Source: an uncultured Gammaproteobacteria bacterium (GTDB lineage: Bacteria; Patescibacteriota; Patescibacteriia; SBBC01; CAIJZX01). Taken from it: a stretch of 56,339 bases of DNA. The stretch spans positions 120,597-176,935 of the forward strand of contig CAZFGG010000001.1 in the NCBI GenBank assembly GCA_964518425.1, given 5' to 3'. This document shows positions 1-56,339 of the stretch, one piece after another (within the stretch, counting starts at the first letter, position 1; every line of letters starts with the position of its first letter). The translations under genes were made by a program, and so were the position numbers. The notes beneath the pieces are model-generated. The model saw only the letters and a program-made list of their open reading frames with translations, had not been told where the DNA came from and did not search any database.

Positions 1-1
1 A

Positions 2-1258
2 ACGAAAGAACTCGAGAAGGTTGATGTCTCGGACAAAGGCTTAGAAGAAGTCGTCAAGACCGCCCCGGTTTCAAAAATTGTCTCGGTTGTTTTACGCCAC
101 GCCGTCGAAGGCAAGGCCTCAGACGTGCACATCGAACCGGTTGGGAACGAGACCCGTATTCGGTACCGGATTGACGGTATTCTTCATACCTCCCTCGTTC
201 TGCCAAAGCACGTCCACTCCTCGCTCGTGGCACGTATTAAAGTTTTGTCGAACCTCAAGATTGATGAAACACGGGTGCCACAGGACGGACGTTTCCGCAT
301 GAACATTGAGGGTCGCGATATCGACTACCGTGTCTCAACCTTGCCGCTCATCAACAACGAAAAGGTGGTCATGCGGATTCTCGACACCTCATCGAACATG
401 ATTACCCTGAACACGCTCGGATTCGATGGCCGGAACCTAGAGGTCATGAAGGACGCGACGACGCGTTCCCACGGCATGTTCCTCATCACTGGTCCGACGG
501 GTTCTGGAAAATCAACGACACTCTACGCCTTGCTTAACATCATGAACGAAGAGGGCGTCAACATTATCACCCTGGAAGATCCGGTCGAGTACTACATGGA
601 GGGGATCAACCAGTCGCAGGTGAACCCCGAAGTCGGCCTGACATTTGCGGCCGGTCTACGTTCGATTCTTCGTCAAGACCCGGACATCATCATGGTCGGA
701 GAAATTCGAGATAATGAAACCGCCGCTTTGGCGGTGCACGCGGCCTTAACCGGGCATATCGTTTTATCGACGCTCCACACCAACGACTCTTTTGGCGCCG
801 TGCCGCGGCTGATTGACATGAAAATTGAGCCCTTCCTCATTGCCTCGTCGCTCAATGTTGTCATGGCCCAACGGTTGGTCCGCCGTGTCTGTCCATACTG
901 TAAAAAAGAAATAACCATGCCGAAGGATCTCGAACAGGAAGTTTTTGCCACCCTCAGCGGTCTCCCGAAAACTGCCTGGCCGAAAGAATATAGCTATGTC
1001 TCGCCGTTGAAGTTTTGGCAAGGCCAGGGCTGTGTCCGCTGCGAAAATACAGGCTATAAAGGCCGGATCGCGATTTCTGAAGTGCTTGAAGTAACCGAAG
1101 CGATTAAAAAAATCATTGTTTCTGGCGGCGACCTGATCGCTAATATTCAGCATGATTTCGTCAGTCAAGGCATGTTCTTCATGAAACAGGACGGAATTTT
1201 TAAAGCCCTCAAAGGTGAAACCACCATTGAGGAAGTCTGGGATGCCACCAGAGCTTAA
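2..1258 (+). CDS. pilB: Type IV pilus assembly ATPase, PilB/GspE family (5' end lies outside the window)
   Basis: Frame is open from the window edge. Walker A GPTGSGKST, GEIRD Asp box, STLHTND His box, and a C-terminal CPYC...CVRC tetracysteine typical of GspE/PilB. Confidence 0.93.
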   Translation, partial: TKELEKVDVSDKGLEEVVKTAPVSKIVSVVLRHAVEGKASDVHIEPVGNETRIRYRIDGILHTSLVLPKHVHSSLVARIKVLSNLKIDETRVPQDGRFRMNIEGRDIDYRVSTLPLINNEKVVMRILDTSSNMITLNTLGFDGRNLEVMKDATTRSHGMFLITGPTGSGKSTTLYALLNIMNEEGVNIITLEDPVEYYMEGINQSQVNPEVGLTFAAGLRSILRQDPDIIMVGEIRDNETAALAVHAALTGHIVLSTLHTNDSFGAVPRLIDMKIEPFLIASSLNVVMAQRLVRRVCPYCKKEITMPKDLEQEVFATLSGLPKTAWPKEYSYVSPLKFWQGQGCVRCENTGYKGRIAISEVLEVTEAIKKIIVSGGDLIANIQHDFVSQGMFFMKQDGIFKALKGETTIEEVWDATRA

Positions 1259-1268
1259 CCCACGACCT

Positions 1269-1655
1269 ATGGCCGATCCACAACGCCCCTCCATTCTCCT
1301 CGTCGAAGACGACACCTTCCTGGCCGGAATGTACGTCACAAAATTAACCATGGAAGGGTTTGCCGTGAAGCTGGCGAATGATGGCCAAGAGGGCTTAGCT
1401 CAAGCGAAGAAGAGTCCACCCGACCTCATCTTATTGGATATCCTCTTGCCGAAGATGAATGGCTTCGATGTCTTAAAAGCGTTAAAGAAAAATCCGCCAA
1501 CCGCCTCCGTACCAGTCATTCTCTTAACGAACTTGGGACAGAAGAGTGATGTCGTCCAAGGGCTTGATCTCGGGGCGACCGATTACCTGATCAAGGCCCA
1601 CTTCATGCCGTCGGAAGTCGTGGCCAAGATTAAAGAGGTCCTCCACCGAGACTGA
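1269..1655 (+). CDS. Stand-alone CheY-like response-regulator receiver domain
   Basis: ILLVEDD acidic pocket, LLDILLP phospho-acceptor Asp, LLTN, K in YLIKA. First in-frame ATG after the pilB stop. No output domain. Confidence 0.85.
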   Translation: MADPQRPSILLVEDDTFLAGMYVTKLTMEGFAVKLANDGQEGLAQAKKSPPDLILLDILLPKMNGFDVLKALKKNPPTASVPVILLTNLGQKSDVVQGLDLGATDYLIKAHFMPSEVVAKIKEVLHRD

Positions 1656-1658
1656 CGC

Positions 1659-2726
1659 ATGGGTTCAACGGACAGTATTACCCTGAATCGGATTCTGACT
1701 ACGGCCGCCGGTTGGCACGCCTCGGATTTACATTTTGTCGTGGGAACGTCACCGGTCGTGCGGGTCGATGGTAAACTCGTGACCCTCGATGACGAGCCGA
1801 TGTGCAGCGCTGATTTTCTTGATGCCGTGGCCGCGACCTTACTGACCGATGCCCAGCGTCAACAACTCCAGCAGCAGAAAGAGGTCGTCGTCGCCTTCAG
1901 CCTCAACCCCCAGATTCGTTTTAAAGTCAGTGCCGTCTACCAGCGCGGCTCGCTAGCCATCTCGTTGCATTTCATCCCGACGACCGTCAAGCGTTTGAAG
2001 GATCTCGGTCTACCTGAGGCCGTCACAAAATTCACCCAGCTAACCAAAGGGCTGGTTCTGATTACCGGTCCTTACGGTTCCGGACGGACAACAACCATGA
2101 ACGCTATTATTAACGAAATCAACCAGCACCGCACAGTCAATATAGTGACGATCGAGCAGCCAGTTGAATTCCAATTCGTCAATGACAAAAGCATCATCGA
2201 ACAGCGTGAAGTTGGTCGGGACGCCTTGACCGCCGAGCAAGCGATCATGGCGGCTAGCCGCGAAGACGTTGACGTGATCGTAGTGTCCGAGGCGAGCAAC
2301 CAGAACGTGATCGCGGCCATGCTCGAAGCCGCCGAGGCGAGCCGGCTCGTGATCTCCACGATGAATACTGACTCCGTTTTGGCTACGGTCGAAAAGATTC
2401 TCAATTCTTTTCCCTCCGATGAAGAGGCGAAAATTCGTGGCCAACTGTCGGCCGTCTTAGCTGGCGTTGTCAGCCAACGATTGTTACCGAAAATGGGCGG
2501 CGGGGTTGTGGCCGTGGCTGAAGTCATGATGCCGTCGCCACCAACGCGAGCAGTCATTCGGGACGGCGCCCTGACCCAGCTCGGGAATGTTCTTCAGACC
2601 TCGCGCGAACCGGGGACGGTCTCGTTCGACCGGAGCCTAGCACAACTGGTCCAGGATGGTATCATTAGTCCCGACGATGCCCTGGAGAACGCCCAAGACC
2701 GGTCCGTCATCCAGGCACTCAAATAA
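1659..2726 (+). CDS. pilT: PilT-like hexameric ATPase homolog with degenerate catalytic motifs
   Basis: PilT-type N-terminus (ASDLHF..G..P..RVDGKL). P-loop reads GPYGSGRTT (Lys to Arg), SEASN replaces GEMRD, and STMNT replaces TLHT. Confidence 0.85.
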   Translation: MGSTDSITLNRILTTAAGWHASDLHFVVGTSPVVRVDGKLVTLDDEPMCSADFLDAVAATLLTDAQRQQLQQQKEVVVAFSLNPQIRFKVSAVYQRGSLAISLHFIPTTVKRLKDLGLPEAVTKFTQLTKGLVLITGPYGSGRTTTMNAIINEINQHRTVNIVTIEQPVEFQFVNDKSIIEQREVGRDALTAEQAIMAASREDVDVIVVSEASNQNVIAAMLEAAEASRLVISTMNTDSVLATVEKILNSFPSDEEAKIRGQLSAVLAGVVSQRLLPKMGGGVVAVAEVMMPSPPTRAVIRDGALTQLGNVLQTSREPGTVSFDRSLAQLVQDGIISPDDALENAQDRSVIQALK

Positions 2727-2753
2727 CCACAACCTCAAAGAAACCTCTGTCCC

Positions 2754-3965
2754 ATGCCCGTCTACGATTATAAAGCCAAAGATGCTGACGGTACGACGAT
2801 TACCGGCGCGGTTGAAGCGCCGAACGACGTTGTTGCCCAAGACACCCTGAAGGAACGCAGCCTGATCGTTGTTTCGTTGTCCGAACGAAAACGGAATACG
2901 CTCTTCCAGTCGAGCTTAGGTTTCTTCAACCGCGTACCCAAGAAAGATGTGGTTCTATTCGCCAGGCAGTTAGCGGTCATGATTTCCGCTACCGTCCCGA
3001 TCGTCCAAGCCCTTCGTATTCTCGTCAAGCAGACATCGAACATCACGTTTAAAATTATCATCTCCGAAATCGCTGACGAAGTTGATGGTGGCGCGAAACT
3101 TTCTGGTTCATTGGCCCGGTACCCCCAAGCTTTTTCCGATTTCTTCATTCACATGGTCCGTTCCGGAGAGACGACCGGCAAACTCGACGAGACCCTGAAT
3201 TACCTGGCCGACCAGCAAGAAAAAGATTACGATCTCGAAAGCAAAATTAGAGGCGCGATGATCTACCCGGCCTTTATCCTCAGCGCCATGGTTGTGATCG
3301 GCGTTCTCATGATGGTTTTCGTCATCCCGAAACTAACTGACGCCCTGAAAGCAGGCGGGGCAAAGTTACCGCTGGCGACAACCATCCTGATCGGTATTAG
3401 TAGTTTTCTACAGCACCAATGGTGGCTATTATTGGCCCTGATCATCATTGGTGTAACGGTTGCCCGGCTCTACTTACGTACGCCCGGCGGTCATCGGCAA
3501 TTTGATACGCTCAAGTTCCACTTGCCGATTTTTGGGGAAATTTTCCAAAAAATTTACCTCGTTCGTTTCTCTCGGAGTTTTTCAACGCTCATCGCCAGCG
3601 GTATCCCGGCCACGAAAGCCCTAGAAATTGTAGCTGACGTCATTGGCAACGTCATTTACAAAGATTTAACACTCCAAACAATTCAGGAGGTTGAGGCGGG
3701 GAATTCGATTGCCTCGGTCCTCGTCCAAAGCAAGGTCGTCCCGCCGATGTTACCACAAATGATGATCGTCGGGGAACAGACCGGTAAACTTGACCTTATT
3801 TTGGATAAGTTAGCGACCTTCTACGCTAAGGAACTTGAAAACGTTGTGGCGAACTTGGTCAGCATTATCGAGCCGTTAATCCTGGTTGTCATGGGTGGGG
3901 CGGTCGCGGTTATTGTCATGGCTATTTTGCTCCCGCTCTACAATCTTTCCAGTGCCATTAGTTAG
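2754..3965 (+). CDS. pilC: Type IV pilus inner-membrane platform protein PilC/GspF
   Basis: 403 aa with a duplicated GspF-type cytoplasmic domain and three hydrophobic segments. Lies directly after pilB/pilT. Confidence 0.92.
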   Translation: MPVYDYKAKDADGTTITGAVEAPNDVVAQDTLKERSLIVVSLSERKRNTLFQSSLGFFNRVPKKDVVLFARQLAVMISATVPIVQALRILVKQTSNITFKIIISEIADEVDGGAKLSGSLARYPQAFSDFFIHMVRSGETTGKLDETLNYLADQQEKDYDLESKIRGAMIYPAFILSAMVVIGVLMMVFVIPKLTDALKAGGAKLPLATTILIGISSFLQHQWWLLLALIIIGVTVARLYLRTPGGHRQFDTLKFHLPIFGEIFQKIYLVRFSRSFSTLIASGIPATKALEIVADVIGNVIYKDLTLQTIQEVEAGNSIASVLVQSKVVPPMLPQMMIVGEQTGKLDLILDKLATFYAKELENVVANLVSIIEPLILVVMGGAVAVIVMAILLPLYNLSSAIS

Positions 3966-3982
3966 ACCAAAAGCATTTTTTG

Positions 3983-3991
3983 TGCTATACT
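3983..3991 (+). promoter_or_regulatory. Extended -10 promoter element TGcTATACT upstream of the major pilin (about 105-nt 5' UTR)
   Basis: Exact TGnTATACT match in the pilC-pilin intergenic region. Confidence 0.5.
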
Positions 3992-4105
3992 CAATGTGGA
4001 TAACTAAAAAACGAACGAATCGAGGCGGGGTCTAGGGTTCAGTTGGATCTATGACCTCTAGTCTCTCACCCTTGACTCGCTCATCCCTGAAGGGAGGTGA
4101 ACATC

Positions 4106-4663
4106 ATGCAGAAACAGAAAAAAGGTTTTACGCTTATCGAACTGTTGGTGGTCATCGCCATCATCGGTATTTTGTCAGCCATTGGTCTCGTCTCGTTGAA
4201 CGGTGCTCGTGAAAAAGCCCGCGATGCGCAACGGAAAAGTGACTTGGCCCAGATTCGTTCGGCCCTCGTCCTCTTCTACGACGACAACAACTCCAAATGG
4301 CCAGGTATGACAACGGCTTCCGGCACCGTGGTTCAAGCAGTTGCCTCGTGCTTAACAGCTAACCTTGTCACCAACTACCTTCAATTGATGCCAACGTCAC
4401 CATCCTCGAGCACCGCCTGTAGCAACTCGGGAACGTATTATTACGGCTCGAGCGGTCAGTCAGCGGCGGGTTGTGCTAACTTGTCTACGGACTACATCTT
4501 AGCAGCTCAGCTCGAAGGTCAGACGTGCAAACAAGCCTACATCCTCAACTCATTAGGATTCGGCGGAACAGTTGCTGAAACAACCGGCAACAACGTTACG
4601 GTCGCCACTTGTGGTGGTGGTTCGAATAACGAATGTGTAGCAGCCCCCCCAGCCCTTCCGTAA
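4106..4663 (+). CDS. Type IV prepilin, major pilin candidate
   Basis: GGGAGG Shine-Dalgarno 8 nt upstream. Leader MQKQKKG|FTLIELLVVIAIIGIL with Glu+5. Cys-containing C-terminal half and its own terminator. Confidence 0.9.
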   Translation: MQKQKKGFTLIELLVVIAIIGILSAIGLVSLNGAREKARDAQRKSDLAQIRSALVLFYDDNNSKWPGMTTASGTVVQAVASCLTANLVTNYLQLMPTSPSSSTACSNSGTYYYGSSGQSAAGCANLSTDYILAAQLEGQTCKQAYILNSLGFGGTVAETTGNNVTVATCGGGSNNECVAAPPALP

Positions 4664-4681
4664 TTCTGTGAAGGTTTGAAA

Positions 4682-4710
4682 ATGGCATCATACGATGCCA
4701 TTTTCTTTTT
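4682..4710 (+). terminator. Intrinsic terminator after the pilin gene
   Basis: 8-bp stem ATGGCATC/GATGCCAT with a 4-nt loop, followed by TTTCTTTTT. Confidence 0.8.
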
Positions 4711-4722
4711 AGGGAGAAAAAA

Positions 4723-4731
4723 TGCTATGAT
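4723..4731 (+). promoter_or_regulatory. Extended -10 (TGcTATGAT) placed 6 nt before ATG 4738, implying a leaderless mRNA
   Basis: TGnTATGAT, then 6 nt, then the start codon, with no SD sequence. Confidence 0.5.
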
Positions 4732-4737
4732 ACGCTC

Positions 4738-5340
4738 ATGGCATTTATATTTTCGGCACCATTTTGGTTCACCTGGGGTTTTTCAGGGATGATGTCAATA
4801 CTTCTCCTGGCGATATGGTTTTTGCATTTTCTCAAACGATGGCCATTGAAAATGTGGGTTTTTCTAGTTGCTCTGAGTATTCAAGCAGTAAGCGTAGGGG
4901 CTTATTTTTTCCTCCTGTGGACATCATATGGAGGCCTGCGCGGGGAAAAATATTTTCTACCGCCGCAGAACCAGATTTTATTGACCTCAGCGATGCATAT
5001 GCTCCAGCCGTACCTGGTTGGGTGGGTAGCCGCTCTCATCATCGCCTTGGTGTTATGGAAGATTTATGCTCGTTCAAAAGACCAGGTCGCCTTTGATCTG
5101 ACTGACGTGTATTGGATAACCCTTGGCTGCGGCTTGTGTAGCTGGCCAGGATTGTTGCCGTTCTTAGCACTCATTTTTGCCTTCGCCGTCCTGGGGATGA
5201 TATTCCTGGTCATCATTCGAAAACGATCATTTCATGATCGCCTAGTTATTTCACCGTTTATTGTTCCAGCGGCGGTTATCAGCTTAATGACAAATCCATG
5301 GGTTCTCCCGTGGACTCATCTCGATAAGATTCGTTTTTAG
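4738..5340 (+). CDS. Polytopic membrane protein of unknown function inside the pilus locus
   Basis: 200-aa ORF with five to six hydrophobic segments. No family recognised. Confidence 0.7.
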   Translation: MAFIFSAPFWFTWGFSGMMSILLLAIWFLHFLKRWPLKMWVFLVALSIQAVSVGAYFFLLWTSYGGLRGEKYFLPPQNQILLTSAMHMLQPYLVGWVAALIIALVLWKIYARSKDQVAFDLTDVYWITLGCGLCSWPGLLPFLALIFAFAVLGMIFLVIIRKRSFHDRLVISPFIVPAAVISLMTNPWVLPWTHLDKIRF

Positions 5341-5374
5341 AGAGGGGAGCAGGTTAGCCAGATAGGCGGTTTTT

Positions 5375-5383
5375 TGTTATACT
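5375..5383 (+). promoter_or_regulatory. Extended -10 (TGtTATACT) placed 6 nt before ATG 5390 (vestigial prepilin start MVRRGFT)
   Basis: Same geometry as the other leaderless promoters in this window. Confidence 0.5.
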
Positions 5384-5407
5384 TTTGACATGGTGCGACG
5401 CGGCTTT

Positions 5408-5722
5408 ACCCCGCCCCACTTCGTATGTTCTACGTATATATCCTTTACAGCCCAATATTTGGTGAACTGTACATTGGTTCAACAAATAACCTAAAGACCA
5501 GACTCCAACAACATCACGATGGCGCCGAATTATCAACAAAACGCTACCGGCCTTGGAAATTGGTGTACTACGAGGCCTACACCGAGGAAAAATTGGCAAG
5601 GCGGCGGGAACAACGACTAAAACATCACGGCAGCGCTATGCACGCATTGAAGAAACGATTAGAACTTTTTCCGATGAAATCCAAGAAACGTCACTCTTCG
5701 CGAAGTGGGGCGGGGTTTACCC
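5408..5722 (+). mobile_element. GIY-YIG nuclease cassette bounded by a perfect 16-bp inverted repeat and a 10-bp (9/10) direct repeat
   Basis: IR-L ACCCCGCCCCACTTCG at 5408-5423 is the exact reverse complement of IR-R CGAAGTGGGGCGGGGT at 5701-5716. Direct repeat GGCTTTACCC (5402-5411) / GGGTTTACCC (5713-5722). Confidence 0.6.
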
Positions 5723-6111
5723 TGACGGAAACGCTGATTACTGGCGCGCTTTTTGGGTTAGCTATTCTCGTCAGTACGCTTCTGCTCAGCAACGAACGAG
5801 CCCGGACGCGGGATGCCCTTCGGATTGCTGATATGACCCGTTTGGCGAGCGGATTTGCCCTGTTGTATGCTCAGCAGGCGACCTATGCCCCCGCTGCGGT
5901 CGGCTGCGGATCTGTTGGTTCTTTGGCCAGCGTCTGTACGCTCACAGCCGCACTCGGCGATATCAGTACGCTCAAAGATCCAGGACGGTTTCGCTACACG
6001 GTCAGCCAGGTTCCTAACCGGGATAACTTTGCTATTTCCTTTCGTTTGGAACGGCGCTACGGACCATGGTTCGCCGGTCCGCATTTCCTGACCAAAGCAG
6101 GTATCCAGTAA
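5425..6111 (+). CDS. GIY-YIG (UPF0213/YhbQ-type) nuclease domain fused in frame to a type IV pseudopilin
   Basis: N-terminal FYVYILYS..GELYIGSTNNL..R..H..Y..E motif set (about 83 aa). It continues without a stop into MKSKKRHSSRSGAG|FTLTETLITGALFGLAILV, a prepilin leader plus hydrophobic helix. Confidence 0.75.
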   Translation: MFYVYILYSPIFGELYIGSTNNLKTRLQQHHDGAELSTKRYRPWKLVYYEAYTEEKLARRREQRLKHHGSAMHALKKRLELFPMKSKKRHSSRSGAGFTLTETLITGALFGLAILVSTLLLSNERARTRDALRIADMTRLASGFALLYAQQATYAPAAVGCGSVGSLASVCTLTAALGDISTLKDPGRFRYTVSQVPNRDNFAISFRLERRYGPWFAGPHFLTKAGIQ

Positions 6112-6878
6112 TGGCCGGGTCGTCCCTCAGCTACGTCATTGTCGGGCTGCTCGGAGCGGCGGTCGGCAGCTTTTTGAACGTAGTTATCCTGCGGACCCAT
6201 CAAGACCGTCCTTGGTGGCGCGGCCGCTCGGCCTGCCCAAAATGTGGTCATGATCTACGCTGGTATGAGCTGATCCCGGTTTTTTCTTTCGTCGCGCTGG
6301 GCGGAGAGTGTCGGTACTGTCATCACACACTCACTCGCCAGTATTTTCTTGTCGAGGTGCTGACCGTGATCGCTTTTATTATTACGTTTGCCCACGAGGG
6401 GGGATTACTGCCGACGCTTCTTGCTTGGCTGACCGTTAGCGTCATGATCGCCTTGGCGGTTTACGACGCACGCTGGTCCCTCTTACCCGATTCCTTTTCT
6501 ATTGTTTTTGGCCTCGCGGCCGCCCTGTTCTCAGTCTTATCTCATCGCCCCGTCCTAGATATTTTGGCGGGAGGAATTGGAGGAGCGCTTTTTTTCGGAC
6601 TCCAGTTCGTGCTGTCACGACGTCAGTGGGTTGGTAGCGGAGATATTCTCCTTGGAGCTGGGCTAGGGTTGTTGCTCGGATGGCGCTGGCTGACGCTCTG
6701 TCTTTTTCTAGCCTACCTGAGTGGAGCAATTGTGGCCGCAACGCTTATCATCACCCGTCGCGTTAAGAATTCCGGTAATTTAGCCTTTGGCCCATATTTA
6801 CTCAGCGCCGGTTTCGTGAGCTGGATGTGGGGCGACCGGATCATTGACTGGTATTTTAACCATGCGATTTTCCGTTAA
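6111..6878 (+). CDS. pilD: Prepilin peptidase / N-methyltransferase (peptidase A24)
   Basis: FLNVV, CPKCGH...CRYCHH zinc motif, catalytic Asp contexts YDARWSLLPD and GSGDILLG. TAATG overlap with the upstream stop. Confidence 0.92.
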   Translation: MAGSSLSYVIVGLLGAAVGSFLNVVILRTHQDRPWWRGRSACPKCGHDLRWYELIPVFSFVALGGECRYCHHTLTRQYFLVEVLTVIAFIITFAHEGGLLPTLLAWLTVSVMIALAVYDARWSLLPDSFSIVFGLAAALFSVLSHRPVLDILAGGIGGALFFGLQFVLSRRQWVGSGDILLGAGLGLLLGWRWLTLCLFLAYLSGAIVAATLIITRRVKNSGNLAFGPYLLSAGFVSWMWGDRIIDWYFNHAIFR

Positions 6879-7536
6879 ATCACGGCCCGGATTTACGTTA
6901 ATTGAACTACTGATCAGTATTGCTATCATTGGCATTCTGACGGGCATCATGATGGTTGGTATCAATCAGCAAAAAAATATTAGCTTGGCCCGGCGAACCG
7001 CTGAGCAACTGCAGAATGATATTCAGGCCATGCAAAATAATGCCTTGTCTGGCCAGATTGTGACTGGCACAACGGTCGGCGGGTTTGGAGTATTCATTAA
7101 TCAGGGGAGCAGTACCTACAAACTATTCGCTGACGCCCTCGGCATTTGCAGTAATGCCGCCTCACAGACATGCACGCTCAACACCGAATGTCCCAGTGGT
7201 GGAAGCTGTCAGCCAAGCGGATATACGCGATTGCTTTATGACACAAGCGCTCCGGCCGATCCAGTTAGCCAAACGACGGCCCTGTCAACACCAATGTACA
7301 TCAGCAGTCTTGTTGGTACCCGGATGAGCAATGGCACAACGAGCAATTATCTTCGCGCTGACCTGGTCTATTCTCGACCAAGCGCCAATCTGACGATTTT
7401 CGGCGACGCAGCCGATGCCCTGTCATCGCTGACCGTCAAGCTGAAAAATATAAAACTCAATATATGCTACGCTGTAACCATCACCGCAGCCTCGGGCACG
7501 GTCACGAATCGTCAATTCACAACTGCCTCATGCTAG
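6862..7536 (+). CDS. Minor pilin / pseudopilin
   Basis: Leader MRFSVKSRPG|FTLIELLISIAIIGIL. Confidence 0.85.
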   Translation: MRFSVKSRPGFTLIELLISIAIIGILTGIMMVGINQQKNISLARRTAEQLQNDIQAMQNNALSGQIVTGTTVGGFGVFINQGSSTYKLFADALGICSNAASQTCTLNTECPSGGSCQPSGYTRLLYDTSAPADPVSQTTALSTPMYISSLVGTRMSNGTTSNYLRADLVYSRPSANLTIFGDAADALSSLTVKLKNIKLNICYAVTITAASGTVTNRQFTTASC

Positions 7537-8171
7537 CCCATCGCCGCGGCCAAACGCTCCTCGAAATGATCATCGGTATCGGTGTTATCACCGTGGCGAC
7601 GTTCGCGACGGCGACGCTGATTGTTTCTACGATTCGAACTGGTCGAGTCAGTCAAGCAAGAATTGAGGCGGCTGATCTCGCCCGCGAAGGGGTCGAAATC
7701 GTGCGCGGCATTCGCGATAGCAATTGGCTGAAAGCTGATCAGAACGCGGTCGAGAACGATGGGACAACCGTAGTCTGGAACTCGTATCGCGATGGCCTGG
7801 GGTATTATCCGATGAATGGCAAGTATACCGCCCTCTTTGTTCCGACAACTGGCCAGTGGACGCTCCAAACGACCGCCGCCGCAAGCTGTGTACTGTCCGA
7901 CGCGACGACACTGGTCTACCAGAAAACACAAACGGTCAGCGGGTCACCAACGACCTTCTACACGCAGCAAAATCCCTGTAACGGCTGCACGGCGACCAAT
8001 TACCATCGCATTATCGTTGTTACCCCGCTCCAAGATAATGTTACCTTCCCTGGCGCTGGTTCAGCGACACCGATTGATTATCTGTCGGTCGTGTCCACTG
8101 TTTGTGGCAATGCTCTCACTGGACCGAGCAAATCAATCGTTGCTTCGGCCCGCTTATATAATTGGAAATAA
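7530..8171 (+). CDS. Minor pilin-like protein (PilV-like, degenerate leader)
   Basis: MLAHRRGQTLLEMIIGIGVITVATFA; Glu+5 is retained and the start overlaps the previous stop. Confidence 0.75.
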   Translation: MLAHRRGQTLLEMIIGIGVITVATFATATLIVSTIRTGRVSQARIEAADLAREGVEIVRGIRDSNWLKADQNAVENDGTTVVWNSYRDGLGYYPMNGKYTALFVPTTGQWTLQTTAAASCVLSDATTLVYQKTQTVSGSPTTFYTQQNPCNGCTATNYHRIIVVTPLQDNVTFPGAGSATPIDYLSVVSTVCGNALTGPSKSIVASARLYNWK

Positions 8172-8172
8172 G

Positions 8173-8976
8173 ATGCCTCAACGCAAAGGATTCACCCTCA
8201 TCGAACTGCTCATCGTCACGGCCGTCTTTTCATTAATAGCGCTCGTCGCCACGACGGTGATTACTAGGATCCAGTCGACTCAGCGACAAATTCTCGGCCG
8301 CCAGCGAGTTGTCGCCGATGGACGATATGTCCTGGAAGCCATGGGTAGAACCATCCGCCAAAACCTTATCAACTATAAATACTACTGTAAGCCGGATCCG
8401 AACACTGGCTATTGCACATCAAGCCCATCTGGTGCCCAAACTATTTTGGCCTTGAAAGACACGACCAACGTCGAGACGTGCTATCTGTTCGATAATGTCA
8501 ATAAAAAAATCAGGATTATTTCGGGAACGAGCGTGACGAATTGTGCCGGTCCAAGTCCGGTCGACATCACGCCGGCTGACCTGGCGGTTGACGATTTTCA
8601 TATTTACATCACTCCGAAATCCGATCCATTCAAAACAGTTCCGCGCCAGAATACAGATTGCAAAGTCGCTCCAGTCGGAAACCCCGTCACGAGCGGGTAC
8701 GATCCGGACCGGAGCGTTTGCGCCTGCGTTGTCCAACCGATTAGCACCATTGATTGTTATCCTGATCAAGTGTGCGGTTCAACAGCCAACGTTGGCCAGG
8801 TATGTGACCCATTTGCGAACGGTGGTACTGGGGAAAAGAACTGTATTTGCCAAAACGCTAACCAGCAACCCCAAGTGACGTTGTTTATTTCTACCCGTTC
8901 CGTCAACCAGGCATCCGGCGAAAAATCACATTCCACCTTGCAGACCACCGTCACGAGTCACCTCTATCGACGATAA
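8173..8976 (+). CDS. Minor pilin / pseudopilin with a Cys-rich C-terminal domain
   Basis: Leader MPQRKG|FTLIELLIVTAVFSLIAL. The longer ORF from 7816 overlaps the previous gene and was rejected. Confidence 0.85.
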   Translation: MPQRKGFTLIELLIVTAVFSLIALVATTVITRIQSTQRQILGRQRVVADGRYVLEAMGRTIRQNLINYKYYCKPDPNTGYCTSSPSGAQTILALKDTTNVETCYLFDNVNKKIRIISGTSVTNCAGPSPVDITPADLAVDDFHIYITPKSDPFKTVPRQNTDCKVAPVGNPVTSGYDPDRSVCACVVQPISTIDCYPDQVCGSTANVGQVCDPFANGGTGEKNCICQNANQQPQVTLFISTRSVNQASGEKSHSTLQTTVTSHLYRR

Positions 8977-8978
8977 CC

Positions 8979-9903
8979 ATGATGCACCCTCGCCACCAAC
9001 GCCCCGGTGTCGTCCTTCTTCTGGCTTTACTGCTGATGGCGGCAATCGTCGCCTCATCAATCGCTATTGCCACGGCCGTCGCCAACTCATCGCACCAATC
9101 GAAGAACCTCGATGATTTCGTTATCGCTTCGCTCGGCGCGGACAGCGGACTTGAACGAGGTTTAGCGATTGTCAAAACCGGTCGCTCAACTGGGGTGACG
9201 ATTAAGAACGCCACGACCGCCGCGGCCAGTGCGACGCAAGCTGTTGGCGGAAGTGCGGCCACGTTAGCCGTCCAATCCGTCCCAACCGATCAAAAAATTA
9301 TTATCCCGGCCCTTCGACCGTTGGACAGCGTTACCTTCGATTATTTTGGGTATGAGCAGAACGGATATCTGACGACGCTCTCTGGGTCAACGACGATTAG
9401 TGTCGGCGGGGACGTCACCCACTGTGTTACCCCGGATGCCGGTTTGTATCCATGCAACGGAAAATTGGAAGTGGATTGGATCGGCCTGAATACTACTGGC
9501 GAACCATTCTACTCGGGTCGGGCCGCCTATGGGGCTCCGCTGCTGACCGGCTCATCAAACAGCTTGAGCTTGGTGACTAACGTTTTCTCGCCCGACTCGG
9601 ATGCTCCACCGAGTAATATTTCCGCGACCCAAGGATTTCGTATTACTGTCCGAGCTCTCGATGTCTTACCGCATGCTCCGCTGACTGATGCCCAGGCCCT
9701 TGATCGCGCCACGATTCAAAACATTACGATTGCGCCGCCGCCGGTGGTGAATTCCTGCAATGGTAGCGCCTGTCCAACCGGGGTTATTGCTCTGACCAGT
9801 ACCGGCGCCGCCGGTACCAGCCAGTCGGTCAAACAGGCCACGATTCTTTGGCAATTGCCGGCCACGCCACTCTTCAACTTCGTCTTGTTCACCGAAGGCG
9901 ATA

Positions 9904-9920
<17 letters not shown>
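8979..9920 (+). CDS. PilX-N-like pilus-associated protein
   Basis: N-terminal RPGVVLLLALLLMAAIVASSIAIA hydrophobic helix. It is the last gene of the pilin block. Confidence 0.7.
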
Positions 9921-12800
<2,880 letters not shown>

Positions 12801-12802
<2 letters not shown>

Positions 12803-13047
12803 AAAACCGCGCCGACAAGCTCAGTTGAGCTTGCCCGGCGCGGAACTACGTCGAGTGCACATCCCTCCATCACTGGGCGAATTCGCTTCCTGCGAACGCG
12901 GGAGACCCAGGTCTCCTGGGAAGGGGTGAGGACAGTAGCCGGGGAACAAAGCCCCCTGCTAACCGAGCTCGGCTCGGCGTCCATCAGTCGTCAATCTAGC
13001 GGGGGGCTAGCACCGAACTGAACACTCGACGAAACGAACAACTGAGT
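12801..13047 (-). ncRNA. Candidate structured small RNA, family unresolved
   Basis: 310-nt gap with no credible ORF. Minus-strand TTGACA (13082-13077), 17-nt spacer, CACAAT (13059-13054). A 9-bp closing helix (13031-13023 with 12857-12849), several GC hairpins and a terminal terminator. Confidence 0.45.
12807..12843 (-). terminator. Intrinsic terminator oriented for the minus strand
   Basis: Stem CCGCGCCG..CGGCGCGG plus inner stem CAAGCTC/GAGCTTG. On the minus strand a U6 tract follows (A-run 12801-12806 on plus). Confidence 0.75.
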
Positions 13048-13096
13048 GACAGCATTGTGTTCCCGCTCTATCACCTTGTCAAGACCGTTCTCAGAT

Positions 13097-13105
13097 TGCT
13101 AGACT
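13097..13105 (+). promoter_or_regulatory. Extended -10 (TGcTAGACT) placed 6 nt before the gatC ATG, implying a leaderless mRNA
   Basis: Motif followed by a 6-nt gap and no SD sequence. Confidence 0.5.
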
Positions 13106-13111
13106 ACAGGT

Positions 13112-13387
13112 ATGGATGATCGATTACTCTTGCCCCACCTCGCCGAGTTGTCTCGTCTCGACATCGGATCAAACGAACAACAACAGTTTGCTGAACAGGT
13201 ACCAAAAATTTTATCGTACGTCGGTCAGTTAGGTGACGTTCAAACAGAACTTGTCCCGTCGCCGCGCGATCAGCAGGCACCGCTACGGACGGATGAAGCA
13301 CAACCAAGCAAAACTGTTGATGCAATCCTTGACCAGGCGCCGGAGCGTCAGGATCGCTGGTGGAAAGTAAGCGGAGTTTTTTCCTGA
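13112..13387 (+). CDS. gatC: Asp/Glu-tRNA amidotransferase subunit C
   Basis: 91 aa, LAELSRLDI..EQ..F...ILSYV pattern, directly upstream of gatA. Confidence 0.9.
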   Translation: MDDRLLLPHLAELSRLDIGSNEQQQFAEQVPKILSYVGQLGDVQTELVPSPRDQQAPLRTDEAQPSKTVDAILDQAPERQDRWWKVSGVFS

Positions 13388-13391
13388 TCCC

Positions 13392-14864
13392 ATGGACCTC
13401 CTCAATCTCGATATCTCCCAGGTTCGTGATGGCTTATCCAAGAAAGCCTTTTCAGCGGCTGAACTTATTCGTCACCATTTTGACTCAATCGCTACGCATG
13501 ACCCGCAGCTCGGGGCTTTTTTACGAACGCGATCAACGGTCGAAGCAGAAGCCCAAGAAACTGACGCGCGGCTAGCACGCGGTGAAGAACTTCGCCCACT
13601 CGAAGGCGTGCCAGTAGCCATAAAAGACAACATGTCACTTGGTGGCGAAGTCACGACCGCCGCGGCAAAGATTTTGGAACAGTACCGCGGAGTATATACC
13701 GCCACGGCTGTGGCCCGGTTGCAATCGGCAGGCGCCCTCGTCATTGGCAAAACAAACCTCGATGAATTCGCCATGGGCGCGTCAACCGAGAATTCGGCTT
13801 TTCAACCAACTCGAAACCCCTGGAATCCGAATCTTGTTCCCGGCGGTTCATCCGGCGGTTCGGCCGTGGCCACGGCGGCCGGCTTCAGCGTGGTCAGCTT
13901 AGGATCAGATACTGGCGGTTCGATCCGGCAGCCGGCGTCGTTCTGCAATGTCGTCGGCATGAAGCCGACCTACGGTCGCGTTTCACGCTACGGATTATTT
14001 GCGCTCTCCTCGTCGCTCGATCAAATTGGCCCGTTCGCCAGAACTGTGGAAGATGCGGCCGCAGTGTACGAGGTCATGGCCGGCCAGGATGACTGTGACC
14101 AGACGACGAGTGCTGCCGACGTGGGCAACGTCACCACCGCCATGCGTGAACCAATCACCGATTTACGGGTCGGCTTACCCAAAGAATTTTTTGGAGATGG
14201 CGTTGATCCGCGGGTATCTGCGGTCGTCCAGCAGGCGGCCAGAATATTCGAGCAGCGCGGAGCGACGCTGGTGGACGTTTCCATCCCTCATGCTCCCCAA
14301 GCTTTGGCCACCTATTACATCATTCAACCAGCTGAAGCGAGTTCGAACCTGGCCCGATATGATGGAATTCGCTATGGCTTGTCGGTTCGTGATGGTGGAA
14401 ACCTTGATAACATCTACCGCCGAACGCGCGCTCAAGGATTCGGGGCTGAAACGAAACGGCGAATCATGTTGGGCACATTTGCTTTATCTTCAGGGTACGC
14501 CGATGCATACTATGGCCAAGCGACTCGGGTTCGTGCGCTCTTGCGCGAAGAGTTCCATCAAGTCTTCGACCAGGTGGACGTACTTCTCACGCCAACGTCA
14601 CCGACACTACCATTTGCCCTCGGCGCAAAAACACAGGACCCGCTGACGATGTACTTGGCTGATCTGCTGACGGTTCCCGCTAACCTAGCTAATATTCCGG
14701 CCATGTCCTTACCGGGTGGATTCGTTGAAGATCTACCGGTTGGCATTCAACTCATGGCTCGGGAGTGGGACGAGGTGACCATGTTCCGGGCGGCCTTGGC
14801 TTTCCAGCAAGCCACGGATTGGCACACCCGGCGTCCACCGGCCTCCGCCTTGCGGCGAACCTAA
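13392..14864 (+). CDS. gatA: Asp/Glu-tRNA amidotransferase subunit A
   Basis: Amidase signature GGSSGGSAVA...GSDTGGSIR; 490 aa. Confidence 0.97.
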   Translation: MDLLNLDISQVRDGLSKKAFSAAELIRHHFDSIATHDPQLGAFLRTRSTVEAEAQETDARLARGEELRPLEGVPVAIKDNMSLGGEVTTAAAKILEQYRGVYTATAVARLQSAGALVIGKTNLDEFAMGASTENSAFQPTRNPWNPNLVPGGSSGGSAVATAAGFSVVSLGSDTGGSIRQPASFCNVVGMKPTYGRVSRYGLFALSSSLDQIGPFARTVEDAAAVYEVMAGQDDCDQTTSAADVGNVTTAMREPITDLRVGLPKEFFGDGVDPRVSAVVQQAARIFEQRGATLVDVSIPHAPQALATYYIIQPAEASSNLARYDGIRYGLSVRDGGNLDNIYRRTRAQGFGAETKRRIMLGTFALSSGYADAYYGQATRVRALLREEFHQVFDQVDVLLTPTSPTLPFALGAKTQDPLTMYLADLLTVPANLANIPAMSLPGGFVEDLPVGIQLMAREWDEVTMFRAALAFQQATDWHTRRPPASALRRT

Positions 14865-14869
14865 AAATG

Positions 14870-14878
14870 TGCTAGAAT
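14870..14878 (+). promoter_or_regulatory. Extended -10 (TGcTAGAAT) placed 8 nt before ATG 14887
   Basis: Motif followed by an 8-nt gap and no SD sequence. Confidence 0.5.
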
Positions 14879-14886
14879 AATTTTCT

Positions 14887-15279
14887 ATGGCTGAAACCGC
14901 AACAAAAAAAGTCAAAGTCTTACTGGTGGAAGATGAGAAAATGCTCGCCGACATGTACACCACGAAGTTCACGATGGAAGGCTTTGACGCCCAGAAAGCC
15001 TATGACGGACAAGCGGGGGTTGAGGCTGCCAAACAGTTCATGCCGGACATCGTCCTCCTCGACGTGATCATGCCGAAAGTCGATGGCTTTGCCGCTCTCA
15101 AAATGTTGAAAGAAGACCCGACGACCAAAAACATCCCGGTTGTTTTGCTAACGAACCTCGGCCAAGATGAAGACGTTAAGAAGGGGAAACAACTTGGCGC
15201 CGTTGATTACTTCGTCAAAGCCAACCACACGCCAGCCGAAGTTGTGGCCAAAGCCCGGCAAGTCTTAGGAATAAAATAA
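14887..15279 (+). CDS. Stand-alone CheY-like receiver domain (paralog of 1269-1655)
   Basis: VLLVEDE, VLLDVIMP, LLTNLGQ and K in YFVKA. It aligns along its whole length with the first receiver. Confidence 0.88.
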   Translation: MAETATKKVKVLLVEDEKMLADMYTTKFTMEGFDAQKAYDGQAGVEAAKQFMPDIVLLDVIMPKVDGFAALKMLKEDPTTKNIPVVLLTNLGQDEDVKKGKQLGAVDYFVKANHTPAEVVAKARQVLGIK

Positions 15280-15782
15280 TGCCGGCGGTTGAGCAAACCT
15301 TAGTTTTACTCAAGCCCGATGCCGTTGATCGCGGGGTGACCGGCGAGATTATTCATCGCTTTGAGCGCGCTGGCTTGAAAATTTCTGGCTTGAAAATGGT
15401 CTGGCCGAAGAAAGAAGATGCGGCCAAACATTACACAGCCGACTTAGCGGTCAGGCGCGGGGAACACGTTCGCCAGCTGATGATCGACATGCTCACCTCG
15501 GGGCCAATTATGGCCATCGTTTTGGAAGGCGTGGAAGCCGTTGATCAGGTTCGAAAAATGGTTGGGACGACCGAGCCGAAGGCGGCCGCACCCGGCACGA
15601 TTCGTGGAGATTTTGCCCACGTCTCTTTTCAGCACGCCGATAGTAAAAAAATCGGCGTCTACAATTTAGTCCATGCCTCGGGCAGTCCTGATGAAGCAGT
15701 CACCGAAATCGCCGTCTGGTTTGCTCCCAATGAGTTACACAAGCACCAGCCAGGGTATACCAAGCACACCATCAGCTACTAA
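15279..15782 (+). CDS. ndk: Nucleoside-diphosphate kinase
   Basis: TLVLLKPD, GTIRGDF, NLVHAS active-site His context. TAATG coupling to the upstream gene. Confidence 0.93.
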   Translation: MPAVEQTLVLLKPDAVDRGVTGEIIHRFERAGLKISGLKMVWPKKEDAAKHYTADLAVRRGEHVRQLMIDMLTSGPIMAIVLEGVEAVDQVRKMVGTTEPKAAAPGTIRGDFAHVSFQHADSKKIGVYNLVHASGSPDEAVTEIAVWFAPNELHKHQPGYTKHTISY

Positions 15783-15854
15783 GATATTATTCGTAGGCGG
15801 ATAAGGATGTGATGTTCGGGTAATCTCAACCCCACCCCTTCCCCGTCTAAAGAC

Positions 15855-15886
15855 AGCCCCTCCCCCTGAATTCAGGGGGAGGGGCT
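15855..15886. repeat. 32-nt perfect palindrome (AGCCCCTCCCCCTGAA/TTCAGGGGGAGGGGCT)
   Basis: Exact self-complementarity centred on GAATTC, located 70 nt after the ndk stop, with only a weak T tract. Confidence 0.8.
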
Positions 15887-16038
15887 TTGAGATGGGGTGC
15901 TGAAAACTGACCATTGACGCCCTCACCCAAGAGCGTATGCTACTTCTCCTCCCGATTCCCGTACCTTCCTCTAGCCCTCAGCGAGCTCTTTCCGCCCTTT
16001 ACAACCCAATACTTACCCACTAGTCCAACCAAGGACTT

Positions 16039-16245
16039 ATGATTCACGTTACACTAGATACGGCCCCGTACCTCGCGCCTTTACTGGCGTTCACTCATTC
16101 CTATGGGATGATGGTCATCGGCGCCTTCCTGGTGCTGACCGCTTTTTCCGGACGCAAGTTCGGACCATTCGCGCTTCTTCCCTTGGTCATTGGACTGGGG
16201 ATTGTATTGAGTGGTGCGGCGCACCTCTTCCCCCATTGGGGGTAG
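16039..16245 (+). CDS. Small two-TM membrane protein, hypothetical
   Basis: 68-aa hydrophobic ORF. No family recognised. Confidence 0.5.
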   Translation: MIHVTLDTAPYLAPLLAFTHSYGMMVIGAFLVLTAFSGRKFGPFALLPLVIGLGIVLSGAAHLFPHWG

Positions 16246-16362
16246 GAGAAATGAAGTCCTTGGGAATACCCTGGACTTCTTCTTTTACTTGACTGGTTCG
16301 CCCAAGGGGACTAGGGTGAGCCTACGTCATTTCAGTTGCTCATTCCACCTCGGAGGCTAGAG

Positions 16363-16944
16363 ATGCCAAAAGTTATCATGTACGCGCCTCAGTCGAGTCA
16401 CTTCGTTCAAGAATTTTGCCAGCGCTGGGCACACATGCCCCAGTGGGCCCAACCAGCGATCCAGGCCAAGATGTCCGCCGCCATCGCCGTGGACAAGCTC
16501 GACCTGCCGTATGTCCATCGCGAGCGGTTGATCGGCTTACTCGACTACTACACGGAGGCAATGCTGCTGGACATGAAGACATCATTTCAAGCACTCGTGA
16601 TCGCCGTGATCGGAGCAGTTGTGTTCTGGCCGCTGACTGCTCGGGTTCTTGACCTGGCAATCGAACGATTTCGCCTACCAGCGCCGTTCATCGCCCCGTT
16701 CACTGTCGTTGTCGCCCTCGTCGCGATAACGGTGTTGTACCGTATAGCACATGAGTTGCTCAGTCTCTCGCCGAGCTATCAAGCGAAAGAAGAAAAGATC
16801 CGTCGGACGCATTGGGCAATGATGATCTCATCGTATCGGGATCATCCGACGCTCCTCGAGAAGGACCTTGGTCATTTGGCCCAGTTCGATGAGTACCTTC
16901 GCCGGCAGTATCGTCATATCCGTCGCTTGACCGTCCGAGTTTAA
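16363..16944 (+). CDS. Hypothetical membrane protein
   Basis: GGAGG SD 6 nt upstream of ATG 16363, two central TM segments, terminator overlapping the stop codon. Confidence 0.7.
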   Translation: MPKVIMYAPQSSHFVQEFCQRWAHMPQWAQPAIQAKMSAAIAVDKLDLPYVHRERLIGLLDYYTEAMLLDMKTSFQALVIAVIGAVVFWPLTARVLDLAIERFRLPAPFIAPFTVVVALVAITVLYRIAHELLSLSPSYQAKEEKIRRTHWAMMISSYRDHPTLLEKDLGHLAQFDEYLRRQYRHIRRLTVRV

Positions 16945-16960
16945 ACTCGGACGGTTTTTT
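16931..16960 (+). terminator. Intrinsic terminator
   Basis: 10-bp stem CCGTCCGAGT/ACTCGGACGG, loop TTAA (contains the stop codon), then T6. Confidence 0.85.
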
Positions 16961-17224
16961 ATTTGCAAAAAAAGACTGAGGCAGGTAGGCTATCCTTGTC
17001 TCCGGCATCATCGTTGTTCTCTACATTTGTCCTTGGGCGGCCGAATCTCCTGGTCCCGTGGGATGAGGATCTGGCTGACCCAGCGGTCAACACACTGCTT
17101 CAGGACGCTCAAGTGCTCCTTCGCGAAGTACTGGAGTTGTTCGGCAGCAGCCCCGGGCCATTGTCTGGTCTCGGGAATCAAACCCGCTTACGATCGTAAA
17201 GGACGCGATGGGCCGGAGATATAT

Positions 17225-17300
17225 CGGGGTATGGCGCAGTTGGTAGCGCGCTTGCATGGGGTGCAAGAGGCCGTGGGTTCGAGTCCCGCTACCCCGACCA
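17225..17300 (+). tRNA. tRNA-Pro (anticodon GGG), CCA encoded
   Basis: Manual cloverleaf: acceptor CGGGGTA/TACCCCG, D arm GCGC-AGTTGGTA-GCGC, anticodon arm CTTGC-ATGGGGT-GCAAG, T arm GTGGG-TTCGAGT-CCCGC, then ACCA. Confidence 0.93.
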
Positions 17301-17472
17301 ATCTAGAAATCACAGCCTTGCCAAAAATCTGAACTCATGCTTAACTAGCGCGGGTGTTTTTGGCTGGTCGAGCACAAGCGAGATTCGTTCGTGCTACGGG
17401 CCACGTACTGGCGCTTAAGCGCTAAGCGCGACACAACCCAACGAGACTGGGTCAAAAGGAGGTGATACCAAC

Positions 17473-17535
17473 ATGCGTTTCCTGCCGGTGGTCCTGCCGC
17501 TGTTCGTGGATCTGCTGTGGTGGATCCGGCGGTAG
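17473..17535 (+). CDS. 20-aa hydrophobic peptide MRFLPVVLPLFVDLLWWIRR (small membrane peptide, toxin-like candidate)
   Basis: Near-perfect SD AAGGAGGTGA 7 nt upstream of the ATG. An intrinsic terminator lies about 80 nt downstream. Too short for the ORF track. Confidence 0.5.
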   Translation: MRFLPVVLPLFVDLLWWIRR

Positions 17536-17614
17536 CGGAGTAGCCTGACCTATCGGCAGCGCCCTTTACTTGGAATCTCAAGTCCCCCTGTCGTTTGGAA
17601 AGGTTACGGCAGTG

Positions 17615-17644
17615 CTCCCCATGTCGCGACATGGGGAGTTTTTT
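17615..17644 (+). terminator. Intrinsic terminator
   Basis: 12-bp perfect palindrome CTCCCCATGTCG/CGACATGGGGAG followed by T6. Confidence 0.85.
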
Positions 17645-17658
17645 ATGAGAAGTATTTA

Positions 17659-18804
17659 CTACTTTCCTGTTTTCGTTACAAACACCCGTTGACTGACCCA
17701 GGTATTCAATCGGGTAAAGAGTATGCCGGCGAGAACAATCGCTCCAAAGTAGAGTACAAACCCCCAGGCTCCCAACAACAGAAACGTTTCTCGGAATGGC
17801 CATGAATTCACTGCTAAGCGAACAACTTCATGAATCAAGAAAATCTCTAGTGAATGCCGGCCGATCCATCGTAGCCAAGGCCAGCCCGCCGTTGCTTGGG
17901 CTAACGGAAACGTCAGCGTCGTTACCCCAAGTCCAATGAGTGGTGCGGCCAGAGGGAAGAGAGAGTGAACGTCGAAAAAAAGTGTGCCGAGCAGCCAGGC
18001 CACCAGACCAACCGGCCAGAACACCCAGGCCCATCGTCGGACCGAGGAGGTGACGATCGGCACGAGGCTTAAACCCAGACAAAATTCGAATAATCGCGAC
18101 GGGGCTAAAATCTCACTCCATAAACTTTGGAGTTGAGGCGATGGGACTAGGAATAATAGCCATCGCCAAAGAAGCGTGACGAGGAGACTAGCCGTCAGAA
18201 AACGTCCACGCCCCCAGCGTTTCATCTGGCCAATCAACCACGGCGCCAAAAGGTAGAATTGCAGGAGAAGGGCGATGAACCACGACGGAGTAGGCGGCGC
18301 GGCTTCCCAATCAAGCTTCAGCAGGCGAGGAAATATCAAGAGCGATGAAAAAAATTGACTGACCGTTACTCGATAGGGGCTGGAAAAAATTTGTTGACCA
18401 AAAATGAGTTCGTGACCGAGGGTGCTATTATTGTGAACCGCTCGACCGAGCGCTAAGAAGATCAGCCACAAAAAAGTTACCCCAACCGCCAGATAGTAGG
18501 GAACGAGAATATGACGGATATGGCGTCGCCACCATCGACGGATGGGCTCATGGTCATAGGCGTAGGCAATACCGAGCCCCGACAAGACGATGAAGAGATC
18601 AACGCCTTGTCGTCCACTCATGACCAGCAACGCGGCCCAATATCCATGGTGACCAAGGTGGAGGACGGCGTTGGCGGCCGATACGCGTGCTCGGTCGATG
18701 TCTCCCAAATAGTGAAATAAAAGAATCCAAATCATGGCTAAACCCCGCCAAGAATCGAGCCAGGCTAGGTGTGGCCGATCATGCGGCGGGGTAAAGGAAG
18801 CCAT
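17659..18804 (-). CDS. Acyltransferase family 3 (OafA-like) integral membrane protein
   Basis: N-terminal WLDSWRGLAMIWILLFHY motif and about ten TM segments; 381 aa. Confidence 0.85.
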   Translation of the reverse strand: MASFTPPHDRPHLAWLDSWRGLAMIWILLFHYLGDIDRARVSAANAVLHLGHHGYWAALLVMSGRQGVDLFIVLSGLGIAYAYDHEPIRRWWRRHIRHILVPYYLAVGVTFLWLIFLALGRAVHNNSTLGHELIFGQQIFSSPYRVTVSQFFSSLLIFPRLLKLDWEAAPPTPSWFIALLLQFYLLAPWLIGQMKRWGRGRFLTASLLVTLLWRWLLFLVPSPQLQSLWSEILAPSRLFEFCLGLSLVPIVTSSVRRWAWVFWPVGLVAWLLGTLFFDVHSLFPLAAPLIGLGVTTLTFPLAQATAGWPWLRWIGRHSLEIFLIHEVVRLAVNSWPFRETFLLLGAWGFVLYFGAIVLAGILFTRLNTWVSQRVFVTKTGK

Positions 18805-18822
18805 GATAGTAACTCTTTATCT

Positions 18823-19101
18823 TTACCAGATCCGGAAAATTTCTCGCTTGCCTTGGGTGTACATATCAAGATGCCAAGGTTTTGAGTTGCTATTCTCCTT
18901 TTTGGGTTGATTCATATATTTTTTCATCTCCGCTTCCCAGGCCCCCAAGCTCTCATATTCCGTTTCGATCACGACTTTATTGTACACGCCGCTAAGATCG
19001 GTCATAACGCGCGTACCCTCGCCCCATTCCTCTTTGAATTTTTTGGCCATTGTCGAGGCCATGCCTGGCTTGGCGATGAACACTTCGCGAACCATAATCA
19101 T
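18823..19101 (-). CDS. Small cytoplasmic protein, hypothetical
   Basis: GGGAGGTGG SD upstream of ATG 19101. It lies 18 nt upstream of the acyltransferase and is probably co-transcribed. Confidence 0.65.
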   Translation of the reverse strand: MIMVREVFIAKPGMASTMAKKFKEEWGEGTRVMTDLSGVYNKVVIETEYESLGAWEAEMKKYMNQPKKENSNSKPWHLDMYTQGKREIFRIW

Positions 19102-19185
19102 ATTTCCACCTCCCTTCTTCTGTGATCGTACTCTTGTGCATAGAGATGGTCTAGTCTCAGCGGCCATGACAACCCGAAAGCCATT

Positions 19186-19194
19186 TGCTATACT
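19186..19194 (+). promoter_or_regulatory. Extended -10 (TGcTATACT) placed 6 nt before ATG 19201, implying a leaderless mRNA
   Basis: Motif followed by a 6-nt gap and no SD sequence. Confidence 0.5.
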
Positions 19195-19200
19195 TCAAAT

Positions 19201-19785
19201 ATGTGGAAAAATATGGTTATTCTCAGCGTCATTGCGGCGGTCGCTGTTGCTGGGCTTGCCGCCTGGGCTCTCACGATGAGGGGTTCTTCATCGAATACAA
19301 ATATTCTTGTTCCGATTGGGAACAATGGGAATACTTCAGCGAATAATGTGAATGCAAACTCGCTCAATACCAATATCGTTGAGAACGCCTCGACAACGAA
19401 TACGTCAGCCAACAGCAATACATCATCCACGACCAACACGTCAAGCAACACCAACAGTTCCACGACCAACATCGGCGTTGATGCCGCCTTAGCTCAGCCA
19501 AGCCTGTACGACGGGAAACGCGTCTGTCTCGCCGGCGACTTCCAAAAATCGTTTGAGACCCAGGTCTTCGGAACGCAAATGACCACTGACGCTTACGGTA
19601 ATCCGTCCCTTGATGGACCATACGTCTACGCTAGCGGCACCGTGACGACGACCGGTCTAACCTGTGACCAGGCCGAGCGGCAAACGTGCACCGGCACGAA
19701 GACTTTGTGTGGAACATTCAAGGTGGCGACATCGACTGATGGGTTCACCTCGCAGCACTACAGGTACGAACTCATCATCAAATAG
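19201..19785 (+). CDS. Membrane-anchored surface protein with an Asn/Ser/Thr-rich linker
   Basis: N-terminal TM segment, about 70 aa of N/S/T low-complexity sequence, then a Cys-containing C-terminal domain. Confidence 0.7.
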   Translation: MWKNMVILSVIAAVAVAGLAAWALTMRGSSSNTNILVPIGNNGNTSANNVNANSLNTNIVENASTTNTSANSNTSSTTNTSSNTNSSTTNIGVDAALAQPSLYDGKRVCLAGDFQKSFETQVFGTQMTTDAYGNPSLDGPYVYASGTVTTTGLTCDQAERQTCTGTKTLCGTFKVATSTDGFTSQHYRYELIIK

Positions 19786-19811
19786 CTGCGAGCTAGTCGT
19801 GCGCCTAACCG

Positions 19812-19820
19812 TGCTATACT
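19812..19820 (+). promoter_or_regulatory. Extended -10 (TGcTATACT) placed 6 nt before ATG 19827, implying a leaderless mRNA
   Basis: Motif followed by a 6-nt gap and no SD sequence. Confidence 0.5.
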
Positions 19821-19826
19821 TTTTGC

Positions 19827-20279
19827 ATGCGTGAAATTAGTTTACTCATTCTCGGGGCAGTCCTTGGCTTCGTCGGCCAATGGTTGTTCTACCGTTATCA
19901 GCGCCGTGATGAACGAGGCCAAGGCCCGTCCATCGTCGTCTCCAAAATTCAACAAGGCCAGCATGTCTTGGCCGAGCTGCGGAATGTTGGATTCGACACC
20001 TTAAGCGAGATGGACGTGAAGCTAAGTTGGTTAACAAACGGACAGCACCATGAGCGCTTAGCCACCGACTTTTTCCGAACTGGCGAAACGTCGCCTAGCC
20101 GGCTGGAAGTCCTGGGCGCAAATGAAGTATTGACTGTGTCAGGCCTGCCCGCAATATCCGATGACGGCATCATTGATGTACAAGTCAGCGGCTTGGGCGT
20201 GACCAGCCAGCGGCTGTACAGCACGGTCAGTCAACTCGCTATAGCACTACCGCCGCCGCAGACCCAAAACAAAGCTTGA
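19827..20279 (+). CDS. Hypothetical protein with an N-terminal TM anchor
   Basis: 150-aa ORF. No family recognised. Confidence 0.6.
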   Translation: MREISLLILGAVLGFVGQWLFYRYQRRDERGQGPSIVVSKIQQGQHVLAELRNVGFDTLSEMDVKLSWLTNGQHHERLATDFFRTGETSPSRLEVLGANEVLTVSGLPAISDDGIIDVQVSGLGVTSQRLYSTVSQLAIALPPPQTQNKA

Positions 20280-20363
20280 CGTGACGCACGCCAGCGCCTA
20301 GAGTGAGGCTGACCTAATTTTCGGTTTCGCCAGTACATTGATTGTCAGCTACAGGGAGGTCGT

Positions 20364-21356
20364 ATGCCCTATCCGTACGATGGCTTTCCGCATGTTCTCG
20401 AGGCGCAACAGTTTTCTGAGACGTTTCTGCAGTCGCTCTTCCGCGTGGCCGAAGCCATTCGATCGCGGCCGGAGGCGTTTCAGGGCATTCTCCTCGGCCG
20501 AACAGTTGGCCTGTTGTTTGCCCAGCCGAGTTCGCGAACGTTCCATTCTTTTGAGCTCGCCGCCAAGCAACTCGGGGCGACAGTCATCGGCAGCCAGCAC
20601 ATGACGCAATTTTCCTCGGTCGCCAAAGGAGAGTCGCTCGAGGACACGGTTCGCACATTTCTCCAGTACGACATCAATTACTTCGTCATTCGCTGGGACA
20701 CGGAGGGCAGTGTCGCTCGAGCGGCCGCGATCGTCGGACCGGAGCGTCCGGTCATCAACGCCGGGGATGGCATGGGTCAGCATCCAACGCAGGCCCTGCT
20801 CGATGTCTACACCATCTGGCGGGAATTCAAGGATCTCGATCGACCGATCGTGGTGGCTATCATCGGCGACCTCAAGCGGGGTCGGACGGCTCACTCGCTG
20901 GCCTACCTCCTCGGAAAAGTTTTCCCGCAAGTCAGTTTCTTCTTCATCTCCCCGGAGTCGTGTCGAATGAAGCCAGAGATTATCGACTATCTCTGCCGCC
21001 ATAACCGTCACTTTGCTGAGATCGTCAAGCCGCAGCTGTATGACCTGGCCCATGCCTTCGACGTGGTCTACGTTACCCGGCCGCAACTCGAATACGAGGA
21101 CGGTCCCGGGCAAGAACGATTGACCGTCGACTACCAGCCGTTCATTCTGACGGCCGAGATCGCTGACCTCATGAAGCCGGAGGCCATCATTCTCCACCCA
21201 CTTCCCCGAACGTTCGAGCTGCCAGTTGAGGTTGATGCTAACCCCCGGGCGAGGTACTTCGAACAAATGGGTAATGGCTTTGCTCTCCGACGGGCCCTGT
21301 TCGAAAGAATCAATGAAGCGCTGATTGGGGCGATCGCCGCTCATCGACAGCACTGA
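20364..21356 (+). CDS. pyrB: Aspartate carbamoyltransferase catalytic-chain homolog
   Basis: GGGAGG SD. Motifs SSRTFHSFE (compare STRTR), HPTQALLD, GDLKRGRTAHS and HPLPR, all in ATCase order. Confidence 0.85.
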   Translation: MPYPYDGFPHVLEAQQFSETFLQSLFRVAEAIRSRPEAFQGILLGRTVGLLFAQPSSRTFHSFELAAKQLGATVIGSQHMTQFSSVAKGESLEDTVRTFLQYDINYFVIRWDTEGSVARAAAIVGPERPVINAGDGMGQHPTQALLDVYTIWREFKDLDRPIVVAIIGDLKRGRTAHSLAYLLGKVFPQVSFFFISPESCRMKPEIIDYLCRHNRHFAEIVKPQLYDLAHAFDVVYVTRPQLEYEDGPGQERLTVDYQPFILTAEIADLMKPEAIILHPLPRTFELPVEVDANPRARYFEQMGNGFALRRALFERINEALIGAIAAHRQH

Positions 21357-21363
21357 CTCTATC

Positions 21364-21392
21364 GGTGGCTCTCTCAAGAGGGCCACCTTTTT
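21364..21392 (+). terminator. Intrinsic terminator
   Basis: 10-bp stem GGTGGCTCTC/GAGGGCCACC, loop TCAA, then T5. Confidence 0.8.
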
Positions 21393-21413
21393 CTTGTCGG
21401 AACAGAAAGCACT

Positions 21414-21422
21414 TGCTAGCAT
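21414..21422 (+). promoter_or_regulatory. Extended -10 (TGcTAGCAT) placed 6 nt before ATG 21429, implying a leaderless mRNA
   Basis: Motif followed by a 6-nt gap and no SD sequence. Confidence 0.45.
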
Positions 21423-21428
21423 ACGAGC

Positions 21429-22316
21429 ATGCCAAAACGCCGACCTACATTCTATCCGTTGATTCCGGTTGACCTGACCCAAGTCACGACCAGCGATGGC
21501 GTGACCTTGGCTGGCGTGGTGGTTGAACCCAAAGGGCGGAAAAAAGCGGCCCTGATTTGGCTTCATGGATTAACTTCAAGTTTCGACGGCGGGCAAGAAC
21601 TGATGCGGCAGTTGAGCGCGGCGTGCGTCCAGCGGGGGATTGGGTATTTCAAATTCAATACTCGGGGTCACGATATTGCCGCCCACGGTCCAAAACGTAT
21701 GATTGGCTCAGCCTTTGAAAAGTTTGCTGACAGCCGAAAAGATATTGATGCAATGATAGCTCTTGTTCGCCGACGCGGATACAACAACATTATCCTGGCC
21801 GGGCACTCAACGGGGGCAAATAAAATTGTGTATTACCTGTACCGTCGCCAACCGCGAAATGTTCGGGGTCTGATTCTGGTCGGCCCGGTCAGTGATATTG
21901 TCGGGCAAATAAAGTTAATCGGTCGCCGCCGCCTTGCAACGTTTGTGAGAAAGTCTACCCGAGTGTCTCAACGTCAGCCGATGTCCCTGGTCAACGCTCA
22001 CGGACAGCTGATCTCAGCGCAGCGAGCGAAAAGTTTATTCACCCCTGGCGTACCCGAAGACACGTTCCCTTGGTATAACCCGAAAGCTCGTTGGGCGGCG
22101 ATGAGTTCGATTCGGAAACCGCTGCTGGTGGTCTTCGGGGGCAAAGACAACTACCTCGATCGTCCGGCGAAAGATGTTGTGAACCTTTTTAAGGCCAAAG
22201 CAGCTTCCACAAAACATTTCACCGGTCGGGCCGTACCGGGCGCATCTCACGGTTTTCACCGCCACCAACGTCAGCTCGTTCAGATCATCGGTCAGTGGCT
22301 CGACAAGACCGTCTGA
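21429..22316 (+). CDS. Alpha/beta-fold hydrolase
   Basis: Nucleophile elbow GHSTG, HG oxyanion context WLHGL, C-terminal His (ASHGF). Confidence 0.8.
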   Translation: MPKRRPTFYPLIPVDLTQVTTSDGVTLAGVVVEPKGRKKAALIWLHGLTSSFDGGQELMRQLSAACVQRGIGYFKFNTRGHDIAAHGPKRMIGSAFEKFADSRKDIDAMIALVRRRGYNNIILAGHSTGANKIVYYLYRRQPRNVRGLILVGPVSDIVGQIKLIGRRRLATFVRKSTRVSQRQPMSLVNAHGQLISAQRAKSLFTPGVPEDTFPWYNPKARWAAMSSIRKPLLVVFGGKDNYLDRPAKDVVNLFKAKAASTKHFTGRAVPGASHGFHRHQRQLVQIIGQWLDKTV

Positions 22317-22319
22317 GAT

Positions 22320-22349
22320 AAAAAACTCCACTCACCGAAGTGAATGGAG
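22320..22349 (-). terminator. Intrinsic terminator oriented for the minus strand
   Basis: Stem CTCCATTCAC/GTGAGTGGAG (one mismatch) followed by T6 on the minus strand. Confidence 0.7.
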
Positions 22350-22357
22350 GGGATTGG

Positions 22358-22543
22358 TCAGCGTCGACGAAGGTCATCCGGGGAGGCATACCGCCTCATC
22401 AGTGCCGCTCGGGCTTCCGGCGGACCATCACAAATCGACGGATCGAAGATGGGTGGTGGGAGACTCGATCGCCGCCGCCGACTGGTCGCTCCTTTGACGC
22501 GACGAACGCTCTTCTTCTTGACCGCACGCATCTGCTTGGCCAT
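22358..22543 (-). CDS. 61-aa Arg/Lys-rich protein, hypothetical
   Basis: GGAGGG SD 5 nt upstream of the ATG and its own terminator. Composition is strongly basic. Confidence 0.55.
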   Translation of the reverse strand: MAKQMRAVKKKSVRRVKGATSRRRRSSLPPPIFDPSICDGPPEARAALMRRYASPDDLRRR

Positions 22544-22628
22544 GAACCCTCCTGTAGAGCAGCCGCTCGTGATGGAACCTGGACAATGCTATCATGTTTT
22601 GGAAAGCTTTGCCTCTATCTTTTTCCAC

Positions 22629-23039
22629 ATGCCCGCAAAAAAGGCCCCGAAGGTGGTGACAATTAAGCAAGGGTGCATGCTCAAAGCAACGCCCCAAGAG
22701 GTTTACGGCGCTTGGATAACCAGCGCTCAGCATGCCAAGTTCACCGGCCAGGAAGCGCTGGTCAGCCAAAAGGTCGGTGGTTCGTTCACGACGTTTGACG
22801 GCTGGGCCACTGGAAAAAACGTTGAGCTCGTGCCTGGCCAAAAGATCGTTCAGACCTGGCGCGGTGATGACTGGCCGGCCGGACACTACTCAACGCTGAC
22901 GCTGCGCCTCATCAAAGCCCCAAAGGGGACAAAGGTTCTCTTCATGCAAACTGATGTCCCGGCCTCAAAAGCGAAATCAATTGCTCAGGGCTGGCAGGAC
23001 TATTACTGGTCGGCCATGAAGTCGACGTTTGGGTGGTAA
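22629..23039 (+). CDS. SRPBCC-fold protein (AHSA1/START-like)
   Basis: 136 aa. The pattern ATPQEVYGAWI...H..FTG......VGG.F....G...G....L.PG.KIVQTW is typical of the Aha1-like SRPBCC family. The upstream part of the 231-aa ORF was rejected. Confidence 0.7.
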   Translation: MPAKKAPKVVTIKQGCMLKATPQEVYGAWITSAQHAKFTGQEALVSQKVGGSFTTFDGWATGKNVELVPGQKIVQTWRGDDWPAGHYSTLTLRLIKAPKGTKVLFMQTDVPASKAKSIAQGWQDYYWSAMKSTFGW

Positions 23040-23065
23040 AAAAGACCGCAGCCGAAGCCACGGTC
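23038..23065 (-). terminator. Intrinsic terminator oriented for the minus strand
   Basis: Stem GACCGTGGC/GCTGCGGTC with loop TTCG, followed by T6 on the minus strand. Confidence 0.65.
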
Positions 23066-23273
23066 ACAAGTAGAAGTTGTTTTTGACGAATGCCAGCCGA
23101 TCAGTACATCCACGACACGCACGGGCGCATTTGAGAAGATCTGGTTCACGATGTGACAGGATTTCGTTAGCCAGGGCGCTGCGCAACTCTGAGAATGATG
23201 CCCGACAGCAGTCTCTCTGAGCTGGTCGCGCAGGCAATGAACGAGTGGATGAAGAGCGCCGAGCTCGGACCAT
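23064..23273 (-). CDS. 69-aa Arg- and Cys-rich protein, hypothetical
   Basis: GGAGG SD 6 nt upstream of the ATG and a terminator at the 3' end. Cys residues at CC, C-x3-C-x2-C. Confidence 0.5.
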   Translation of the reverse strand: MVRARRSSSTRSLPARPAQRDCCRASFSELRSALANEILSHREPDLLKCARACRGCTDRLAFVKNNFYL

Positions 23274-23373
23274 GATGGACCTCCTATCTAGGTGGGAAGA
23301 CCAACGCGAGATTGATCAGGTATAGCGAGGAGTTATCACTTTGTCAAGGTTGTGACGATGAGAAGTCTATGCC

Positions 23374-24543
23374 ATGATGGACGTCATGCCTGAATTTACT
23401 CTTACCCACGCGACTGAGCCGCACGGAGCCCGCGTTGGTATTCTCCATACTACCCACGGCGATATTCCCACGCCGAACTTCATGCCGGTTGCTACCCGAG
23501 GAGTTTTTCATGGTCTAGAATTTTCCGACGCGAAAACCGCCGGAGTTGATGTCATCATGTGCAACACCTACCATCTCTCGCGGGAAATCGGAGCGGAAAA
23601 GATTGCAGCGGCTGGCGGCTTACACAAGTGGACGGGTTGGGACAAGCCAATCGCGACCGACTCCGGCGGCTTCCAAGTCTTCAGTTATGGTTGGTCACGG
23701 ACCCACGGCGTGATGAAAAAATCCGGCGGAATTAATGCGCCCAATGTCCAGCCAACTGGCCAAAGCCAGGTGGCGATTGATGATGATGGCGTGACATTCC
23801 GCGACGGTGAGAAAACTATCCGCCTGACGCCGGCAGAATCAATGCGCCTCCAGCAATTACTGGGCGCGGACATCGCTTTTGCTTTTGATGAACCGACGTC
23901 GCCACTCCACGACGAAGGCTACACTCGCCAATCGCTTGAACGGACACACCGTTGGGCGAAGCTCTGTCTTGACCATCACCACCGTTCCGATCAAATGCTA
24001 CTCGGTATTGTCCAAGGCGGCCCATTTCAATCGCTCCGGGAAATCAGTGCCAAAGCTATTGGAAGTTTACCTTTTGGTGGGTTTGCCATCGGCGGATCCT
24101 ACGAAGCTGGCGGCATGGCCAAGGCTCTGCGCTGGGCCGTTCCATTTTTGCCATCTGACCGCGTCCGTCACGTCCTCGGTATCGGTTGGGTCCGTGATAT
24201 TATCGAAGCGGTCGATGCCGGTGCTGACCTCTTTGACTGCGTTGAGCCGATCCGCCGAGCGCGCCACCAGAGCCTACTCGTCGGCGATCGTTACGAAGAT
24301 GTGACGATCGTGGCTCGTCGTCAAGGAAATGGCCCGCTCGTCAATGACTGTGACTGTGTGGCCTGTGAACAATGGTCAGCACAGCAAATCAAGGCCTGGT
24401 GCAAAGCCCGCGATTTCCAAGGCAGCCGCGCGCTAGCCATCCACAATGTCCGGACGATGGTCAGATTGATGGCGGACATACGGCACGCCATTACTGAAGG
24501 ACGATGGCCAGACTATACCTCACGACTACGGAATCCTCAGTAA
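23374..24543 (+). CDS. tgt: tRNA-guanine transglycosylase (queuine tRNA-ribosyltransferase)
   Basis: TPNFMPVATRG, DSGGFQV, GIVQGG, GFAIGG and zinc motif CDCVAC...H. Confidence 0.93.
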   Translation: MMDVMPEFTLTHATEPHGARVGILHTTHGDIPTPNFMPVATRGVFHGLEFSDAKTAGVDVIMCNTYHLSREIGAEKIAAAGGLHKWTGWDKPIATDSGGFQVFSYGWSRTHGVMKKSGGINAPNVQPTGQSQVAIDDDGVTFRDGEKTIRLTPAESMRLQQLLGADIAFAFDEPTSPLHDEGYTRQSLERTHRWAKLCLDHHHRSDQMLLGIVQGGPFQSLREISAKAIGSLPFGGFAIGGSYEAGGMAKALRWAVPFLPSDRVRHVLGIGWVRDIIEAVDAGADLFDCVEPIRRARHQSLLVGDRYEDVTIVARRQGNGPLVNDCDCVACEQWSAQQIKAWCKARDFQGSRALAIHNVRTMVRLMADIRHAITEGRWPDYTSRLRNPQ

Positions 24544-24627
24544 TATTTCTCTTCCCATTGACACCCCGTGGCCTATCGTTTAGGGTAATGCCAGTATTTT
24601 GAGTTGAACATTCTCCTGGAGGGAGTC

Positions 24628-24888
24628 ATGAGTGTTCGGCATTTCTTGCTCTTCATTCTTGGTTTCGGCAACATGCTCTTTTCCTTCAAGGTATTCTTAC
24701 CTCGTCATGGAGAAGACCAGCCTACCATGGCTGCCCTGCCAGCGTTTCTCCTGGCCACGGTCGGAACCTTGCTGATCGTGGGTGGGGAAACCAAGGCCTC
24801 AGCGACGCTGATCATTTCCGCGACGGTCGCGAACATCATCATCGGCATTGTGGAGCGGTCGAAGTTGCGCAAGCGACAGGTTGGGTGA
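24628..24888 (+). CDS. Small three-TM membrane protein, hypothetical
   Basis: GGAGGGAG SD upstream of ATG 24628, with a terminator downstream. Confidence 0.6.
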   Translation: MSVRHFLLFILGFGNMLFSFKVFLPRHGEDQPTMAALPAFLLATVGTLLIVGGETKASATLIISATVANIIIGIVERSKLRKRQVG

Positions 24889-24899
24889 AACAGGAATGG

Positions 24900-24928
24900 C
24901 CGGTAGCCTCACGACTACCGGTTTTTTT
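24900..24928 (+). terminator. Intrinsic terminator
   Basis: Stem CCGGTAG/CTACCGG followed by T7. Confidence 0.8.
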
Positions 24929-25042
24929 GAAGTCATAAATAGGCAGATTGCTTTTCCGACTGACCCGGTATATACTAGGGGCGAACACATGAAACCCTGG
25001 CTTGAGCGGTTTCGGTGACAGGAGGAAAAGGAGACCAAGCAC

Positions 25043-25567
25043 GTGTCATTCATCGAGTCGTTCCAGAGTCCGACGTACGGACAACTCAATCAAGCGCAGC
25101 TCGTCAATCGCATTCGTGATTTCGTGGTTGCCAGTCATGATCATGAATACCGCCTCATCGTCGGTACCGATTCCTTACCGAATGCTGATGGCCGGGTCTA
25201 TCTCGTGACTGCTATTGTCCTCCACCGCATCGGTAACGGCGGCGTGTATTTTTGGCAGCGTCAACTCACGAAAAAACTCGTGACCTTACGCGACCGGATG
25301 TACGCCGAAGCCCTGACATCCATCGCTACCGCTCAGAAACTCGAAGCCATGCCTGATTTGAAACCGCTCCTGCGTCAGAACATTGAAATTCATGTTGATG
25401 TTGGCGAATTCGGCCCGACCCGCGAAATGATTCAGGAACTCGTCGGGATGATCGTCGCTCATGGCTACGCCGCCAAAACGAAACCTGAATCGTTTGCCGC
25501 CTCCAAAGTCGCCGACCGACACACGATTCCTGGTCCGCGCCTGGCATACGAACTTATTCATCGCTAA
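25043..25567 (+). CDS. YkuK-like RNase H-fold protein (DUF458)
   Basis: GTG start preceded by AGGAGGAAAAGGAG. The pattern EYRLIVGTDS....G....VTAIVLHR.G.GG.YF... is characteristic of the YkuK family. Confidence 0.7.
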   Translation: MSFIESFQSPTYGQLNQAQLVNRIRDFVVASHDHEYRLIVGTDSLPNADGRVYLVTAIVLHRIGNGGVYFWQRQLTKKLVTLRDRMYAEALTSIATAQKLEAMPDLKPLLRQNIEIHVDVGEFGPTREMIQELVGMIVAHGYAAKTKPESFAASKVADRHTIPGPRLAYELIHR

Positions 25568-25575
25568 CAATCACT

Positions 25576-25788
25576 ATGCCAACCGACGGTCCATTCAGTA
25601 AAGACGAGGCAGTCCCAAAAGAAGGGGATTACGTCTGCGTGCCCTGCGGATACCATAAACATTTCAAAACTGGTGATCACTTCACGGAGTGTATTTCCTG
25701 TTTCAGCGGCACCCCAGACGGTCAACACGAAGAATTCGTGGAGGGCCAAGAAATGTGGGAACCGGCCCAAGCGCCGGTAACGACCTAG
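25576..25788 (+). CDS. Small zinc-ribbon protein
   Basis: CVPCG...CISC, i.e. CxxC-N17-CxxC; 70 aa. Confidence 0.65.
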   Translation: MPTDGPFSKDEAVPKEGDYVCVPCGYHKHFKTGDHFTECISCFSGTPDGQHEEFVEGQEMWEPAQAPVTT

Positions 25789-25791
25789 GGC

Positions 25792-26829
25792 ATGGCCGGA
25801 GGGGCCAAATCTAAACCAACCCCGGGCACGATCATCGCTTTTGTCATTGGTCAAAGCCGCTCCGACGTTTCAGCCCGGGGATCATTGCCGCTGAAAACTA
25901 TCCGCAGTTTTCCAACCTACTCAAGTCACCTCCCTCAGTATAAAGTCCTGCAGAAAAAAACAAAGACCGTCGCCGGCCGGAGTGTGACCTTGACCGTCAA
26001 GGCCGTTCCGCCCGAGAACATCTTGGTCGAAGCGATGACTGTTGTTCCCGACGTCTTCAGTCCATCGACCCTGGCCTTCAAAGATCAGCTGGTTGAGGCT
26101 GCCTCGCAGATTCTCATGCAGCAGGATGTTCAACCAGAGTTTCGTGAAGAATTTACGCTGTATTGTTTACGTGACTACCAGGGTGATCCCCGCCAGTTTT
26201 TGTCACGAGCCGACCGAATCGCTTCATTAATAAAAAGTGAAAACGTCTCGCTCAGTCAGGTAGAAATTGAGAAGACTATTCACGAAGCCAGTCTCCAGTA
26301 CGCCAAGGATGACCTGACCATTGTCGACTGGGACGGCGCGTTTATTTTCGATATCAATGGTGACTGGCAAGATACGATTGATGTCCTCGAAGTCGCTAAC
26401 GTCAACCTGCTTCGACTTCGGCACCTCGACCAAGATCTTGATGATCGACTGGATGCCATGAGCGGACTGCTTCAGCGGGTCCCGAATATTAGCCGAAAAG
26501 AAGTCCGTCAAATGATGTCCGAGTTGATGCGACTCCGTGCCCAATCGGTCATTGAGTTCGAACACGCTGAACGAGATATCCAGTTGATTGGGGATTGGTA
26601 CGCTGGCCGGTTATACACTCTCGTCAGTAAAAAACTCCACCTGGATCGCTGGCGTCAGAGTATTCGCCAGGTTTTGGACAGCCTGGACAGCATGTCGACG
26701 ATGGCCGCTGATCATTTCAGCGTCACCACCGAACGACGAGCCGAACAAATTCAACAAATCCTGTGGTACATCCAACTCGTCGGATGGTTCGTCCTGCTGT
26801 TCCTGGAGTGGAAACTGGTCAATCGGTAG
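25792..26829 (+). CDS. Hypothetical protein with a C-terminal TM helix (weak DUF155/RMD1-like resemblance)
   Basis: 345 aa. The C-terminal pattern ...RLY..VSKKLHLDRW......LDSL... followed by a TM helix resembles DUF155. The family call is tentative. Confidence 0.6.
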   Translation: MAGGAKSKPTPGTIIAFVIGQSRSDVSARGSLPLKTIRSFPTYSSHLPQYKVLQKKTKTVAGRSVTLTVKAVPPENILVEAMTVVPDVFSPSTLAFKDQLVEAASQILMQQDVQPEFREEFTLYCLRDYQGDPRQFLSRADRIASLIKSENVSLSQVEIEKTIHEASLQYAKDDLTIVDWDGAFIFDINGDWQDTIDVLEVANVNLLRLRHLDQDLDDRLDAMSGLLQRVPNISRKEVRQMMSELMRLRAQSVIEFEHAERDIQLIGDWYAGRLYTLVSKKLHLDRWRQSIRQVLDSLDSMSTMAADHFSVTTERRAEQIQQILWYIQLVGWFVLLFLEWKLVNR

Positions 26830-26865
26830 AAAGCAAAAAAGCCCAGCGAAGGACAACCCGGTAGG

Positions 26866-27054
26866 TTAGGCCGCCGCGAGTGCTAATTTTTTGCTGGCCG
26901 AACGGATACAATTTGCGCAGGCCTTGACCCGCTGGCCGTTGACGAGCAACGTCTGCAGATTGACATGCTGCTTTTTCTTGGTAGCGATGTTGGAGTGGCT
27001 ACGGGTGAAGCTATTCATTGCGCCTCGACCGCAGACCGAACATTGACGGGCCAT
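26866..27054 (-). CDS. rpmB: 50S ribosomal protein L28
   Basis: MARQCSVCGRG...SHSN..TKK....NLQ pattern; 62 aa. Confidence 0.93.
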   Translation of the reverse strand: MARQCSVCGRGAMNSFTRSHSNIATKKKQHVNLQTLLVNGQRVKACANCIRSASKKLALAAA

Positions 27055-27087
27055 AACAATTGGAGAGTGACGACAAAATTCTTGAGC

Positions 27088-27104
27088 TGTGCTACTCTAG
27101 CACA
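27088..27104. promoter_or_regulatory. Quasi-palindrome TGTGCTACTCTAGCACA that presents TGcTAnnnT on both strands (divergent promoters for rpmB and the M50 protease)
   Basis: Plus strand reads TGcTACTCT; minus strand reads TGcTAGAGT. Confidence 0.45.
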
Positions 27105-27126
27105 GACTTCAACCAAGATCAAGTCC

Positions 27127-27759
27127 GTGACCGATACCTCCCAACTCCTCCCCATCCTGGCCGCCTACCTGGCCCTGTTCTTGTCGATCGGATTCCACGA
27201 ATTTTCGCACGTCCTATCGGCTTATTTGCAAGGTGACATGACTGGAAAATTGCTGGGCCGGTTAACGCTGAACCCGCTCAAACATCTTGATCCGTTCGGG
27301 ACGCTCATGATTTTGGTGGCCCGGATCGGCTGGGGTAAACCAGCGCCATTCAATCCCTACAATCTGCGCTACCGACGATGGGGCCCGACTCTCGTGGCCT
27401 TAGCCGGGCCAGCCTCAAACATCGTGCTGGTCATGATTTCCGGCTACGCTCTTCTCCTGATTGGCCCGCACCTGCCTTCGACGAATCTACTCATCATTTT
27501 CCTTCAGGCCGCGGTAGTGGTGAATGCGACCCTGGCTATCTTCAACCTCTTACCGGTCGCACCCCTCGACGGCTCACACGTAGTCGCAGCCATAGCCGGT
27601 CCCCAGCATCCGCTGACGATTTTTCTCCAGCGCTACGGACCCTTTCTGCTTTTGGCCCTCGTGGCCGCCAGCTTTTTCGGGGGCGGGATCCTCAACTCGT
27701 ACATCTTTGGCGGATCAAGCCTCCTGCTTCGGGCCCTCGGCTTAGGGCGGCTGTTCTAG
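27127..27759 (+). CDS. Site-2 protease family (M50) membrane metalloprotease
   Basis: HEFSHV zinc motif and NLLPVAPLDGSH motif, polytopic. The GTG start is chosen downstream of the promoter, so the start is uncertain. Confidence 0.8.
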   Translation: MTDTSQLLPILAAYLALFLSIGFHEFSHVLSAYLQGDMTGKLLGRLTLNPLKHLDPFGTLMILVARIGWGKPAPFNPYNLRYRRWGPTLVALAGPASNIVLVMISGYALLLIGPHLPSTNLLIIFLQAAVVVNATLAIFNLLPVAPLDGSHVVAAIAGPQHPLTIFLQRYGPFLLLALVAASFFGGGILNSYIFGGSSLLLRALGLGRLF

Positions 27760-27761
27760 TG

Positions 27762-27790
27762 TTGACAAGGGTGAGACGACTTGGTACACT
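27762..27790 (+). promoter_or_regulatory. Sigma-70 type promoter of the str operon (TTGACA-N17-TACACT)
   Basis: Consensus -35 with exact 17-nt spacing, about 90 nt upstream of rpsL. Confidence 0.6.
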
Positions 27791-27878
27791 AGCCCACGGT
27801 TCTTGCTGGCTCGTCGCTTCTGATAGCGACGTTTATTGACTCTACTACCCGACCCCCCTCGGGCCCCCATTTACTTTC

Positions 27879-28295
27879 ATGCCCACCATTAATCAACTCG
27901 TCCGAAGTGGTCGCCAACTCCAGAAACGGAAATCCAAAACTCCGGCCCTGGAATCGATCATGAACGCCGTCAAACGCCAACGCACCTACCTCTCGAAAGG
28001 CAGTCCGTTCAAGCGTGGCGTTTGCGTCAAAGTCACGACGACGACCCCCAAGAAACCGAACTCCGCTTTGCGAAAAATCGCCCGGGTTCGCTTATCTAAT
28101 GGGCAAGAAGTGACGGCCTACATCCCCGGTATTGGCCATAATCTCCAAGAGCACTCGATTGTCCTCATCCGTGGCGGCCGGGTCAAAGACTTGCCTGGCG
28201 TTCGGTATCACATTGTCCGCGGTGTCTACGACACTCAGGGTGTGGCCGATCGAAAACAAGGTCGCTCCATCTACGGCGCCAAACGACCTTCATAA
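27879..28295 (+). CDS. rpsL: 30S ribosomal protein S12
   Basis: [20 protein letters not shown] and [12 protein letters not shown]. Confidence 0.98.
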
Positions 28296-28299
28296 TACT

Positions 28300-28764
28300 A
28301 TGCGCGGTAAACCAGCCCCCCAACGAAATATTCCTCCTGATCCACGATTCGACTCGGTCGTCCTCGGCAAATTTATCAATGTCGTCATGGAGCGCGGTAA
28401 GAAAACCGTGGCTCGTGGTGTCGTCTACGGTAGCTTTGATGTCATCAAAGCCGAAACGAAGCAGGAACCATTAGCCGTTTTTGAAGCGGCCCTGAAAAAC
28501 GTCAGTCCGATCGTCGAAGTGAAATCGCGCCGCGTCGGCGGTTCAAACTACCAAGTCCCGATTGAAGTTAATCCCCGCCGACGCCAAGCCCTAGCCTTCC
28601 GCTGGATTATTGATGCCGCCCGGGCCAAGAAAGGCCGACCAATGGCCAAGAAGTTGGCTGAAGAGCTCATTCAAGCTAGTCAGAACCAAGGCGACGCGGT
28701 CAAAAAGAAACAAGACATCCACCGGATGGCGGAAGCCAATCGCGCCTTCGCCCACTTTGCCTAG
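28300..28764 (+). CDS. rpsG: 30S ribosomal protein S7
   Basis: DP.F.S.....FIN..M..GKK..A and VEV.SRRVGG..YQVP. Confidence 0.97.
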
Positions 28765-28767
28765 GTC

Positions 28768-29628
28768 ATGGGCGATCCCGATGGCCGTCCCGGCCGCCTG
28801 ACTATTGTTACCCACCGCAAGCCCCACCTCGACGAGGTGGTGGCGAGTTGGCTGCTCCGAACATTTGATCCGGCTTTCCAGGATTGTCAGTTCCAATTCA
28901 TTGCCAATTCTCCAACTGGTGGCCAGATTCCTCCCGGCGACCACATTGTTCCGCTGGGCATTGGCCGAGGGAAATACGATGAGCATGGTTTGAAAGCCGG
29001 GCAGTCGGCGACCAAATTAGTGTATGAAGATCTTCTGAAGCGGGGACTCATTCCGAATGATCGGTATGAAGATAAAGCCTTAGCATGGCTCGTTGAGTAC
29101 ACTCATAAAGAAGACACGGCTCAGTGGCAGATTCACGAATTGGAAAATCGTAGTTTCTCTTTGCCGGCAATTCTTCGCGGGATTTGGGTCAACCACAAGG
29201 GTGGCGATCCCGACCAAGACGAGATGCGCCTAGGACTAGAAATGATTGATGGTCTGGTAACGCAATTGAACGAACGGGCCAAGTTCTTGAGTGATTGGGA
29301 CCAGCGGATTGAGTTTGTGTCGCCGTGGGGTAAGGCCGTTGGCCTGAGGAGCACCTATCGTGGCAGCGATGCTTTTGCTTATCAGCACGGGTTCATCTTG
29401 CGGGTCCAAACTGATCCATCGAAGCCGTATGGGGATTTTCGTGGAGAAGCGTCGAGCACTGTCGACCTGACCTCAATCTATGATCAACTTCAGAAGCTTG
29501 AGCCGAACGCCTGGTTTCTTCACCAGACCAAAAAAATCCTTGTCTCAAACAGTGATTCGTCAGCGGGCAACAAACGTCCGGCGACCACATTCTCACTCCA
29601 ACAACTCATTGATTTCGTAAAGCAGTAA
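28768..29628 (+). CDS. MYG1/UPF0160-like metal-dependent hydrolase candidate, inserted in the str operon
   Basis: [19 protein letters not shown] and [11 protein letters not shown] resemble the MYG1 motifs GTH.G.FH.DE..A..LL and GG.YD...DHH. The gene starts 3 nt after the rpsG stop and ends 4 nt before fusA. Confidence 0.6.
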
Positions 29629-29632
29629 ATTT

Positions 29633-31711
29633 ATGCCCCGCGAGTATTCTCTCGAACAAACCCGAAACATCGGAATCATCGCCCACATTGATGCCGGTAA
29701 AACGACCGTCTCTGAGCGCATCCTTTTTTACACTGGGAAAAAGCATAAAATCGGCGAAGTCCATGAAGGCGCGGCCGAAATGGACTGGATGGAACAAGAG
29801 AAAGAGCGGGGGATTACCATCACCGCCGCCGCCACGACCTGCTTCTGGAAAAACCATCGCATTAACCTGATCGATACCCCGGGGCACATTGATTTCACGG
29901 TTGAGGTTCAGCGTTCGTTGCGCGTACTCGATGGCGGCGTGGTTGTCTTTGATGGCGTGGCTGGCGTTGAACCGCAGTCCGAAACGGTCTGGCACCAAGC
30001 CGAAAAATACAATGTCCCACGCATTTGTTTCATCAACAAGATGGACCGGATGGGCGCCGATTTCTATTTTGACATTAAATCAATTCACGAACGTTTGACC
30101 ACCCGAGCCTACCCGATTCAATTGCCGATTGGCGCGGCTGAAACGTTTCAAGGCATTATTGATTTGTTCGAACGGAAGGCTGAAATCTACAAAGACGAAA
30201 TGGGTAAGGAATTCGAGCAAACCGATGTGCCGGCCGACATGAAGGATAAGGTTGAAGAATACCGGCATACACTTATCGAAGCGATTTGCGAAACGGATGA
30301 TAAGTTGCTCGAGCAATACCTCGCTGGGACCGAGCCGTCCGTTCCGGAGCTGAAAGCGGCACTTCGTAAAGCGGTTATTTCGAATACGCTCGTGCCAGTC
30401 CTCTGCGGATCAGCCCTCAAGAACAAGGGCGTACAATTCTTACTTGACGGCGTCAACGATTACCTGCCGTCGCCGCTCGACATCCCACCAGTCAAAGCGA
30501 CTGACCCAAAAACCGGAGCCGAAGTTGTCCGTCCGACGAGCGACGACCAACCGTTTACCGCTTTAGCCTTTAAAATTGCCACTGATCCCTTCGTCGGCAA
30601 ACTGGCGTTCTTCCGTGTCTACGCTGGGCATCTGTCCGCTGGCAGCTATGTCTTGAATACCACCACCGGTGACAAAGAACGGATTGGCCGGATTGTCCGT
30701 CTGCACGCGAATTCACGTGAAGATGTTGGTGAGGTCTTTGCCGGAGAAATTGCGGCCGCCGTCGGTTTAAAAGGTACCGTCACGGGTGATACGCTCTGCG
30801 ACCCTGATCATCCGATCCAACTCGAAAATATTGTCTTTCCCGAACCAGTTATTGACATCGCCGTTGAACCGAAGACAAAACAAGATCAGGAAAAAATGGG
30901 TATTGCTTTGGCTCGCTTAGCTGAAGAAGACCCGACCTTCCGCGTTCGCTCCGACGAAGAAACGGCCCAGACGATTATCTCCGGCATGGGTGAACTCCAC
31001 CTCGACATCATTGTCGACCGGATGAAACGTGAATTCAAAGTTGAGGCCAACGGCGGCAAACCACGCGTCGCCTACCGCGAAACAATCACGGCCACGGCTG
31101 AAGGCGAAGGCAAGTACATCAAGCAGTCTGGCGGTCGCGGTCAATATGGCCACTGTTGGATCCGCGTTGAACCGAACGAAACTGGCAAAGGCTATGAGTT
31201 CATTGACGAGGTCAAAGGCGGCGCTATTCCCCGCGAGTTCATCACGCCAATCAACAAGGGGATCAAAGAAGCCTTGGATACGGGCGTTATCGCGGGCTAC
31301 CCCATGGTCGACATCAAAGCCACGGTCTTCGACGGTTCCTCCCACGACGTTGACTCGTCCGAAGCCGCCTTCAAAATCGCTGGGTCGATGGGCTTTAAGG
31401 AAGCGGCCCGGAAAGCCAAGCCGGTGATCCTTGAGCCGATCATGAAAGTTGAAGTCATTACACCGGAAACGAATATGGGTGATGTCATTGGTGATCTGAA
31501 CTCGAAGCGAGCGGTGATCAACGCCATGAATGACCGCGGCCAAGCCAAAGTCGTTGATGCCCATGTTCCCTTAGGTGAAATGTTCGGCTACGCGACGTCC
31601 CTGCGATCGATGACCCAAGGTCGGGCCTCATACTCGATGGAATTCTCGCACTACCAATCTGTCCCGAAAAACGTGGCGGATACGATTGTGGGGGAGAGGG
31701 CAAAAGCATAA
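29633..31711 (+). CDS. fusA: Elongation factor G
   Basis: [15 protein letters not shown] and DTPGHIDF; 692 aa. Confidence 0.98.
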
Positions 31712-31730
31712 ATAATTCTGCAGCGGTGGT

Positions 31731-31767
31731 ACACAGCGCCGGTTTCGAAACCGGCGCTGTGTTTTTT
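31731..31767 (+). terminator. Intrinsic terminator after fusA
   Basis: Perfect palindrome ACACAGCGCCGGTTT..AAACCGGCGCTGTGT (about 13 bp effective stem) followed by T6. Confidence 0.85.
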
Positions 31768-31798
31768 CAATAAGCCAATGCTTATCCGGACAACCTGT

Positions 31799-32220
31799 GA
31801 ATAAATCTGCGGAAAACCCTGGGGGTAGGCTGGTGAAAACACCGCTTGTGCCGATACTGGCCATGCTTTATTCTTTTTTCACGAAGCAGCGACCGTCCGT
31901 TTGTAACCGATGAGGCCAGAGGCCAGTGACCACGCAAGTGGAAACAAACCGATGACCAGGAGAGTCGAAGCGATCGTAAGATCGAAAAGACAATCCGACA
32001 GAGGATACGAACAAAACTGGTGCGACCGGAGAAACGGAAGCGATTGCGGCCCACAAAGCCACGAACGAGACCGAATCATCGGAACATCAGTTGATCGAAA
32101 GATCAGAACCTCTATGCCAAGGTCTGGGGCAACCTGGATCACAACATGAGTTCTCGACGAACACGCTGCCTCAAGGGGCCCCGAAACTTCAGCAATGAAG
32201 CGTAAGGGCCCTCTTTTTTT
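31799..32220 (+). ncRNA. Candidate large structured RNA(s) in the fusA-tuf spacer, family unresolved
   Basis: No credible ORF. Four GNRA-tetraloop hairpins: CCAC-GCAA-GTGG 31930-31941, CGATC-GTAA-GATCG 31971-31984, TGATC-GAAA-GATCA 32092-32105, CTTCA-GCAA-TGAAG 32187-32200. An internal T6 lies at 31874-31879 and a terminal hairpin plus T7 at 32175-32220. Confidence 0.45.
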
Positions 32221-32282
32221 GCTAAGATTAGCTTAGAATGTGGTTTTGAGAACCTGACTGCTAGCCCATTTTAGGCCAAGAC

Positions 32283-32311
32283 TTGCGTTATTTCAGCCAT
32301 CTTGATATACT
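32283..32311 (+). promoter_or_regulatory. Sigma-70 type promoter for tuf (TTGCGT-N17-TATACT)
   Basis: 17-nt spacing, about 60 nt upstream of the tuf ATG. Confidence 0.55.
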
Positions 32312-32371
32312 CCGACCTGCGTTTCACGTGCTTTCTTAAGCAATTTTTTAACTTCGTAGGCATATACGACC

Positions 32372-33562
<1,191 letters not shown>

Positions 33563-33590
33563 GACTCGTCTACAACTGACCGCACCTTCG

Positions 33591-33944
33591 ATGCCCGACG
33601 ATCACCAAGTTCCGGCCGCTCCGGCTCCTGACGAGGAAGTCCATCAACGACTTCGCATCAAGATCCGCGCCTACGACCACAAGATCATCGATCAATCGAC
33701 CAAAACGATTATCGACACGGCCTTACGGACCGGCGCGAAGATTAAAGGTCCGGTTCCACTGCCCACCGAACGAAGCAAGTATACGGTTATCCGTTCCTCC
33801 TTCGTCCACAAGAACTCCCGGGAGCAGTACGAAATGCGGACCCACAAGCGACTGGTCGATATCATTGATCCAACCGCGAAAACGGTCGACGCTCTGACCT
33901 CACTGAACTTGCCGGCCGGCGTGGACATCGAAATTAAGTCCTAA
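33591..33944 (+). CDS. rpsJ: 30S ribosomal protein S10 (with about 15 aa of N-terminal extension)
   Basis: [13 protein letters not shown] and GPVPLPT; first gene of the S10 cluster. Confidence 0.95.
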
Positions 33945-34099
33945 CCTAACTTCATACAATTTATTTCAGCGGCACCTAGTTCCGGGGATGACAAGACTTG
34001 TCACCGATGCCCTAATCCCCGGACAACAGCTGCCAACGATTCTACCGCCGCGGTGGACGTTGGTCCGCCGCGGCGGAACTGTATTCTCTCAACTCTCTC

Positions 34100-34714
34100 A
34101 TGAAATTCATTCTCGGCCAGAAAAAGCAGATGACCCAAATCTTCCGTGACGACGGCACAGTGGTTCCTGTGACCGTGGTCAAAGCCGAGCCGAACGGCGT
34201 GACCGCCGTCCGAACCAAGGAGAAGGATGGCTACACGGCCGTTCAACTCGGTACCGGGAACCGGAAAGCCAAGCGGGTCCATAAACCGCAGCGGGAAGAT
34301 TGGAAAGATCTTGGCAGTTTTGCTTTTGTTCGTGAAGTCCGCGTCGCTGATGTTGGTGACATGGCCAAAGGCAAGAAGGTTGACCTGACGCAGTTCCAAC
34401 CTGGCGACATAGTTCAGGTCACGGGCACCTCAAAAGGCCGCGGCTTCGCCGGCGTGGTTAAACGTCATCATTTTCGCGGCGGTCCGGCCTCACACGGTCA
34501 CAAAGATAACCTCCGCGCGCCTGGTTCGATCGGCGCGACCTTCCCGCAGCACGTCATGAAAGGTACACGCATGGCTGGCCGGCTGGGCAACGCCAAAATC
34601 ACGGTTAAGAATTTGGAAGTCGTTGGCGTCAAACCGGAAGTCAACGAACTCTGGCTGAGAGGCGCTGTCCCCGGTCCCCGGAACAGTTTCGTTATCATTT
34701 CCTCGGTCGTCTAA
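34100..34714 (+). CDS. rplC: 50S ribosomal protein L3
   Basis: GKKKQMTQIF...G..VPVTV and TSKGRGFAGV.KRH.F; operon position. Confidence 0.97.
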   Translation: MKFILGQKKQMTQIFRDDGTVVPVTVVKAEPNGVTAVRTKEKDGYTAVQLGTGNRKAKRVHKPQREDWKDLGSFAFVREVRVADVGDMAKGKKVDLTQFQPGDIVQVTGTSKGRGFAGVVKRHHFRGGPASHGHKDNLRAPGSIGATFPQHVMKGTRMAGRLGNAKITVKNLEVVGVKPEVNELWLRGAVPGPRNSFVIISSVV

Positions 34715-34715
34715 T

Positions 34716-35345
34716 ATGCCCAAGGCAAAACTCTACAATCAAACTGGTCAGGCGTTAGGAGACGTTGACCTCGACGCCAAAGTTTTTGATCTCGCGCCGA
34801 ACCGGGGTTTGATCGAGCAAGCTGTCGTGACGACGCTCGCTAACCGGCGCCTGGTTCTAGCCCACACCAAGACGAAAGGCGAGGTTCGTGGCGGTGGCCG
34901 AAAGCCTTGGCGACAAAAAGGTACTGGCCGCGCGCGACATGGCTCCATCCGCTCACCGCAGTGGAAAGGCGGCGGGGTTATCTTCGGCCCGCGAAAAAAT
35001 CGCAACTACACGTTGAAAATGAATGTCTCGGCGAAACGGAAAGCATTGCTCATGACGTTGTCGGATAAAGCCCAGAACAATCGATTAGCGGTCGTTGATA
35101 AAATTGACTTAGCCGGACCGAAGACCAAAGAATTTTCTAAAATTGTCACGTCTTTGCCACATCAGAAAACGAACTTGTTTATTGTTCCGGCCACCAACAT
35201 GACGCTCATCAAGTCCGGCCGCAATATTCCCGGCGTGACCTTCATCCGAGCCGACAGCTTGAACGTCTATGATATTGTCCGTCACCAACAGCTGGTCGTG
35301 ATGCAAGATGCCTTGCCGGTTATTTCTAAAACCTACCTCAAGTAA
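34716..35345 (+). CDS. rplD: 50S ribosomal protein L4
   Basis: GGGRKPWRQKGTGRAR.GS.RSP.W.GGG; operon position. Confidence 0.97.
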   Translation: MPKAKLYNQTGQALGDVDLDAKVFDLAPNRGLIEQAVVTTLANRRLVLAHTKTKGEVRGGGRKPWRQKGTGRARHGSIRSPQWKGGGVIFGPRKNRNYTLKMNVSAKRKALLMTLSDKAQNNRLAVVDKIDLAGPKTKEFSKIVTSLPHQKTNLFIVPATNMTLIKSGRNIPGVTFIRADSLNVYDIVRHQQLVVMQDALPVISKTYLK

Positions 35346-35347
35346 CC

Positions 35348-35824
35348 ATGGGCATCTTCGATCGATTCACCAGTCGCAAAGGCAAGCAGGACACGGTCAA
35401 ACCAAAGGCCGGCAAGGTTCAAGCTGACGACGCTAAGCAAAAAGCCTTTGCGAACGTTCCGTCTGGCGACGAAAAAACGGCCACGCCGGAAAAAAATTCC
35501 GACCAAAAATCTACGCCCAAAGCTCTGACCGCCAAAGATTCGACGCAACGCGCTCACCGGGTCTTGCTCCGACCAGTCGTGACTGAAAAATCGACCATGG
35601 GCCAGGCGAAATCTCAGTATTCCTTCGTCATCGCCGCCCAGGCCACGAAAGTTGATGTCCGCCATGCCGTCTACCACGTCTACGGAGTCACGCCGGTCAG
35701 CGTCAACATTGTTAGTTTGCCTGGCAAATGGGTCCGCTATGGGCGTTCGACTGGCCGGACCGTCGATCGGAAGAAGGCTATTGTCACCTTGCCCGCCGGC
35801 AAGACCATTGATACCGCCTCCTAA
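35348..35824 (+). CDS. rplW: 50S ribosomal protein L23 with about 60 aa of Lys/Ala/Asp-rich N-terminal extension
   Basis: The C-terminal 95 aa carry the L23 pattern (LLRPVVTEKST......YSF.V...A.K..V..AV...Y.V.). The N-terminus is low-complexity. Confidence 0.93.
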   Translation: MGIFDRFTSRKGKQDTVKPKAGKVQADDAKQKAFANVPSGDEKTATPEKNSDQKSTPKALTAKDSTQRAHRVLLRPVVTEKSTMGQAKSQYSFVIAAQATKVDVRHAVYHVYGVTPVSVNIVSLPGKWVRYGRSTGRTVDRKKAIVTLPAGKTIDTAS

Positions 35825-35825
35825 T

Positions 35826-36662
35826 ATGCCCGTCCGCATTTACCAACCCACCAGTCCCGGTCGCCGACATTCGTCGGTCAATGACTACGCTGAATTGCAG
35901 GGCCAGCAACAGCCCCACAAGCCCCTGTTACAATCGGTTAAGAAAACGGCCGGCCGGAACGTCCAAGGGAAAATCACGGTTCGTCATCGGGGCGGCGGCA
36001 ACAAGCGGTTCTACCGAATGGTTGATTTCCGTCAGGACCGGCTCAACCAGCCAGCCACGATTATTGGTATTCAGTATGATCCGACGCGGAGCGCCCATGT
36101 CGCTTTGGTCGAATTCGCTGATCACGCCAAGCAGTACATCCTCGCGCCGCAGGGTATTCAAATCGGTCAAACCGTGATATCCTCGGCCGGCAAAGTTGAA
36201 GTCAAAACCGGCAACCGGACCCAGCTCCAGTTCATTCCGACCGGCGTCGCCATTCACAACATTGAGCTCGTTCCAGCCAAAGGCGGCGCGATCGTTCGTT
36301 CAGCCGGAAACGCCGCGACCATCCTCTCGATTGAAGGCGACCACGCCCTCATTAAGCTGCCCTCCGGTGAAATACGACAAATCCCGAAAGAAGCTCGAGC
36401 GTCAATTGGTCAACTCGGCAATATCGACCATAGCAATATTCGCTGGGGCAAAGCCGGTCGCATGCGTTGGCGCGGCCGCCGGCCATCAGTTCGTGGTAAA
36501 GCCATGAACCCGGTTGATCACCCTCATGGCGGCGGTGAAGGGAACCAGCCAATTGGTATGAAGTACCCGAAGACCCCGTGGGGTAAACATGCCTTAGGCG
36601 TCAAAACCCGCCGCAAAAAGAAATATTCGAACCGATCAATTATTTCGCGTCGCCCTCGATAA
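35826..36662 (+). CDS. rplB: 50S ribosomal protein L2
   Basis: MPVRIYQPTSPGRR, HRGGG.KR.YR and VRG.AMNPVDHPHGGGEG. Confidence 0.98.
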   Translation: MPVRIYQPTSPGRRHSSVNDYAELQGQQQPHKPLLQSVKKTAGRNVQGKITVRHRGGGNKRFYRMVDFRQDRLNQPATIIGIQYDPTRSAHVALVEFADHAKQYILAPQGIQIGQTVISSAGKVEVKTGNRTQLQFIPTGVAIHNIELVPAKGGAIVRSAGNAATILSIEGDHALIKLPSGEIRQIPKEARASIGQLGNIDHSNIRWGKAGRMRWRGRRPSVRGKAMNPVDHPHGGGEGNQPIGMKYPKTPWGKHALGVKTRRKKKYSNRSIISRRPR

Positions 36663-36665
36663 TTT

Positions 36666-37004
36666 ATGAGCCGCTCACTCAAAAAAGGACCATTCACCGA
36701 CCCGAAACTCCTGACCAAGGTGTCAAAGTTGAAGGTGGGCGACAAGACCATCATCAAAACCTGGTCACGCGATTCGGTCATCACGCCGGGCATGGTTGGC
36801 TTCACCTTCGGCGTCCACAATGGGAAAAACCATATCTCGGTCTTCGTCGTTGAGAACATGGTTGGCCATCGCTTAGGCGAATTCTCGCCGACCAAGAAAT
36901 TCGTCCGGCACGGCGGTAAGATGCAAAAGGAATTGGAAACCAAGCAAACGGAAACTCCCGCCGCGGCAGCCCCCGCTGCCAAAGCCGAAGGATCAAAGAA
37001 ATAA
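36666..37004 (+). CDS. rpsS: 30S ribosomal protein S19 (C-terminal Ala/Lys-rich tail)
   Basis: [14 protein letters not shown] and [13 protein letters not shown]. Confidence 0.97.
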
Positions 37005-37007
37005 TCT

Positions 37008-37523
37008 ATGGAAGTTCGCGCCCATCTTCGTCATCTCCGTCTGGCTCCCCGAAAAGTTCGGTTGGTGGTTGACCTTGTTCGCGGTATGCCCGTTGATCAA
37101 GCCGTCGACCAATTGACGATTTTGCCGAAAGCCAGTTCTTTGCCTGTCTTAAAACTCTTGAATTCAGCTATCGCCAACGCCGAACATAATTTTAAACTCG
37201 ATCGAAAAACGCTCCACATCAAATCGATTGTCGCCAACGAAGGCCCGCGGTTGAAACGGTATCGACCCCGTGCCTTCGGCCGAGCGGCTGAAATTTTGAA
37301 GCGATCAAGTCACATTACTATTGTCCTTGAAGACTCGGGCCATTCCGCCCCGCCGGCGAAAACGAAGCAGCGGGTGACCACCGTTGATGTACCGGTGACA
37401 GATATCAAAAAGGCGACGCCTGAACCGAAAATGCCGGCCAGTATGAAAAGCAACACCGGCGCCTCACGGACGGCCGCCCACCAAGCACAAGACAAGACCA
37501 TTCATCGTCAAGGGAAAGACTAG
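37008..37523 (+). CDS. rplV: 50S ribosomal protein L22 with about 60 aa of C-terminal extension
   Basis: The L22 core is RLAPRKVRLV.DL.RG......A...L, followed by a Pro/Lys/Thr-rich tail. Confidence 0.95.
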   Translation: MEVRAHLRHLRLAPRKVRLVVDLVRGMPVDQAVDQLTILPKASSLPVLKLLNSAIANAEHNFKLDRKTLHIKSIVANEGPRLKRYRPRAFGRAAEILKRSSHITIVLEDSGHSAPPAKTKQRVTTVDVPVTDIKKATPEPKMPASMKSNTGASRTAAHQAQDKTIHRQGKD

Positions 37524-37526
37524 ACT

Positions 37527-38177
37527 ATGGGACAGAAAGTTCATCCAAAGAGTTTCCGACTCGGCGTCACCTCAAAGTGGAACGCCAAGTGGTTCGCGAC
37601 GCGAACATTTGCTAAGCTTCTCCGCCAAGACGTGATGATCCGGAAATTCTTGAAAGTGAAATTACCGAGCGCTGGCTTGGCCGGGATTGAAATTGAGCGC
37701 TCGCTCCAGAATTTGACGGTTACGATTCATACGTCCAAACCCGGTGTCGTTATTGGCCGCGGTGGGCAGGGGATTGAACTGCTTCGCCAAGGCATCCGCC
37801 GACTCCTCATGGGCCAGGGGAAATACAACGTCAAGTTGAACGTTCAAGAAGTCCAAAAGCCGGAGCTCTCAGCTCAAGTCATGGTTGGGAACATCGCCGA
37901 ACAACTGGAAAAACGTATCCCTTTCCGCCGTATCCTCAAGCAAACCATTGAGCAAGTCAGCCAAGCGGGCGCCAAGGGGGTCAAGGTCATGGTCGGCGGT
38001 CGGCTCAACGGCGCGGATATTGCCCGAACCGAAATGTTATCCAGCGGTAGCCTTCCTCTGCAAACCCTTCGCGCCGACATTGATTATGCCCGCGGCGAAG
38101 CCCAAACCACCTACGGAAAAATCGGCATCAAGGTCTGGATTTACAAAGGTGAGATTTTTAAGGACGAGAAAGCCTAA
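37527..38177 (+). CDS. rpsC: 30S ribosomal protein S3
   Basis: MGQKVHP..FRLG and the KH-domain GVVIGRGG. Confidence 0.98.
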
Positions 38178-38179
38178 GT

Positions 38180-38599
38180 ATGTTGTTACCGAAGAAGGTT
38201 AAACATCGCAAATGGCACCGTGGCCGAGTCCGCGGCAAAGCGACCGATAAAATCGCGGTAGCCTTCGGGACCTTCGGATTGAAATCAACCGAACGGAGTT
38301 GGGTGACCGCTCGCCAGATTGAAGCTGCTCGACGGGCCATGACCCGTTTCGTCCAGCGCGGCGGAAAAATCTGGATCCGTATTTTTCCCGATAAACCGGT
38401 GACCGTCAAAGGGAATGAGATCCGGATGGGTGGTGGGAAAGGCGCGGTTGACCACTTCGTCGCCGTCGTCAAACCAGGAACCGTTTTGTTCGAAATGGAT
38501 GGCGTCAAAGAAGATGTCGCGCGGCAAGCCATGAAACTGGCCGCCTATAAGCTCCCCGTCAAAACGAAATTTATTACCCGTGAGCATCACATTGCCTAA
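38180..38599 (+). CDS. rplP: 50S ribosomal protein L16
   Basis: MLLPKK.K.RK..RGR..G and RMGGGKG. Confidence 0.98.
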
Positions 38600-38603
38600 C
38601 GAT

Positions 38604-38807
38604 ATGGACTGGACGGAGATCACTCGCAAAGGTCAACCTGAATTGGAACGACTCTTAGCGTCCAATCGGGAACGGCTTCGCTCCCTCCGGTTCGCCGTCA
38701 GCCAGGGTCAACACAAAGATGTCCGTGACCTGCGCGAACTGAAGCATGATATTGCTCGCTTGATGACAAAACTGCGTCAACTCAAGACTGTCAAACCGAC
38801 CGCTTAA
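38604..38807 (+). CDS. rpmC: 50S ribosomal protein L29
   Basis: Helical 67-aa ORF in the L16-S17 slot (L..L..L...RF....GQ......L......IAR). An alternative start at 38580 overlaps rplP. Confidence 0.9.
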
Positions 38808-38811
38808 CTTT

Positions 38812-39069
38812 ATGCCGAACTCTACTGCCCGCCGCCGCCAACTGATCGGAACCGTCGTCTCTGACAAAATGACGAAGACGGTTGTCGTTAAAATTCAGCG
38901 GACCGTCAGTCATCCCAAGTATGGTAAACAGTACGCTGTCTCGAAGCGTTTTGCCGCTCATGATGAACAGGGGCAGTACCATGTTGGTGACGAAGTCGTG
39001 ATTGAAGAAACGCGACCGCTATCGGCCACCAAGCGCTGGCGAGTCATTCGGAAAGTATCACGTCCATGA
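38812..39069 (+). CDS. rpsQ: 30S ribosomal protein S17
   Basis: L.G.VVSDKM.KT.VV.....V.HP.YGK. Confidence 0.96.
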
Positions 39070-39437
39070 TCCAACTCCGAAGCATTCTCAAGCCAGCTGA
39101 TAACACCGGCGCCAAACGCGTGGCCGTCTTCCGTGTTTGGGGCGGCTACAAGAAACGCTATGGCCAACTCGGCGATATCGTGACCGGCTCGGTCAAGGAA
39201 GCGACGCCCCATGGGATGGTCAAGAAAGGGGACGTCGTGCACCTCGTCATCGTCCGTCAACGCAAAGAATACCGCCGCTCGGATGGGACCTACATTCGCT
39301 TTAGTGAAAACGCCGGAGTGATTATCGACCCTAAATCGAAGGAACCAAAAGGTACGCGCATCTTCGGTCCGATCGCTCGCGAACTCAAGGCCAAAGGTTT
39401 TTCAAAAATTGTGTCACTGGCTCCCGAAGTTCTCTAA
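39066..39437 (+). CDS. rplN: 50S ribosomal protein L14
   Basis: MIQ.RS.L..ADN.GAK and RIFGP.ARELK; ATGA overlap with rpsQ. Confidence 0.98.
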
Positions 39438-39438
39438 T

Positions 39439-39756
39439 ATGCCGCACCCCAAGATAAAATCTGGCGATATGGTCCTCGTCATCTCCGGCCGCGATAAAGG
39501 CAAAAAGGGGAAGGTCCTTCAGGTCCTACCAGCGGAATGGAAAGTCGTTGTCGAAGGCGTCAACTCCATGACCAAGAATGTCCGGGCCCGTCAACAGAAG
39601 GAATCCGGCCAGCGGGTCCAGTTCAATGCACCGATTCATCTCTCCAATGTCATGCTGGTCGATCCGAAATCTGGTCATCCAACCCGGATTGGTAGCACCA
39701 TGGTCAATGACAAAAAAGTCCGTCGTGTCGTCCGGACCAAGGAACAACTGACCTAA
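39439..39756 (+). CDS. rplX: 50S ribosomal protein L24
   Basis: [20 protein letters not shown] (KOW motif). Confidence 0.96.
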
Positions 39757-39757
39757 T

Positions 39758-40312
39758 ATGACGCCTCGTCTCCTCGAACGCTATCGCCAACAGGCTGTCC
39801 CGGCCCTGCTCAAAGAACTGCAGCTGTCGAGCCCGCTGGCTGTCCCGACGATCAGCAAAGTCGTTCTCAACGTTGGCTTTGGTAAACACCTCAAAGACCC
39901 CAAGCACCAAGAAACTGTCGTGGCGACCCTAACGCGGATTACCGGCCAGAAACCGGTCATGACTGCGGCCAAGAAATCCGTGGCGGCCTTCAAAATCCGA
40001 ACAGGCATGGTTATTGGGGCGAAGGTTACCTTGCGCGGGCCACAAATGTGGGAATTCCTCGATAAGTTCATCAACATTACCTTACCCCGAGTCCGAGATT
40101 TTCACGGCATTGATCCGAAAGGTTTCGGTCGGGCCGGGACCCTGACTGTCGGCCTCCGCGAAAACGTCGTCTTTCCAGAAATTCGGAGCGATGAAATTGA
40201 ACATGTTCATGGTCTGGAAGTAGCCATCGTCACAACCGCTCGCTCAGCCGCGGCCGGCCAAGCCCTCCTCAAACACCTCGGTTTTCCGTTTACTCAATCA
40301 CCCAATCGCTAA
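39758..40312 (+). CDS. rplE: 50S ribosomal protein L5
   Basis: P.I.KVVLNVG.G and G..V.LRG..MWEFLD. Confidence 0.97.
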   Translation: MTPRLLERYRQQAVPALLKELQLSSPLAVPTISKVVLNVGFGKHLKDPKHQETVVATLTRITGQKPVMTAAKKSVAAFKIRTGMVIGAKVTLRGPQMWEFLDKFINITLPRVRDFHGIDPKGFGRAGTLTVGLRENVVFPEIRSDEIEHVHGLEVAIVTTARSAAAGQALLKHLGFPFTQSPNR

Positions 40313-40315
40313 CCT

Positions 40316-40501
40316 ATGGCTACCGCTGCCCAGATGGCTAAGTCCAATAAGCGCCCGAAATATTCGAGCCGAATTGTCCGTCGTTGTTGGCGCTGCGGGC
40401 GGTCGCGCGGGTACATTCGCGATTTTAATCTCTGCCGTATTTGCTTCCGTGAACTCGCCAATAAGGGAGATATCCCCGGCATCGTCAAAGCCTCTTGGTA
40501 A
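40316..40501 (+). CDS. rpsN: 30S ribosomal protein S14, zinc-binding type Z
   Basis: 61 aa, CWRCG...CRIC, C-terminal KASW. Confidence 0.96.
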
Positions 40502-40507
40502 ATTTCT

Positions 40508-40891
40508 ATGACTGATCCCATCGCCGACTTCCTGACTCGCATTCGCAACGCCCAACTGGCTCGCCAGACAGAGGTTGTCCTGCCATACTCAAAATTGAAA
40601 TACGCCATGGCCCAGGTCCTGGAGCGGGAAGGCTGGATTGTCGGTTTAGCCTCGCTTGACCAGAATACGAAACTGAAATTATTGTTGAAGTTTGACCACG
40701 GCCAACCAGTCATCACCCACCTCAAGCGTGTTTCTACCCCTGGTCGCCGGGTGTACGTGAAACGGGATCAGCTGCCGCATGTGATGGGCGGGTTTGGGAT
40801 GGCTATTATTTCTACGCCCAAGGGTTTGATGACGAACCGTGAAGCGCGCCAAGCGAAGCTCGGCGGCGAAGTCTTATGTGAAATTTCCTAA
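40508..40891 (+). CDS. rpsH: 30S ribosomal protein S8
   Basis: MTDPIADFLTRIRNA and ISTP.G.MT...AR....GGEVLC. Confidence 0.97.
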   Translation: MTDPIADFLTRIRNAQLARQTEVVLPYSKLKYAMAQVLEREGWIVGLASLDQNTKLKLLLKFDHGQPVITHLKRVSTPGRRVYVKRDQLPHVMGGFGMAIISTPKGLMTNREARQAKLGGEVLCEIS

Positions 40892-40895
40892 TTCT

Positions 40896-41447
40896 ATGTC
40901 CCGCGTTGGAAAACTCCCCATTACCGTTCCTCCTGGCGTCACCATGACGACGACTGGCCAGCAGGTTGAGATCAAAGGTCCGAAAGGCGCCCTGAGTTTG
41001 ACGGTGCACCCACAAGTGACCATGACCCAGGCTGAACAACAGCTGACGGTTTCGGTCAAGCATCCCGATCACCAAGACGAGCGAGCCTTATGGGGCTTGT
41101 GGCGTATGCTGATCGCGAACGCAGTCACCGGCGTGACGGAAGGTTTCAAGAAACAGCTGGAAATCAACGGTGTTGGTTTCAAGGCCGCCGTCAGCGGGCA
41201 AACGCTCAATCTCAATTTAGGTTTTTCCCATCCGATCGCCTTTCCTATCCCTGACGGCGTTTTGATCACGGTCGAGAAGAACGTGGTCACCATCAGCGGT
41301 ATTGATAAGCAACTCGTCGGCGAAACAGCGGCCACCATCCGACGCCTGAAGAAACCCGAACCATATAAAGGCAAGGGCATCAAATACGTTGATGAAGTCA
41401 TCCGTCGCAAAGCCGGTAAAGTCGTTAAAGCGGCCGGCGCCAAGTAA
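40896..41447 (+). CDS. rplF: 50S ribosomal protein L6
   Basis: MSRVGK.PI..P.GV and the PEPYKGKGI.Y motif. Confidence 0.97.
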   Translation: MSRVGKLPITVPPGVTMTTTGQQVEIKGPKGALSLTVHPQVTMTQAEQQLTVSVKHPDHQDERALWGLWRMLIANAVTGVTEGFKKQLEINGVGFKAAVSGQTLNLNLGFSHPIAFPIPDGVLITVEKNVVTISGIDKQLVGETAATIRRLKKPEPYKGKGIKYVDEVIRRKAGKVVKAAGAK

Positions 41448-41450
41448 TCT

Positions 41451-41807
41451 ATGACGACCTCCTCTCTTTCCAAACATCAGGCTCGTCATCGACGGCACCG
41501 CCGCATTCGCGCCAGCGTTCGCGGTACGGCCGCTCGTCCGCGTTTAGCTGTTTTCCGAAGTCTGAAACACATCAGCGCCCAACTCATTGACGATCAACAC
41601 GGATTGACACTCGTCAGCGCCGCGGATCGAGAAATAACCGCCCCAGGAAAAAAATCGGAACGAGCCGCCGCGGTTGGTGAATTGATTGCCACCAAAGCGA
41701 AAGCTAAAAAAATTACCGCCGTTGTCTTCGACCGGGGTGGCTATCTTTATCATGGTCGGGTGAAGGCCTTAGCCGAAGCTGCCCGCCAAGCTGGATTAAC
41801 TTTTTAA
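41451..41807 (+). CDS. rplR: 50S ribosomal protein L18
   Basis: R.RRH.R.R....GT..RPRL.VFRS..HI.AQ.ID and FDRGGY.YHGRV.ALA. Confidence 0.97.
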
Positions 41808-41810
41808 CCT

Positions 41811-42344
41811 ATGCCTCTCCCTTCTGTCCAAAAACGCGGTGGCGGCCAACGTCGGGGACGACGCAGTGGTCCTCGTGAAGCGCGAGAATTTGAGCAAAAG
41901 ACGATTGACCTGGCTCGCGTTACCCGTGTCGTCGCTGGTGGAAAGCGGATGCGTTTCCGCGCCACCGTCGCTATTGGCGATCAAAAAGGTAAACTCGGCA
42001 TTGGTATCGCCAAAGGCAATGACGTTTCGACGGCCATTCAAAAAGCCGTGACCGCCGCCAAGAAACATATGATTGTTGTGCCGATCGTGAACGATTCGAT
42101 TCCCCACCCGATCATGACCAAATATGGCGCAGCCAAAGTCCTCCTGAAGCCGGCGCCGAAAGGAAGTGGTGTCATTGCCGGTGGATCCGTGCGGCTGTTG
42201 ATGGAACTAGCCGGCGTCAAAAATGTGGTCGGAAAAATTCTCGGCTCGCCGAACAAAATTAATAATGTTTACGCTGTGATGCAAGCCTTGGCCAAATTAA
42301 AAACACGTGAACAGGCGGCCGCCCAACGAGGGAAAACACTATGA
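41811..42344 (+). CDS. rpsE: 30S ribosomal protein S5
   Basis: RV.RVV.GGKR.RF.A.V..GD..G..G.G.GKA and GSGVIAGG.VR. Confidence 0.97.
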   Translation: MPLPSVQKRGGGQRRGRRSGPREAREFEQKTIDLARVTRVVAGGKRMRFRATVAIGDQKGKLGIGIAKGNDVSTAIQKAVTAAKKHMIVVPIVNDSIPHPIMTKYGAAKVLLKPAPKGSGVIAGGSVRLLMELAGVKNVVGKILGSPNKINNVYAVMQALAKLKTREQAAAQRGKTL

Positions 42345-42886
42345 TCCCGTTAGAAGCTATTATGCCCACATCTCCAAAACATCCTACTACTCAACGCTCG
42401 ATGAAAGGAGCTTCTAACGGGATGATCAGCCTGCACACGCTTTCGCCATCTCAAACGCGCCAGAAGTACAAACGTGTCGGTCGAGGAAACTCGTCCGGTA
42501 AGGGTACGACGGCTGGTCGCGGAACGAAAGGCCAACGCGCCCGGACTGGTGGACGAAATAAACTGACCCGTCGCGGCTTGAAGCATCTGATTGAACGGAC
42601 GCCGAAAACACGAGGCTTTCTCAGCCGACGAACAGCTATGTCCGTTGTGACCTTAAGCCAGCTTCAACAATCATTCTCCGATGGTCAGACGATTTCGCCA
42701 AACGCCTTGGTCAAGGCCGGCCTGCTCGCGCCGTCTCATCGCGGGGTTAAAATTATTGGTAACACGATCAGCAAGAAATTGATTATCAAGGCCAGCAAGT
42801 TTTCCTCGGCCGCCGCCGCGGCCATCACGAAAGCCGGCGGTCAAGCGGTCATGCCTGAAGCACAACCATCGTCTAACCCCACATAA
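42341..42886 (+). CDS. rplO: 50S ribosomal protein L15 (start uncertain: 42341 ATGA-overlap or 42422)
   Basis: KRVGRGNSSGKGTTAGRGTKGQ.AR.G. It follows rpsE directly, with no L30 gene in between. Confidence 0.93.
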   Translation: MIPLEAIMPTSPKHPTTQRSMKGASNGMISLHTLSPSQTRQKYKRVGRGNSSGKGTTAGRGTKGQRARTGGRNKLTRRGLKHLIERTPKTRGFLSRRTAMSVVTLSQLQQSFSDGQTISPNALVKAGLLAPSHRGVKIIGNTISKKLIIKASKFSSAAAAAITKAGGQAVMPEAQPSSNPT

Positions 42887-42889
42887 TCC

Positions 42890-44167
42890 ATGTGGCAGAA
42901 ACTCGCCCTGGTCTGGAAAATTCGTGAGGTTCGGAACAAAATCCTCTACGTCTTAGCGCTCCTGTTTATTTTCCGGCTCGCGGCGCACGTACCGATCCCG
43001 GGGGTCAACATCACGGCGCTCCAAAACTTTTTCCGGACGAATCAATTCCTGGGATTGCTGAACGTCTTCTCGGGCGGAAGTTATGACACTTTCTCGGTGG
43101 TCATGTTAGCGGTCGGTCCGTACATTACCGCCTCGATCATTTTCCAATTGCTGACCATGATTGTGCCAGCGCTGGAAAAACTTCAGAAAGAAGGAGAACG
43201 CGGCCAGGAGCGGATCAATCAATGGACCCGTTATCTGACCGTACCGCTGGCTGCTCTCCAAGGCTATGCCACCATTACCCTCATCCGCCGGGCGAGTTCG
43301 GCTATTTTACCGAACGTCAGTACCTTCCAGTTTGTCACGGCGATTATCACCATTACCGCTGGCACGATGTTTCTGATGTGGTTAGGTGAACTTATTTCCG
43401 AGAAAAAAATTGGTAACGGTATTTCCCTGATGATTTTCGCCGGTATTGTTTCCCGCTTGCCATCACAGGTCCAACGGACGGTGGCCGTCTTTGACTCGTC
43501 GCAAATTCTCCAAGCCTTGGTATTTATCGGCATTGCCATTATTACCATCGCCGGCGTCGTCTATGTCACCGAAGCCATTCGGAAAATCCCGGTCAATTAC
43601 GCCCGGCGTATTCGGGGCAACCAAATTGTCGGCGGAGCTGATACCTTCCTGCCACTACGGGTCAACCAAGCCGGCGTTATCCCGATCATCTTCGCGATCT
43701 CGCTTGTCCTCATGCCGTCACTCGTCTCGCAGTTCTTCGTTGGGTCAAAAATCACTTGGCTACAGCACTTGGCCTCATCGACGCTGAAATTATTCCAGCA
43801 AGGCGGAACACTCTACGATTCACTCTACTTCATCTTGGTCGTCGCCTTCACCTTTTTCTATACCGCTATTGTCTTTCAGCCGAACCAAGTCGCGGAAAAT
43901 TTACAAAAACAAGGCGGCTTCATTCCTGGCATCCGACCTGGCCGGCAAACGTCTGAATATTTGTCCTACGTCACGAACCGGATCATCTTGGCCGGTGCAC
44001 TGTTCCTCGGCGTGATTGCGATTTTGCCGAACATCATCCAGCGGTTCACCAACGTCACAACACTCATTGTTGGGGGTACGTCCCTCTTGATCGTTGTTAG
44101 CGTGGTCATTGAAACGGTCAAGCAAATTGAATCCCAATTAATTGTTCGCGACTACGAAGGGTTCTAG
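42890..44167 (+). CDS. secY: Preprotein translocase subunit SecY
   Basis: 425 aa, ten TM segments; ..L..LFIFRL..H.P.PG.. and GGTSLLI.V.V.. Confidence 0.98.
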   Translation: MWQKLALVWKIREVRNKILYVLALLFIFRLAAHVPIPGVNITALQNFFRTNQFLGLLNVFSGGSYDTFSVVMLAVGPYITASIIFQLLTMIVPALEKLQKEGERGQERINQWTRYLTVPLAALQGYATITLIRRASSAILPNVSTFQFVTAIITITAGTMFLMWLGELISEKKIGNGISLMIFAGIVSRLPSQVQRTVAVFDSSQILQALVFIGIAIITIAGVVYVTEAIRKIPVNYARRIRGNQIVGGADTFLPLRVNQAGVIPIIFAISLVLMPSLVSQFFVGSKITWLQHLASSTLKLFQQGGTLYDSLYFILVVAFTFFYTAIVFQPNQVAENLQKQGGFIPGIRPGRQTSEYLSYVTNRIILAGALFLGVIAILPNIIQRFTNVTTLIVGGTSLLIVVSVVIETVKQIESQLIVRDYEGF

Positions 44168-44191
44168 CGATTTCGGCTTTGCCAACTCCTT

Positions 44192-44200
44192 GTGTATACT
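44192..44200 (+). promoter_or_regulatory. Extended -10 (TGtTATACT) placed 9 nt before the adk ATG
   Basis: Motif lies in the secY-adk spacer. Confidence 0.4.
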
Positions 44201-44209
44201 AAGGGACGC

Positions 44210-44881
44210 ATGACTACGCCCCGGATTGTTATTCTCGGCCCACAAGGAGCTGGTAAAGGCACTCAAGCTGGTCGCTTGAAACATCGCCTTCATATCCCGC
44301 ACATCTCAGCTGGAGACGTTTTGCGTGATGAAATTGCCAGCGGATCAGCGCTTGGAAAAAAGATCGCCGCGATTATCAACGTCGGCAATATGTTGCCCGA
44401 CACGCTGACGAATTCGTTCATGCATAAGCGTTTAGCTCGACCGGACTGCCGTCGGGGCTGGATTGTTGACGGCTATCCGCGTTCATTCGAGCAAGCCCGC
44501 CCGTTTCAACAGTACGGTCGGCCGAATCTCGTCATCTATCTCCATTTCCGAGATAAAGACGCTATCCGCCGTCTGAGCGGCCGCCGGGTCTGCCCGAAAG
44601 GCCATATTTACCATGTCCGGCATGACCCACCAAAGAAGCGACGCGGGTATTGTGATCACGATGGGCTGAAATTGAAACAGCGCGACGACGATACCCCGGC
44701 GGCTATCCGTAAACGCCTCCACATTTATCATACCCGGACCGAACCAGTGATTGAGTGGTATCGTCACCAGCGTTTGGTCGTTGAGATCGATGCTACCAAG
44801 CCCATTCCCGCGGTCTACCGAAGCATTCTGCGAAAACTTCGCCGTTTCCCATGGCTATCATCACGGCTCCAGCAGAAGTAG
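44210..44881 (+). CDS. adk: Adenylate kinase (variant lid: C..H...C.D)
   Basis: ILGPQGAGKGTQ P-loop, GDVLR and DGYPR. It overlaps map by 31 nt. Confidence 0.93.
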   Translation: MTTPRIVILGPQGAGKGTQAGRLKHRLHIPHISAGDVLRDEIASGSALGKKIAAIINVGNMLPDTLTNSFMHKRLARPDCRRGWIVDGYPRSFEQARPFQQYGRPNLVIYLHFRDKDAIRRLSGRRVCPKGHIYHVRHDPPKKRRGYCDHDGLKLKQRDDDTPAAIRKRLHIYHTRTEPVIEWYRHQRLVVEIDATKPIPAVYRSILRKLRRFPWLSSRLQQK

Positions 44882-45600
44882 ACAAACTCCGGAAGAGTGG
44901 TCGTATCGCGGCGGCTGCACTGCAGGCGGTCACCGTTGCCGTCCAACCGGGCGTCACGACCAAAGAACTCGATGACATTGCCGAGCGGAACATTCGGCAG
45001 GCCGGAGGGACGCCATCATTTCTTGGCTTTGAAGGGTATCCGGCAAGTTTGTGTACCTCAGTGAACAACGAGGTCGTTCACGGTATTCCTTCCGCCCAGC
45101 GAATTCTTCGCGAAGGTGATATCGTTGGCTTGGACATCGGCGTAAACTATCAAGGTTTTTTCACTGATCACGCGGTCACCGTACCCGTTGGGAAGATTGA
45201 TCAGTCGACTGCAGCATTGCTCGCGGCCACAAAAAAATCGCTGAGTCTAGCCCTGAAAGCCGTCCGTCCGGGTGGACACATTGGCGATATTGGCGCGGCC
45301 ATCCAGAAATTTCTTGAACCGAAAGGGTATGGGATTGTTACCCAACTGACTGGCCACGGTGTCGGTCGGGCGGTCCACGAACCGCCGAGTATTTTCAACG
45401 CCGCGAAGAAGGGAAGTGGACCACTCATTGAACTCGGTATGGTCTTAGCAGTTGAACCAATGGTTACCGCCGGCCGGCCAGACGTTGACACCGAGCCGGA
45501 TGGTTGGACGATCGTAACCCGCGACGGCAGCCTGGCGGCTCATGAAGAACATACCGTCCTCGTGACGGAGCGCGGAGTGGAAATTATTACTGCCTCATGA
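44851..45600 (+). CDS. map: Methionine aminopeptidase, type I
   Basis: VHGIP, D..G...GY..D, GHG.G, LAVEP, EHTV metal-ligand order. Confidence 0.96.
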   Translation: MAIITAPAEVDKLRKSGRIAAAALQAVTVAVQPGVTTKELDDIAERNIRQAGGTPSFLGFEGYPASLCTSVNNEVVHGIPSAQRILREGDIVGLDIGVNYQGFFTDHAVTVPVGKIDQSTAALLAATKKSLSLALKAVRPGGHIGDIGAAIQKFLEPKGYGIVTQLTGHGVGRAVHEPPSIFNAAKKGSGPLIELGMVLAVEPMVTAGRPDVDTEPDGWTIVTRDGSLAAHEEHTVLVTERGVEIITAS

Positions 45601-46007
45601 GCACTATCCTCGGACTTGATGTTGGGGAACACAAAATCGGGGTGGCGATTGGTCAAACCGAAACCCGCTTTGCTTTTGCCCGACCGCCGATCCTGGTCAA
45701 GGACTGGAGAGAAGCCTGGCCGAAGATTACTGATGTGATTATGGCTGAGCAACCAGTCACCATTGTCGTTGGCTGGCCAATCAATAGCGACGGTAGCGTC
45801 GGGCCGCAAGCGAAAATCATCGAAGACTTTGTACGGGAGTTGAAAGGAAAAACGAAAATCCCGATTGTCCTGGCCGACGAGCGCTTGACGACCCAAGCCG
45901 TTCAACATGAGCAGGCTGGGCGATCATTAGGTCGAGGTCAAGAAGATAGCCTGGCCGCTCAACTGATGCTCGAAACGTACGTCTCGATGCCCCATGACGC
46001 AGACTGA
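45597..46007 (+). CDS. ruvX: Holliday-junction-resolvase-like nuclease YqgF/RuvX
   Basis: ILGLDVGEHKIGVA, VVGWP....G and DERLTT. Confidence 0.9.
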   Translation: MSTILGLDVGEHKIGVAIGQTETRFAFARPPILVKDWREAWPKITDVIMAEQPVTIVVGWPINSDGSVGPQAKIIEDFVRELKGKTKIPIVLADERLTTQAVQHEQAGRSLGRGQEDSLAAQLMLETYVSMPHDAD

Positions 46008-47091
46008 AATTTTAGTTGTCGTAGCCAGTTTCGGGCTGGCCGCCACCCTCACGCCGGTCATGGGATGGCTGGCGCGCCGCGCTGGAGCGATAGACGATCC
46101 GTCATCAGCACCTGATCGAAAACGTCACACTCGCCCGATTCCGCTGTTCGGTGGATTGGCCATCATTCTGTCCTCAAATATTGTTTGGTGGTGGGTCTTC
46201 CGTGATGTCCATTTGACTGCGGGTTTACCTGAGCATTTTTTATGGGGGCTCCTCGGCGCCAGCTTGTTGATCATGATTGGCGGAATTTGGGATGACCGCT
46301 TTGGCCTGAAACCGAGCGCCCAACTAGCTTGGTCAGCTGCTGCCGTCCTGGCAGCGATCATGGCGGGCATTGGTATTACCTTTATCACCAATCCGTTCGG
46401 CGGCGTGATTTTCCTTGATCAGGTCCGCTGGACCATCTGGCATTGGCGCGGCGCGGCCTACCACCTGACGCTCTGGGCCAGCCTCTTTACCTTTGCCTGG
46501 TTGATGATCACGATGTACACGACCAAGATTCTTGACGGCTTGGATGGTCTGGTCAGCGGGTTCGGCGTCATCGGTTCAGTCATCGTGTTCCTCCTGACCT
46601 TACGGCCGGAGGTCAGCCAACCGGGCGTCGCCATTATGGCCCTGACCTTAGCCGGCGCCTCTGCCGGATTCCTCGTTTGGAATTGGCACCCCGCCAAGAT
46701 TTTCCTGGGCGAAAGTGGATCGCTCTTTATTGGCTTCACCCTGGGCGTGTTAGCGATTATCTCGGGAGGAAAAATTGCCACGGCCCTACTGATCCTCGGG
46801 CTACCAATTCTCGACTTGCTGTGGGTCATCATCCAACGCTTCCGTCGCCGGGCCTCACCGCTCCGAACGGCCGACCGATCCCATCTGCACTTCCGCTTGC
46901 TTGATGCTGGCTTATCAACCCGCCAGACCGTCAGTATGCTCTATGCGGTCACGGCCACCTTCGGCTTAGCGACGCTGATCGTCAGCGGAAAAATGAAAGT
47001 GCTGGTCCTGGGTCTTCTCTTTTTCGTCATGGTGACGCTTGTTGGTTGGGTGTCCTCTCGACTCCATCGTTCACCACAGCCTTCGAAATAA
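45994..47091 (+). CDS. Glycosyltransferase family 4 polyprenyl-phosphate sugar-1-phosphate transferase (MraY/WecA-like)
   Basis: Polytopic, with IPLFGGLAI, DD..GL, N..DG.DGL and G.SG..F.GF motifs. Confidence 0.85.
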   Translation: MTQTEILVVVASFGLAATLTPVMGWLARRAGAIDDPSSAPDRKRHTRPIPLFGGLAIILSSNIVWWWVFRDVHLTAGLPEHFLWGLLGASLLIMIGGIWDDRFGLKPSAQLAWSAAAVLAAIMAGIGITFITNPFGGVIFLDQVRWTIWHWRGAAYHLTLWASLFTFAWLMITMYTTKILDGLDGLVSGFGVIGSVIVFLLTLRPEVSQPGVAIMALTLAGASAGFLVWNWHPAKIFLGESGSLFIGFTLGVLAIISGGKIATALLILGLPILDLLWVIIQRFRRRASPLRTADRSHLHFRLLDAGLSTRQTVSMLYAVTATFGLATLIVSGKMKVLVLGLLFFVMVTLVGWVSSRLHRSPQPSK

Positions 47092-47106
47092 CGTCATACG
47101 CTTCCC

Positions 47107-47610
47107 ATGAAAGTAAACTGGTTCGCTGTCATCATCGTCGCCCTGGTGTTGATTGCCGGCCTGAGTGCCTGGCCGGATGCCCGCACCTTTTTGCATCAGC
47201 AGCTCGGTCAAGCGTCACCGACTAGCGGTTATGGTCAAGCCAAAATAAAATTTTCTGAGGTCACCGTCCAGGCGGACGTTCCGTTATCGTCGGAACTGCA
47301 AGCCAAGGGCTTAGGTGGCCGAACTGGGCTTGGTGACAATGAAGGCATGGCCTGGATATATGATCAAGCCGGGGAGTACCAGTTTTGGATGAAAGACATG
47401 CTCATTCCGCTCGACTTCGTTTGGATTGACCAGGGCCAGATCGTTGACCTAACGGCGAACGTCGCCCCGCCGGCCCCGGGACAAGGAACACTCGGTTTGA
47501 ATATTTACCAGCCGAAACAACCGGTTAGCGTTGTCCTCGAAGTGAAGGCTGGTTTCATCGCTCAGCATCACCTATCCATTGGCGATCCGGTTGAGGTTGA
47601 CAGGCTGTAG
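47107..47610 (+). CDS. DUF192 family secreted protein
   Basis: N-terminal TM/signal segment. ...GL.GR..L....GM.......... FWMK.M..PLD..WID pattern. Confidence 0.8.
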   Translation: MKVNWFAVIIVALVLIAGLSAWPDARTFLHQQLGQASPTSGYGQAKIKFSEVTVQADVPLSSELQAKGLGGRTGLGDNEGMAWIYDQAGEYQFWMKDMLIPLDFVWIDQGQIVDLTANVAPPAPGQGTLGLNIYQPKQPVSVVLEVKAGFIAQHHLSIGDPVEVDRL

Positions 47611-47625
47611 CCTCAAAGGTATACT
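47597..47625 (+). promoter_or_regulatory. Consensus sigma-70 promoter for rplU (TTGACA-N17-TATACT)
   Basis: Perfect -35, 17-nt spacer and 5/6 match in the -10. It lies inside the 3' end of the DUF192 gene. Confidence 0.6.
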
Positions 47626-47652
47626 GTTCGAGCTCAATTCTCCATATTTCTT

Positions 47653-47961
47653 ATGTTCGCCATTATCCGCACCGGCGGTAAACAATACCGCGTCTCACCA
47701 GGGGACTCCCTGAAAATCGAGAAACTGAAAACTCCGGCCGGGAAATCCGTGGAATTTTCCGATGTCTTGCTCGTGTCCGACAAAGACACGACGATTGGCA
47801 CGCCGCTTGTCACTAAGGCCAAAGTCAGTGGTACCGTCGTGAAACACGCCCAGGGTGATAAAGTCACCGGCTACAAGTTCCACAACAAAGTCCGCTATAC
47901 TCGGAAGCTCGGTCATCGCCAAGAATATACGGAAGTCAAAATCGAGAAGATTTCGGTTTAA
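47653..47961 (+). CDS. rplU: 50S ribosomal protein L21
   Basis: MFAIIRTGGKQYRV..GD.L..EKL. Confidence 0.96.
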   Translation: MFAIIRTGGKQYRVSPGDSLKIEKLKTPAGKSVEFSDVLLVSDKDTTIGTPLVTKAKVSGTVVKHAQGDKVTGYKFHNKVRYTRKLGHRQEYTEVKIEKISV

Positions 47962-47978
47962 GAGATCCATTCACAACG

Positions 47979-48010
47979 CACAGCGCGGGCTTAAAGCCCG
48001 CGCTGTGTTT
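47979..48010 (+). terminator. Terminator hairpin after rplU
   Basis: 12-bp stem CACAGCGCGGGC/GCCCGCGCTGTG, loop TTAAA, then TTT. Confidence 0.7.
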
Positions 48011-48031
48011 GCGTAATCTTTGCATTGGCCC

Positions 48032-48060
48032 TTGACAGTATGACATATCTATGCTAACGT
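48032..48060 (+). promoter_or_regulatory. Promoter TTGACA-N17(TGc)-TAACGT that drives the non-coding region downstream
   Basis: Perfect -35 with 17-nt spacing and the same TGcTAnnnT -10 type as other promoters in the window. Confidence 0.55.
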
Positions 48061-48066
48061 CCTGCT

Positions 48067-48566
48067 TGCTTCATGGTTCACCTAGGGGCTAGGTGGCCTT
48101 GGAGGAGGAACACCTCCTTGGACAGGAGTGGCCGTACCATTCCTGGAGACCACCTTCTCATCGGTCGACCGTCCCGAGCCCCTCACCAGACGGTCACCCA
48201 GTAGTACTGGCTCACTCGCCGTTGTGGGTACGGCAGGCAGTTGTTTGAACCCTCCTTCCCTGGCCATGATGGTGGCCTAGCAGGGGTACGGCCTCTGCAA
48301 AAAGGATGACACCATTCCTGGGCGTGTGGGGACCATCCCCCCGAGCGAGGTGCGCTGATAGCCTCGTGAAGTGGCCTGATCAAAAGGCCAGCACTAAACT
48401 CTGCCAAGCCCTGGCAAAGCGTGCGCGACGTTCCCCTCGCGTGTTGTACCTGCTTCCTTACTTGGATCCCTGGCGCATGAGAGCGTCTAGTCGAAGATCA
48501 GCCTTCGATGAAAAGGATCCTTCCTCTTCCAGAGCCCCGCTTGAAACTAAGCCGGGCTCTTTTTTA
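48067..48566 (+). ncRNA. Candidate ~500-nt stand-alone structured RNA, family unresolved
   Basis: It has its own promoter and a plus-oriented terminator (48531-48566: 10-bp stem with one mismatch, then a T-run) and no credible ORF. Hairpins are dense. A 9-bp long-range complement pairs GGCCGTACC 48130-48138 with GGTACGGCC 48285-48293. An 11-nt direct repeat ACCATTCCTGG occurs at 48136 and 48311. Confidence 0.5.
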
Positions 48567-49163
48567 CACCTTCTGTCGGTGGTTCATCGCCTCGCCCAAT
48601 GTGGCTTCGTCCATGTAGGTCACATCCCCGCCAGTCGGAATACCCCGAGCAAGTTGGGTAATGTTGACATTAAGTGGTTGGATCGCTTTTTTGAGGTAGA
48701 GGGCCGTGGTCTCGCCTTCAATGTCCGGGTTCATGGCTAGGATGATTTCGGTAATTTCTTCCTTGGGAATGCGCTGAAGTAAGTCAGCCATGAAGAGTTG
48801 CTCCGGTCCGCGGCCCTCCATGGCGCTGACCGTGCCGCCGAGGACATGGTACAAGCCGTGGTAGGCGCCAGAGTGTTCAATAGCTAGGAGATCCGGGGTG
48901 TCTGTCACGACACAAATTGTTTTTTGATCTCGCTGGGAATCACGGCAATACCGGCAAGGGGATTGCTGGTCGAAATTATGGCAGCGCTGGCAGGTGACAA
49001 TTTCATCACGAAGATGTTCAACCGATTGCGCTAACTCATGGAGACGGCCGGGCGATTGACGGAGTAGCGAAAAAACATAACGCTCCGCTGTTTTCGGCCC
49101 GACGCCAGGCAAGCCCGTTAGGGCCTGGAGAAGGCGGTCAATCGCCGGCGGGTACTGCGGCAT
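48564..49163 (-). CDS. recR: Recombination protein RecR
   Basis: LPGVGPKTAER, zinc finger CQRC...CRYC, Toprim ICVV....D......G.Y.G.YHVLGG. Confidence 0.96.
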   Translation of the reverse strand: MPQYPPAIDRLLQALTGLPGVGPKTAERYVFSLLRQSPGRLHELAQSVEHLRDEIVTCQRCHNFDQQSPCRYCRDSQRDQKTICVVTDTPDLLAIEHSGAYHGLYHVLGGTVSAMEGRGPEQLFMADLLQRIPKEEITEIILAMNPDIEGETTALYLKKAIQPLNVNITQLARGIPTGGDVTYMDEATLGEAMNHRQKV

Positions 49164-49171
49164 GCGAACGC

Positions 49172-49477
49172 TTACGACAACCCGGGCAGATTGAGATTGC
49201 CCATCTCCTTGGCCTTCTTGGCCATGGCCATTTGGGATTTCTTGACGCCACTATTGAAGGCCTCTTGGAGATGTTTTTCCAGATCAGCCTTCTTTTCGAT
49301 CCGTAAGTACTCCGGGTCAACCTGTACACCGTTGACCTGCTGGTTACCATCCATAACAATCTGCACCTTGCCGTGGTTGGCGTCGGCGTAGACGGTTTCC
49401 CCGGCCAAGGCGTTCTGCATGGTCTTGGCTTGACCGCGGAGGTCTTTGTACTGTTTGAGCTTGGAAAACATGGCCAT
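49172..49477 (-). CDS. ybaB: Nucleoid-associated protein YbaB/EbfC
   Basis: The pattern ...MQNALA...V.A....G.V.IVMDG...V..V.VDPE..... is typical of YbaB. Start 49477 sits 8 nt after the -10 element. Confidence 0.9.
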   Translation of the reverse strand: MAMFSKLKQYKDLRGQAKTMQNALAGETVYADANHGKVQIVMDGNQQVNGVQVDPEYLRIEKKADLEKHLQEAFNSGVKKSQMAMAKKAKEMGNLNLPGLS

Positions 49478-49485
49478 AGGAACCA

Positions 49486-49494
49486 ATTCTACCA
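49486..49494 (-). promoter_or_regulatory. Extended -10 (TGgTAGAAT) placed 8 nt before the ybaB ATG (leaderless ybaB-recR operon)
   Basis: Minus-strand motif with no SD sequence. Confidence 0.5.
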
Positions 49495-49600
49495 GGTTTC
49501 GGTCGTAGCAACAACCCTTTTGACATTATTCGTCCCAAGCGATAGGGTATGACCACTTGTATCACTGAACCTTGTTCATACGCGACTAATGGGGGAAAGA

Positions 49601-49837
49601 ATGTCCGAGACAACCGGTGTCCGAATCGAAACAAGCGCGGGTCATCGATCGAAGGCTACGCCACTTCCAGAGCGACTCGAGATCACGCGCCGACTGACGG
49701 TCGTGAGTGGCCAACTGGTCCGAGCCCAGAGCGAGGTGGTTGAGCTGACCCGGAAGTTGCAACGCCAGCGACGATGGTTATGGAGACTGGCGATCGCCCT
49801 AGTGGCCATGATTGTTCTGTACTTCCTGAAACACTAA
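49601..49837 (+). CDS. Small coiled-coil protein with a C-terminal TM anchor, hypothetical
   Basis: 78 aa, purine-rich SD-like GGGGGAAAGA before the ATG, terminator at 49864-49892. Confidence 0.55.
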   Translation: MSETTGVRIETSAGHRSKATPLPERLEITRRLTVVSGQLVRAQSEVVELTRKLQRQRRWLWRLAIALVAMIVLYFLKH

Positions 49838-49932
49838 GCCTCCGTCGATACGACGGTGCACATCCTCGTCACTTCCCGTGGCGAGGTTTTTTATTCGGCA
49901 CTCACTCTCGTCCTGCTTTCATCCCATAACCC

Positions 49933-49961
49933 TTGACGATGTGACCAATCTGTGTTACGTT
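49933..49961 (+). promoter_or_regulatory. Promoter TTGACG-N17(TGt)-TACGTT
   Basis: 17-nt spacing, about 65 nt upstream of ATG 50027. Confidence 0.5.
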
Positions 49962-50026
49962 ATGGCGTTAGAAAAAAATGCTATTTCCAATCACCCAGTC
50001 CGATCGAACAGAGAGGAGGAGGGGAC

Positions 50027-50581
50027 ATGTCCGAGGAATACATCACCCATTTGCGTGGATTGACGGCCCTGATTGCCGGAGGACAAGACTACTACCACTG
50101 GTTTAACGATCTGGACAAAGGTAAAAGCTGGGGAACGCCGGTTCCGCTGCCGAAACATCCATTTGACCTCGCCATGCCTGCCCTGCAGCAAGGCCGCCCT
50201 CCGGTCGAGCTCGAGTTTTGCGGGAATCCTGGAGGAACAGATTCAAGCGTCTCGGATCTCATACGGCAGCTGAGCGGCTACATCAGCCAGGGTGGTTCCA
50301 CGACTCCCCAGCTGCGCGTCATCAGCGTTCAGTGCGATCCCGCGAACCTCTCTCACCACGCAATCTACTTCGAAGCGGGTTTCGGTTCGAACCGATGGAT
50401 GTGCGGTGGGTGCACGGACTTCAGTGGCACAGGCGGCAATGGTCGACGTAAACTCGAATCGGTCTTCCGACTACTTGCTCTGGTGTACGGCGTGGAGATC
50501 GAGCGCGTCGAGATTCCGTACCATCAGGGCAAGGGAGTGGCCCAGCAGATCGATCGATTGGTCTACGAGTACAACAAATAA
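50027..50581 (+). CDS. Orphan cytoplasmic protein, unknown function
   Basis: GAGGAGGAGGGG SD before ATG 50027, with its own promoter and terminator (50598-50634). No family recognised. Confidence 0.7.
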   Translation: MSEEYITHLRGLTALIAGGQDYYHWFNDLDKGKSWGTPVPLPKHPFDLAMPALQQGRPPVELEFCGNPGGTDSSVSDLIRQLSGYISQGGSTTPQLRVISVQCDPANLSHHAIYFEAGFGSNRWMCGGCTDFSGTGGNGRRKLESVFRLLALVYGVEIERVEIPYHQGKGVAQQIDRLVYEYNK

Positions 50582-50665
50582 CTTCAGCTGCACGTTCAAG
50601 GTCGGCGATTACCAAATCCCGGCCTTTCTTTTTTATTCAGGTTGGCCTAAATGTTCCGAAAAATC

Positions 50666-52033
50666 CTATGCTGCGAACTGACTCTCGTCTAGTCTTTCTT
50701 CACGATTATCGAACGAGGCGCGGCGTTCCACGAAGGATAACTTGATCCGACCGGTGGGGCCGTTGCGGTGCTTGGCGATAATGATTTCGGCCAAGTTTTT
50801 CTTGTCCGATTCGAGATCGGGATCATAGACCGCCGGTCGGTAGATGAAGAGCACGACGTCGGAGTCTTGTTCAATCGAACCGGATTCTCGAAGGTGAGCC
50901 AGCTTTGGAATCGGCGGACGTTCTTGTTCAACAGCGCGGGACAACTGTGAGAGCGCTAAGACCGGCACATTAAGTTCACGAGCAATCGACTTCAGGCCGC
51001 GGGTGATTTCCGAAATTTCCTGGGTCCGGTTCTCGCCGGTCCGGCTTTCCATCAGTTGCAAGTAGTCGACCACGATCAATCCTAAGGCTTTATGCTCGGA
51101 TTGCAAACGCCGGGCCTTGGTCCGGATTTCCATGATATTCGCGGTCGCGCTGTCATCAATGTAAATTGGCGCCTCGGCTAAGAGACCCATGGCGTGGCCA
51201 ATACGCTGGAAATCTTCGTCGTCTTTGAGCCGCCCGGTACGCATTTTCCAAAGGTCAATATCCGCTTGAGCGACGAGCAAACGGTCAACAACTTGTTCTT
51301 TCGACATTTCGAGCGAGAAAACACCAACCGGCAATTTCGTTTTGAGCGCGACGTTGCGGGCGATGTCGAGCGCGAGCGATGTTTTTCCGACCGACGGTCG
51401 AGCCGCCAAGATGATCAAGTCGGATTTCTGTAACCCGCCGAGCATGTTATCCAAAGCGGTGAAGCCAGTTGAAACGCCGCGCAAAGCCCCGGCCTCGTGA
51501 TGGAGCTGGTCAATCCGGTCAAAAGCTTCATCAAGGACATCGCGGATATTAATGAAATTTTGCTTGAGGTAGCGTTGGGAAACACTGAACAGCGACTGCT
51601 CGGCTTGGTCGAGCAAAGCGGTGACGTCTTCGTTTTCCTGATAGCCTAAACCGACGATGTCCGTGGCCGCGCTCAGCAACCGGCGGAGCGTCGACTTCTT
51701 TTGGATAATTTGGGCATAGTGTACGACATTGGCCGCGGTCGGGACGGCGTTCGAGAGCGACACCAAGAAACTCCGCCCACCGAGCACATCAAGCTGGCTA
51801 CGTTCTTGGAGGACCGTCGAGAGGGAAACAATATCGATCGGATCGTGACGCTGGTACAACGTCAACATGGCGTCGTAAACCATGCGATGCTTGTCGCTGT
51901 AGAAATCCTCTGGACTCAAAATATCGGCCACGCGGATGATCGCGTCTTTGTCGATCAGGAGTGAACCGAGGGCGGCCTGTTCGGCATCGAGCGCCTGCGG
52001 CGGAGTCTTCAGATTGGGAGTCGCGTCAGCCAT
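50666..52033 (-). CDS. dnaB: Replicative DNA helicase DnaB
   Basis: PPQALDAEQAALGSLL, Walker A ARPSVGKTS, DYLQLM and the RecA-like C-terminal domain. An alternative start at 52042 exists. Confidence 0.96.
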   Translation of the reverse strand: MADATPNLKTPPQALDAEQAALGSLLIDKDAIIRVADILSPEDFYSDKHRMVYDAMLTLYQRHDPIDIVSLSTVLQERSQLDVLGGRSFLVSLSNAVPTAANVVHYAQIIQKKSTLRRLLSAATDIVGLGYQENEDVTALLDQAEQSLFSVSQRYLKQNFINIRDVLDEAFDRIDQLHHEAGALRGVSTGFTALDNMLGGLQKSDLIILAARPSVGKTSLALDIARNVALKTKLPVGVFSLEMSKEQVVDRLLVAQADIDLWKMRTGRLKDDEDFQRIGHAMGLLAEAPIYIDDSATANIMEIRTKARRLQSEHKALGLIVVDYLQLMESRTGENRTQEISEITRGLKSIARELNVPVLALSQLSRAVEQERPPIPKLAHLRESGSIEQDSDVVLFIYRPAVYDPDLESDKKNLAEIIIAKHRNGPTGRIKLSFVERRASFDNREERLDESQFAA

Positions 52034-52042
52034 AGCGCCCAT

Positions 52043-52071
52043 AGTGTACTGGAAAGGCTAGCCCAAGACAA
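52043..52071 (-). promoter_or_regulatory. Promoter TTGTCT-N17-TACACT placed 9 nt upstream of dnaB ATG 52033
   Basis: Minus-strand motif with 17-nt spacing. Confidence 0.45.
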
Positions 52072-52165
52072 CGCCTCTTCTACCCATGTTTTCCCCTCAA
52101 TCCATCCACATTTCGGGGATCAGCGACCTTGAAGGGTAGCGGAAACTTCCGTATACTCATGTCCT

Positions 52166-52714
52166 ATGTCTGTCACCGCCGCGCCAAATGAATTCGTTGT
52201 CCTCGACGTCGAAACAACCGGTCTTGAGCCGGCCCGCGGTCATGAAGTGATCGAAATCGGCGCCCAAAAAATCGTCGGCCGGGATGTCGTCGATGAATTT
52301 GTCCAGTTGGTCAAGCCGACGCGTCCCTTGCCGAGCGATGTGGTCGCTTTTCATGCCAAGAATGGCATTACCCAAGAACTTCTCGACAACGAAGGCCGTC
52401 CAGCCAGTGAAGTCGTGCCGGAGTTGGTCAAGTTTCTCGGCTCGTCAATTATCATCGCGCACAACGCGCCCTTTGATATTGGTTTCATCAACGCTCACCT
52501 CGAACGTCTCGGCCAGCCGAAGCTCCAGAACCAAACGCTCGATACAATCGACATCGCTAAGCGATACCTGCTCTTAGCCAGTTACCGCCTCGGTAACGTG
52601 GCGGCCTATTTCAAAATCCCCCAAACGCAAGCTCATCGGGCCCTGGTTGATGTCATTACCACCAGGGAAATATTTTTTAAACTTATTGAACGCGCCAAAC
52701 AAAAAACGCGGTAA
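52166..52714 (+). CDS. DEDDh 3'-5' exonuclease (DnaQ/epsilon-like)
   Basis: Exo I LDVETTGL, Exo II AHNAPFDIGF, Exo III H.ALVD. TATACT lies 8 nt upstream of the ATG. Confidence 0.88.
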   Translation: MSVTAAPNEFVVLDVETTGLEPARGHEVIEIGAQKIVGRDVVDEFVQLVKPTRPLPSDVVAFHAKNGITQELLDNEGRPASEVVPELVKFLGSSIIIAHNAPFDIGFINAHLERLGQPKLQNQTLDTIDIAKRYLLLASYRLGNVAAYFKIPQTQAHRALVDVITTREIFFKLIERAKQKTR

Positions 52715-52758
52715 CGGAAAATTTCATCATCACCGGGCTTGAAAAATCCCCCGTTTTC

Positions 52759-52767
52759 TGCTATACT
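52759..52767 (+). promoter_or_regulatory. Extended -10 (TGcTATACT) placed 7 nt before ATG 52775, implying a leaderless mRNA
   Basis: Motif followed by a 7-nt gap and no SD sequence. Confidence 0.5.
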
Positions 52768-52774
52768 ACAGGAA

Positions 52775-54997
52775 ATGAAAAAAAACAACGTGGCTAGGCA
52801 CCGTTTTGCGGGCCAGTCGCTCAGTCCACTCTTACCACATGGCGCAGGTCTTCTCCTGCTGGTTTTGCTCGTGGTCGCCATTGTCAGTTTAAGGCAGTCG
52901 ACACCCGTGTCGAACGCGGCTACGGTATCCGCTACCTCGCCGCACTATTCGCATATTAACATTTTAGATTTCGGTCGGGCTGTTCGCTGGCTACCGTATG
53001 GGTCCATCAGAACGGAAGGGTATCGCTGGTACGCGCAACACGTCGATGTTATGGAAACGCAAATGGACAACGCGACCTTTTCGGGCGGCGATACGACCTC
53101 AACGTACATCAAGTCGCTCAACCCGTCGATCAAGACCTTCGGCTACGACTATGATTTAACGATGTGCCAGCACGAGCACTGCGACCACACCCAGCCGCCT
53201 CACTCACTCTTCACGAATTTACCCGAAGAGTACTACCTCCATTTCTCTCAGGACACCCAGGTGCAATTTACTGATCACCTCGGGAACAGCATGGGAAGCG
53301 CCACGATTACTGGCTGTCCGGCGCCCCAACCGATCACCTCGGCCTGCCGCGTCAGTATCTTTATCTGGAACGACAATCGCTGGATCGTCAATCTGAAGAG
53401 CGTCGCTTGGCAGCAGTGGTTCGCCGATCACTTGGTTAACGAGCTGACGGTCAATAGTCTCGGCCAGACGAATCCGGTCGATGGTTTGTTCCTCGATGAG
53501 CACGGAAATGGCATTTCCTTAACCATGTCGATTGGATACAACACAGTCATTACCTCAGGCGGCGGCATTCGTGAGTATGGGGGAGTCGTGCCGCGGGATT
53601 ACAATATTTCCGGCTACGGCAACTACGATAACCTCGATTCATTGTACAACGCCGATGTGGTGACCTGGCTGACCTATCTTCATTCTCGATTGGCCGCGGT
53701 TGGCAAATACGCTGATATTAATGTTGGCGAAGGTTTAACCGAACCGTTTTCCCTCAATCAAGCGCTGGCCCTCAAAGGCGTCCAAACCGAAATCAACCAT
53801 CGGGCGACCGAATGGCGGAACGGGGCAGTCGACTACCAGAAATATATTGACACCGTGCACCAGGTTATCCAAGCCGGTGGATTCGTTGATTTGGCTGGTA
53901 CGTGGTGCGACAACGGCCCACCGCAATATACGGCCGGTAGCTATCCAAGCGCCCCCCAGCGTTTCTTCATGTGGAACCTCGCCAGCTATTACATTGCCAA
54001 GGAATTACCGAGTGAGACGGGAACCGCTTACTTTGATCCGAACCTGTGTATCCAACAAGATTCGGCCACGCCGCTAAGCTTCGAAGATGAATGGCTGAAG
54101 GCCTATGAAACGAACGTTGGCCTGCCCCAAGGCGCCTACACCGTTGCCAAGCAGGGGACGACCAGCTGTTCGCCGATCGGGTACAAGATCTTTTCGCGTC
54201 AATACGATAACGCCCTCGTACTCGTCCGGCCAAAGGATTACTTGAACTGTAATGACTACAGCGACGCCACGGCCGTTTCGGTCCCACTGGCTTCGCCCAT
54301 GTCCAAACTCAATCCTGATGGTACATTGTCGGCGGCTATGAGCTCCGTTTCTATCCGCAACGCTGAGGCAGTCATCATGATGACTCCGCCGGACACGACC
54401 CCACCGGCGGGGGTGACAGATCTGCAGGCGCGAGCCGGATCAACCACTATTTCCGTCGGCGCAAAGAATCTGGCCTTACGACCTTTTGGCGCGGCCTACC
54501 GGGGAAAACTGTGGGCGAAGAAAATACGGTTTAGATCTCCAGACGCGACCTGGTATCTCCTAGCCAACCGAGATCGCTCCCGCACCGGAGCGATCGTTGT
54601 ATATTCCAGCCACGGCAAGCTGGTCAAGACCTTGCGACTGCCGGGCCGGTACGCTACCCAGGGCTGGCATATCGATATTGTCGTTCAGCCAAAAACCTTC
54701 CGGGTCTTCCTGGCCGCCGTGCCAGTCAACGGCGGGCGGCGAGTCCTCCTGTACGAAGTGACAGCCAAAGGGGTGACCAGCCGTGGGAGCGTCGTCATCG
54801 GGAAAAGTGGTCAAGACGTAACGTTGCGTTTTCTCAAGCGGACGTCCACCGACTATGGCTTAGCGGCCATGGTGACCGGTCGGCTGTCGACGCGGGTGAT
54901 GTATCGGTTCGTGTCGGTGACGAAGGGGTTCGTCCGTGACGCGGTATTTAATACAAAGCACATAGTTATTAAAAACAGCTCGCTAGTGTTGCACTAA
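52775..54997 (+). CDS. Large membrane-anchored/secreted protein; possible glycoside-hydrolase-like barrel plus C-terminal beta-rich domain
   Basis: About 740 aa with an N-terminal TM segment (GAGLLLLVLLVVAIV). The central DGLFLDEHG-type motif is reminiscent of GH-like TIM barrels. The function call is weak. Confidence 0.8.
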   Translation: MKKNNVARHRFAGQSLSPLLPHGAGLLLLVLLVVAIVSLRQSTPVSNAATVSATSPHYSHINILDFGRAVRWLPYGSIRTEGYRWYAQHVDVMETQMDNATFSGGDTTSTYIKSLNPSIKTFGYDYDLTMCQHEHCDHTQPPHSLFTNLPEEYYLHFSQDTQVQFTDHLGNSMGSATITGCPAPQPITSACRVSIFIWNDNRWIVNLKSVAWQQWFADHLVNELTVNSLGQTNPVDGLFLDEHGNGISLTMSIGYNTVITSGGGIREYGGVVPRDYNISGYGNYDNLDSLYNADVVTWLTYLHSRLAAVGKYADINVGEGLTEPFSLNQALALKGVQTEINHRATEWRNGAVDYQKYIDTVHQVIQAGGFVDLAGTWCDNGPPQYTAGSYPSAPQRFFMWNLASYYIAKELPSETGTAYFDPNLCIQQDSATPLSFEDEWLKAYETNVGLPQGAYTVAKQGTTSCSPIGYKIFSRQYDNALVLVRPKDYLNCNDYSDATAVSVPLASPMSKLNPDGTLSAAMSSVSIRNAEAVIMMTPPDTTPPAGVTDLQARAGSTTISVGAKNLALRPFGAAYRGKLWAKKIRFRSPDATWYLLANRDRSRTGAIVVYSSHGKLVKTLRLPGRYATQGWHIDIVVQPKTFRVFLAAVPVNGGRRVLLYEVTAKGVTSRGSVVIGKSGQDVTLRFLKRTSTDYGLAAMVTGRLSTRVMYRFVSVTKGFVRDAVFNTKHIVIKNSSLVLH

Positions 54998-55098
54998 GCG
55001 GTCATACTCCAACTGGTGGACCACGTGCCACCTTGTTCTAAATTGGCTACTCGAATCCGAGGATTTCGAGGTGCCGGACATAAATCAGCAAACAACTG

Positions 55099-56211
55099 TT
55101 ACTCGTGAGCCACGTCTGCCTCGCGATTTGGATCAGTCTGCTGCCGTCCATCCATCCTAAGTTGTGCAACCTCTTCTGCGGTCGGAAAAATATTTGGGAT
55201 CACATCGTGCTCATTTACTGCCTTTTCTAAAATGGCGATTGAGAGTCCATCGTGGGCAGGATGTTGGACATACTTTGGAGTCACCATAATCACCGTAGCA
55301 CCAGATCCAGGTTTGTCCTTGTGGTAGTGCCACGCGAAGTTCGTAAAGAACATCGCCGTGCACACGTCAGGGTTTTCTACAGTGTTCCTGCCATATGGTC
55401 CGAGGATTCCTCGGGCAGTTTCCATAAATGCATTCTGGTCGGCGACCGCTTTGTGGTTAGGGGGAAGGTTTAGGTCAACAAATACAACAAACGGCATTCC
55501 ACCCGGGGAATTGCGCTTTGCTTTCGCCAGTAAGTGTCTTATCCCAGAATAGAGCCCTTTTTTCGTTCGGAAGTATATTTCGTGTATTACGCCCGGCCGT
55601 CGTCGGCTCTTAGCCTCAACCGCAATTGAATGTTCACCTTTTTTTGACGTTGCGACAAACTCACATCCATGTCCTTCATGTCTCGTCGTCCACTTGATCG
55701 TGTAACCTGCTCGGACGCACGCAGAGGCCACAGCAATTTCATAGCGCGCTCCTTGGAATTCTGATCTATCCTTGAGTCGAGCGAGCAGTTCGTCTGGCAA
55801 TTGGTGCGTCGTTTGTAAGTCAAACAGATCGCGCCCAAGTGTAAGTAGTTCCGTAATATCACCCGTCCGTGTCGCAGAGAGGACTGGGTTCACTCCATTT
55901 AATGTTTGGGCTCTTAGTCGGTCGTTTTCTTTGAACCATCGCAAAATAATATGCTGCTCTTGATCTGGTAATGACGCTTGCACATTTAACCAATCCTCAG
56001 TAAGTGTCTCCCGTGCAAGAAATATATAAAAGTCATGATCCGTTTCAACTAGGGGCCGTAGCCATACTCGATTCCACACCGCGCGGGCTCGTTGTCCTTT
56101 ATATGCGGCTTGTATCGGAAGTTTGGCAACAAGAACACCATCCGGCAGTGAAGCACGATGTTTTAATATATCGTCAGTTGGGTTTGCAAAAGGAGACGGG
56201 TCGTTCGTCAT
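55099..56211 (-). CDS. PD-(D/E)xK (restriction-endonuclease-like) fold candidate, unknown function
   Basis: The core YEIAVA...GCEFVAT(x9)IAVEAKS fits an E...(D/E)-x(n)-ExK arrangement. TAGAAT lies 8 nt upstream of the ATG. The gene is adjacent to tRNA-Lys. Confidence 0.75.
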   Translation of the reverse strand: MTNDPSPFANPTDDILKHRASLPDGVLVAKLPIQAAYKGQRARAVWNRVWLRPLVETDHDFYIFLARETLTEDWLNVQASLPDQEQHIILRWFKENDRLRAQTLNGVNPVLSATRTGDITELLTLGRDLFDLQTTHQLPDELLARLKDRSEFQGARYEIAVASACVRAGYTIKWTTRHEGHGCEFVATSKKGEHSIAVEAKSRRRPGVIHEIYFRTKKGLYSGIRHLLAKAKRNSPGGMPFVVFVDLNLPPNHKAVADQNAFMETARGILGPYGRNTVENPDVCTAMFFTNFAWHYHKDKPGSGATVIMVTPKYVQHPAHDGLSIAILEKAVNEHDVIPNIFPTAEEVAQLRMDGRQQTDPNREADVAHE

Positions 56212-56284
56212 GTCACGTTATTCTAACTCGGATTCTTCCTTACCATTAGCCGAGATTCGATGTTTTCTGAAAAACTGTCCCAAG

Positions 56285-56339
56285 TGGTGGGTCCCCTGGG
56301 ACTCGAACCCAGAACCCACGGCTTAAAAGGCCGTTGCTC
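56285..56339 (-). tRNA. tRNA-Lys (anticodon UUU), 5' part cut by the window edge
   Basis: The reverse complement reads ...ACGGC-CTTTTAA-GCCGT-GGGTT-CTGGG-TTCGAGT-CCCAG-GGGACCC-A-CCA. Confidence 0.88.

Follow-up and report, generated by a model that had tools for sequence, protein, structure and literature searches.

A hairpin-bounded GIY-YIG nuclease element at the cleavage-site codons of patescibacterial prepilin genes

Layout of the interrupted pilin locus

The locus lies in a 56-kb window (the whole stretch of DNA analyzed here, 56,339 nucleotides) whose host genome is Kerfeldbacteria-like. Near its 5′ end, a type IV pilin gene is interrupted by a 311-bp insertion carrying a GIY-YIG nuclease open reading frame (ORF), and the gene for the prepilin peptidase PilD follows. 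A slash marks the prepilin cleavage site.

5355..5383, plus strand: promoter-like site of the pilin gene (TAGCCA, 17-nt spacer, extended -10 TGtTATACT), 6 nt upstream of the old ATG
5390..5411, plus strand: stranded 5′ end of the old pilin gene, ATG GTG CGA CGC GGC TTT ACC (MVRRG/FT), including the left direct-repeat copy
5390..5494, plus strand: residual 34-codon ORF running from the old start to TAA 5492-5494, in a different frame from the nuclease ORF
5402..5411, plus strand: left direct-repeat copy, GGCTTTACCC
5408..5423, plus strand: left arm of the hairpin (terminal inverted repeat), ACCCCGCCCCACTTCG, complementary to 5701-5716 at 16/16 positions
5412..5722, plus strand: insertion of 311 bp, removal of which restores a 136-aa ORF, the length of ~40 orthologues
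5425..6111, plus strand: GIY-YIG::prepilin fusion ORF of 228 aa by translation, with no stop before MKSKKRHSSRSGAG/FTLTE
5425..5673, plus strand: GIY-YIG nuclease domain, fusion residues 1-83, assigned by Pfam, AlphaFold, Foldseek and conserved catalytic residues
5674..5715, plus strand: basic linker and new leader end, MKSKKRHSSRSGAG, containing Met84 (5674) and the cleavage-site Gly97 (5713-5715)
5701..5716, plus strand: right arm, CGAAGTGGGGCGGGGT, which encodes R-S-G-A-G plus the opening base of the Phe codon
5713..5722, plus strand: right direct-repeat copy, GGGTTTACCC, 9/10 identical to the copy at 5402-5411
5716..6111, plus strand: mature minor pilin, FTLTETLITGALFG..., 131 aa plus stop, assigned by homology to 136-aa pilins
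6111..6878, plus strand: prepilin peptidase PilD, with both A24 domains (A24_N_bact, E=8e-28; Peptidase_A24, E=5e-12)

The original 5′ end of the pilin gene can be read directly as TGTTATACT at 5375-5383 followed by the old ATG, from which the frame runs MVRRGFTPPHF... to its TAA, all as described in an earlier note on this DNA. The TAGCCA-17-TATACT site with its TG is the sole promoter-like match in 5250-6200, and an internal promoter for the pilin was sought in that interval and not found. The statement in the same note that about a dozen other genes share this promoter-to-ATG geometry was too generous, as TGnTAnAnT-N5-7-ATG occurs at only 4 other genes of at least 80 aa in the window. The nuclease ATG at 5425 has no visible Shine-Dalgarno sequence in front of it. 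The mRNA probably begins at the old ATG, 35 nt earlier, and the 34-codon out-of-frame ORF crosses the nuclease start. This layout was counted against the reading in which the fusion is translated.

Joining position 5411 to 5723 yields the uninterrupted ORF that had been predicted, of 136 codons, and the 16-bp inverted repeat proved to be perfect. The direct repeat reported at 5402-5411 and 5713-5722 is present too, although with one mismatch; given this 10-bp repeat, the insertion boundaries could equally be set up to 10 bp further left. The GGNTTYAC(C) repeats are imperfect in general, with wobble bases that often differ in other copies and a Phe-codon wobble base that agrees in only ~13/21 copies by hand count, so that they may be either target-site duplications or Gly-Phe-Thr codons borne by the element. 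The window contains a single copy of the element, and its three other pilin genes are unoccupied. The 16-nt inverted repeat was not found elsewhere in the 56 kb, a single 3-mismatch match to the arms (4016-4031) is at chance level, and tblastn detected no second GIY-YIG in the window.

The GIY-YIG domain is the sole ORF of the element, which thus encodes no transposase of a known type, whether DDE, HUH or a serine/tyrosine recombinase. Like MITE and terminal-inverted-repeat elements, it has terminal inverted repeats, exists in multiple copies and is present at some orthologous sites and absent from others. An intron or other known RNA was rejected because an Rfam scan of 5200-6200 gave nothing at E<=1, as were a group I/II intron and an intein: there is neither a ribozyme (Rfam) nor a protein-splicing domain, and Pfam gives GIY-YIG alone.

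As the note had described, the nuclease ORF lacks a stop codon and continues in frame through a basic leader into ...RSGAG/FTLTE. Fusion residues 1-70 match Pfam PF01541 with E=9.7e-16 and 58 bits (cutoff, 22.6), AlphaFold pLDDT exceeds 90 over residues 1-79, and Foldseek matches include 1zg2, SLX1 and I-TevI. Profile, fold and catalytic residues all place the domain in the GIY-YIG superfamily. Its assignment to the UPF0213/YhbQ type is weak: by sequence, BH0048 (1zg2, UPF0213) scores E=0.015 and 18.7 bits, no better than SLX1, and 1zg2 is the top Foldseek match but with E=1e-3 and 29% identity. The domain is single, ~80 aa long and here fused to a pilin; stand-alone relatives measure 81 to 88 aa.

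The whole fusion is modeled as two domains of high confidence with a flexible stretch between them at the cleavage site, where residues 87-95 are predicted to be disordered. The pilin part is modeled as a long N-terminal helix (100-151) followed by a beta head, with weak Foldseek matches to PAK pilin and PilV. SGAG/FTLTETLITGALFGLAILV with G-1, F+1 and E+5, positions kept in the family, and the hydrophobic character of helix 100-151 are those of a type IV prepilin. Pfam N_methyl (PF07963) does not match the window protein at E<0.01, although it matches the neighboring pilins; its matches among relatives were recorded as weak. The ATG of pilD overlaps the pilin stop codon as TAATG, confirming that the peptidase is encoded directly downstream.

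Occupied and empty sites among relatives

The empty-site allele that the earlier note proposed to look for in relatives is found in most of 56 homologues. About 40 of them are exactly 136 aa long and start with M-x-R-R-G/FTLTETLITGALFG (FTLTE), the empty-site form. At the orthologous loci L001, L004, L005, L009 and L014, uninterrupted pilin sequence stands behind the same promoter, and the TGnTATA(C/A)T-N5-6-ATG geometry is found there and at L012. The window pilin is 57 to 73% identical to the 136-aa Kerfeldbacteria pilins and retains all 21 invariant columns.

Further copies of the cassette, the other search proposed in the note, were also recovered: a full element in L012, a sister element in L106, more than 10 metagenomic copies and many miniatures. 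L012 has, in a different pilin, a GIY-YIG gene of 60% identity between the same arms. The L106 element (71/97 aa and 73% nucleotide identity) occupies the orthologue of the window pilin 7816-8976, which is itself intact, and full copies in L020-L029 reside in various pilins. The shared arms thus occur as full GIY-YIG elements, as short derivatives at Gly-Phe-Thr codons and as one element in an epimerase gene. The derivatives are hairpin or MITE-like inserts of 34 to 103 nt at the same Gly-Phe-Thr codons. A 74-nt insert in L021 derives from the adjacent full copy by internal deletion, a 102-nt MITE is common to different pilin paralogues of L003 and L006, and L027 has three copies of a 98-nt MITE. 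Altogether, insertions occupy 19 to 21 of the 83 prepilin N-termini present in the fetched loci. As judged by sequence comparison, the element is mobile. Phage carriage was considered and rejected: in IMG/VR, the 16-mer arm gave 57 single-arm matches, estimated to be about chance, and no paired arm within 800 nt.

The arms vary in ways that preserve pairing. The left arm of the window is homologous to the ACCCAGCACCACTT(T/C)(T/G) arms of ~30 other elements, in which compensatory changes keep the stem; such changes affect 8/16 stem pairs, and the observed values were reached by 0/500 shuffles. Folded as single-stranded DNA (ssDNA), the short copies have z-scores of -6 to -8, whereas the whole 351-nt element, although its arms pair, reaches an overall z-score of just -1.7, so that the significance of ssDNA folding is clear only for the short hairpins.

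A fusion search covering 1.84 billion proteins returned 87 distinct clusters of GIY-YIG::prepilin fusions with a median leader length of 95 aa. The junction K-S-G-A-G/F-T-L-I-E (x-S-G-A-G) is conserved across the fusions, with G-1 in 87/87 clusters, E+5 in 85/87 and F+1 conserved as well. The catalytic residues Y5, Y16, G18, R26, H30 and E62 are 89 to 99% conserved in the 87 fusions, and the linker between the nuclease and the cleavage site lacks Met in 78 clusters. In 20/20 occupied pilins, the pilin frame is open back to an ATG over a median of 97.5 codons, versus 9 to 11 for the other two frames. Comparison among relatives thereby supports selection for the nuclease-pilin fusion, and with it the part of the earlier proposal that describes an oversized leader: 87 clusters are fused, and the non-pilin copy is not. 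That copy, in the epimerase gene, has a stop/start overlap and rebuilds MRILVTGGAG/FIG. In L100, a stop codon ends the nuclease and an ATG overlapping it restarts the pilin (MKAKSGAG/FT), and variants of this stop/restart type indicate that fusion is not obligatory. L024 has a pseudogenised copy and a new short leader, MKHKSGAG/FT. Dozens of independent cases, on this comparative footing, show a widespread way for selfish DNA to occupy a gene that stays unbroken.

Expression of the pilin and rival readings

We favor the explanation, with a probability of about 0.7, that 5412-5722 is an autonomous mobile nuclease-plus-hairpin element located at the prepilin cleavage-site codons and tolerated as a leader removed by PilD. 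Its single-domain GIY-YIG gene forms the loop between the arms of a conserved 16-bp hairpin or, equivalently, lies between terminal inverted repeats, and the family would insert at the DNA for the cleavage site, GGN TTY ACN (Gly-Phe-Thr). The right arm and the adjoining repeat encode x-Ser-Gly-Ala-Gly/Phe-Thr, which regenerates the site for the peptidase and the entire mature pilin, and as the nuclease ORF has no stop codon, the nuclease would be translated as a ~97-aa prepilin leader. The N-terminal nuclease would remain cytoplasmic while the pilin helix enters the membrane, and a PilD cut after Gly97 would then yield free nuclease and normal mature pilin, making the insertion cheap for the host. 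The nuclease probably recognizes its own hairpin in ssDNA, as Ssn nucleases do, and probably helps the element to be copied into further Gly-Phe-Thr sites, with deleted copies persisting as the translatable miniature inserts. Removal by PilD, which the earlier note had also put forward, and the chemistry of transposition are what we infer from this arrangement. A GIY-YIG hydrolase alone cannot perform strand transfer. That the host signal-peptide cleavage site would serve as a protein-level excision point, with a folded ~95-aa leader freed by PilD at each pilin maturation, has in our estimation an even chance of being correct; a folded prepilin leader of that size is not known to have a precedent. 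The literature on GIY-YIG with prepilin, pilin or Patescibacteria yielded no description of such an arrangement.

As a rival reading, the window pilin might be produced separately from Met84 (ATG 5674), the nuclease frame mattering little. MKSKKRHSSRSGAG, which would form a 14-aa basic leader before FTLTE, is typical of prepilin leaders, the related L024 and L100 copies use their new short leaders, and the mini-elements of L003, L006 and L013 also depend on internal ATGs. However, neither a promoter-like site nor a Shine-Dalgarno sequence precedes 5674, and ribosomes coming from 5425 would still yield the fusion, as no stop codon intervenes. The scarcity of linker Met codons among the fusion clusters argues that the family as a whole is independent of one. 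Initiation at Met84, listed as an alternative in the note, may therefore apply to this copy, for which we hold it to be rather doubtful, and it does not account for the family. That the insertion killed the gene, leaving a pseudogene or a recent disruption, could be argued from the separation of the original start from the gene body and from the nuclease ORF having no visible Shine-Dalgarno sequence. This is very unlikely in view of a 131-codon pilin body free of stops and frameshifts with every invariant family residue kept, and of the equally intact pilins in more than 87 independent fusion clusters and in all 20 occupied pilins examined. Recoding is less credible still. Ribosomes from the old ATG would have to shift into the nuclease frame or hop between the TTT-ACC copies joined by the 16-bp stem, and identical TTT ACC codons do stand on each side of that perfect stem in the window. 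Relative to the old start, the nuclease ATG is not at a constant offset: this is 2 mod 3 in the window and also in L012 and L020, but 1 mod 3 in L022, L026 and L100, and the codon pairs differ in many copies (e.g., TTC ACC versus TTT ACA in L012). Moreover, 5402-5424 contains no slippery site, a 311-nt hop would be without known precedent, and the conservation of frame from nuclease to pilin can be explained without recoding. The -1 frameshift and the bypass suggested in the note are both disfavored on these grounds, and its pseudogene alternative is disfavored by the intact pilin ORFs.

A different objection concerns not translation but ownership. The hairpins and the nuclease could form a domesticated host system, for instance for recombination or variation of pilin genes, or for policing incoming ssDNA at the pilus uptake machinery, a role proposed for Ssn/NTS in Neisseria (PMC11893778). 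Consistent with this, the hairpin repeats of Ssn systems are where their nucleases cleave ssDNA, and these enzymes influence natural transformation (PMC11893778), the nuclease described here is conserved, and many pilin genes in one cluster have hairpin-marked 5′ ends. On the other hand, presence is patchy among close orthologues, the hairpin is absent from most pilin genes and most relatives, and the internal deletions, the pseudogenised L024 copy and the insertion into an epimerase gene resemble the dynamics of a parasite. Domestication is improbable on this evidence.

Relation to known hairpin and homing systems

The mobile element is best read as closest to the Ssn/SRM system, to which it is likened by hairpin architecture. 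Ssn nucleases (family cd10448) with NTS/SRM hairpin repeats were described by Chenal et al. (Nat Commun 2025, PMC11893778), who themselves pointed out a resemblance to insertion sequences. Both systems have a nuclease gene bracketed by a hairpin-forming inverted repeat, and dispersed solo hairpins. A single-domain GIY-YIG of ~80 to 95 aa may be a further likeness, Ssn proteins being about 90 to 100 aa and the domain in the window being fused to a pilin. In L025 and L028, complete hairpins flank the gene on both sides in the manner of NTS-ssnA-NTS, and solo hairpins exist as well. The hairpin sequences, however, are unrelated: the SRM pattern HGTCWY...RNCYNB has 3 matches in 461 kb of loci versus 0 to 6 in shuffles, and none corresponds to the hairpins described here. 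NTS repeats lie within genes rarely, in 2% of cases (PMC11893778), whereas the pilin-element hairpins occupy one defined pilin codon triplet and are translated. Unlike in Ssn, the ORF is often in the hairpin loop and fused to the host protein.

Rickettsia palindromic elements, reportedly treated by Ogata et al. in 2000, are likewise short, stop-free, in-frame palindromes in genes that stay functional. They and other in-frame bacterial MITEs are reviewed in PMC10969869. The Rickettsia elements differ in having no nuclease gene, in occupying many surface-exposed positions and in being retained in the mature protein, whereas the pilin element sits where a host peptidase would remove it.

Homing endonuclease genes in introns and inteins, and the free-standing GIY-YIG proteins I-TevI and Seg, are selfish nucleases at conserved host-gene sites. 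The pilin element shares with them such a site, the GIY-YIG fold and a function preserved by removal from the product. It differs in its hairpin ends and in having no ribozyme, no intein domain and no separate DNA-binding domain; removal would be by the host signal peptidase at a site that the element rebuilds. IS200/IS605 and REP/RAYT elements rely on an HUH/Y1 transposase and covalent DNA intermediates. They resemble the pilin element in their hairpin ends, in a short specific target beside one end and in the accumulation of non-autonomous hairpins, but the pilin element has no HUH/Y1 gene, only a GIY-YIG hydrolase. These single-strand transposons are also discussed in PMC11893778.

If the cleavage site does serve as a protein-level excision point, mobile DNA has a third route, besides introns and inteins, to occupy a gene and leave its product intact. 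Removal by a host signal peptidase at a rebuilt site would join the short list of intron splicing, intein splicing and in-frame palindromic repeats, and release of the nuclease may be coupled to the biogenesis of the DNA-uptake pilus. The fusions would also constitute a natural test of the size and folding limits of class III signal peptides in PilD processing. For Ssn-type hairpin nucleases, they offer the setting of a mobile element whose filled and empty sites are clear, and this should be of use in finding out how a bare GIY-YIG domain moves DNA. In the ultra-small Patescibacteria, type IV pili are regarded as central both to the uptake of DNA and to attachment to a host, and elements that occupy as many as one in four pilin genes of a locus may therefore affect that biology. 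The element also explains a recurrent oddity of Patescibacteria annotation, namely, proteins labeled 'GIY-YIG + N_methyl' and long-leader pilins whose leaders end in SGAG.

A nuclease insertion in a conserved pilin gene

The local features claimed in the earlier note are all present at the positions given. The extended -10 TGTTATACT (5375-5383), 6 nt upstream of ATG 5390, belongs to the sole promoter-like site of 5250-6200, and the frame opened by this ATG, taken for a stranded pilin start, reads MVRRGFT, continues with unrelated residues and ends at TAA 5492-5494. The sequence GGCTTTACCC (5402-5411) recurs as GGGTTTACCC (5713-5722), and ACCCCGCCCCACTTCG (5408-5423) has its perfect reverse complement at 5701-5716; beyond these two arms, the 16-mer does not occur in the window. 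The GIY-YIG ORF (5425-6111, 228 aa; N-terminal domain PF01541, E=1e-15) reads into the pilin with no stop ahead of ...MKSKKRHSSRSGAG/FTLTETLITGALFG... (slash, predicted cleavage site), and pilD, which codes for both A24 domains, begins at 6111, overlapping the stop codon of the pilin. Two claims had to be narrowed: the promoter-to-ATG geometry, attributed to about a dozen genes, occurs in its strict leaderless form in only 4 other window genes, and the nuclease is of the GIY-YIG type, but its tie to UPF0213/YhbQ is weak. The nuclease ATG at 5425 lies 35 nt within a probably leaderless mRNA and lacks a Shine-Dalgarno sequence; the 34-codon remnant ORF, which starts at the old ATG 5390, overlaps it.

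Joining 5411 to 5723 yields a 136-aa protein, and its use as a query returned 56 homologues, belonging, where named, to Candidatus Kerfeldbacteria. The empty-site alleles that the earlier note proposed to look for are common, as about 40 of the 56 are exactly 136 aa long and start with MSRRGFTLTE, MQRRGFTLTE, MNRRGFSLTE or similar; the only nuclease-bearing protein among them is the window's own. Five loci (L001, L004, L005, L009 and L014) harbor the uninterrupted orthologue downstream of the same TGnTATA(C/A)T-N5-6-ATG promoter, and the window pilin has kept all 21 invariant positions of the family. Thus, the 311-bp segment 5412-5722 is an insertion into a conserved gene.

The surrounding cluster (2754-9920) codes for PilC (2754-3965), a major pilin preceded by a Shine-Dalgarno sequence (about 4106-4663), a membrane protein (4738-5340) and PilD. 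It also holds at least three more pseudopilins, whose leaders end at about 6889, at about 8188 and at other positions. Every Gly-Phe-Thr site of these surrounding pilins is unoccupied. The TAA that ends the pilin gene overlaps the pilD ATG (TAATG, 6109-6113), which suggests translational coupling, and the upstream insertion could therefore also affect PilD expression. In locus L012, an occupied pilin and pilD overlap as ATGA.

Full and miniature copies

Several homologues have long leaders ending in SGAG/FT, as in the window, and the DNA of three of them (L002, L003 and L006) carries inserts of 72-103 nt at these same codons, with ACCCAGCACCACTT(C/T)G at one end and its complement at the other. 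Further copies of the cassette, also to be sought according to the earlier note, were found. A second full element, with arms ACCCAGCACCACCTTG and CAAGGTGGTGCTGGGT and a 60% identical GIY-YIG domain, lies in L012 in another pilin-like gene, of 505 aa and downstream of pilD; there it is again stop-less and in frame with ...KQGGAG/FTLIE. A metagenome scan yielded further full copies in L020-L029, in a different pilin each time. The closest relative of the window element (L106; 71/97 aa, 73% nt identity, arms ACCCCGCCCTACTTTG) is inserted in a gene whose orthologue in the window, the other pilin at 7816-8976, is intact. Altogether, 19-21 of the 83 prepilin N-termini in the fetched loci are occupied; no hairpin copies were found in the viral contigs searched (IMG/VR).

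Miniature derivatives are readily recognised. The 74-nt insert of L021 retains about 25-30 nt from each end of the adjoining full copy, one 102-nt MITE is present in different paralogues of L003 and L006, a 98-nt MITE occurs three times in L027, and bare hairpins of 33-37 nt occur in L023, L025 and L028. When folded as single-stranded DNA, the short hairpins are strongly structured (z-scores -6 to -8). Over 25 elements, 8 of the 16 stem pairs show compensatory double changes, including the two C:G pairs that replace consensus A:T in the window stem; the observed values were reached in 0 of 500 shuffles. Inspection of the hairpin consensus shows all of its frames to be free of stop codons.

Comparison of the copies shows that the element inserts at GGN TTY ACN codons, that its right arm regenerates the predicted cleavage site, and that it has moved between pilin paralogues and decayed to translatable hairpins. 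The finding is real, and the window holds one example of a nuclease-hairpin element that is widespread and specialises on prepilin leaders. The reading of the earlier note, a selfish nuclease cassette serving as an oversized prepilin leader, is supported by empty sites, mobile copies and conserved fusions.

Some copies lie elsewhere. In L003, a 102-nt hairpin copy (5367-5468) occupies a more upstream position of a pilin leader, following ATG ACT GGC GAT AAC; its orientation appears to be reversed (TTTTACC flank on the other strand). The corresponding place in L006 (5663) holds an orphan left arm, and these arrangements suggest nested or partly deleted insertions. At orthologous positions of L001 (1510-1564) and L003 (1326-1391), a 55-66-nt hairpin copy directly adjoins the following gene's extended -10 (...GCTGGgTGGTATAAT and ...GCTGGgTGTTATACT, respectively); as the right arm provides the TG of this -10, the element may modify the promoter. 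In L103 (contig SRR26411291_8313, 1501-1900), a member of the same hairpin family, with its GIY-YIG, is inserted at the Rossmann GGAGF motif of an NAD-dependent epimerase gene. Its left side is MSRIIVTGGAGFT/QPHL, and its right end rebuilds MRILVTGGAG/FIGSHL with an ATGA-type stop/start overlap. Therefore, the element can colonise non-pilin genes whose 5' end resembles its right arm.

Fusion to the prepilin and its proposed processing

When 1.84 billion representative proteins were searched with a profile, 15,024 matches were obtained, and 87 of the best 150 are GIY-YIG::prepilin fusions, of 156-612 aa and in separate 50%-identity clusters. Their leaders have a median length of 95 aa (range, 65-178), and the junction K-S-G-A-G/F-T-L-I-E has Gly-1 in 87/87 and Glu+5 in 85/87, with nuclease catalytic residues 89-99% conserved. 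Many linkers contain GFTQHHF, GLPSTTF or VYPAPL, i.e., the three reading frames of the left arm. In all 20 occupied pilins examined, the pilin frame extends upstream without a stop to an ATG, over a median of 97.5 codons versus 9-11 in the other two frames. These patterns indicate that the fusion is selected, not accidental.

AlphaFold2 modeled the 228-aa fusion with a mean pLDDT of 91.5, as follows.

Predicted features of the fusion protein (AlphaFold2 model)
Residues 1-79: GIY-YIG domain
Residues 87-95: disordered stretch directly before Gly97
Residues 100-151: long helix, followed by a small beta head

Foldseek matched the first domain to UPF0213 BH0048, SLX1 and I-TevI and the second, weakly, to PAK pilin and PilV. 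The model is compatible with a topology in which the basic linker and N-terminal domain would be cytoplasmic, where PilD acts.

We propose that the fusion is translated from ATG 5425, that PilD would cut it after Gly97, and that the nuclease would act on single-stranded DNA, directed by the hairpin. To our knowledge, a GIY-YIG hydrolase by itself does not join DNA. The repeats flanking the insertion are imperfect, so that target duplication and element-borne Gly-Phe-Thr codons both fit.

The pilin might also be produced by other routes. In the window copy, initiation at Met84 (5674) could give an ordinary 14-aa leader; 78 of the 87 fusions have no Met from the nuclease domain to the cleavage site. 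A frameshift or hop from the old ATG into the pilin is unlikely, because the frame offset varies among copies and the two codon pairs frequently differ from each other. Restart arrangements are seen in relatives: in L100, which holds the closest stand-alone nuclease (69% identity), the nuclease stop overlaps a new ATG that opens MKAKSGAG/FTLIE, and L024 has a broken nuclease, yet a new MKHKSGAG leader. Hence, in the cases examined, fusion is found where the peptidase site allows predicted removal, and stop-plus-restart otherwise.

Relation to known nuclease-hairpin systems

The known kinds nearest to the element are Ssn-like nuclease/hairpin elements and in-frame MITEs. Among described systems, the Ssn family comes closest: its single-domain GIY-YIG nucleases cleave single-stranded DNA beside their own hairpin repeats (NTS/SRM), which flank the gene "like an IS" and have spread through genomes (PMC11893778). 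In contrast, the hairpin of our element is unrelated and does not match the published SRM pattern; NTS are rarely within genes, whereas the element's hairpins lie at one codon triplet and are predicted to be translated, and its nuclease is fused to a host protein. The mini-copies have a functional analogue in the in-frame palindromic repeats of Rickettsia, and introns and inteins with homing endonucleases are an analogue of the element's strategy. The literature searched held no paper linking GIY-YIG to prepilin leaders and no description of the element.

Just inside the right arm, CGTCACTCTTCGCGAAG (5689-5712) shows a loose similarity to the conserved 5' portion of the NTS of Neisseria (CGTCATTCCCGCGAAG), which may be a coincidence; L002 has CGTCGATTTTTCGACGAAG at the equivalent position. 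SRM-pattern hairpins (e.g., CGTCATTCCCCGATTAAATCGGGGAATCCAG) were detected in L015, a Saccharibacteria MAG contig (4342 on the plus strand; 1986 on the minus strand, in reverse-complement coordinates), and near a GIY-YIG gene in L098 (3017), and canonical NTS-like repeats therefore also exist in Patescibacteria. Another stand-alone GIY-YIG subfamily of 84-86 aa (L030, L032, L037, L038, L043, L060 and L098) has its own conserved arms, (TTTAC)CCCCACACC(T/A)AAT..., at the 5' flank, which in L098 form an inverted repeat around the ORF (CCCCCACACCATAACAAGCTT and AAGCTTGTTTGGTGTGGAGGG). The 5' flank ATGAATCCCGTAGTAGAATTTCAGTTCGATT is common to the members of a third subfamily (L035, L036, L039, L047, L048 and L051).

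What the first reader, a model, noticed from the sequence alone, without database searches (positions are those of the whole stretch)
31768..32371. 660-nt non-coding spacer between fusA and tuf contains a candidate large structured RNA with four GNRA-tetraloop hairpins
fusA ends with a strong terminator (31731-31767) and tuf has its own promoter (32283-32311). The sequence between them has no credible ORF; the longest is an implausible 79-aa charged low-complexity frame. The plus strand is purine-rich. It carries four short perfect stems capped by GNRA loops: GCAA at 31930-31941, GUAA at 31971-31984, GAAA at 32092-32105 and GCAA at 32187-32200. Further hairpins lie at 31832-31843, 32026-32037 and 32071-32082. 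There is also a T6 stop at 31874-31879 and a terminal hairpin plus T7 at 32175-32220. Clusters of GNRA tetraloops are typical of large tertiary-folded RNAs such as ribozymes and OLE/GOLLD/ROOL-class RNAs. I found no RNase P (GGAAAGUCC / ACAGAA..GGCUUA) or tmRNA signature.
Basis: partly seen in the sequence, partly recalled or inferred. Interest (0 to 1): 0.7.

Follow-up and report, generated by a model that had tools for sequence, protein, structure and literature searches.

The report
Lineage-restricted structured RNA gene before tuf
The gap between the fusA and tuf genes of this Candidatus Kerfeldbacteria (candidate phyla radiation) genome most likely holds a small gene for a roughly 340-base folded RNA of unknown function that matches no known RNA family; only one other genome was found to carry it.

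Summary
The 660-nt fusA-tuf spacer has no credible ORF and no trace of a decayed gene. It is A-rich and T-poor, and carries 4-5 GNRA-capped hairpins against 0.08-0.35 expected.

- 31782-31874: unstructured but conserved DNA. It holds 12-nt-phased DnaA-box-like repeats and a conserved promoter-like pair (TTGTGC-17-TATTCT).
- 31883-32172: a 290-nt, 91-bp, four-branch fold closed by its own 5' and 3' ends.
- 32173-32220: an intrinsic terminator, followed by the separate tuf promoter.

One clear homologue exists, in another Kerfeldbacteria MAG whose synonymous sites are saturated relative to the window. Its core cannot be found by sequence alone. A structure model built only from the window finds it end to end (E about 4e-9). 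Of the 91 pairs, 22 show double changes, and the homologue's own energy-based fold recovers 73% of the mapped pairs.

Rfam, ARAGORN and signature-motif checks are negative. Ten close relatives lack the element; their fusA-tuf interval is a hypervariable gene island.

Verdict: a plausible new, narrowly distributed structured ncRNA. Its function is unknown, it rests on two sequences, and nothing ties it to the OLE, GOLLD or ROOL classes.

The parts
31731..31767 (+). fusA intrinsic terminator (14-bp stem, UUCG-type loop, T6). It bounds the element on the left.
   Evidence: Terminator scan. Fold -27.3 kcal/mol, z -6.1.
31782..31830 (.). Conserved, unstructured upstream block of 9-mers phased every 12 nt: TTATCCGGACA (opposite orientation, disrupted), TGTGAATAA 31796-804 (perfect relaxed DnaA box TGTGNATAA), TGCGGAAAA 31808-816 and TGGGGGTAG 31820-828. 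Read as a protein-binding (possibly DnaA) regulatory site at about -100 to -52 from the predicted start.
   Evidence: It is near-identical in L002, and its first part is shared with L112. No RNA structure (z 0.06). The same 3-bp-spaced box layout, with perfect boxes, occurs in phage-like contigs L118 and L120. DnaA binding itself is inferred, not tested.
31846..31874 (+). Predicted sigma-70-type promoter of the RNA: -35 TTGTGC (31846-51), 17-nt spacer, -10 TATTCT (31869-74). Predicted start is about 31881.
   Evidence: L002 keeps TTGCGG-17-TATCCT at the aligned position while the spacer sequence has diverged. The distance from the first 9-mer to the -10 is 73 nt in both. The hexamers resemble the tuf promoter of the same genomes (TTGCGT-17-TATACT). 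This is an inference from the conservation pattern; there are no transcript data.
31883..32172 (+). Structured core of the RNA (290 nt, 91 predicted base pairs). Closing helices are 31883-91/32164-72 and 31894-97/32156-59. They enclose four branches: D1 31899-32012 (three-way, with the GCAA hairpin 31930-41 and the long GUAA hairpin 31959-96); D2 32015-32092 (long irregular hairpin with the conserved apical loop GGCCCnCAAAGCC); H3 32093-32104 (GAAA); D4 32105-32154 (GCAA-capped, 8-bp tip).
   Evidence: MFE z is -5.7 on the plus strand and -3.3 on the minus strand. L002 independently predicts the same architecture. The window-only covariance model hits L002 7695-7983 end to end, 36.7 bits, E 4e-9; the sequence-only model, nhmmer and blastn find nothing there. 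22 of 91 pairs have changes on both sides, against 1-2 in slid controls. 61 of 83 mapped pairs are recovered by L002's own MFE.
32173..32220 (+). Intrinsic terminator of the RNA: GGGCCC/GGGCCC stem with a nested GCAA-capped tip hairpin, then U7 (32214-20).
   Evidence: -20 kcal/mol. L002 has GGGGCCCGA/UUGGGCCCC with a GAAA tip at -22.7 kcal/mol, but a poorer U-tract.
32221..32232 (.). Palindrome GCTAAGATTAGC, an operator-like site that belongs to the tuf upstream region rather than to the RNA.
   Evidence: GGCTAAnnTTAGCC occurs once or twice upstream of tuf in L081, L082, L110, L111 and L113, and only here in the 56-kb window.
32283..32311 (+). tuf promoter (TTGCGT, 17 nt, extended -10 TGaTATACT). 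It bounds the element on the right.
   Evidence: It is conserved in all close relatives, whether or not they carry the RNA.

Best explanation
The spacer holds a stand-alone gene for a structured non-coding RNA of about 340 nt on the plus strand.

Inferred steps:
- A sigma-70-type promoter (TTGTGC-17-TATTCT, 31846-31874) starts transcription near 31881.
- The promoter lies 17 bp downstream of a conserved array of 12-nt-phased DnaA-box-like 9-mers. These probably bind a regulator.

Shown by comparison with one homologue: the transcript folds into a closed four-branch structure (31883-32172) whose 5' and 3' ends pair with each other.

Seen in the sequence: it ends at its own intrinsic terminator (32173-32220), upstream of the separate tuf promoter.

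Between the two known copies the shape is conserved, not the sequence. Only a few loop and junction motifs stay constant: GAGAGGCCA, CGCAAG, GGCCCnCAAAGCC, UCGGAA..CAGUUG and UUCUCGAnGA.

My best guess for the mechanism is a stable trans-acting RNA that works through its fold, as a protein-binding or scaffold RNA. GNRA loops and A-rich internal loops would pack the branches together. This last step is inference only. The gene is accessory: it sits in a hypervariable island and most close relatives lack it.
For: - Non-coding: there is no credible ORF, no Pfam hit, no 3-nt periodicity of substitutions (0.43/0.51/0.44) and no tblastx or profile match to any gene that relatives carry in this interval.
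- Homologue: it lies at the syntenic place directly upstream of tuf in L002 (nhmmer E 7e-28 for the whole spacer). Fourfold-degenerate sites of fusA and tuf are only 43-49% identical between the two genomes.
- Structure rather than sequence is conserved. The window-only CM gives 36.7 bits, E 4e-9, end to end. The sequence-only model, nhmmer and blastn on the core find nothing.
- Covariation: 22 of 91 pairs changed on both sides, 94% of cells paired, slid controls 1-2 pairs and 28-40% paired.
- L002's own MFE recovers 61 of 83 mapped pairs.
- RNAalifold on a plain MAFFT alignment gives z -4.4 against column shuffles.
- Strand: GNRA loops occur only on the plus strand. The structural alignment holds about 15 G-U cells, which would be A-C mismatches on the minus strand. 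z-scores are stronger on the plus strand in both genomes.
- Gene-like anatomy: the -35 and -10 hexamers are conserved at fixed spacing within a diverged spacer, the RNA ends pair with each other, and both copies have a terminator.
Against: - Only two sequences carry the fold, so covariation cannot be tested statistically. The structural alignment was fitted to a structure derived from one of them.
- There are no transcript data, and the promoter is only a 3/6 + 4/6 match to consensus.
- The terminator U-tract in L002 is poor.
- Ten close relatives (L081, L082, L085, L110, L111, L112, L113, L114, L116 and the P0010 contig) have no detectable copy at this locus. A third genome (L112) shares only the upstream block.
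- An exact-pattern scan of 241 million metagenome records found no further copy.
- No partner, target or phenotype is known, so the scaffold or protein-binding role is a guess.
Confidence: 0.6

Rival explanations
1. It is a cis-acting leader or attenuator. An upstream second promoter of tuf would produce a long structured 5' leader, and its terminator (32173-32220) would be conditionally read through into tuf, in the manner of a riboswitch or a protein-mediated attenuator.
For: The element always lies directly upstream of tuf, on the same strand, in both genomes. The L002 terminator has a weak U-tract that would allow read-through. In both copies the tip of D4 could pair with the 5' arm of the terminator (6 bp, seen in the sequence; not tested).
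Against: tuf keeps its own conserved extended -10 promoter about 60 nt downstream of the terminator. Close relatives with 91-93% identical EF-Tu have that promoter but no element. There is no Rfam riboswitch or T-box hit. The RNA's 5' and 3' ends pair with each other, as in stand-alone stable RNAs.
Confidence: 0.12
2. It is mainly a DNA-level element: a DnaA-binding locus, either DARS/datA-like or a remnant of a replication origin. The 3-bp-spaced box array would be the functional part and the downstream 'fold' incidental.
For: The best-conserved part is the unstructured block with a perfect relaxed DnaA box and two or three degenerate boxes at a 12-nt phase. The layout (one box opposite, the next two in the same direction, the middle one consensus) resembles the DARS core described in PMC6868365. 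The same layout with perfect boxes recurs in phage-like contigs. Related blocks occur upstream of tuf in relatives without the fold (L081, L110, L112).
Against: Only one 9-mer is a good DnaA box. Boxes are not enriched in the window (23 found against 27 expected). GC skew does not switch and the flanking genes are co-directional. A DNA-binding locus does not explain 22 compensatory pair changes, or a core that only a structure model can detect. DARS boxes I and II are 5 bp apart, not 3.
Confidence: 0.08
3. It is non-functional debris of the hypervariable fusA-tuf island: decayed genes or leftover sequence from a mobile insertion that happens to fold well.
For: The interval is a hotspot where relatives carry His_Phos_1, GNAT, LigT, NUDIX and orphan genes, including a frameshifted His_Phos_1 in L112. 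The element is patchily distributed. Palindrome-rich intergenic controls also reach z of about -4 (L082).
Against: There is no protein-level similarity to any island gene, nor to the Phd/YefM-like small protein of more distant relatives. There is no match in phage or plasmid collections. At 43-49% identity of fourfold sites, neutral DNA would not keep 88% of 83 pairs with 22 double substitutions. The promoter hexamers and terminator are retained.
Confidence: 0.1
4. It is a very divergent member of a known housekeeping RNA family (RNase P RNA, SRP RNA, 6S or tmRNA) that the Rfam models miss in CPR bacteria.
For: The size, the paired 5' and 3' ends, the multi-branch core and the GNRA loops are reminiscent of RNase P RNA. 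There are short chance-level resemblances (GGGUAGGCUG, and GGGUGAAAGG in L002), recalled from memory of E. coli M1 RNA.
Against: There is no Rfam hit at E<=10 with permissive filters and no tmRNA by ARAGORN. The best matches to the P4 signatures have 3 and 4-5 mismatches and lie outside the fold. SRP, T-loop and T-box signatures are absent. A housekeeping RNA would not be missing from this locus in most close relatives, although it could lie elsewhere in their genomes.
Confidence: 0.04

Closest known systems
Large 'ornate' bacterial ncRNAs of unknown function (OLE, GOLLD, ROOL, HEARO, raiA motif)
   Same: It is a non-coding, highly structured, multi-branch fold with several GNRA tetraloops. 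It has a stand-alone transcription unit and its function is unknown.
   Different: There is no Rfam match to any of them. It is much smaller (about 340 nt, against 500-800 nt for OLE, GOLLD and ROOL). Only two copies are known, in one genus-level clade. It lacks the characteristic gene neighbours (for example oapA for OLE; from memory). Most GNRA loops are not conserved between the two copies.
Bacterial RNase P RNA (rnpB)
   Same: It is a 300-400-nt stable RNA whose 5' and 3' ends pair in a closing helix. It has a multi-branch core with GNRA-capped hairpins, its own promoter and its own terminator.
   Different: The universally conserved P4 sequences are absent. There is no hit to RF00010, RF00011 or related models. 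No conserved pseudoknot was found, and the element is absent from this locus in most close relatives.
Protein-sequestering or scaffold RNAs such as 6S RNA and bacterial Y RNAs
   Same: The shape is conserved far better than the sequence, the ends are paired, and it is a stand-alone gene near housekeeping genes. This is the proposed mode of action, by analogy only.
   Different: 6S is a single long hairpin with a central bubble, whereas this is a four-branch fold. There is no Rfam hit and no Ro/Rsr or RNA-polymerase link is known here.
E. coli DARS1/DARS2 core (DnaA-reactivating sequences), compared with the upstream block only
   Same: It is a non-coding locus with a cluster of DnaA-box-like 9-mers. 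One is opposite in orientation to the next two, and the middle one matches the consensus (PMC6868365).
   Different: The spacing is 3 bp rather than 5 bp. The outer boxes have 2-3 mismatches and the opposite-orientation box is interrupted by GG. The organism is a CPR bacterium in which no DARS is known, and binding is untested.

Membership tests
Any Rfam 15 family (4227 models, including OLE, GOLLD, ROOL, HEARO, raiA, RNase P, SRP, 6S, tmRNA, T-box, riboswitches and group I/II introns) | A covariance-model match at or near the family's gathering score | tested here: not met
   At gathering thresholds only two tRNAs match in the whole window. The permissive search of 31650-32450 at E<=10 returns only terminator-like fragments of unrelated sRNA models, far below their thresholds. 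Nothing matches in the fusA-tuf gaps of 14 relatives.
RNase P RNA | Conserved P4 strands (GAGGAAAGUCC ... ACAGAAnnnGGCUUA) | tested here: not met
   The best matches have 3 and 4-5 mismatches, lie outside the fold and differ between the two copies.
RNase P RNA | Presence as a single essential gene in every genome of the clade | not testable with these tools
   Only 5-10-kb loci of relatives could be read. The element is absent from the fusA-tuf locus in 10 of 11 close relatives, but the rest of their genomes was not searched.
tmRNA | A tRNA-like domain with T-arm and CCA end, plus a tag reading frame | tested here: not met
   ARAGORN finds no tmRNA. The T-loop signature has at least 3 mismatches.
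Riboswitch or T-box type cis-regulatory leader of tuf | It lies in the 5' UTR, between the gene's promoter and its start codon, and its terminator or RBS-sequestering helix competes with an alternative fold | tested here: inconclusive
   The conserved tuf promoter lies downstream of the element's terminator, so the element is not in the main tuf 5' UTR. Read-through from the upstream promoter cannot be excluded without transcript data.
Structured ncRNA in general (RNA-level selection) | Base pairs are maintained by compensatory substitutions in homologues, beyond what sequence conservation explains | tested here: met
   22 of 91 pairs changed on both sides, with slid controls at 1-2. The CM detects the homologue (E 4e-9) while the sequence-only model, nhmmer and blastn do not. 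The independent MFE overlaps at 73%. Caveat: there are only two sequences, so no R-scape-type statistic is possible.
Structured ncRNA in general | A discrete transcript with defined ends | not testable with these tools
   Only sequence signals are available: a conserved -35/-10 pair and an intrinsic terminator.
DnaA-box cluster (oriC, DARS or datA type) | Several 9-mers close to TTATNCACA in a defined arrangement | tested here: inconclusive
   There is one perfect relaxed box (31796-804). Its neighbours at a 12-nt phase have 2-3 mismatches. The layout resembles the DARS core and box trios on phage contigs. There is no enrichment in the window.
Chromosomal replication origin (oriC) | A GC-skew switch, divergent gene orientation or an AT-rich unwinding element beside the boxes | tested here: not met
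   Cumulative GC skew declines steadily across the spacer. fusA and tuf are co-directional. No AT-rich unwinding element lies next to the block.
Decayed protein gene | Residual protein-level similarity, or codon-phased substitution | tested here: not met
   tblastx against all loci, an HMM of the Phd/YefM-like small protein against six frames, Pfam on all ORFs and a substitution-phase test are all negative.

The most novel reading that the evidence does not exclude
This is the first representative of a new class of compactly folded RNA from candidate-phyla-radiation bacteria. It would be an accessory RNA gene that rides in a variable island beside the translation-factor genes, with transcription set by an array of DnaA-type boxes. 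That would couple an RNA of the translation locus to the state of the replication initiator.
Probability: 0.15. Interest if true: 0.7.

Novelty: new member of a known kind. Interest (0 to 1): 0.45.

Why it matters
Patescibacteria (the candidate phyla radiation, CPR) have tiny genomes and very little non-coding DNA.

A 290-nt fold that has been kept through saturating sequence divergence implies a function that works through shape. If more members are found, it would add a new RNA family and a testable example of an accessory ncRNA in an uncultured lineage.

The upstream box array, if it binds DnaA, would be a rare case of initiator-controlled RNA expression.

With two sequences and no transcript evidence it remains a candidate, worth a targeted Infernal search rather than a headline.

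Tried and rejected
- **Known RNA family.** Rfam at gathering thresholds and with permissive filters, ARAGORN, and signature motifs for RNase P, tmRNA, SRP and T-box were all negative.
- **Decayed gene.** More distant Patescibacteria carry a Phd/YefM-like small acidic protein between fusA and tuf. A profile of 14 of them run against all six frames of the spacer gave nothing. tblastx against 117 loci gave nothing but L002. Pfam on the ORFs gave nothing. UGA recoding gives longer frames that are not shared between the two copies.
- **More homologues.** I examined 80 genome loci found through EF-G and used all 12 look-ups of contigs encoding close EF-Tu or EF-G relatives. The closest relative's contig (95% EF-G) ends 33 nt after fusA. 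A metagenome scan with GGAAAANCCTGGGGGTAGG gave 24 chance hits. Two viral-contig scans gave 0 hits and 3 hits, none carrying the fold. The two-sequence CM over 95 sources found nothing new.
- **L112 as a third member.** It shares GGACAACCTGTGAATAA and has its own 350-nt non-coding stretch and terminator. However, it gets no CM or nhmmer hit to the core, and its z-score is only -2.0. It is not counted.
- **Mobile element.** There is no match in the phage or plasmid collections.
- **Replication origin.** Rejected on box counts and GC skew.
- **5' region as RNA.** An RNA fold of 31785-31882, including the RNAalifold pairs GUGAA/UUCAC and GGGUA/UAUYC, has no energetic support (z 0.06 and -0.2 to -0.4) and no covariation. 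The promoter reading is preferred, but this one is not excluded.

Full report
**Context**

The window comes from a Candidatus Kerfeldbacteria (Patescibacteria, CPR) metagenome-assembled genome. Its EF-G and EF-Tu are closest to Kerfeldbacteria MAG proteins, and the exact proteins sit on a 176,935-bp NCBI contig. fusA is 29633-31711 and tuf is 32372-33562, both on the plus strand, so the spacer is 660 nt.

**Checking the observation**

- So is the tuf promoter (TTGCGT 32283-88, 17 nt, TGaTATACT).
- So is the 79-aa charged ORF.
- The four listed GNRA hairpins exist, and there is a fifth at 32121-32140 with G-U pairs.
- Against 1000 dinucleotide shuffles, the count is 4 hairpins with Watson-Crick stems of at least 4 bp (expected 0.08), or 5 allowing G-U (expected 0.35). 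No shuffle reached either count, and the minus strand has none.
- The plus strand is 57-65% purine, with only 12-13% T in the centre.
- Folding energy is unusually low: z -4.1 on the plus strand and -2.4 on the minus strand over 31768-32225.

The T6 at 31874-79 is not preceded by a hairpin, and the first ~100 nt are not structured (z 0.06).

**Not a known RNA and not a decayed gene**

- Rfam 15 gives no match in the spacer at gathering thresholds. With permissive filters at E<=10 it returns only terminator-like fragments.
- ARAGORN finds no tmRNA.
- Signature motifs of RNase P, tmRNA, SRP and T-box are absent in both copies.
- The ORFs have no Pfam hit. The ORFs at the same place in the homologue are unrelated.
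- Substitutions show no codon phase.
- tblastx against 117 fetched loci hits nothing but the homologue.
- Many more distant Patescibacteria carry a small Phd/YefM-like protein with an acidic tail between fusA and tuf. A profile of 14 such proteins finds no trace in any frame of the spacer.

**Relatives**

Among 80 species-representative genomes found through EF-G, only L002 (CAYLHT010000004.1; EF-G 90%, EF-Tu 94%) has a homologous sequence. It lies at 7592-8188, directly upstream of tuf, with nhmmer E 7e-28. In L002, a histidine phosphatase gene and a GNAT acetyltransferase gene lie between fusA and the element.

I then fetched contigs of the closest EF-Tu and EF-G relatives, using all 12 look-ups. 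L081, L082, L085, L110, L111, L113, L114 and L116 lack the element.

In this genus the fusA-tuf interval is a hypervariable island. Its contents range from nothing (277-324 nt) to His_Phos_1, GNAT, two LigT-type 2',5'-RNA-ligase genes, NUDIX, or a 412-aa orphan.

L112 shares only the first ~20 nt (GGACAACCTGTGAATAA). An unrelated 350-nt non-coding stretch and terminator follow.

An exact-pattern scan of 241 million metagenome records with the best-conserved 19-mer gave 24 hits, all chance. The phage and plasmid collections gave nothing.

**Evidence for a conserved RNA fold**

Fourfold-degenerate sites of fusA and tuf are only 43-49% identical between the window and L002. Neutral DNA should therefore be unalignable. 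The evidence that a fold has nonetheless been kept:

- Each sequence, folded on its own, gives the same architecture. Two closing helices formed by the 5' and 3' ends enclose:
  - a three-way domain D1;
  - a long irregular hairpin D2;
  - a short hairpin H3;
  - a long hairpin D4.
  A terminator hairpin follows the closing helices.
- A covariance model built from the window sequence alone, with its MFE structure (R1), finds L002 7695-7983 end to end at 36.7 bits, E 4e-9.
- A sequence-only model from the same input (R3) finds nothing at E<=10. nhmmer and blastn with the core also find nothing.
- In the structure-guided alignment, 22 of the 91 pairs have changes on both sides and 94% of cells pair. 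Sliding the partners by 1-3 columns leaves 1-2 such pairs and 28-40% pairing.
- L002's independent MFE recovers 61 of the 83 mappable consensus pairs.
- On a plain MAFFT alignment, the RNAalifold consensus energy is 4.4 sd below column shuffles on the plus strand and 3.0 sd below on the minus strand.
- Examples of fully compensated hairpins:
  - CCACGCAAGUGG / CCCCGCAAGGGG
  - CGAUCGUAAGAUCG / GUUGGGGAGACCUAAC
  - UGAUCGAAAGAUCA / UUGCCACUAGGCAA
- The closing helix has three double changes.
- G-U pairs (about 15 cells) and the GNRA loops place the RNA on the plus strand.

The caveats are serious. There are only two sequences, and the alignment was fitted to a structure derived from one of them.

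**Anatomy**

It is the best-conserved stretch in sequence, yet it has no folding signal (z 0.06 in the window and about -0.2 in L002).

It consists of 9-mers phased every 12 nt:
- TGTGAATAA, a perfect relaxed DnaA box;
- TGCGGAAAA;
- TGGGGGTAG;
- an oppositely oriented, interrupted TTATCC-GG-ACA ahead of them.

Exactly 17 bp downstream comes TTGTGC-17-TATTCT. L002 keeps TTGCGG-17-TATCCT at the same 73-nt distance from the first 9-mer, although the spacer between the hexamers has diverged.

I read this as regulatory DNA plus a sigma-70-type promoter. The predicted start, near 31881, is two bases before the first paired base of the fold. The RNA would then be about 340 nt, ending at the terminator (GGGCCC stem with a nested GCAA hairpin, -20 kcal/mol, U7 at 32214-20).

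Downstream come an operator-like palindrome (32221-32232) and the tuf promoter. Relatives without the RNA have both of these.

**The DnaA-box lead**

A viral-contig scan with the block pattern returned two phage-like contigs, L118 and L120. Both carry the same 3-bp-spaced layout with perfect boxes, including an upstream box that was not part of the query.

The layout is one box opposite to the next two, with the middle box matching consensus. It matches the published description of the E. coli DARS core except for the spacing (PMC6868365).

On the other hand:
- DnaA boxes are not enriched in the window.
- There is no GC-skew switch.
- Only one 9-mer is a good box.

An origin is therefore rejected, and DnaA binding remains a lead, not a finding.

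**Interpretation**

The best-supported reading (about 0.6) is an accessory, stand-alone structured ncRNA gene. Its function is unknown. Because the shape is conserved and the sequence is not, with only a handful of invariant loop and junction motifs, I favour a protein-binding or scaffold role. That step is inference.

Rivals:
- a conditional leader of tuf (0.12);
- debris of the variable island (0.10);
- a DNA-level DnaA locus (0.08);
- a very divergent housekeeping RNA (0.04).

Only two of the five GNRA loops stay GNRA in the homologue, and no model of those families matches.

**Verdict**

This is a real and moderately interesting candidate for a new, narrowly distributed RNA family. It is best followed up with an Infernal search across Patescibacteria and with metatranscriptome mapping.

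Noticed in passing
fusA-tuf interval in L002 6085-7555, L081 1938-3176, L110 1672-3261, L112 2390-2991, L113 44-655, L116 6314-9595: In this Kerfeldbacteria genus the fusA-tuf interval is a hypervariable island. Its contents range from nothing (277-324 nt) to His_Phos_1, a RimJ/RimL-like GNAT, one or two LigT-type 2',5'-RNA-ligase genes, NUDIX, or a 412-aa orphan. L112 carries a frameshifted His_Phos_1.
   Followed up: partly
L003, L006, L007, L009, L013-L016, L023, L024, L026, L027, L029, L033, L036, L040, L041, L065 (between fusA and tuf): Many more distant Patescibacteria encode a small protein directly upstream of tuf. It has a weak Phd/YefM-antitoxin-like N-terminus (E 6e-4 to 6e-3, below the Pfam cut-off) and an acidic tail that often ends in DDQYYFEP. 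It is a conserved, unannotated neighbour of the elongation-factor genes.
   Followed up: partly
window 32221-32232; L081 3279 and 3350; L082 3357; L110 3305 and 3354; L111 1082; L113 851: The palindrome GGCTAAnnTTAGCC occurs in one or two copies upstream of the tuf promoter in most close relatives, and only once in the 56-kb window. It looks like an operator for a dimeric regulator of tuf or the S10 operon.
   Followed up: partly
L118 3518-3555 (-), L120 12021-12060 (-), L109 3945-4060 (+): Phage-like contigs carry trios or arrays of DnaA boxes spaced by 3 bp (TTATCCACA|ACC|TGTGAATAA|nnC|TGTGGAWAA). In L118 the trio lies just upstream of a ParB-methyltransferase-like gene. L109 adds TGTATAAC iterons. 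The layout resembles the DARS core.
   Followed up: partly
window 42575-42667 (-): ARAGORN calls a 93-nt tRNA-Arg(tcg) here. Rfam finds no tRNA, even at E<=1 with permissive filters, so it is probably a false positive or a very unusual tRNA.
   Followed up: partly
window 28768-29628 (+): A 286-aa gene sits between rpsG and fusA, inside the str operon. It has only a weak ChrB_C-like match (E 8e-4, below the cut-off). Relatives keep it at the same place (L082, L112, L116).
   Followed up: no
window 3145-4003 and 19135-19225: These are small clusters of DnaA-box-like 9-mers: four within 860 nt, including a perfect TTATCCACA at 3995-4003, and three within 90 nt. Overall the window shows no enrichment.
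   Followed up: no
L115 (JAYVYU010000164.1): The contig of the closest relative (EF-G 95%) ends 33 nt after the fusA stop, at the terminator, so its spacer could not be read. Assemblies may break at this variable locus.
   Followed up: no

Follow-up and report, generated by a model that had tools for sequence, protein, structure and literature searches.

A candidate family of stand-alone structured non-coding RNAs beside rplU and recR in Candidatus Kerfeldbacteria

The described RNAs that come closest to the element presented here are orphan structured non-coding RNAs of bacteria such as the raiA motif RNA, which is reportedly about 200 nt long and stems from the comparative-genomics surveys of Breaker and Weinberg. 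RNAs of this kind resemble the element in having their own promoter and intrinsic terminator, no coding potential, a multi-hairpin core with conserved A-rich joiners and a narrow phylogenetic range. The element differs from raiA in its Kerfeldbacteria distribution and its unusually large, non-conserved 5′ extensions, and it matches raiA neither in sequence nor in structure. With the OLE, ROOL, GOLLD and HEARO RNAs it shares the size class (about 500 nt in the DNA studied here, 540 nt in the related contig L053) and a strong predicted structure, but it is conserved over about 100–200 nt only, its shortest member has about 260 nt, no Rfam model matches it, and the IscB-type gene that adjoins HEARO has no counterpart beside it. 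RNase P RNA and tmRNA are comparable in size, stand-alone gene layout and high structure, whereas the element is not universal at its site in relatives. Riboswitches that act by termination also combine a hairpin junction, possibly closed by a short helix in the element, with a terminator helix and a U-run; the element departs from them in matching no aptamer class, in lacking a downstream regulated gene in four of its five loci and in the additional terminator of the copy studied here.

Candidatus Kerfeldbacteria, which are found in groundwater, and other CPR bacteria are uncultured and have tiny genomes with sparse non-coding DNA. Hardly any non-coding RNAs other than the universal ones are known from this large part of the bacterial tree. 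The element is located in a stretch of 56,339 nucleotides that was analysed as a whole (the window). The original prediction, made from the letters of this stretch, had proposed a stand-alone, highly structured non-coding transcript unit of about 500 nt between rplU and recR. This proposal was borne out by a promoter and a terminator of its own, the lack of a coding signal and homologous units in four relatives. We consider it probable that positions 48067–48566 of the plus strand encode a structured non-coding RNA as a stand-alone gene, transcribed from a separate promoter to a separate terminator; this RNA would belong to a small family in Kerfeldbacteria and is proposed to act in trans. The predicted size applies to the unit in the window; only its 3′ part is conserved, however, and the relatives' units range from about 260 to 540 nt.

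The unit is flanked by the convergent genes rplU (47653–47961, plus strand) and recR (48564–49163, minus strand). The window also holds a ribosomal-protein cluster and type IV pilus genes. The features of the unit and its upstream border, all read on the plus strand, are as follows.

47979–48007, plus strand: terminator hairpin of rplU, CACAGCGCGGGC-TTAAA-GCCCGCGCTGTG followed by TTTGCG; a 14-nt perfect inverted repeat
48032–48060, plus strand: putative promoter; −35 box TTGACA (48032–48037), 17-nt spacer, extended −10 TG (48052–48053), −10 box TAACGT (48055–48060)
48067–48345, plus strand: lineage-specific 5′ domain with its own predicted structure around the helix 48127–48138/48285–48296
48079–48095, plus strand: hairpin CACCTAG-GGG-CTAGGTG inside the 5′ domain
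48130–48138 with 48285–48293, plus strand: long-range helix, by complementarity of GGCCGTACC and GGTACGGCC
48136 and 48311, plus strand: 11-nt repeat ACCATTCCTGG in the 5′ domain
48166–48195, plus strand: hairpin in the 5′ domain
48328–48340, plus strand: hairpin GGGGA-CCA-TCCCC in the 5′ domain
48346–48366, plus strand: hairpin P1, CGAGG (48346–48350) with CCUCG (48362–48366)
48367–48373, plus strand: conserved motif UGAAGUG
48372–48390, plus strand: hairpin P2, UGGCCU-GAUCAAA-AGGCCA
48391–48416, plus strand: joiner GCACUAAACUC, then hairpin P3, UGCCA-AGCCC-UGGCA
48417–48444, plus strand: joiner AAAGCGU, then hairpin P4, GCGCGA-CGUUCCCC-UCGCGU (48423–48442)
48459–48530, plus strand: 3′ module in the minimum-energy fold, comprising (U)ACUU, the terminal helix and a CU-rich tail (48521–48530)
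48464–48469 with 48515–48520, plus strand: terminal helix, GGAUCC with GGAUCC, enclosing hairpins at 48473–48486 and 48491–48508
48531–48566, plus strand: intrinsic terminator, AGAGCCCCGC-UUGAAACUAA-GCCGGGCUCU plus U6; stem 48531–48560, T-run 48560–48565

The predicted promoter TTGACA-N17-TAACGT, with a spacer ending in TGc, was found where the original prediction had placed it. Counting both strands, the window contains only six copies of the pattern TTGAC[AT]-N16-18-TAnnnT, each with a 17-nt spacer. All six copies are intergenic and oriented along the direction of the genes, and the five others are located just upstream of genes, including rplU, which makes the promoter call for the RNA unit credible. 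The promoter thus appears to be of the sigma-70 type used by this genome, with a transcription start at approximately 48067–48068. A generic promoter scanner had missed it because TAACGT agrees with TATAAT at only three of six positions. The terminator was likewise overlooked by a terminator scanner, since its 10-nt loop exceeds 8 nt. It is oriented for a plus-strand transcript, as the minus strand has no U-run, and its T-run overlaps the recR stop codon (48564–48566, minus strand) as predicted. On the other side, the rplU terminator hairpin, a near-twin of which follows fusA (31732–31761; none expected by chance), probably keeps the rplU transcript apart from that of the RNA unit.

The sequence of the element is not an assembly artefact, because an independent Logan assembly contig (L023, SRR9179560) is 100% identical to it over 1347 nt; gene callers placed no gene at the element in this copy. 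The GC content, which had been judged by eye to be raised, is 0.59 for 48062–48561 compared with a window mean of 0.537, a value reached by 1.8% of 500-nt windows. The plus strand folds with −209.7 kcal/mol, corresponding to z-scores of −3.5 to −3.8 against dinucleotide shuffles, whereas 51 other 505-nt windows gave a mean of −0.75 (sd 1.09) and the minus strand of the element folds less well (z = −2.3 to −2.8). The units of the relatives L053 and L007 reach −4.0 and −4.7, respectively, and the predicted fold is multi-branched. A dicodon score, for which 22 long genes of the window served as the training set, remained at or below approximately 0.16 in all six frames between 48000 and 48560; the held-out genes rplU, recR, ybaB and the DUF192 gene scored 0.3–0.9. 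The element is devoid of a coding signal in any frame, which agrees with the earlier statement that it holds no convincing open reading frame.

Several individual features of the original prediction carry less weight than the overall fold. All its hairpins are present at the positions given, but most of the short ones are, taken singly, near chance level. The same applies to the 11-nt direct repeat, which does occur at 48136 and 48311. The long-range complement of 9 bp was confirmed and extends to 12 nt with 92% complementarity (48127–48138 with 48285–48296). Partial internal repeats at a spacing of 175–179 nt are weak, and TRF detected no tandem repeats in the element.

No family of Rfam 15 matched the element when the whole window was searched at the gathering threshold. 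With all 4227 models at E ≤ 10 and a search space of 800 nt, only chance matches were obtained for window positions 47900–48700, L053 3800–4430 and L007 6450–6860; these were snoRNA, miRNA and sRNA models far below their gathering scores. Neither the RNase P RNA models RF00010, RF00011 and RF00373, which include the P4 pseudoknot and the regions GGAAAGUCC and ACAGAA...GGCUUA, nor the SRP RNA and 6S RNA models matched the window, L053 or L007 units even at E ≤ 10. Where SRP RNA has a helix 8 motif with a GNRA loop and 6S RNA a long hairpin with a central bubble, the element has a P2 loop that differs from member to member and a multi-branched fold. A tmRNA, with its tRNA-like domain and tag reading frame, was found neither with Rfam nor by ARAGORN, which reported just two tRNAs in the window. 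No Rfam model matched among the riboswitch and ribozyme classes, the group I and II introns, or OLE, ROOL, GOLLD, HEARO and raiA. An assignment to RNase P RNA, tmRNA, SRP RNA, 6S RNA, introns, riboswitches or the known large non-coding RNAs is therefore unsupported, in line with the earlier view that the unit is neither RNase P RNA nor tmRNA. In the literature searched, we found no account of an RNA like this one from any CPR bacteria, Kerfeldbacteria included.

Units of similar build were identified in four other contigs of Candidatus Kerfeldbacteria (L007, L028, L053 and L027). Like the unit in the window, each has an upstream terminator, a TTGACA-N17-TAnnnT promoter, 260–540 non-coding bases and a terminator, and all four are located on the recR-distal side, adjoining recR or rplU. 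The predicted placement between rplU and recR is common to the window and L053, for which both flanks were seen; the other three show one of the two sides each. The L007 unit follows rplU with two genes between it and recR, and the units of L027 and L028 abut recR on short contigs that do not show rplU upstream. In L053, whose RecR is 85% identical, a non-coding gap of 611 nt contains the rplU terminator, the promoter TTGACA-N17-TAGGGT and approximately 530 structured nucleotides, and the terminator of the unit touches the recR stop codon. The L007 unit, 260 nt in length, has its own terminator and is located ahead of membrane-protein genes. Its promoter reads TTGACA...ATGCTAAGGT compared with TTGACA...ATGCTAACGT in the window.

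The relationship between these units is seen in motifs and covariance models. With nhmmer and blastn, the region 48000–48600 matched only the identical contig L023 among all fetched loci. Compared pairwise, the window element is only marginally similar to any member (z about 2), and its similarity to L053 is not significant (p approximately 0.07–0.1); the link was established via L007 and L028. These two are homologous along their whole length (local alignment z = 23.5) and have GGGTAAATGGC in common. Exact 12- and 13-mers of L053 recur in L007 and L028 in conserved order, the 13-mer in L028, and L053 has its terminator domain in common with L027 (z = 9.9). The 11-nt motif TGAAGTGRCCT was detected in 61 fetched loci (325 kb, about 0.3 occurrences expected) only in the units of L007, L053 and L023, the latter being the window copy, and always on the strand of the RNA. 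The covariance model R1, for which only the L007 core was used, ranked L028 first (E = 1e-3), ahead of the window core 48346–48444 (14.8 bits; E = 0.4 in a search of 251 kb and 0.03 in one of 21 kb) and, lower, L053 (E = 1.2 and 0.1 in the respective searches). The window was left out of a second model, R3, which was built from L007 and L028 alone to avoid circularity. With R3, window positions 48344–48444 on the plus strand, the site and strand that were expected, were the top match in 65 kb (22.3 bits, E = 9e-4; runner-up E = 0.34), and P1, UGAAGUG, P2, the A-rich joiner, P3 and P4 were aligned in this order. All these E-values are rough, as the calibration of the models was shortened. L053 was matched weakly by R3 (5.7 bits), and L027 was not recovered by any covariance model. 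The family consists of five members, two tight pairs plus the window, the last of which is linked by a core of about 100 nt, an E-value near 1e-3 from roughly calibrated models and the 11-nt motif. Among the loci searched, the element appears to belong to a small RNA family found only in Candidatus Kerfeldbacteria (Patescibacteria/CPR). In viral contigs, an 18-base core pattern matched only L062, by chance within an AT-rich phage gene, and this match was discarded.

The conserved part comprises only the 3′ 100–200 nt, from approximately 48346 to the end. Both R1 and R3 placed P1 of the window on that of L007 and L028, and the motif UGAAGUG is common to L007, L053 and the window copy. In P2, all cells are paired in four sequences and three of the six pairs are altered on both sides; by eye, P2 of L027 (GACUAC/GUAGUC) adds two further compensated pairs, with the same UGCC loop as in L053. 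The joiner GCACUAAACUC of the window corresponds to AGCAUCAAAC of L007 and L028. The single strands of the core are conserved and largely A-rich (UGAAGUG, AGCAyyAAAC, AAA), whereas the loops of the conserved hairpins, including that of P2, vary among the members. In the alignment of the four core sequences, 95% of the cells are paired compared with about 40% when the partners are slid by one to three columns, and in nine of 20 pairs both partners are changed, which none of 500 shuffles matched; these counts lean towards the structure because the alignment was fitted to it. For L007 and L028, RNAalifold predicted 50 pairs from the two sequences, ten of them with compensatory double changes. The same alignment contains several single-base indels, its translated similarity jumps between frames, and the family members have no peptide in common, which indicates that the conservation is structural and not codon-like. 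Codon-like conservation of homologs had been named beforehand as the finding that would speak against the prediction.

When the 3′ modules of the window, L007, L028 and L053 were folded for minimum energy, hairpins P1 to P3 and the terminal helix were recovered in each. The core may be closed by a short helix, P0, between AAGU of the motif and ACUU (48460–48463). This assignment is tentative: P0 was predicted by RNAalifold for L007 and L028 and was read by eye in the window, where UACUU (48459–48463) directly precedes GGAUCC (48464). By inspection only, ACUU-GGAUCC of the window parallels ACUU-CGGACCGAGUCC in L007 and ACUG-UGGACCGGAUCC in L028. In these two relatives the terminal helix serves as the terminator, whereas its counterpart in the window has no U-run and is followed by a second strong terminator.

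The members differ mainly in their 5′ extensions, which measure approximately 40 nt in L007, 100 nt in L028, 200 nt in L027, 280 nt in the window and 350 nt in L053. For the 280 nt of the window, neither nhmmer nor blastn nor the covariance models found a counterpart in the fetched loci of relatives, and the 5′ domain contains no second copy of the core.

The convergent arrangement of rplU and recR is kept across Kerfeldbacteria and beyond, whereas the intervening content differs among relatives. Almost all relatives of the RecR protein, with 72–83% identity, come from metagenome-assembled genomes under the names Candidatus Kerfeldbacteria or Patescibacteria. The site contains a spacer of 60–190 nt in four contigs (L006, L008, L054, L014), a gene for a membrane anchor of 50–60 amino acids in three (L002, L003, L005), and one or two protein genes of 190–635 amino acids in others (L001, L004, L007, L022, L026, L049, L050, L056–L061); the larger proteins have an N-terminal membrane anchor in common and little else. 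The contigs with the nearest RecR proteins (86–90% identity) end 12–86 nt from recR or carry a protein gene. In L046 (RecR 90% identical), a hairpin adjoining recR was initially read as the rplU terminator, which implied that the element is absent. This reading was withdrawn because a fusA-type twin terminator matches equally well and the contig ends within the hairpin. The RNA unit is missing from the rplU–recR site in most relatives examined, so that it is either not essential in these or located elsewhere in their genomes. Of two near-complete genomes, CAVSWO010000002.1 (823 kb) contains the unit, and JACPSJ010000001.1 (857 kb) does not have it at this site. The site is a variable locus that holds either the RNA unit or fast-evolving membrane-anchored proteins.

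Among the other explanations, a cis-acting, riboswitch-like leader survives best, but we regard it as unlikely. The junction closed by AAGU and ACUU would act as the sensor and the following helix as a conditional terminator, and read-through would control the membrane-protein genes of L007 or produce an antisense transcript into recR elsewhere. In L007, L028, L053 and L027, a terminator helix with a U-run does directly follow the junction, same-strand genes are located 3′ of the L007 unit, and riboswitch-controlled antisense or non-coding RNAs exist, for example the B12 elements in Listeria and Enterococcus. However, the unit faces the end of a convergent gene in four of the five loci, with no same-strand gene downstream, and the genes that follow it in L007 have a separate extended −10 promoter (TGnTATACT, TGATATACT), which makes a leader or riboswitch role less likely. 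The helix without a U-run in the window, backed by its second terminator, argues against regulated read-through, and inspection revealed no convincing antiterminator pairing, just as no Rfam riboswitch model matched.

Transcribed debris of a decayed gene for a membrane-anchored protein, with leftover transcription signals and incidental hairpins, is still less probable. The variability of the rplU–recR site, where most relatives carry genes for membrane-anchored proteins, would fit such an origin, as would the 5′ 280 nt that have no homolog in the loci searched. A tblastn search with the relatives' site proteins, however, found no trace of them in 47962–48563, the core recurs at four further loci, where base changes are compensated and indels break the frame, and the z-score of the fold lies at the far end of the distribution. 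All five RNA units keep a full −35 and −10 box, unlike the protein genes at the site, which have TGnTATACT promoters without a −35 box. In tiny genomes with sparse non-coding DNA, a 500-nt unit with a full promoter is unlikely to have been retained by accident.

We see little chance that the unit is the RNA or relic of a mobile or defence element, such as a guide or bridge RNA, a retron or DGR template, or a miniature transposon at a hot spot. This origin would account for the variable content of the site, the conserved scaffold beside a hypervariable part and the two near-identical terminator hairpins in the window. On the other hand, no gene for a transposase, reverse transcriptase, TnpB/IscB or recombinase is adjacent, no terminal inverted repeats or target duplication were seen, and neither the unit nor its core occurs a second time in the window, which also has no region resembling the element in the manner of a DGR variable repeat.

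A very divergent RNase P RNA, tmRNA, SRP RNA or 6S RNA would be compatible with the size and the stand-alone layout, and CPR bacteria frequently have unusual RNAs, yet this explanation is highly improbable given the negative Rfam and ARAGORN results, the absence of the unit from the site in most relatives and the conserved-hairpin loops, which vary freely, unlike those of SRP or RNase P cores. Equally improbable are one or more small proteins, for example a 43-amino-acid open reading frame from the ATG at 48073, only some 5 nt downstream of the presumed start of transcription: other genes here start 6–7 nt after the −10 box, and the genome hardly uses Shine–Dalgarno sequences and seems to have leaderless starts, but the frame scores −0.2 to −0.3 in the dicodon measure, has no counterpart in L053, L028 or L007 and was not called in the Logan copy.

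The preferred explanation therefore remains a stand-alone non-coding RNA, and the 500-base stretch is very likely a real RNA gene. Direct support comes from the promoter and terminator, the absent coding potential, the homologous units and substitutions that preserve the structure, the last of these in few, structure-fitted sequences. The RNA would be transcribed from the sigma-70-type promoter at 48032–48060 and end at the intrinsic terminator at 48531–48566. It would contain the conserved module of four hairpins, P1–P4 (48346–48444), perhaps closed by AAGU and ACUU and followed by the long terminal helix. We infer that it acts in trans and that the multi-hairpin module may be the functional unit, most likely as a platform that binds a protein or another macromolecule, either as the scaffold of a ribonucleoprotein or as a sequestering RNA. 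The conserved A-rich joiners together with the variable hairpin loops suggest a compact fold with a binding surface; we propose a protein-binding or scaffold role with low confidence. The 5′ extension could be a dispensable structured decoration peculiar to each lineage. A role as an anti-Shine–Dalgarno sRNA, considered because of the CU-rich stretches near the 3′ end, lost its appeal because the genome barely uses such sequences (matches in six of 35 genes, all weak).

Taken as a whole, the five members make up a candidate RNA family that is absent from Rfam 15 and for which no description was found in the literature searched. Whether they represent a new class of Kerfeldbacteria RNA, with a binding platform of four hairpins and a terminal helix, a freely evolving structured 5′ domain of up to 350 nt and expression from one of the strongest promoter types in a genome without Shine–Dalgarno-led translation, is in our view an even call. 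The practical gain is modest. Stand-alone structured non-coding RNAs are ordinary objects in bacteria, albeit here in a poorly explored phylum. The core model provides a concrete query for CPR genomes and a defined target for metatranscriptomics, and the variable rplU–recR locus may bear on the surface variation of these episymbionts. If the proposed reading is true, the element would be a previously undescribed RNA component of CPR cell biology.

The interval between fusA and tuf (window 31712-32371) may hold a second stand-alone non-coding unit. It includes a stretch rich in purines (~31880-32218), and the following features were located in the interval:

31732-31761: hairpin of the fusA terminator, 5' of the purine-rich stretch
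31847-31875: possible promoter of the unit, TTGTGC-17-TATTCT
~32172-32220, plus strand: terminator closing the non-coding stretch

No coding signal was detected within ~31880-32218, where the highest dicodon score, a coding measure trained on the window's own genes, was −0.2, and the Rfam search of this stretch returned no meaningful match. Its fold z (folding energy relative to dinucleotide shuffles) was −3.8. Fold z values of −3.3 or lower were also obtained for two further 505-nt windows, 3301-3805 and 15783-16335, the latter overlapping a 553-nt gap in which the coding signal is weak.

The terminator hairpin 3' of fusA (CACAGCGC...GCGCTGTG) is nearly identical to that 3' of rplU (47979-48007), with a chance expectation of 0. 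A hairpin beside recR in a relative's locus L046, AGCGCAGGTTTCGAAACCTGCGCTGTG, resembles these twin terminators.

In the relatives' loci L001-L007, L022, L026, L049, L050, and L056-L061, the rplU-recR interval holds a variable island with one protein gene or two. The island proteins have a membrane anchor in common at the N terminus (e.g., NYLIPVVVA..AAFL.V.N), the remaining bodies diverge fast, and anchor-only versions of 50-60 amino acids occur in L002, L003, and L005. The rplU-recR spacer of another relative, L008 (4591-4780), consists of ~130 GC-rich nucleotides flanked by the two arms of an inverted repeat that is perfect over 19 bp, AGAACTCATTTCAAAACCT...AGGTTTTGAAATGAGTTCT; this spacer is unrelated to the RNA family found next to recR or rplU in Kerfeldbacteria.

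Two tRNA calls in the window were made by only one of the two programs used:

42575-42667, minus strand: tRNA-Arg(tcg), 93 nt, reported by ARAGORN only
56288-56339, minus strand: tRNA truncated by the window end, found by Rfam and missed by ARAGORN

The tRNA-Arg(tcg) is probably a false call, because it is absent from the Rfam output; it falls within an ORF of the ribosomal-protein cluster (42341-42886, plus strand).

The −10 hexamer TAGGGT, located 17 nt past TTGAC(A/T), recurs at 16289, 24558, and 49520 of the window and at 3852 of L053, a locus carrying a member of the RNA family. Such a G-rich −10 box is unusual and may be typical of this lineage. Judged from the whole window, the genome is nearly devoid of Shine-Dalgarno sequences, with a weak match in six out of 35 genes and GGAGG in none of the 35. 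In several genes (e.g., 19201, 19827, and 47653), a TGnTATACT box lies 6-7 nt 5' of the start, and this short distance suggests that their mRNAs are leaderless.
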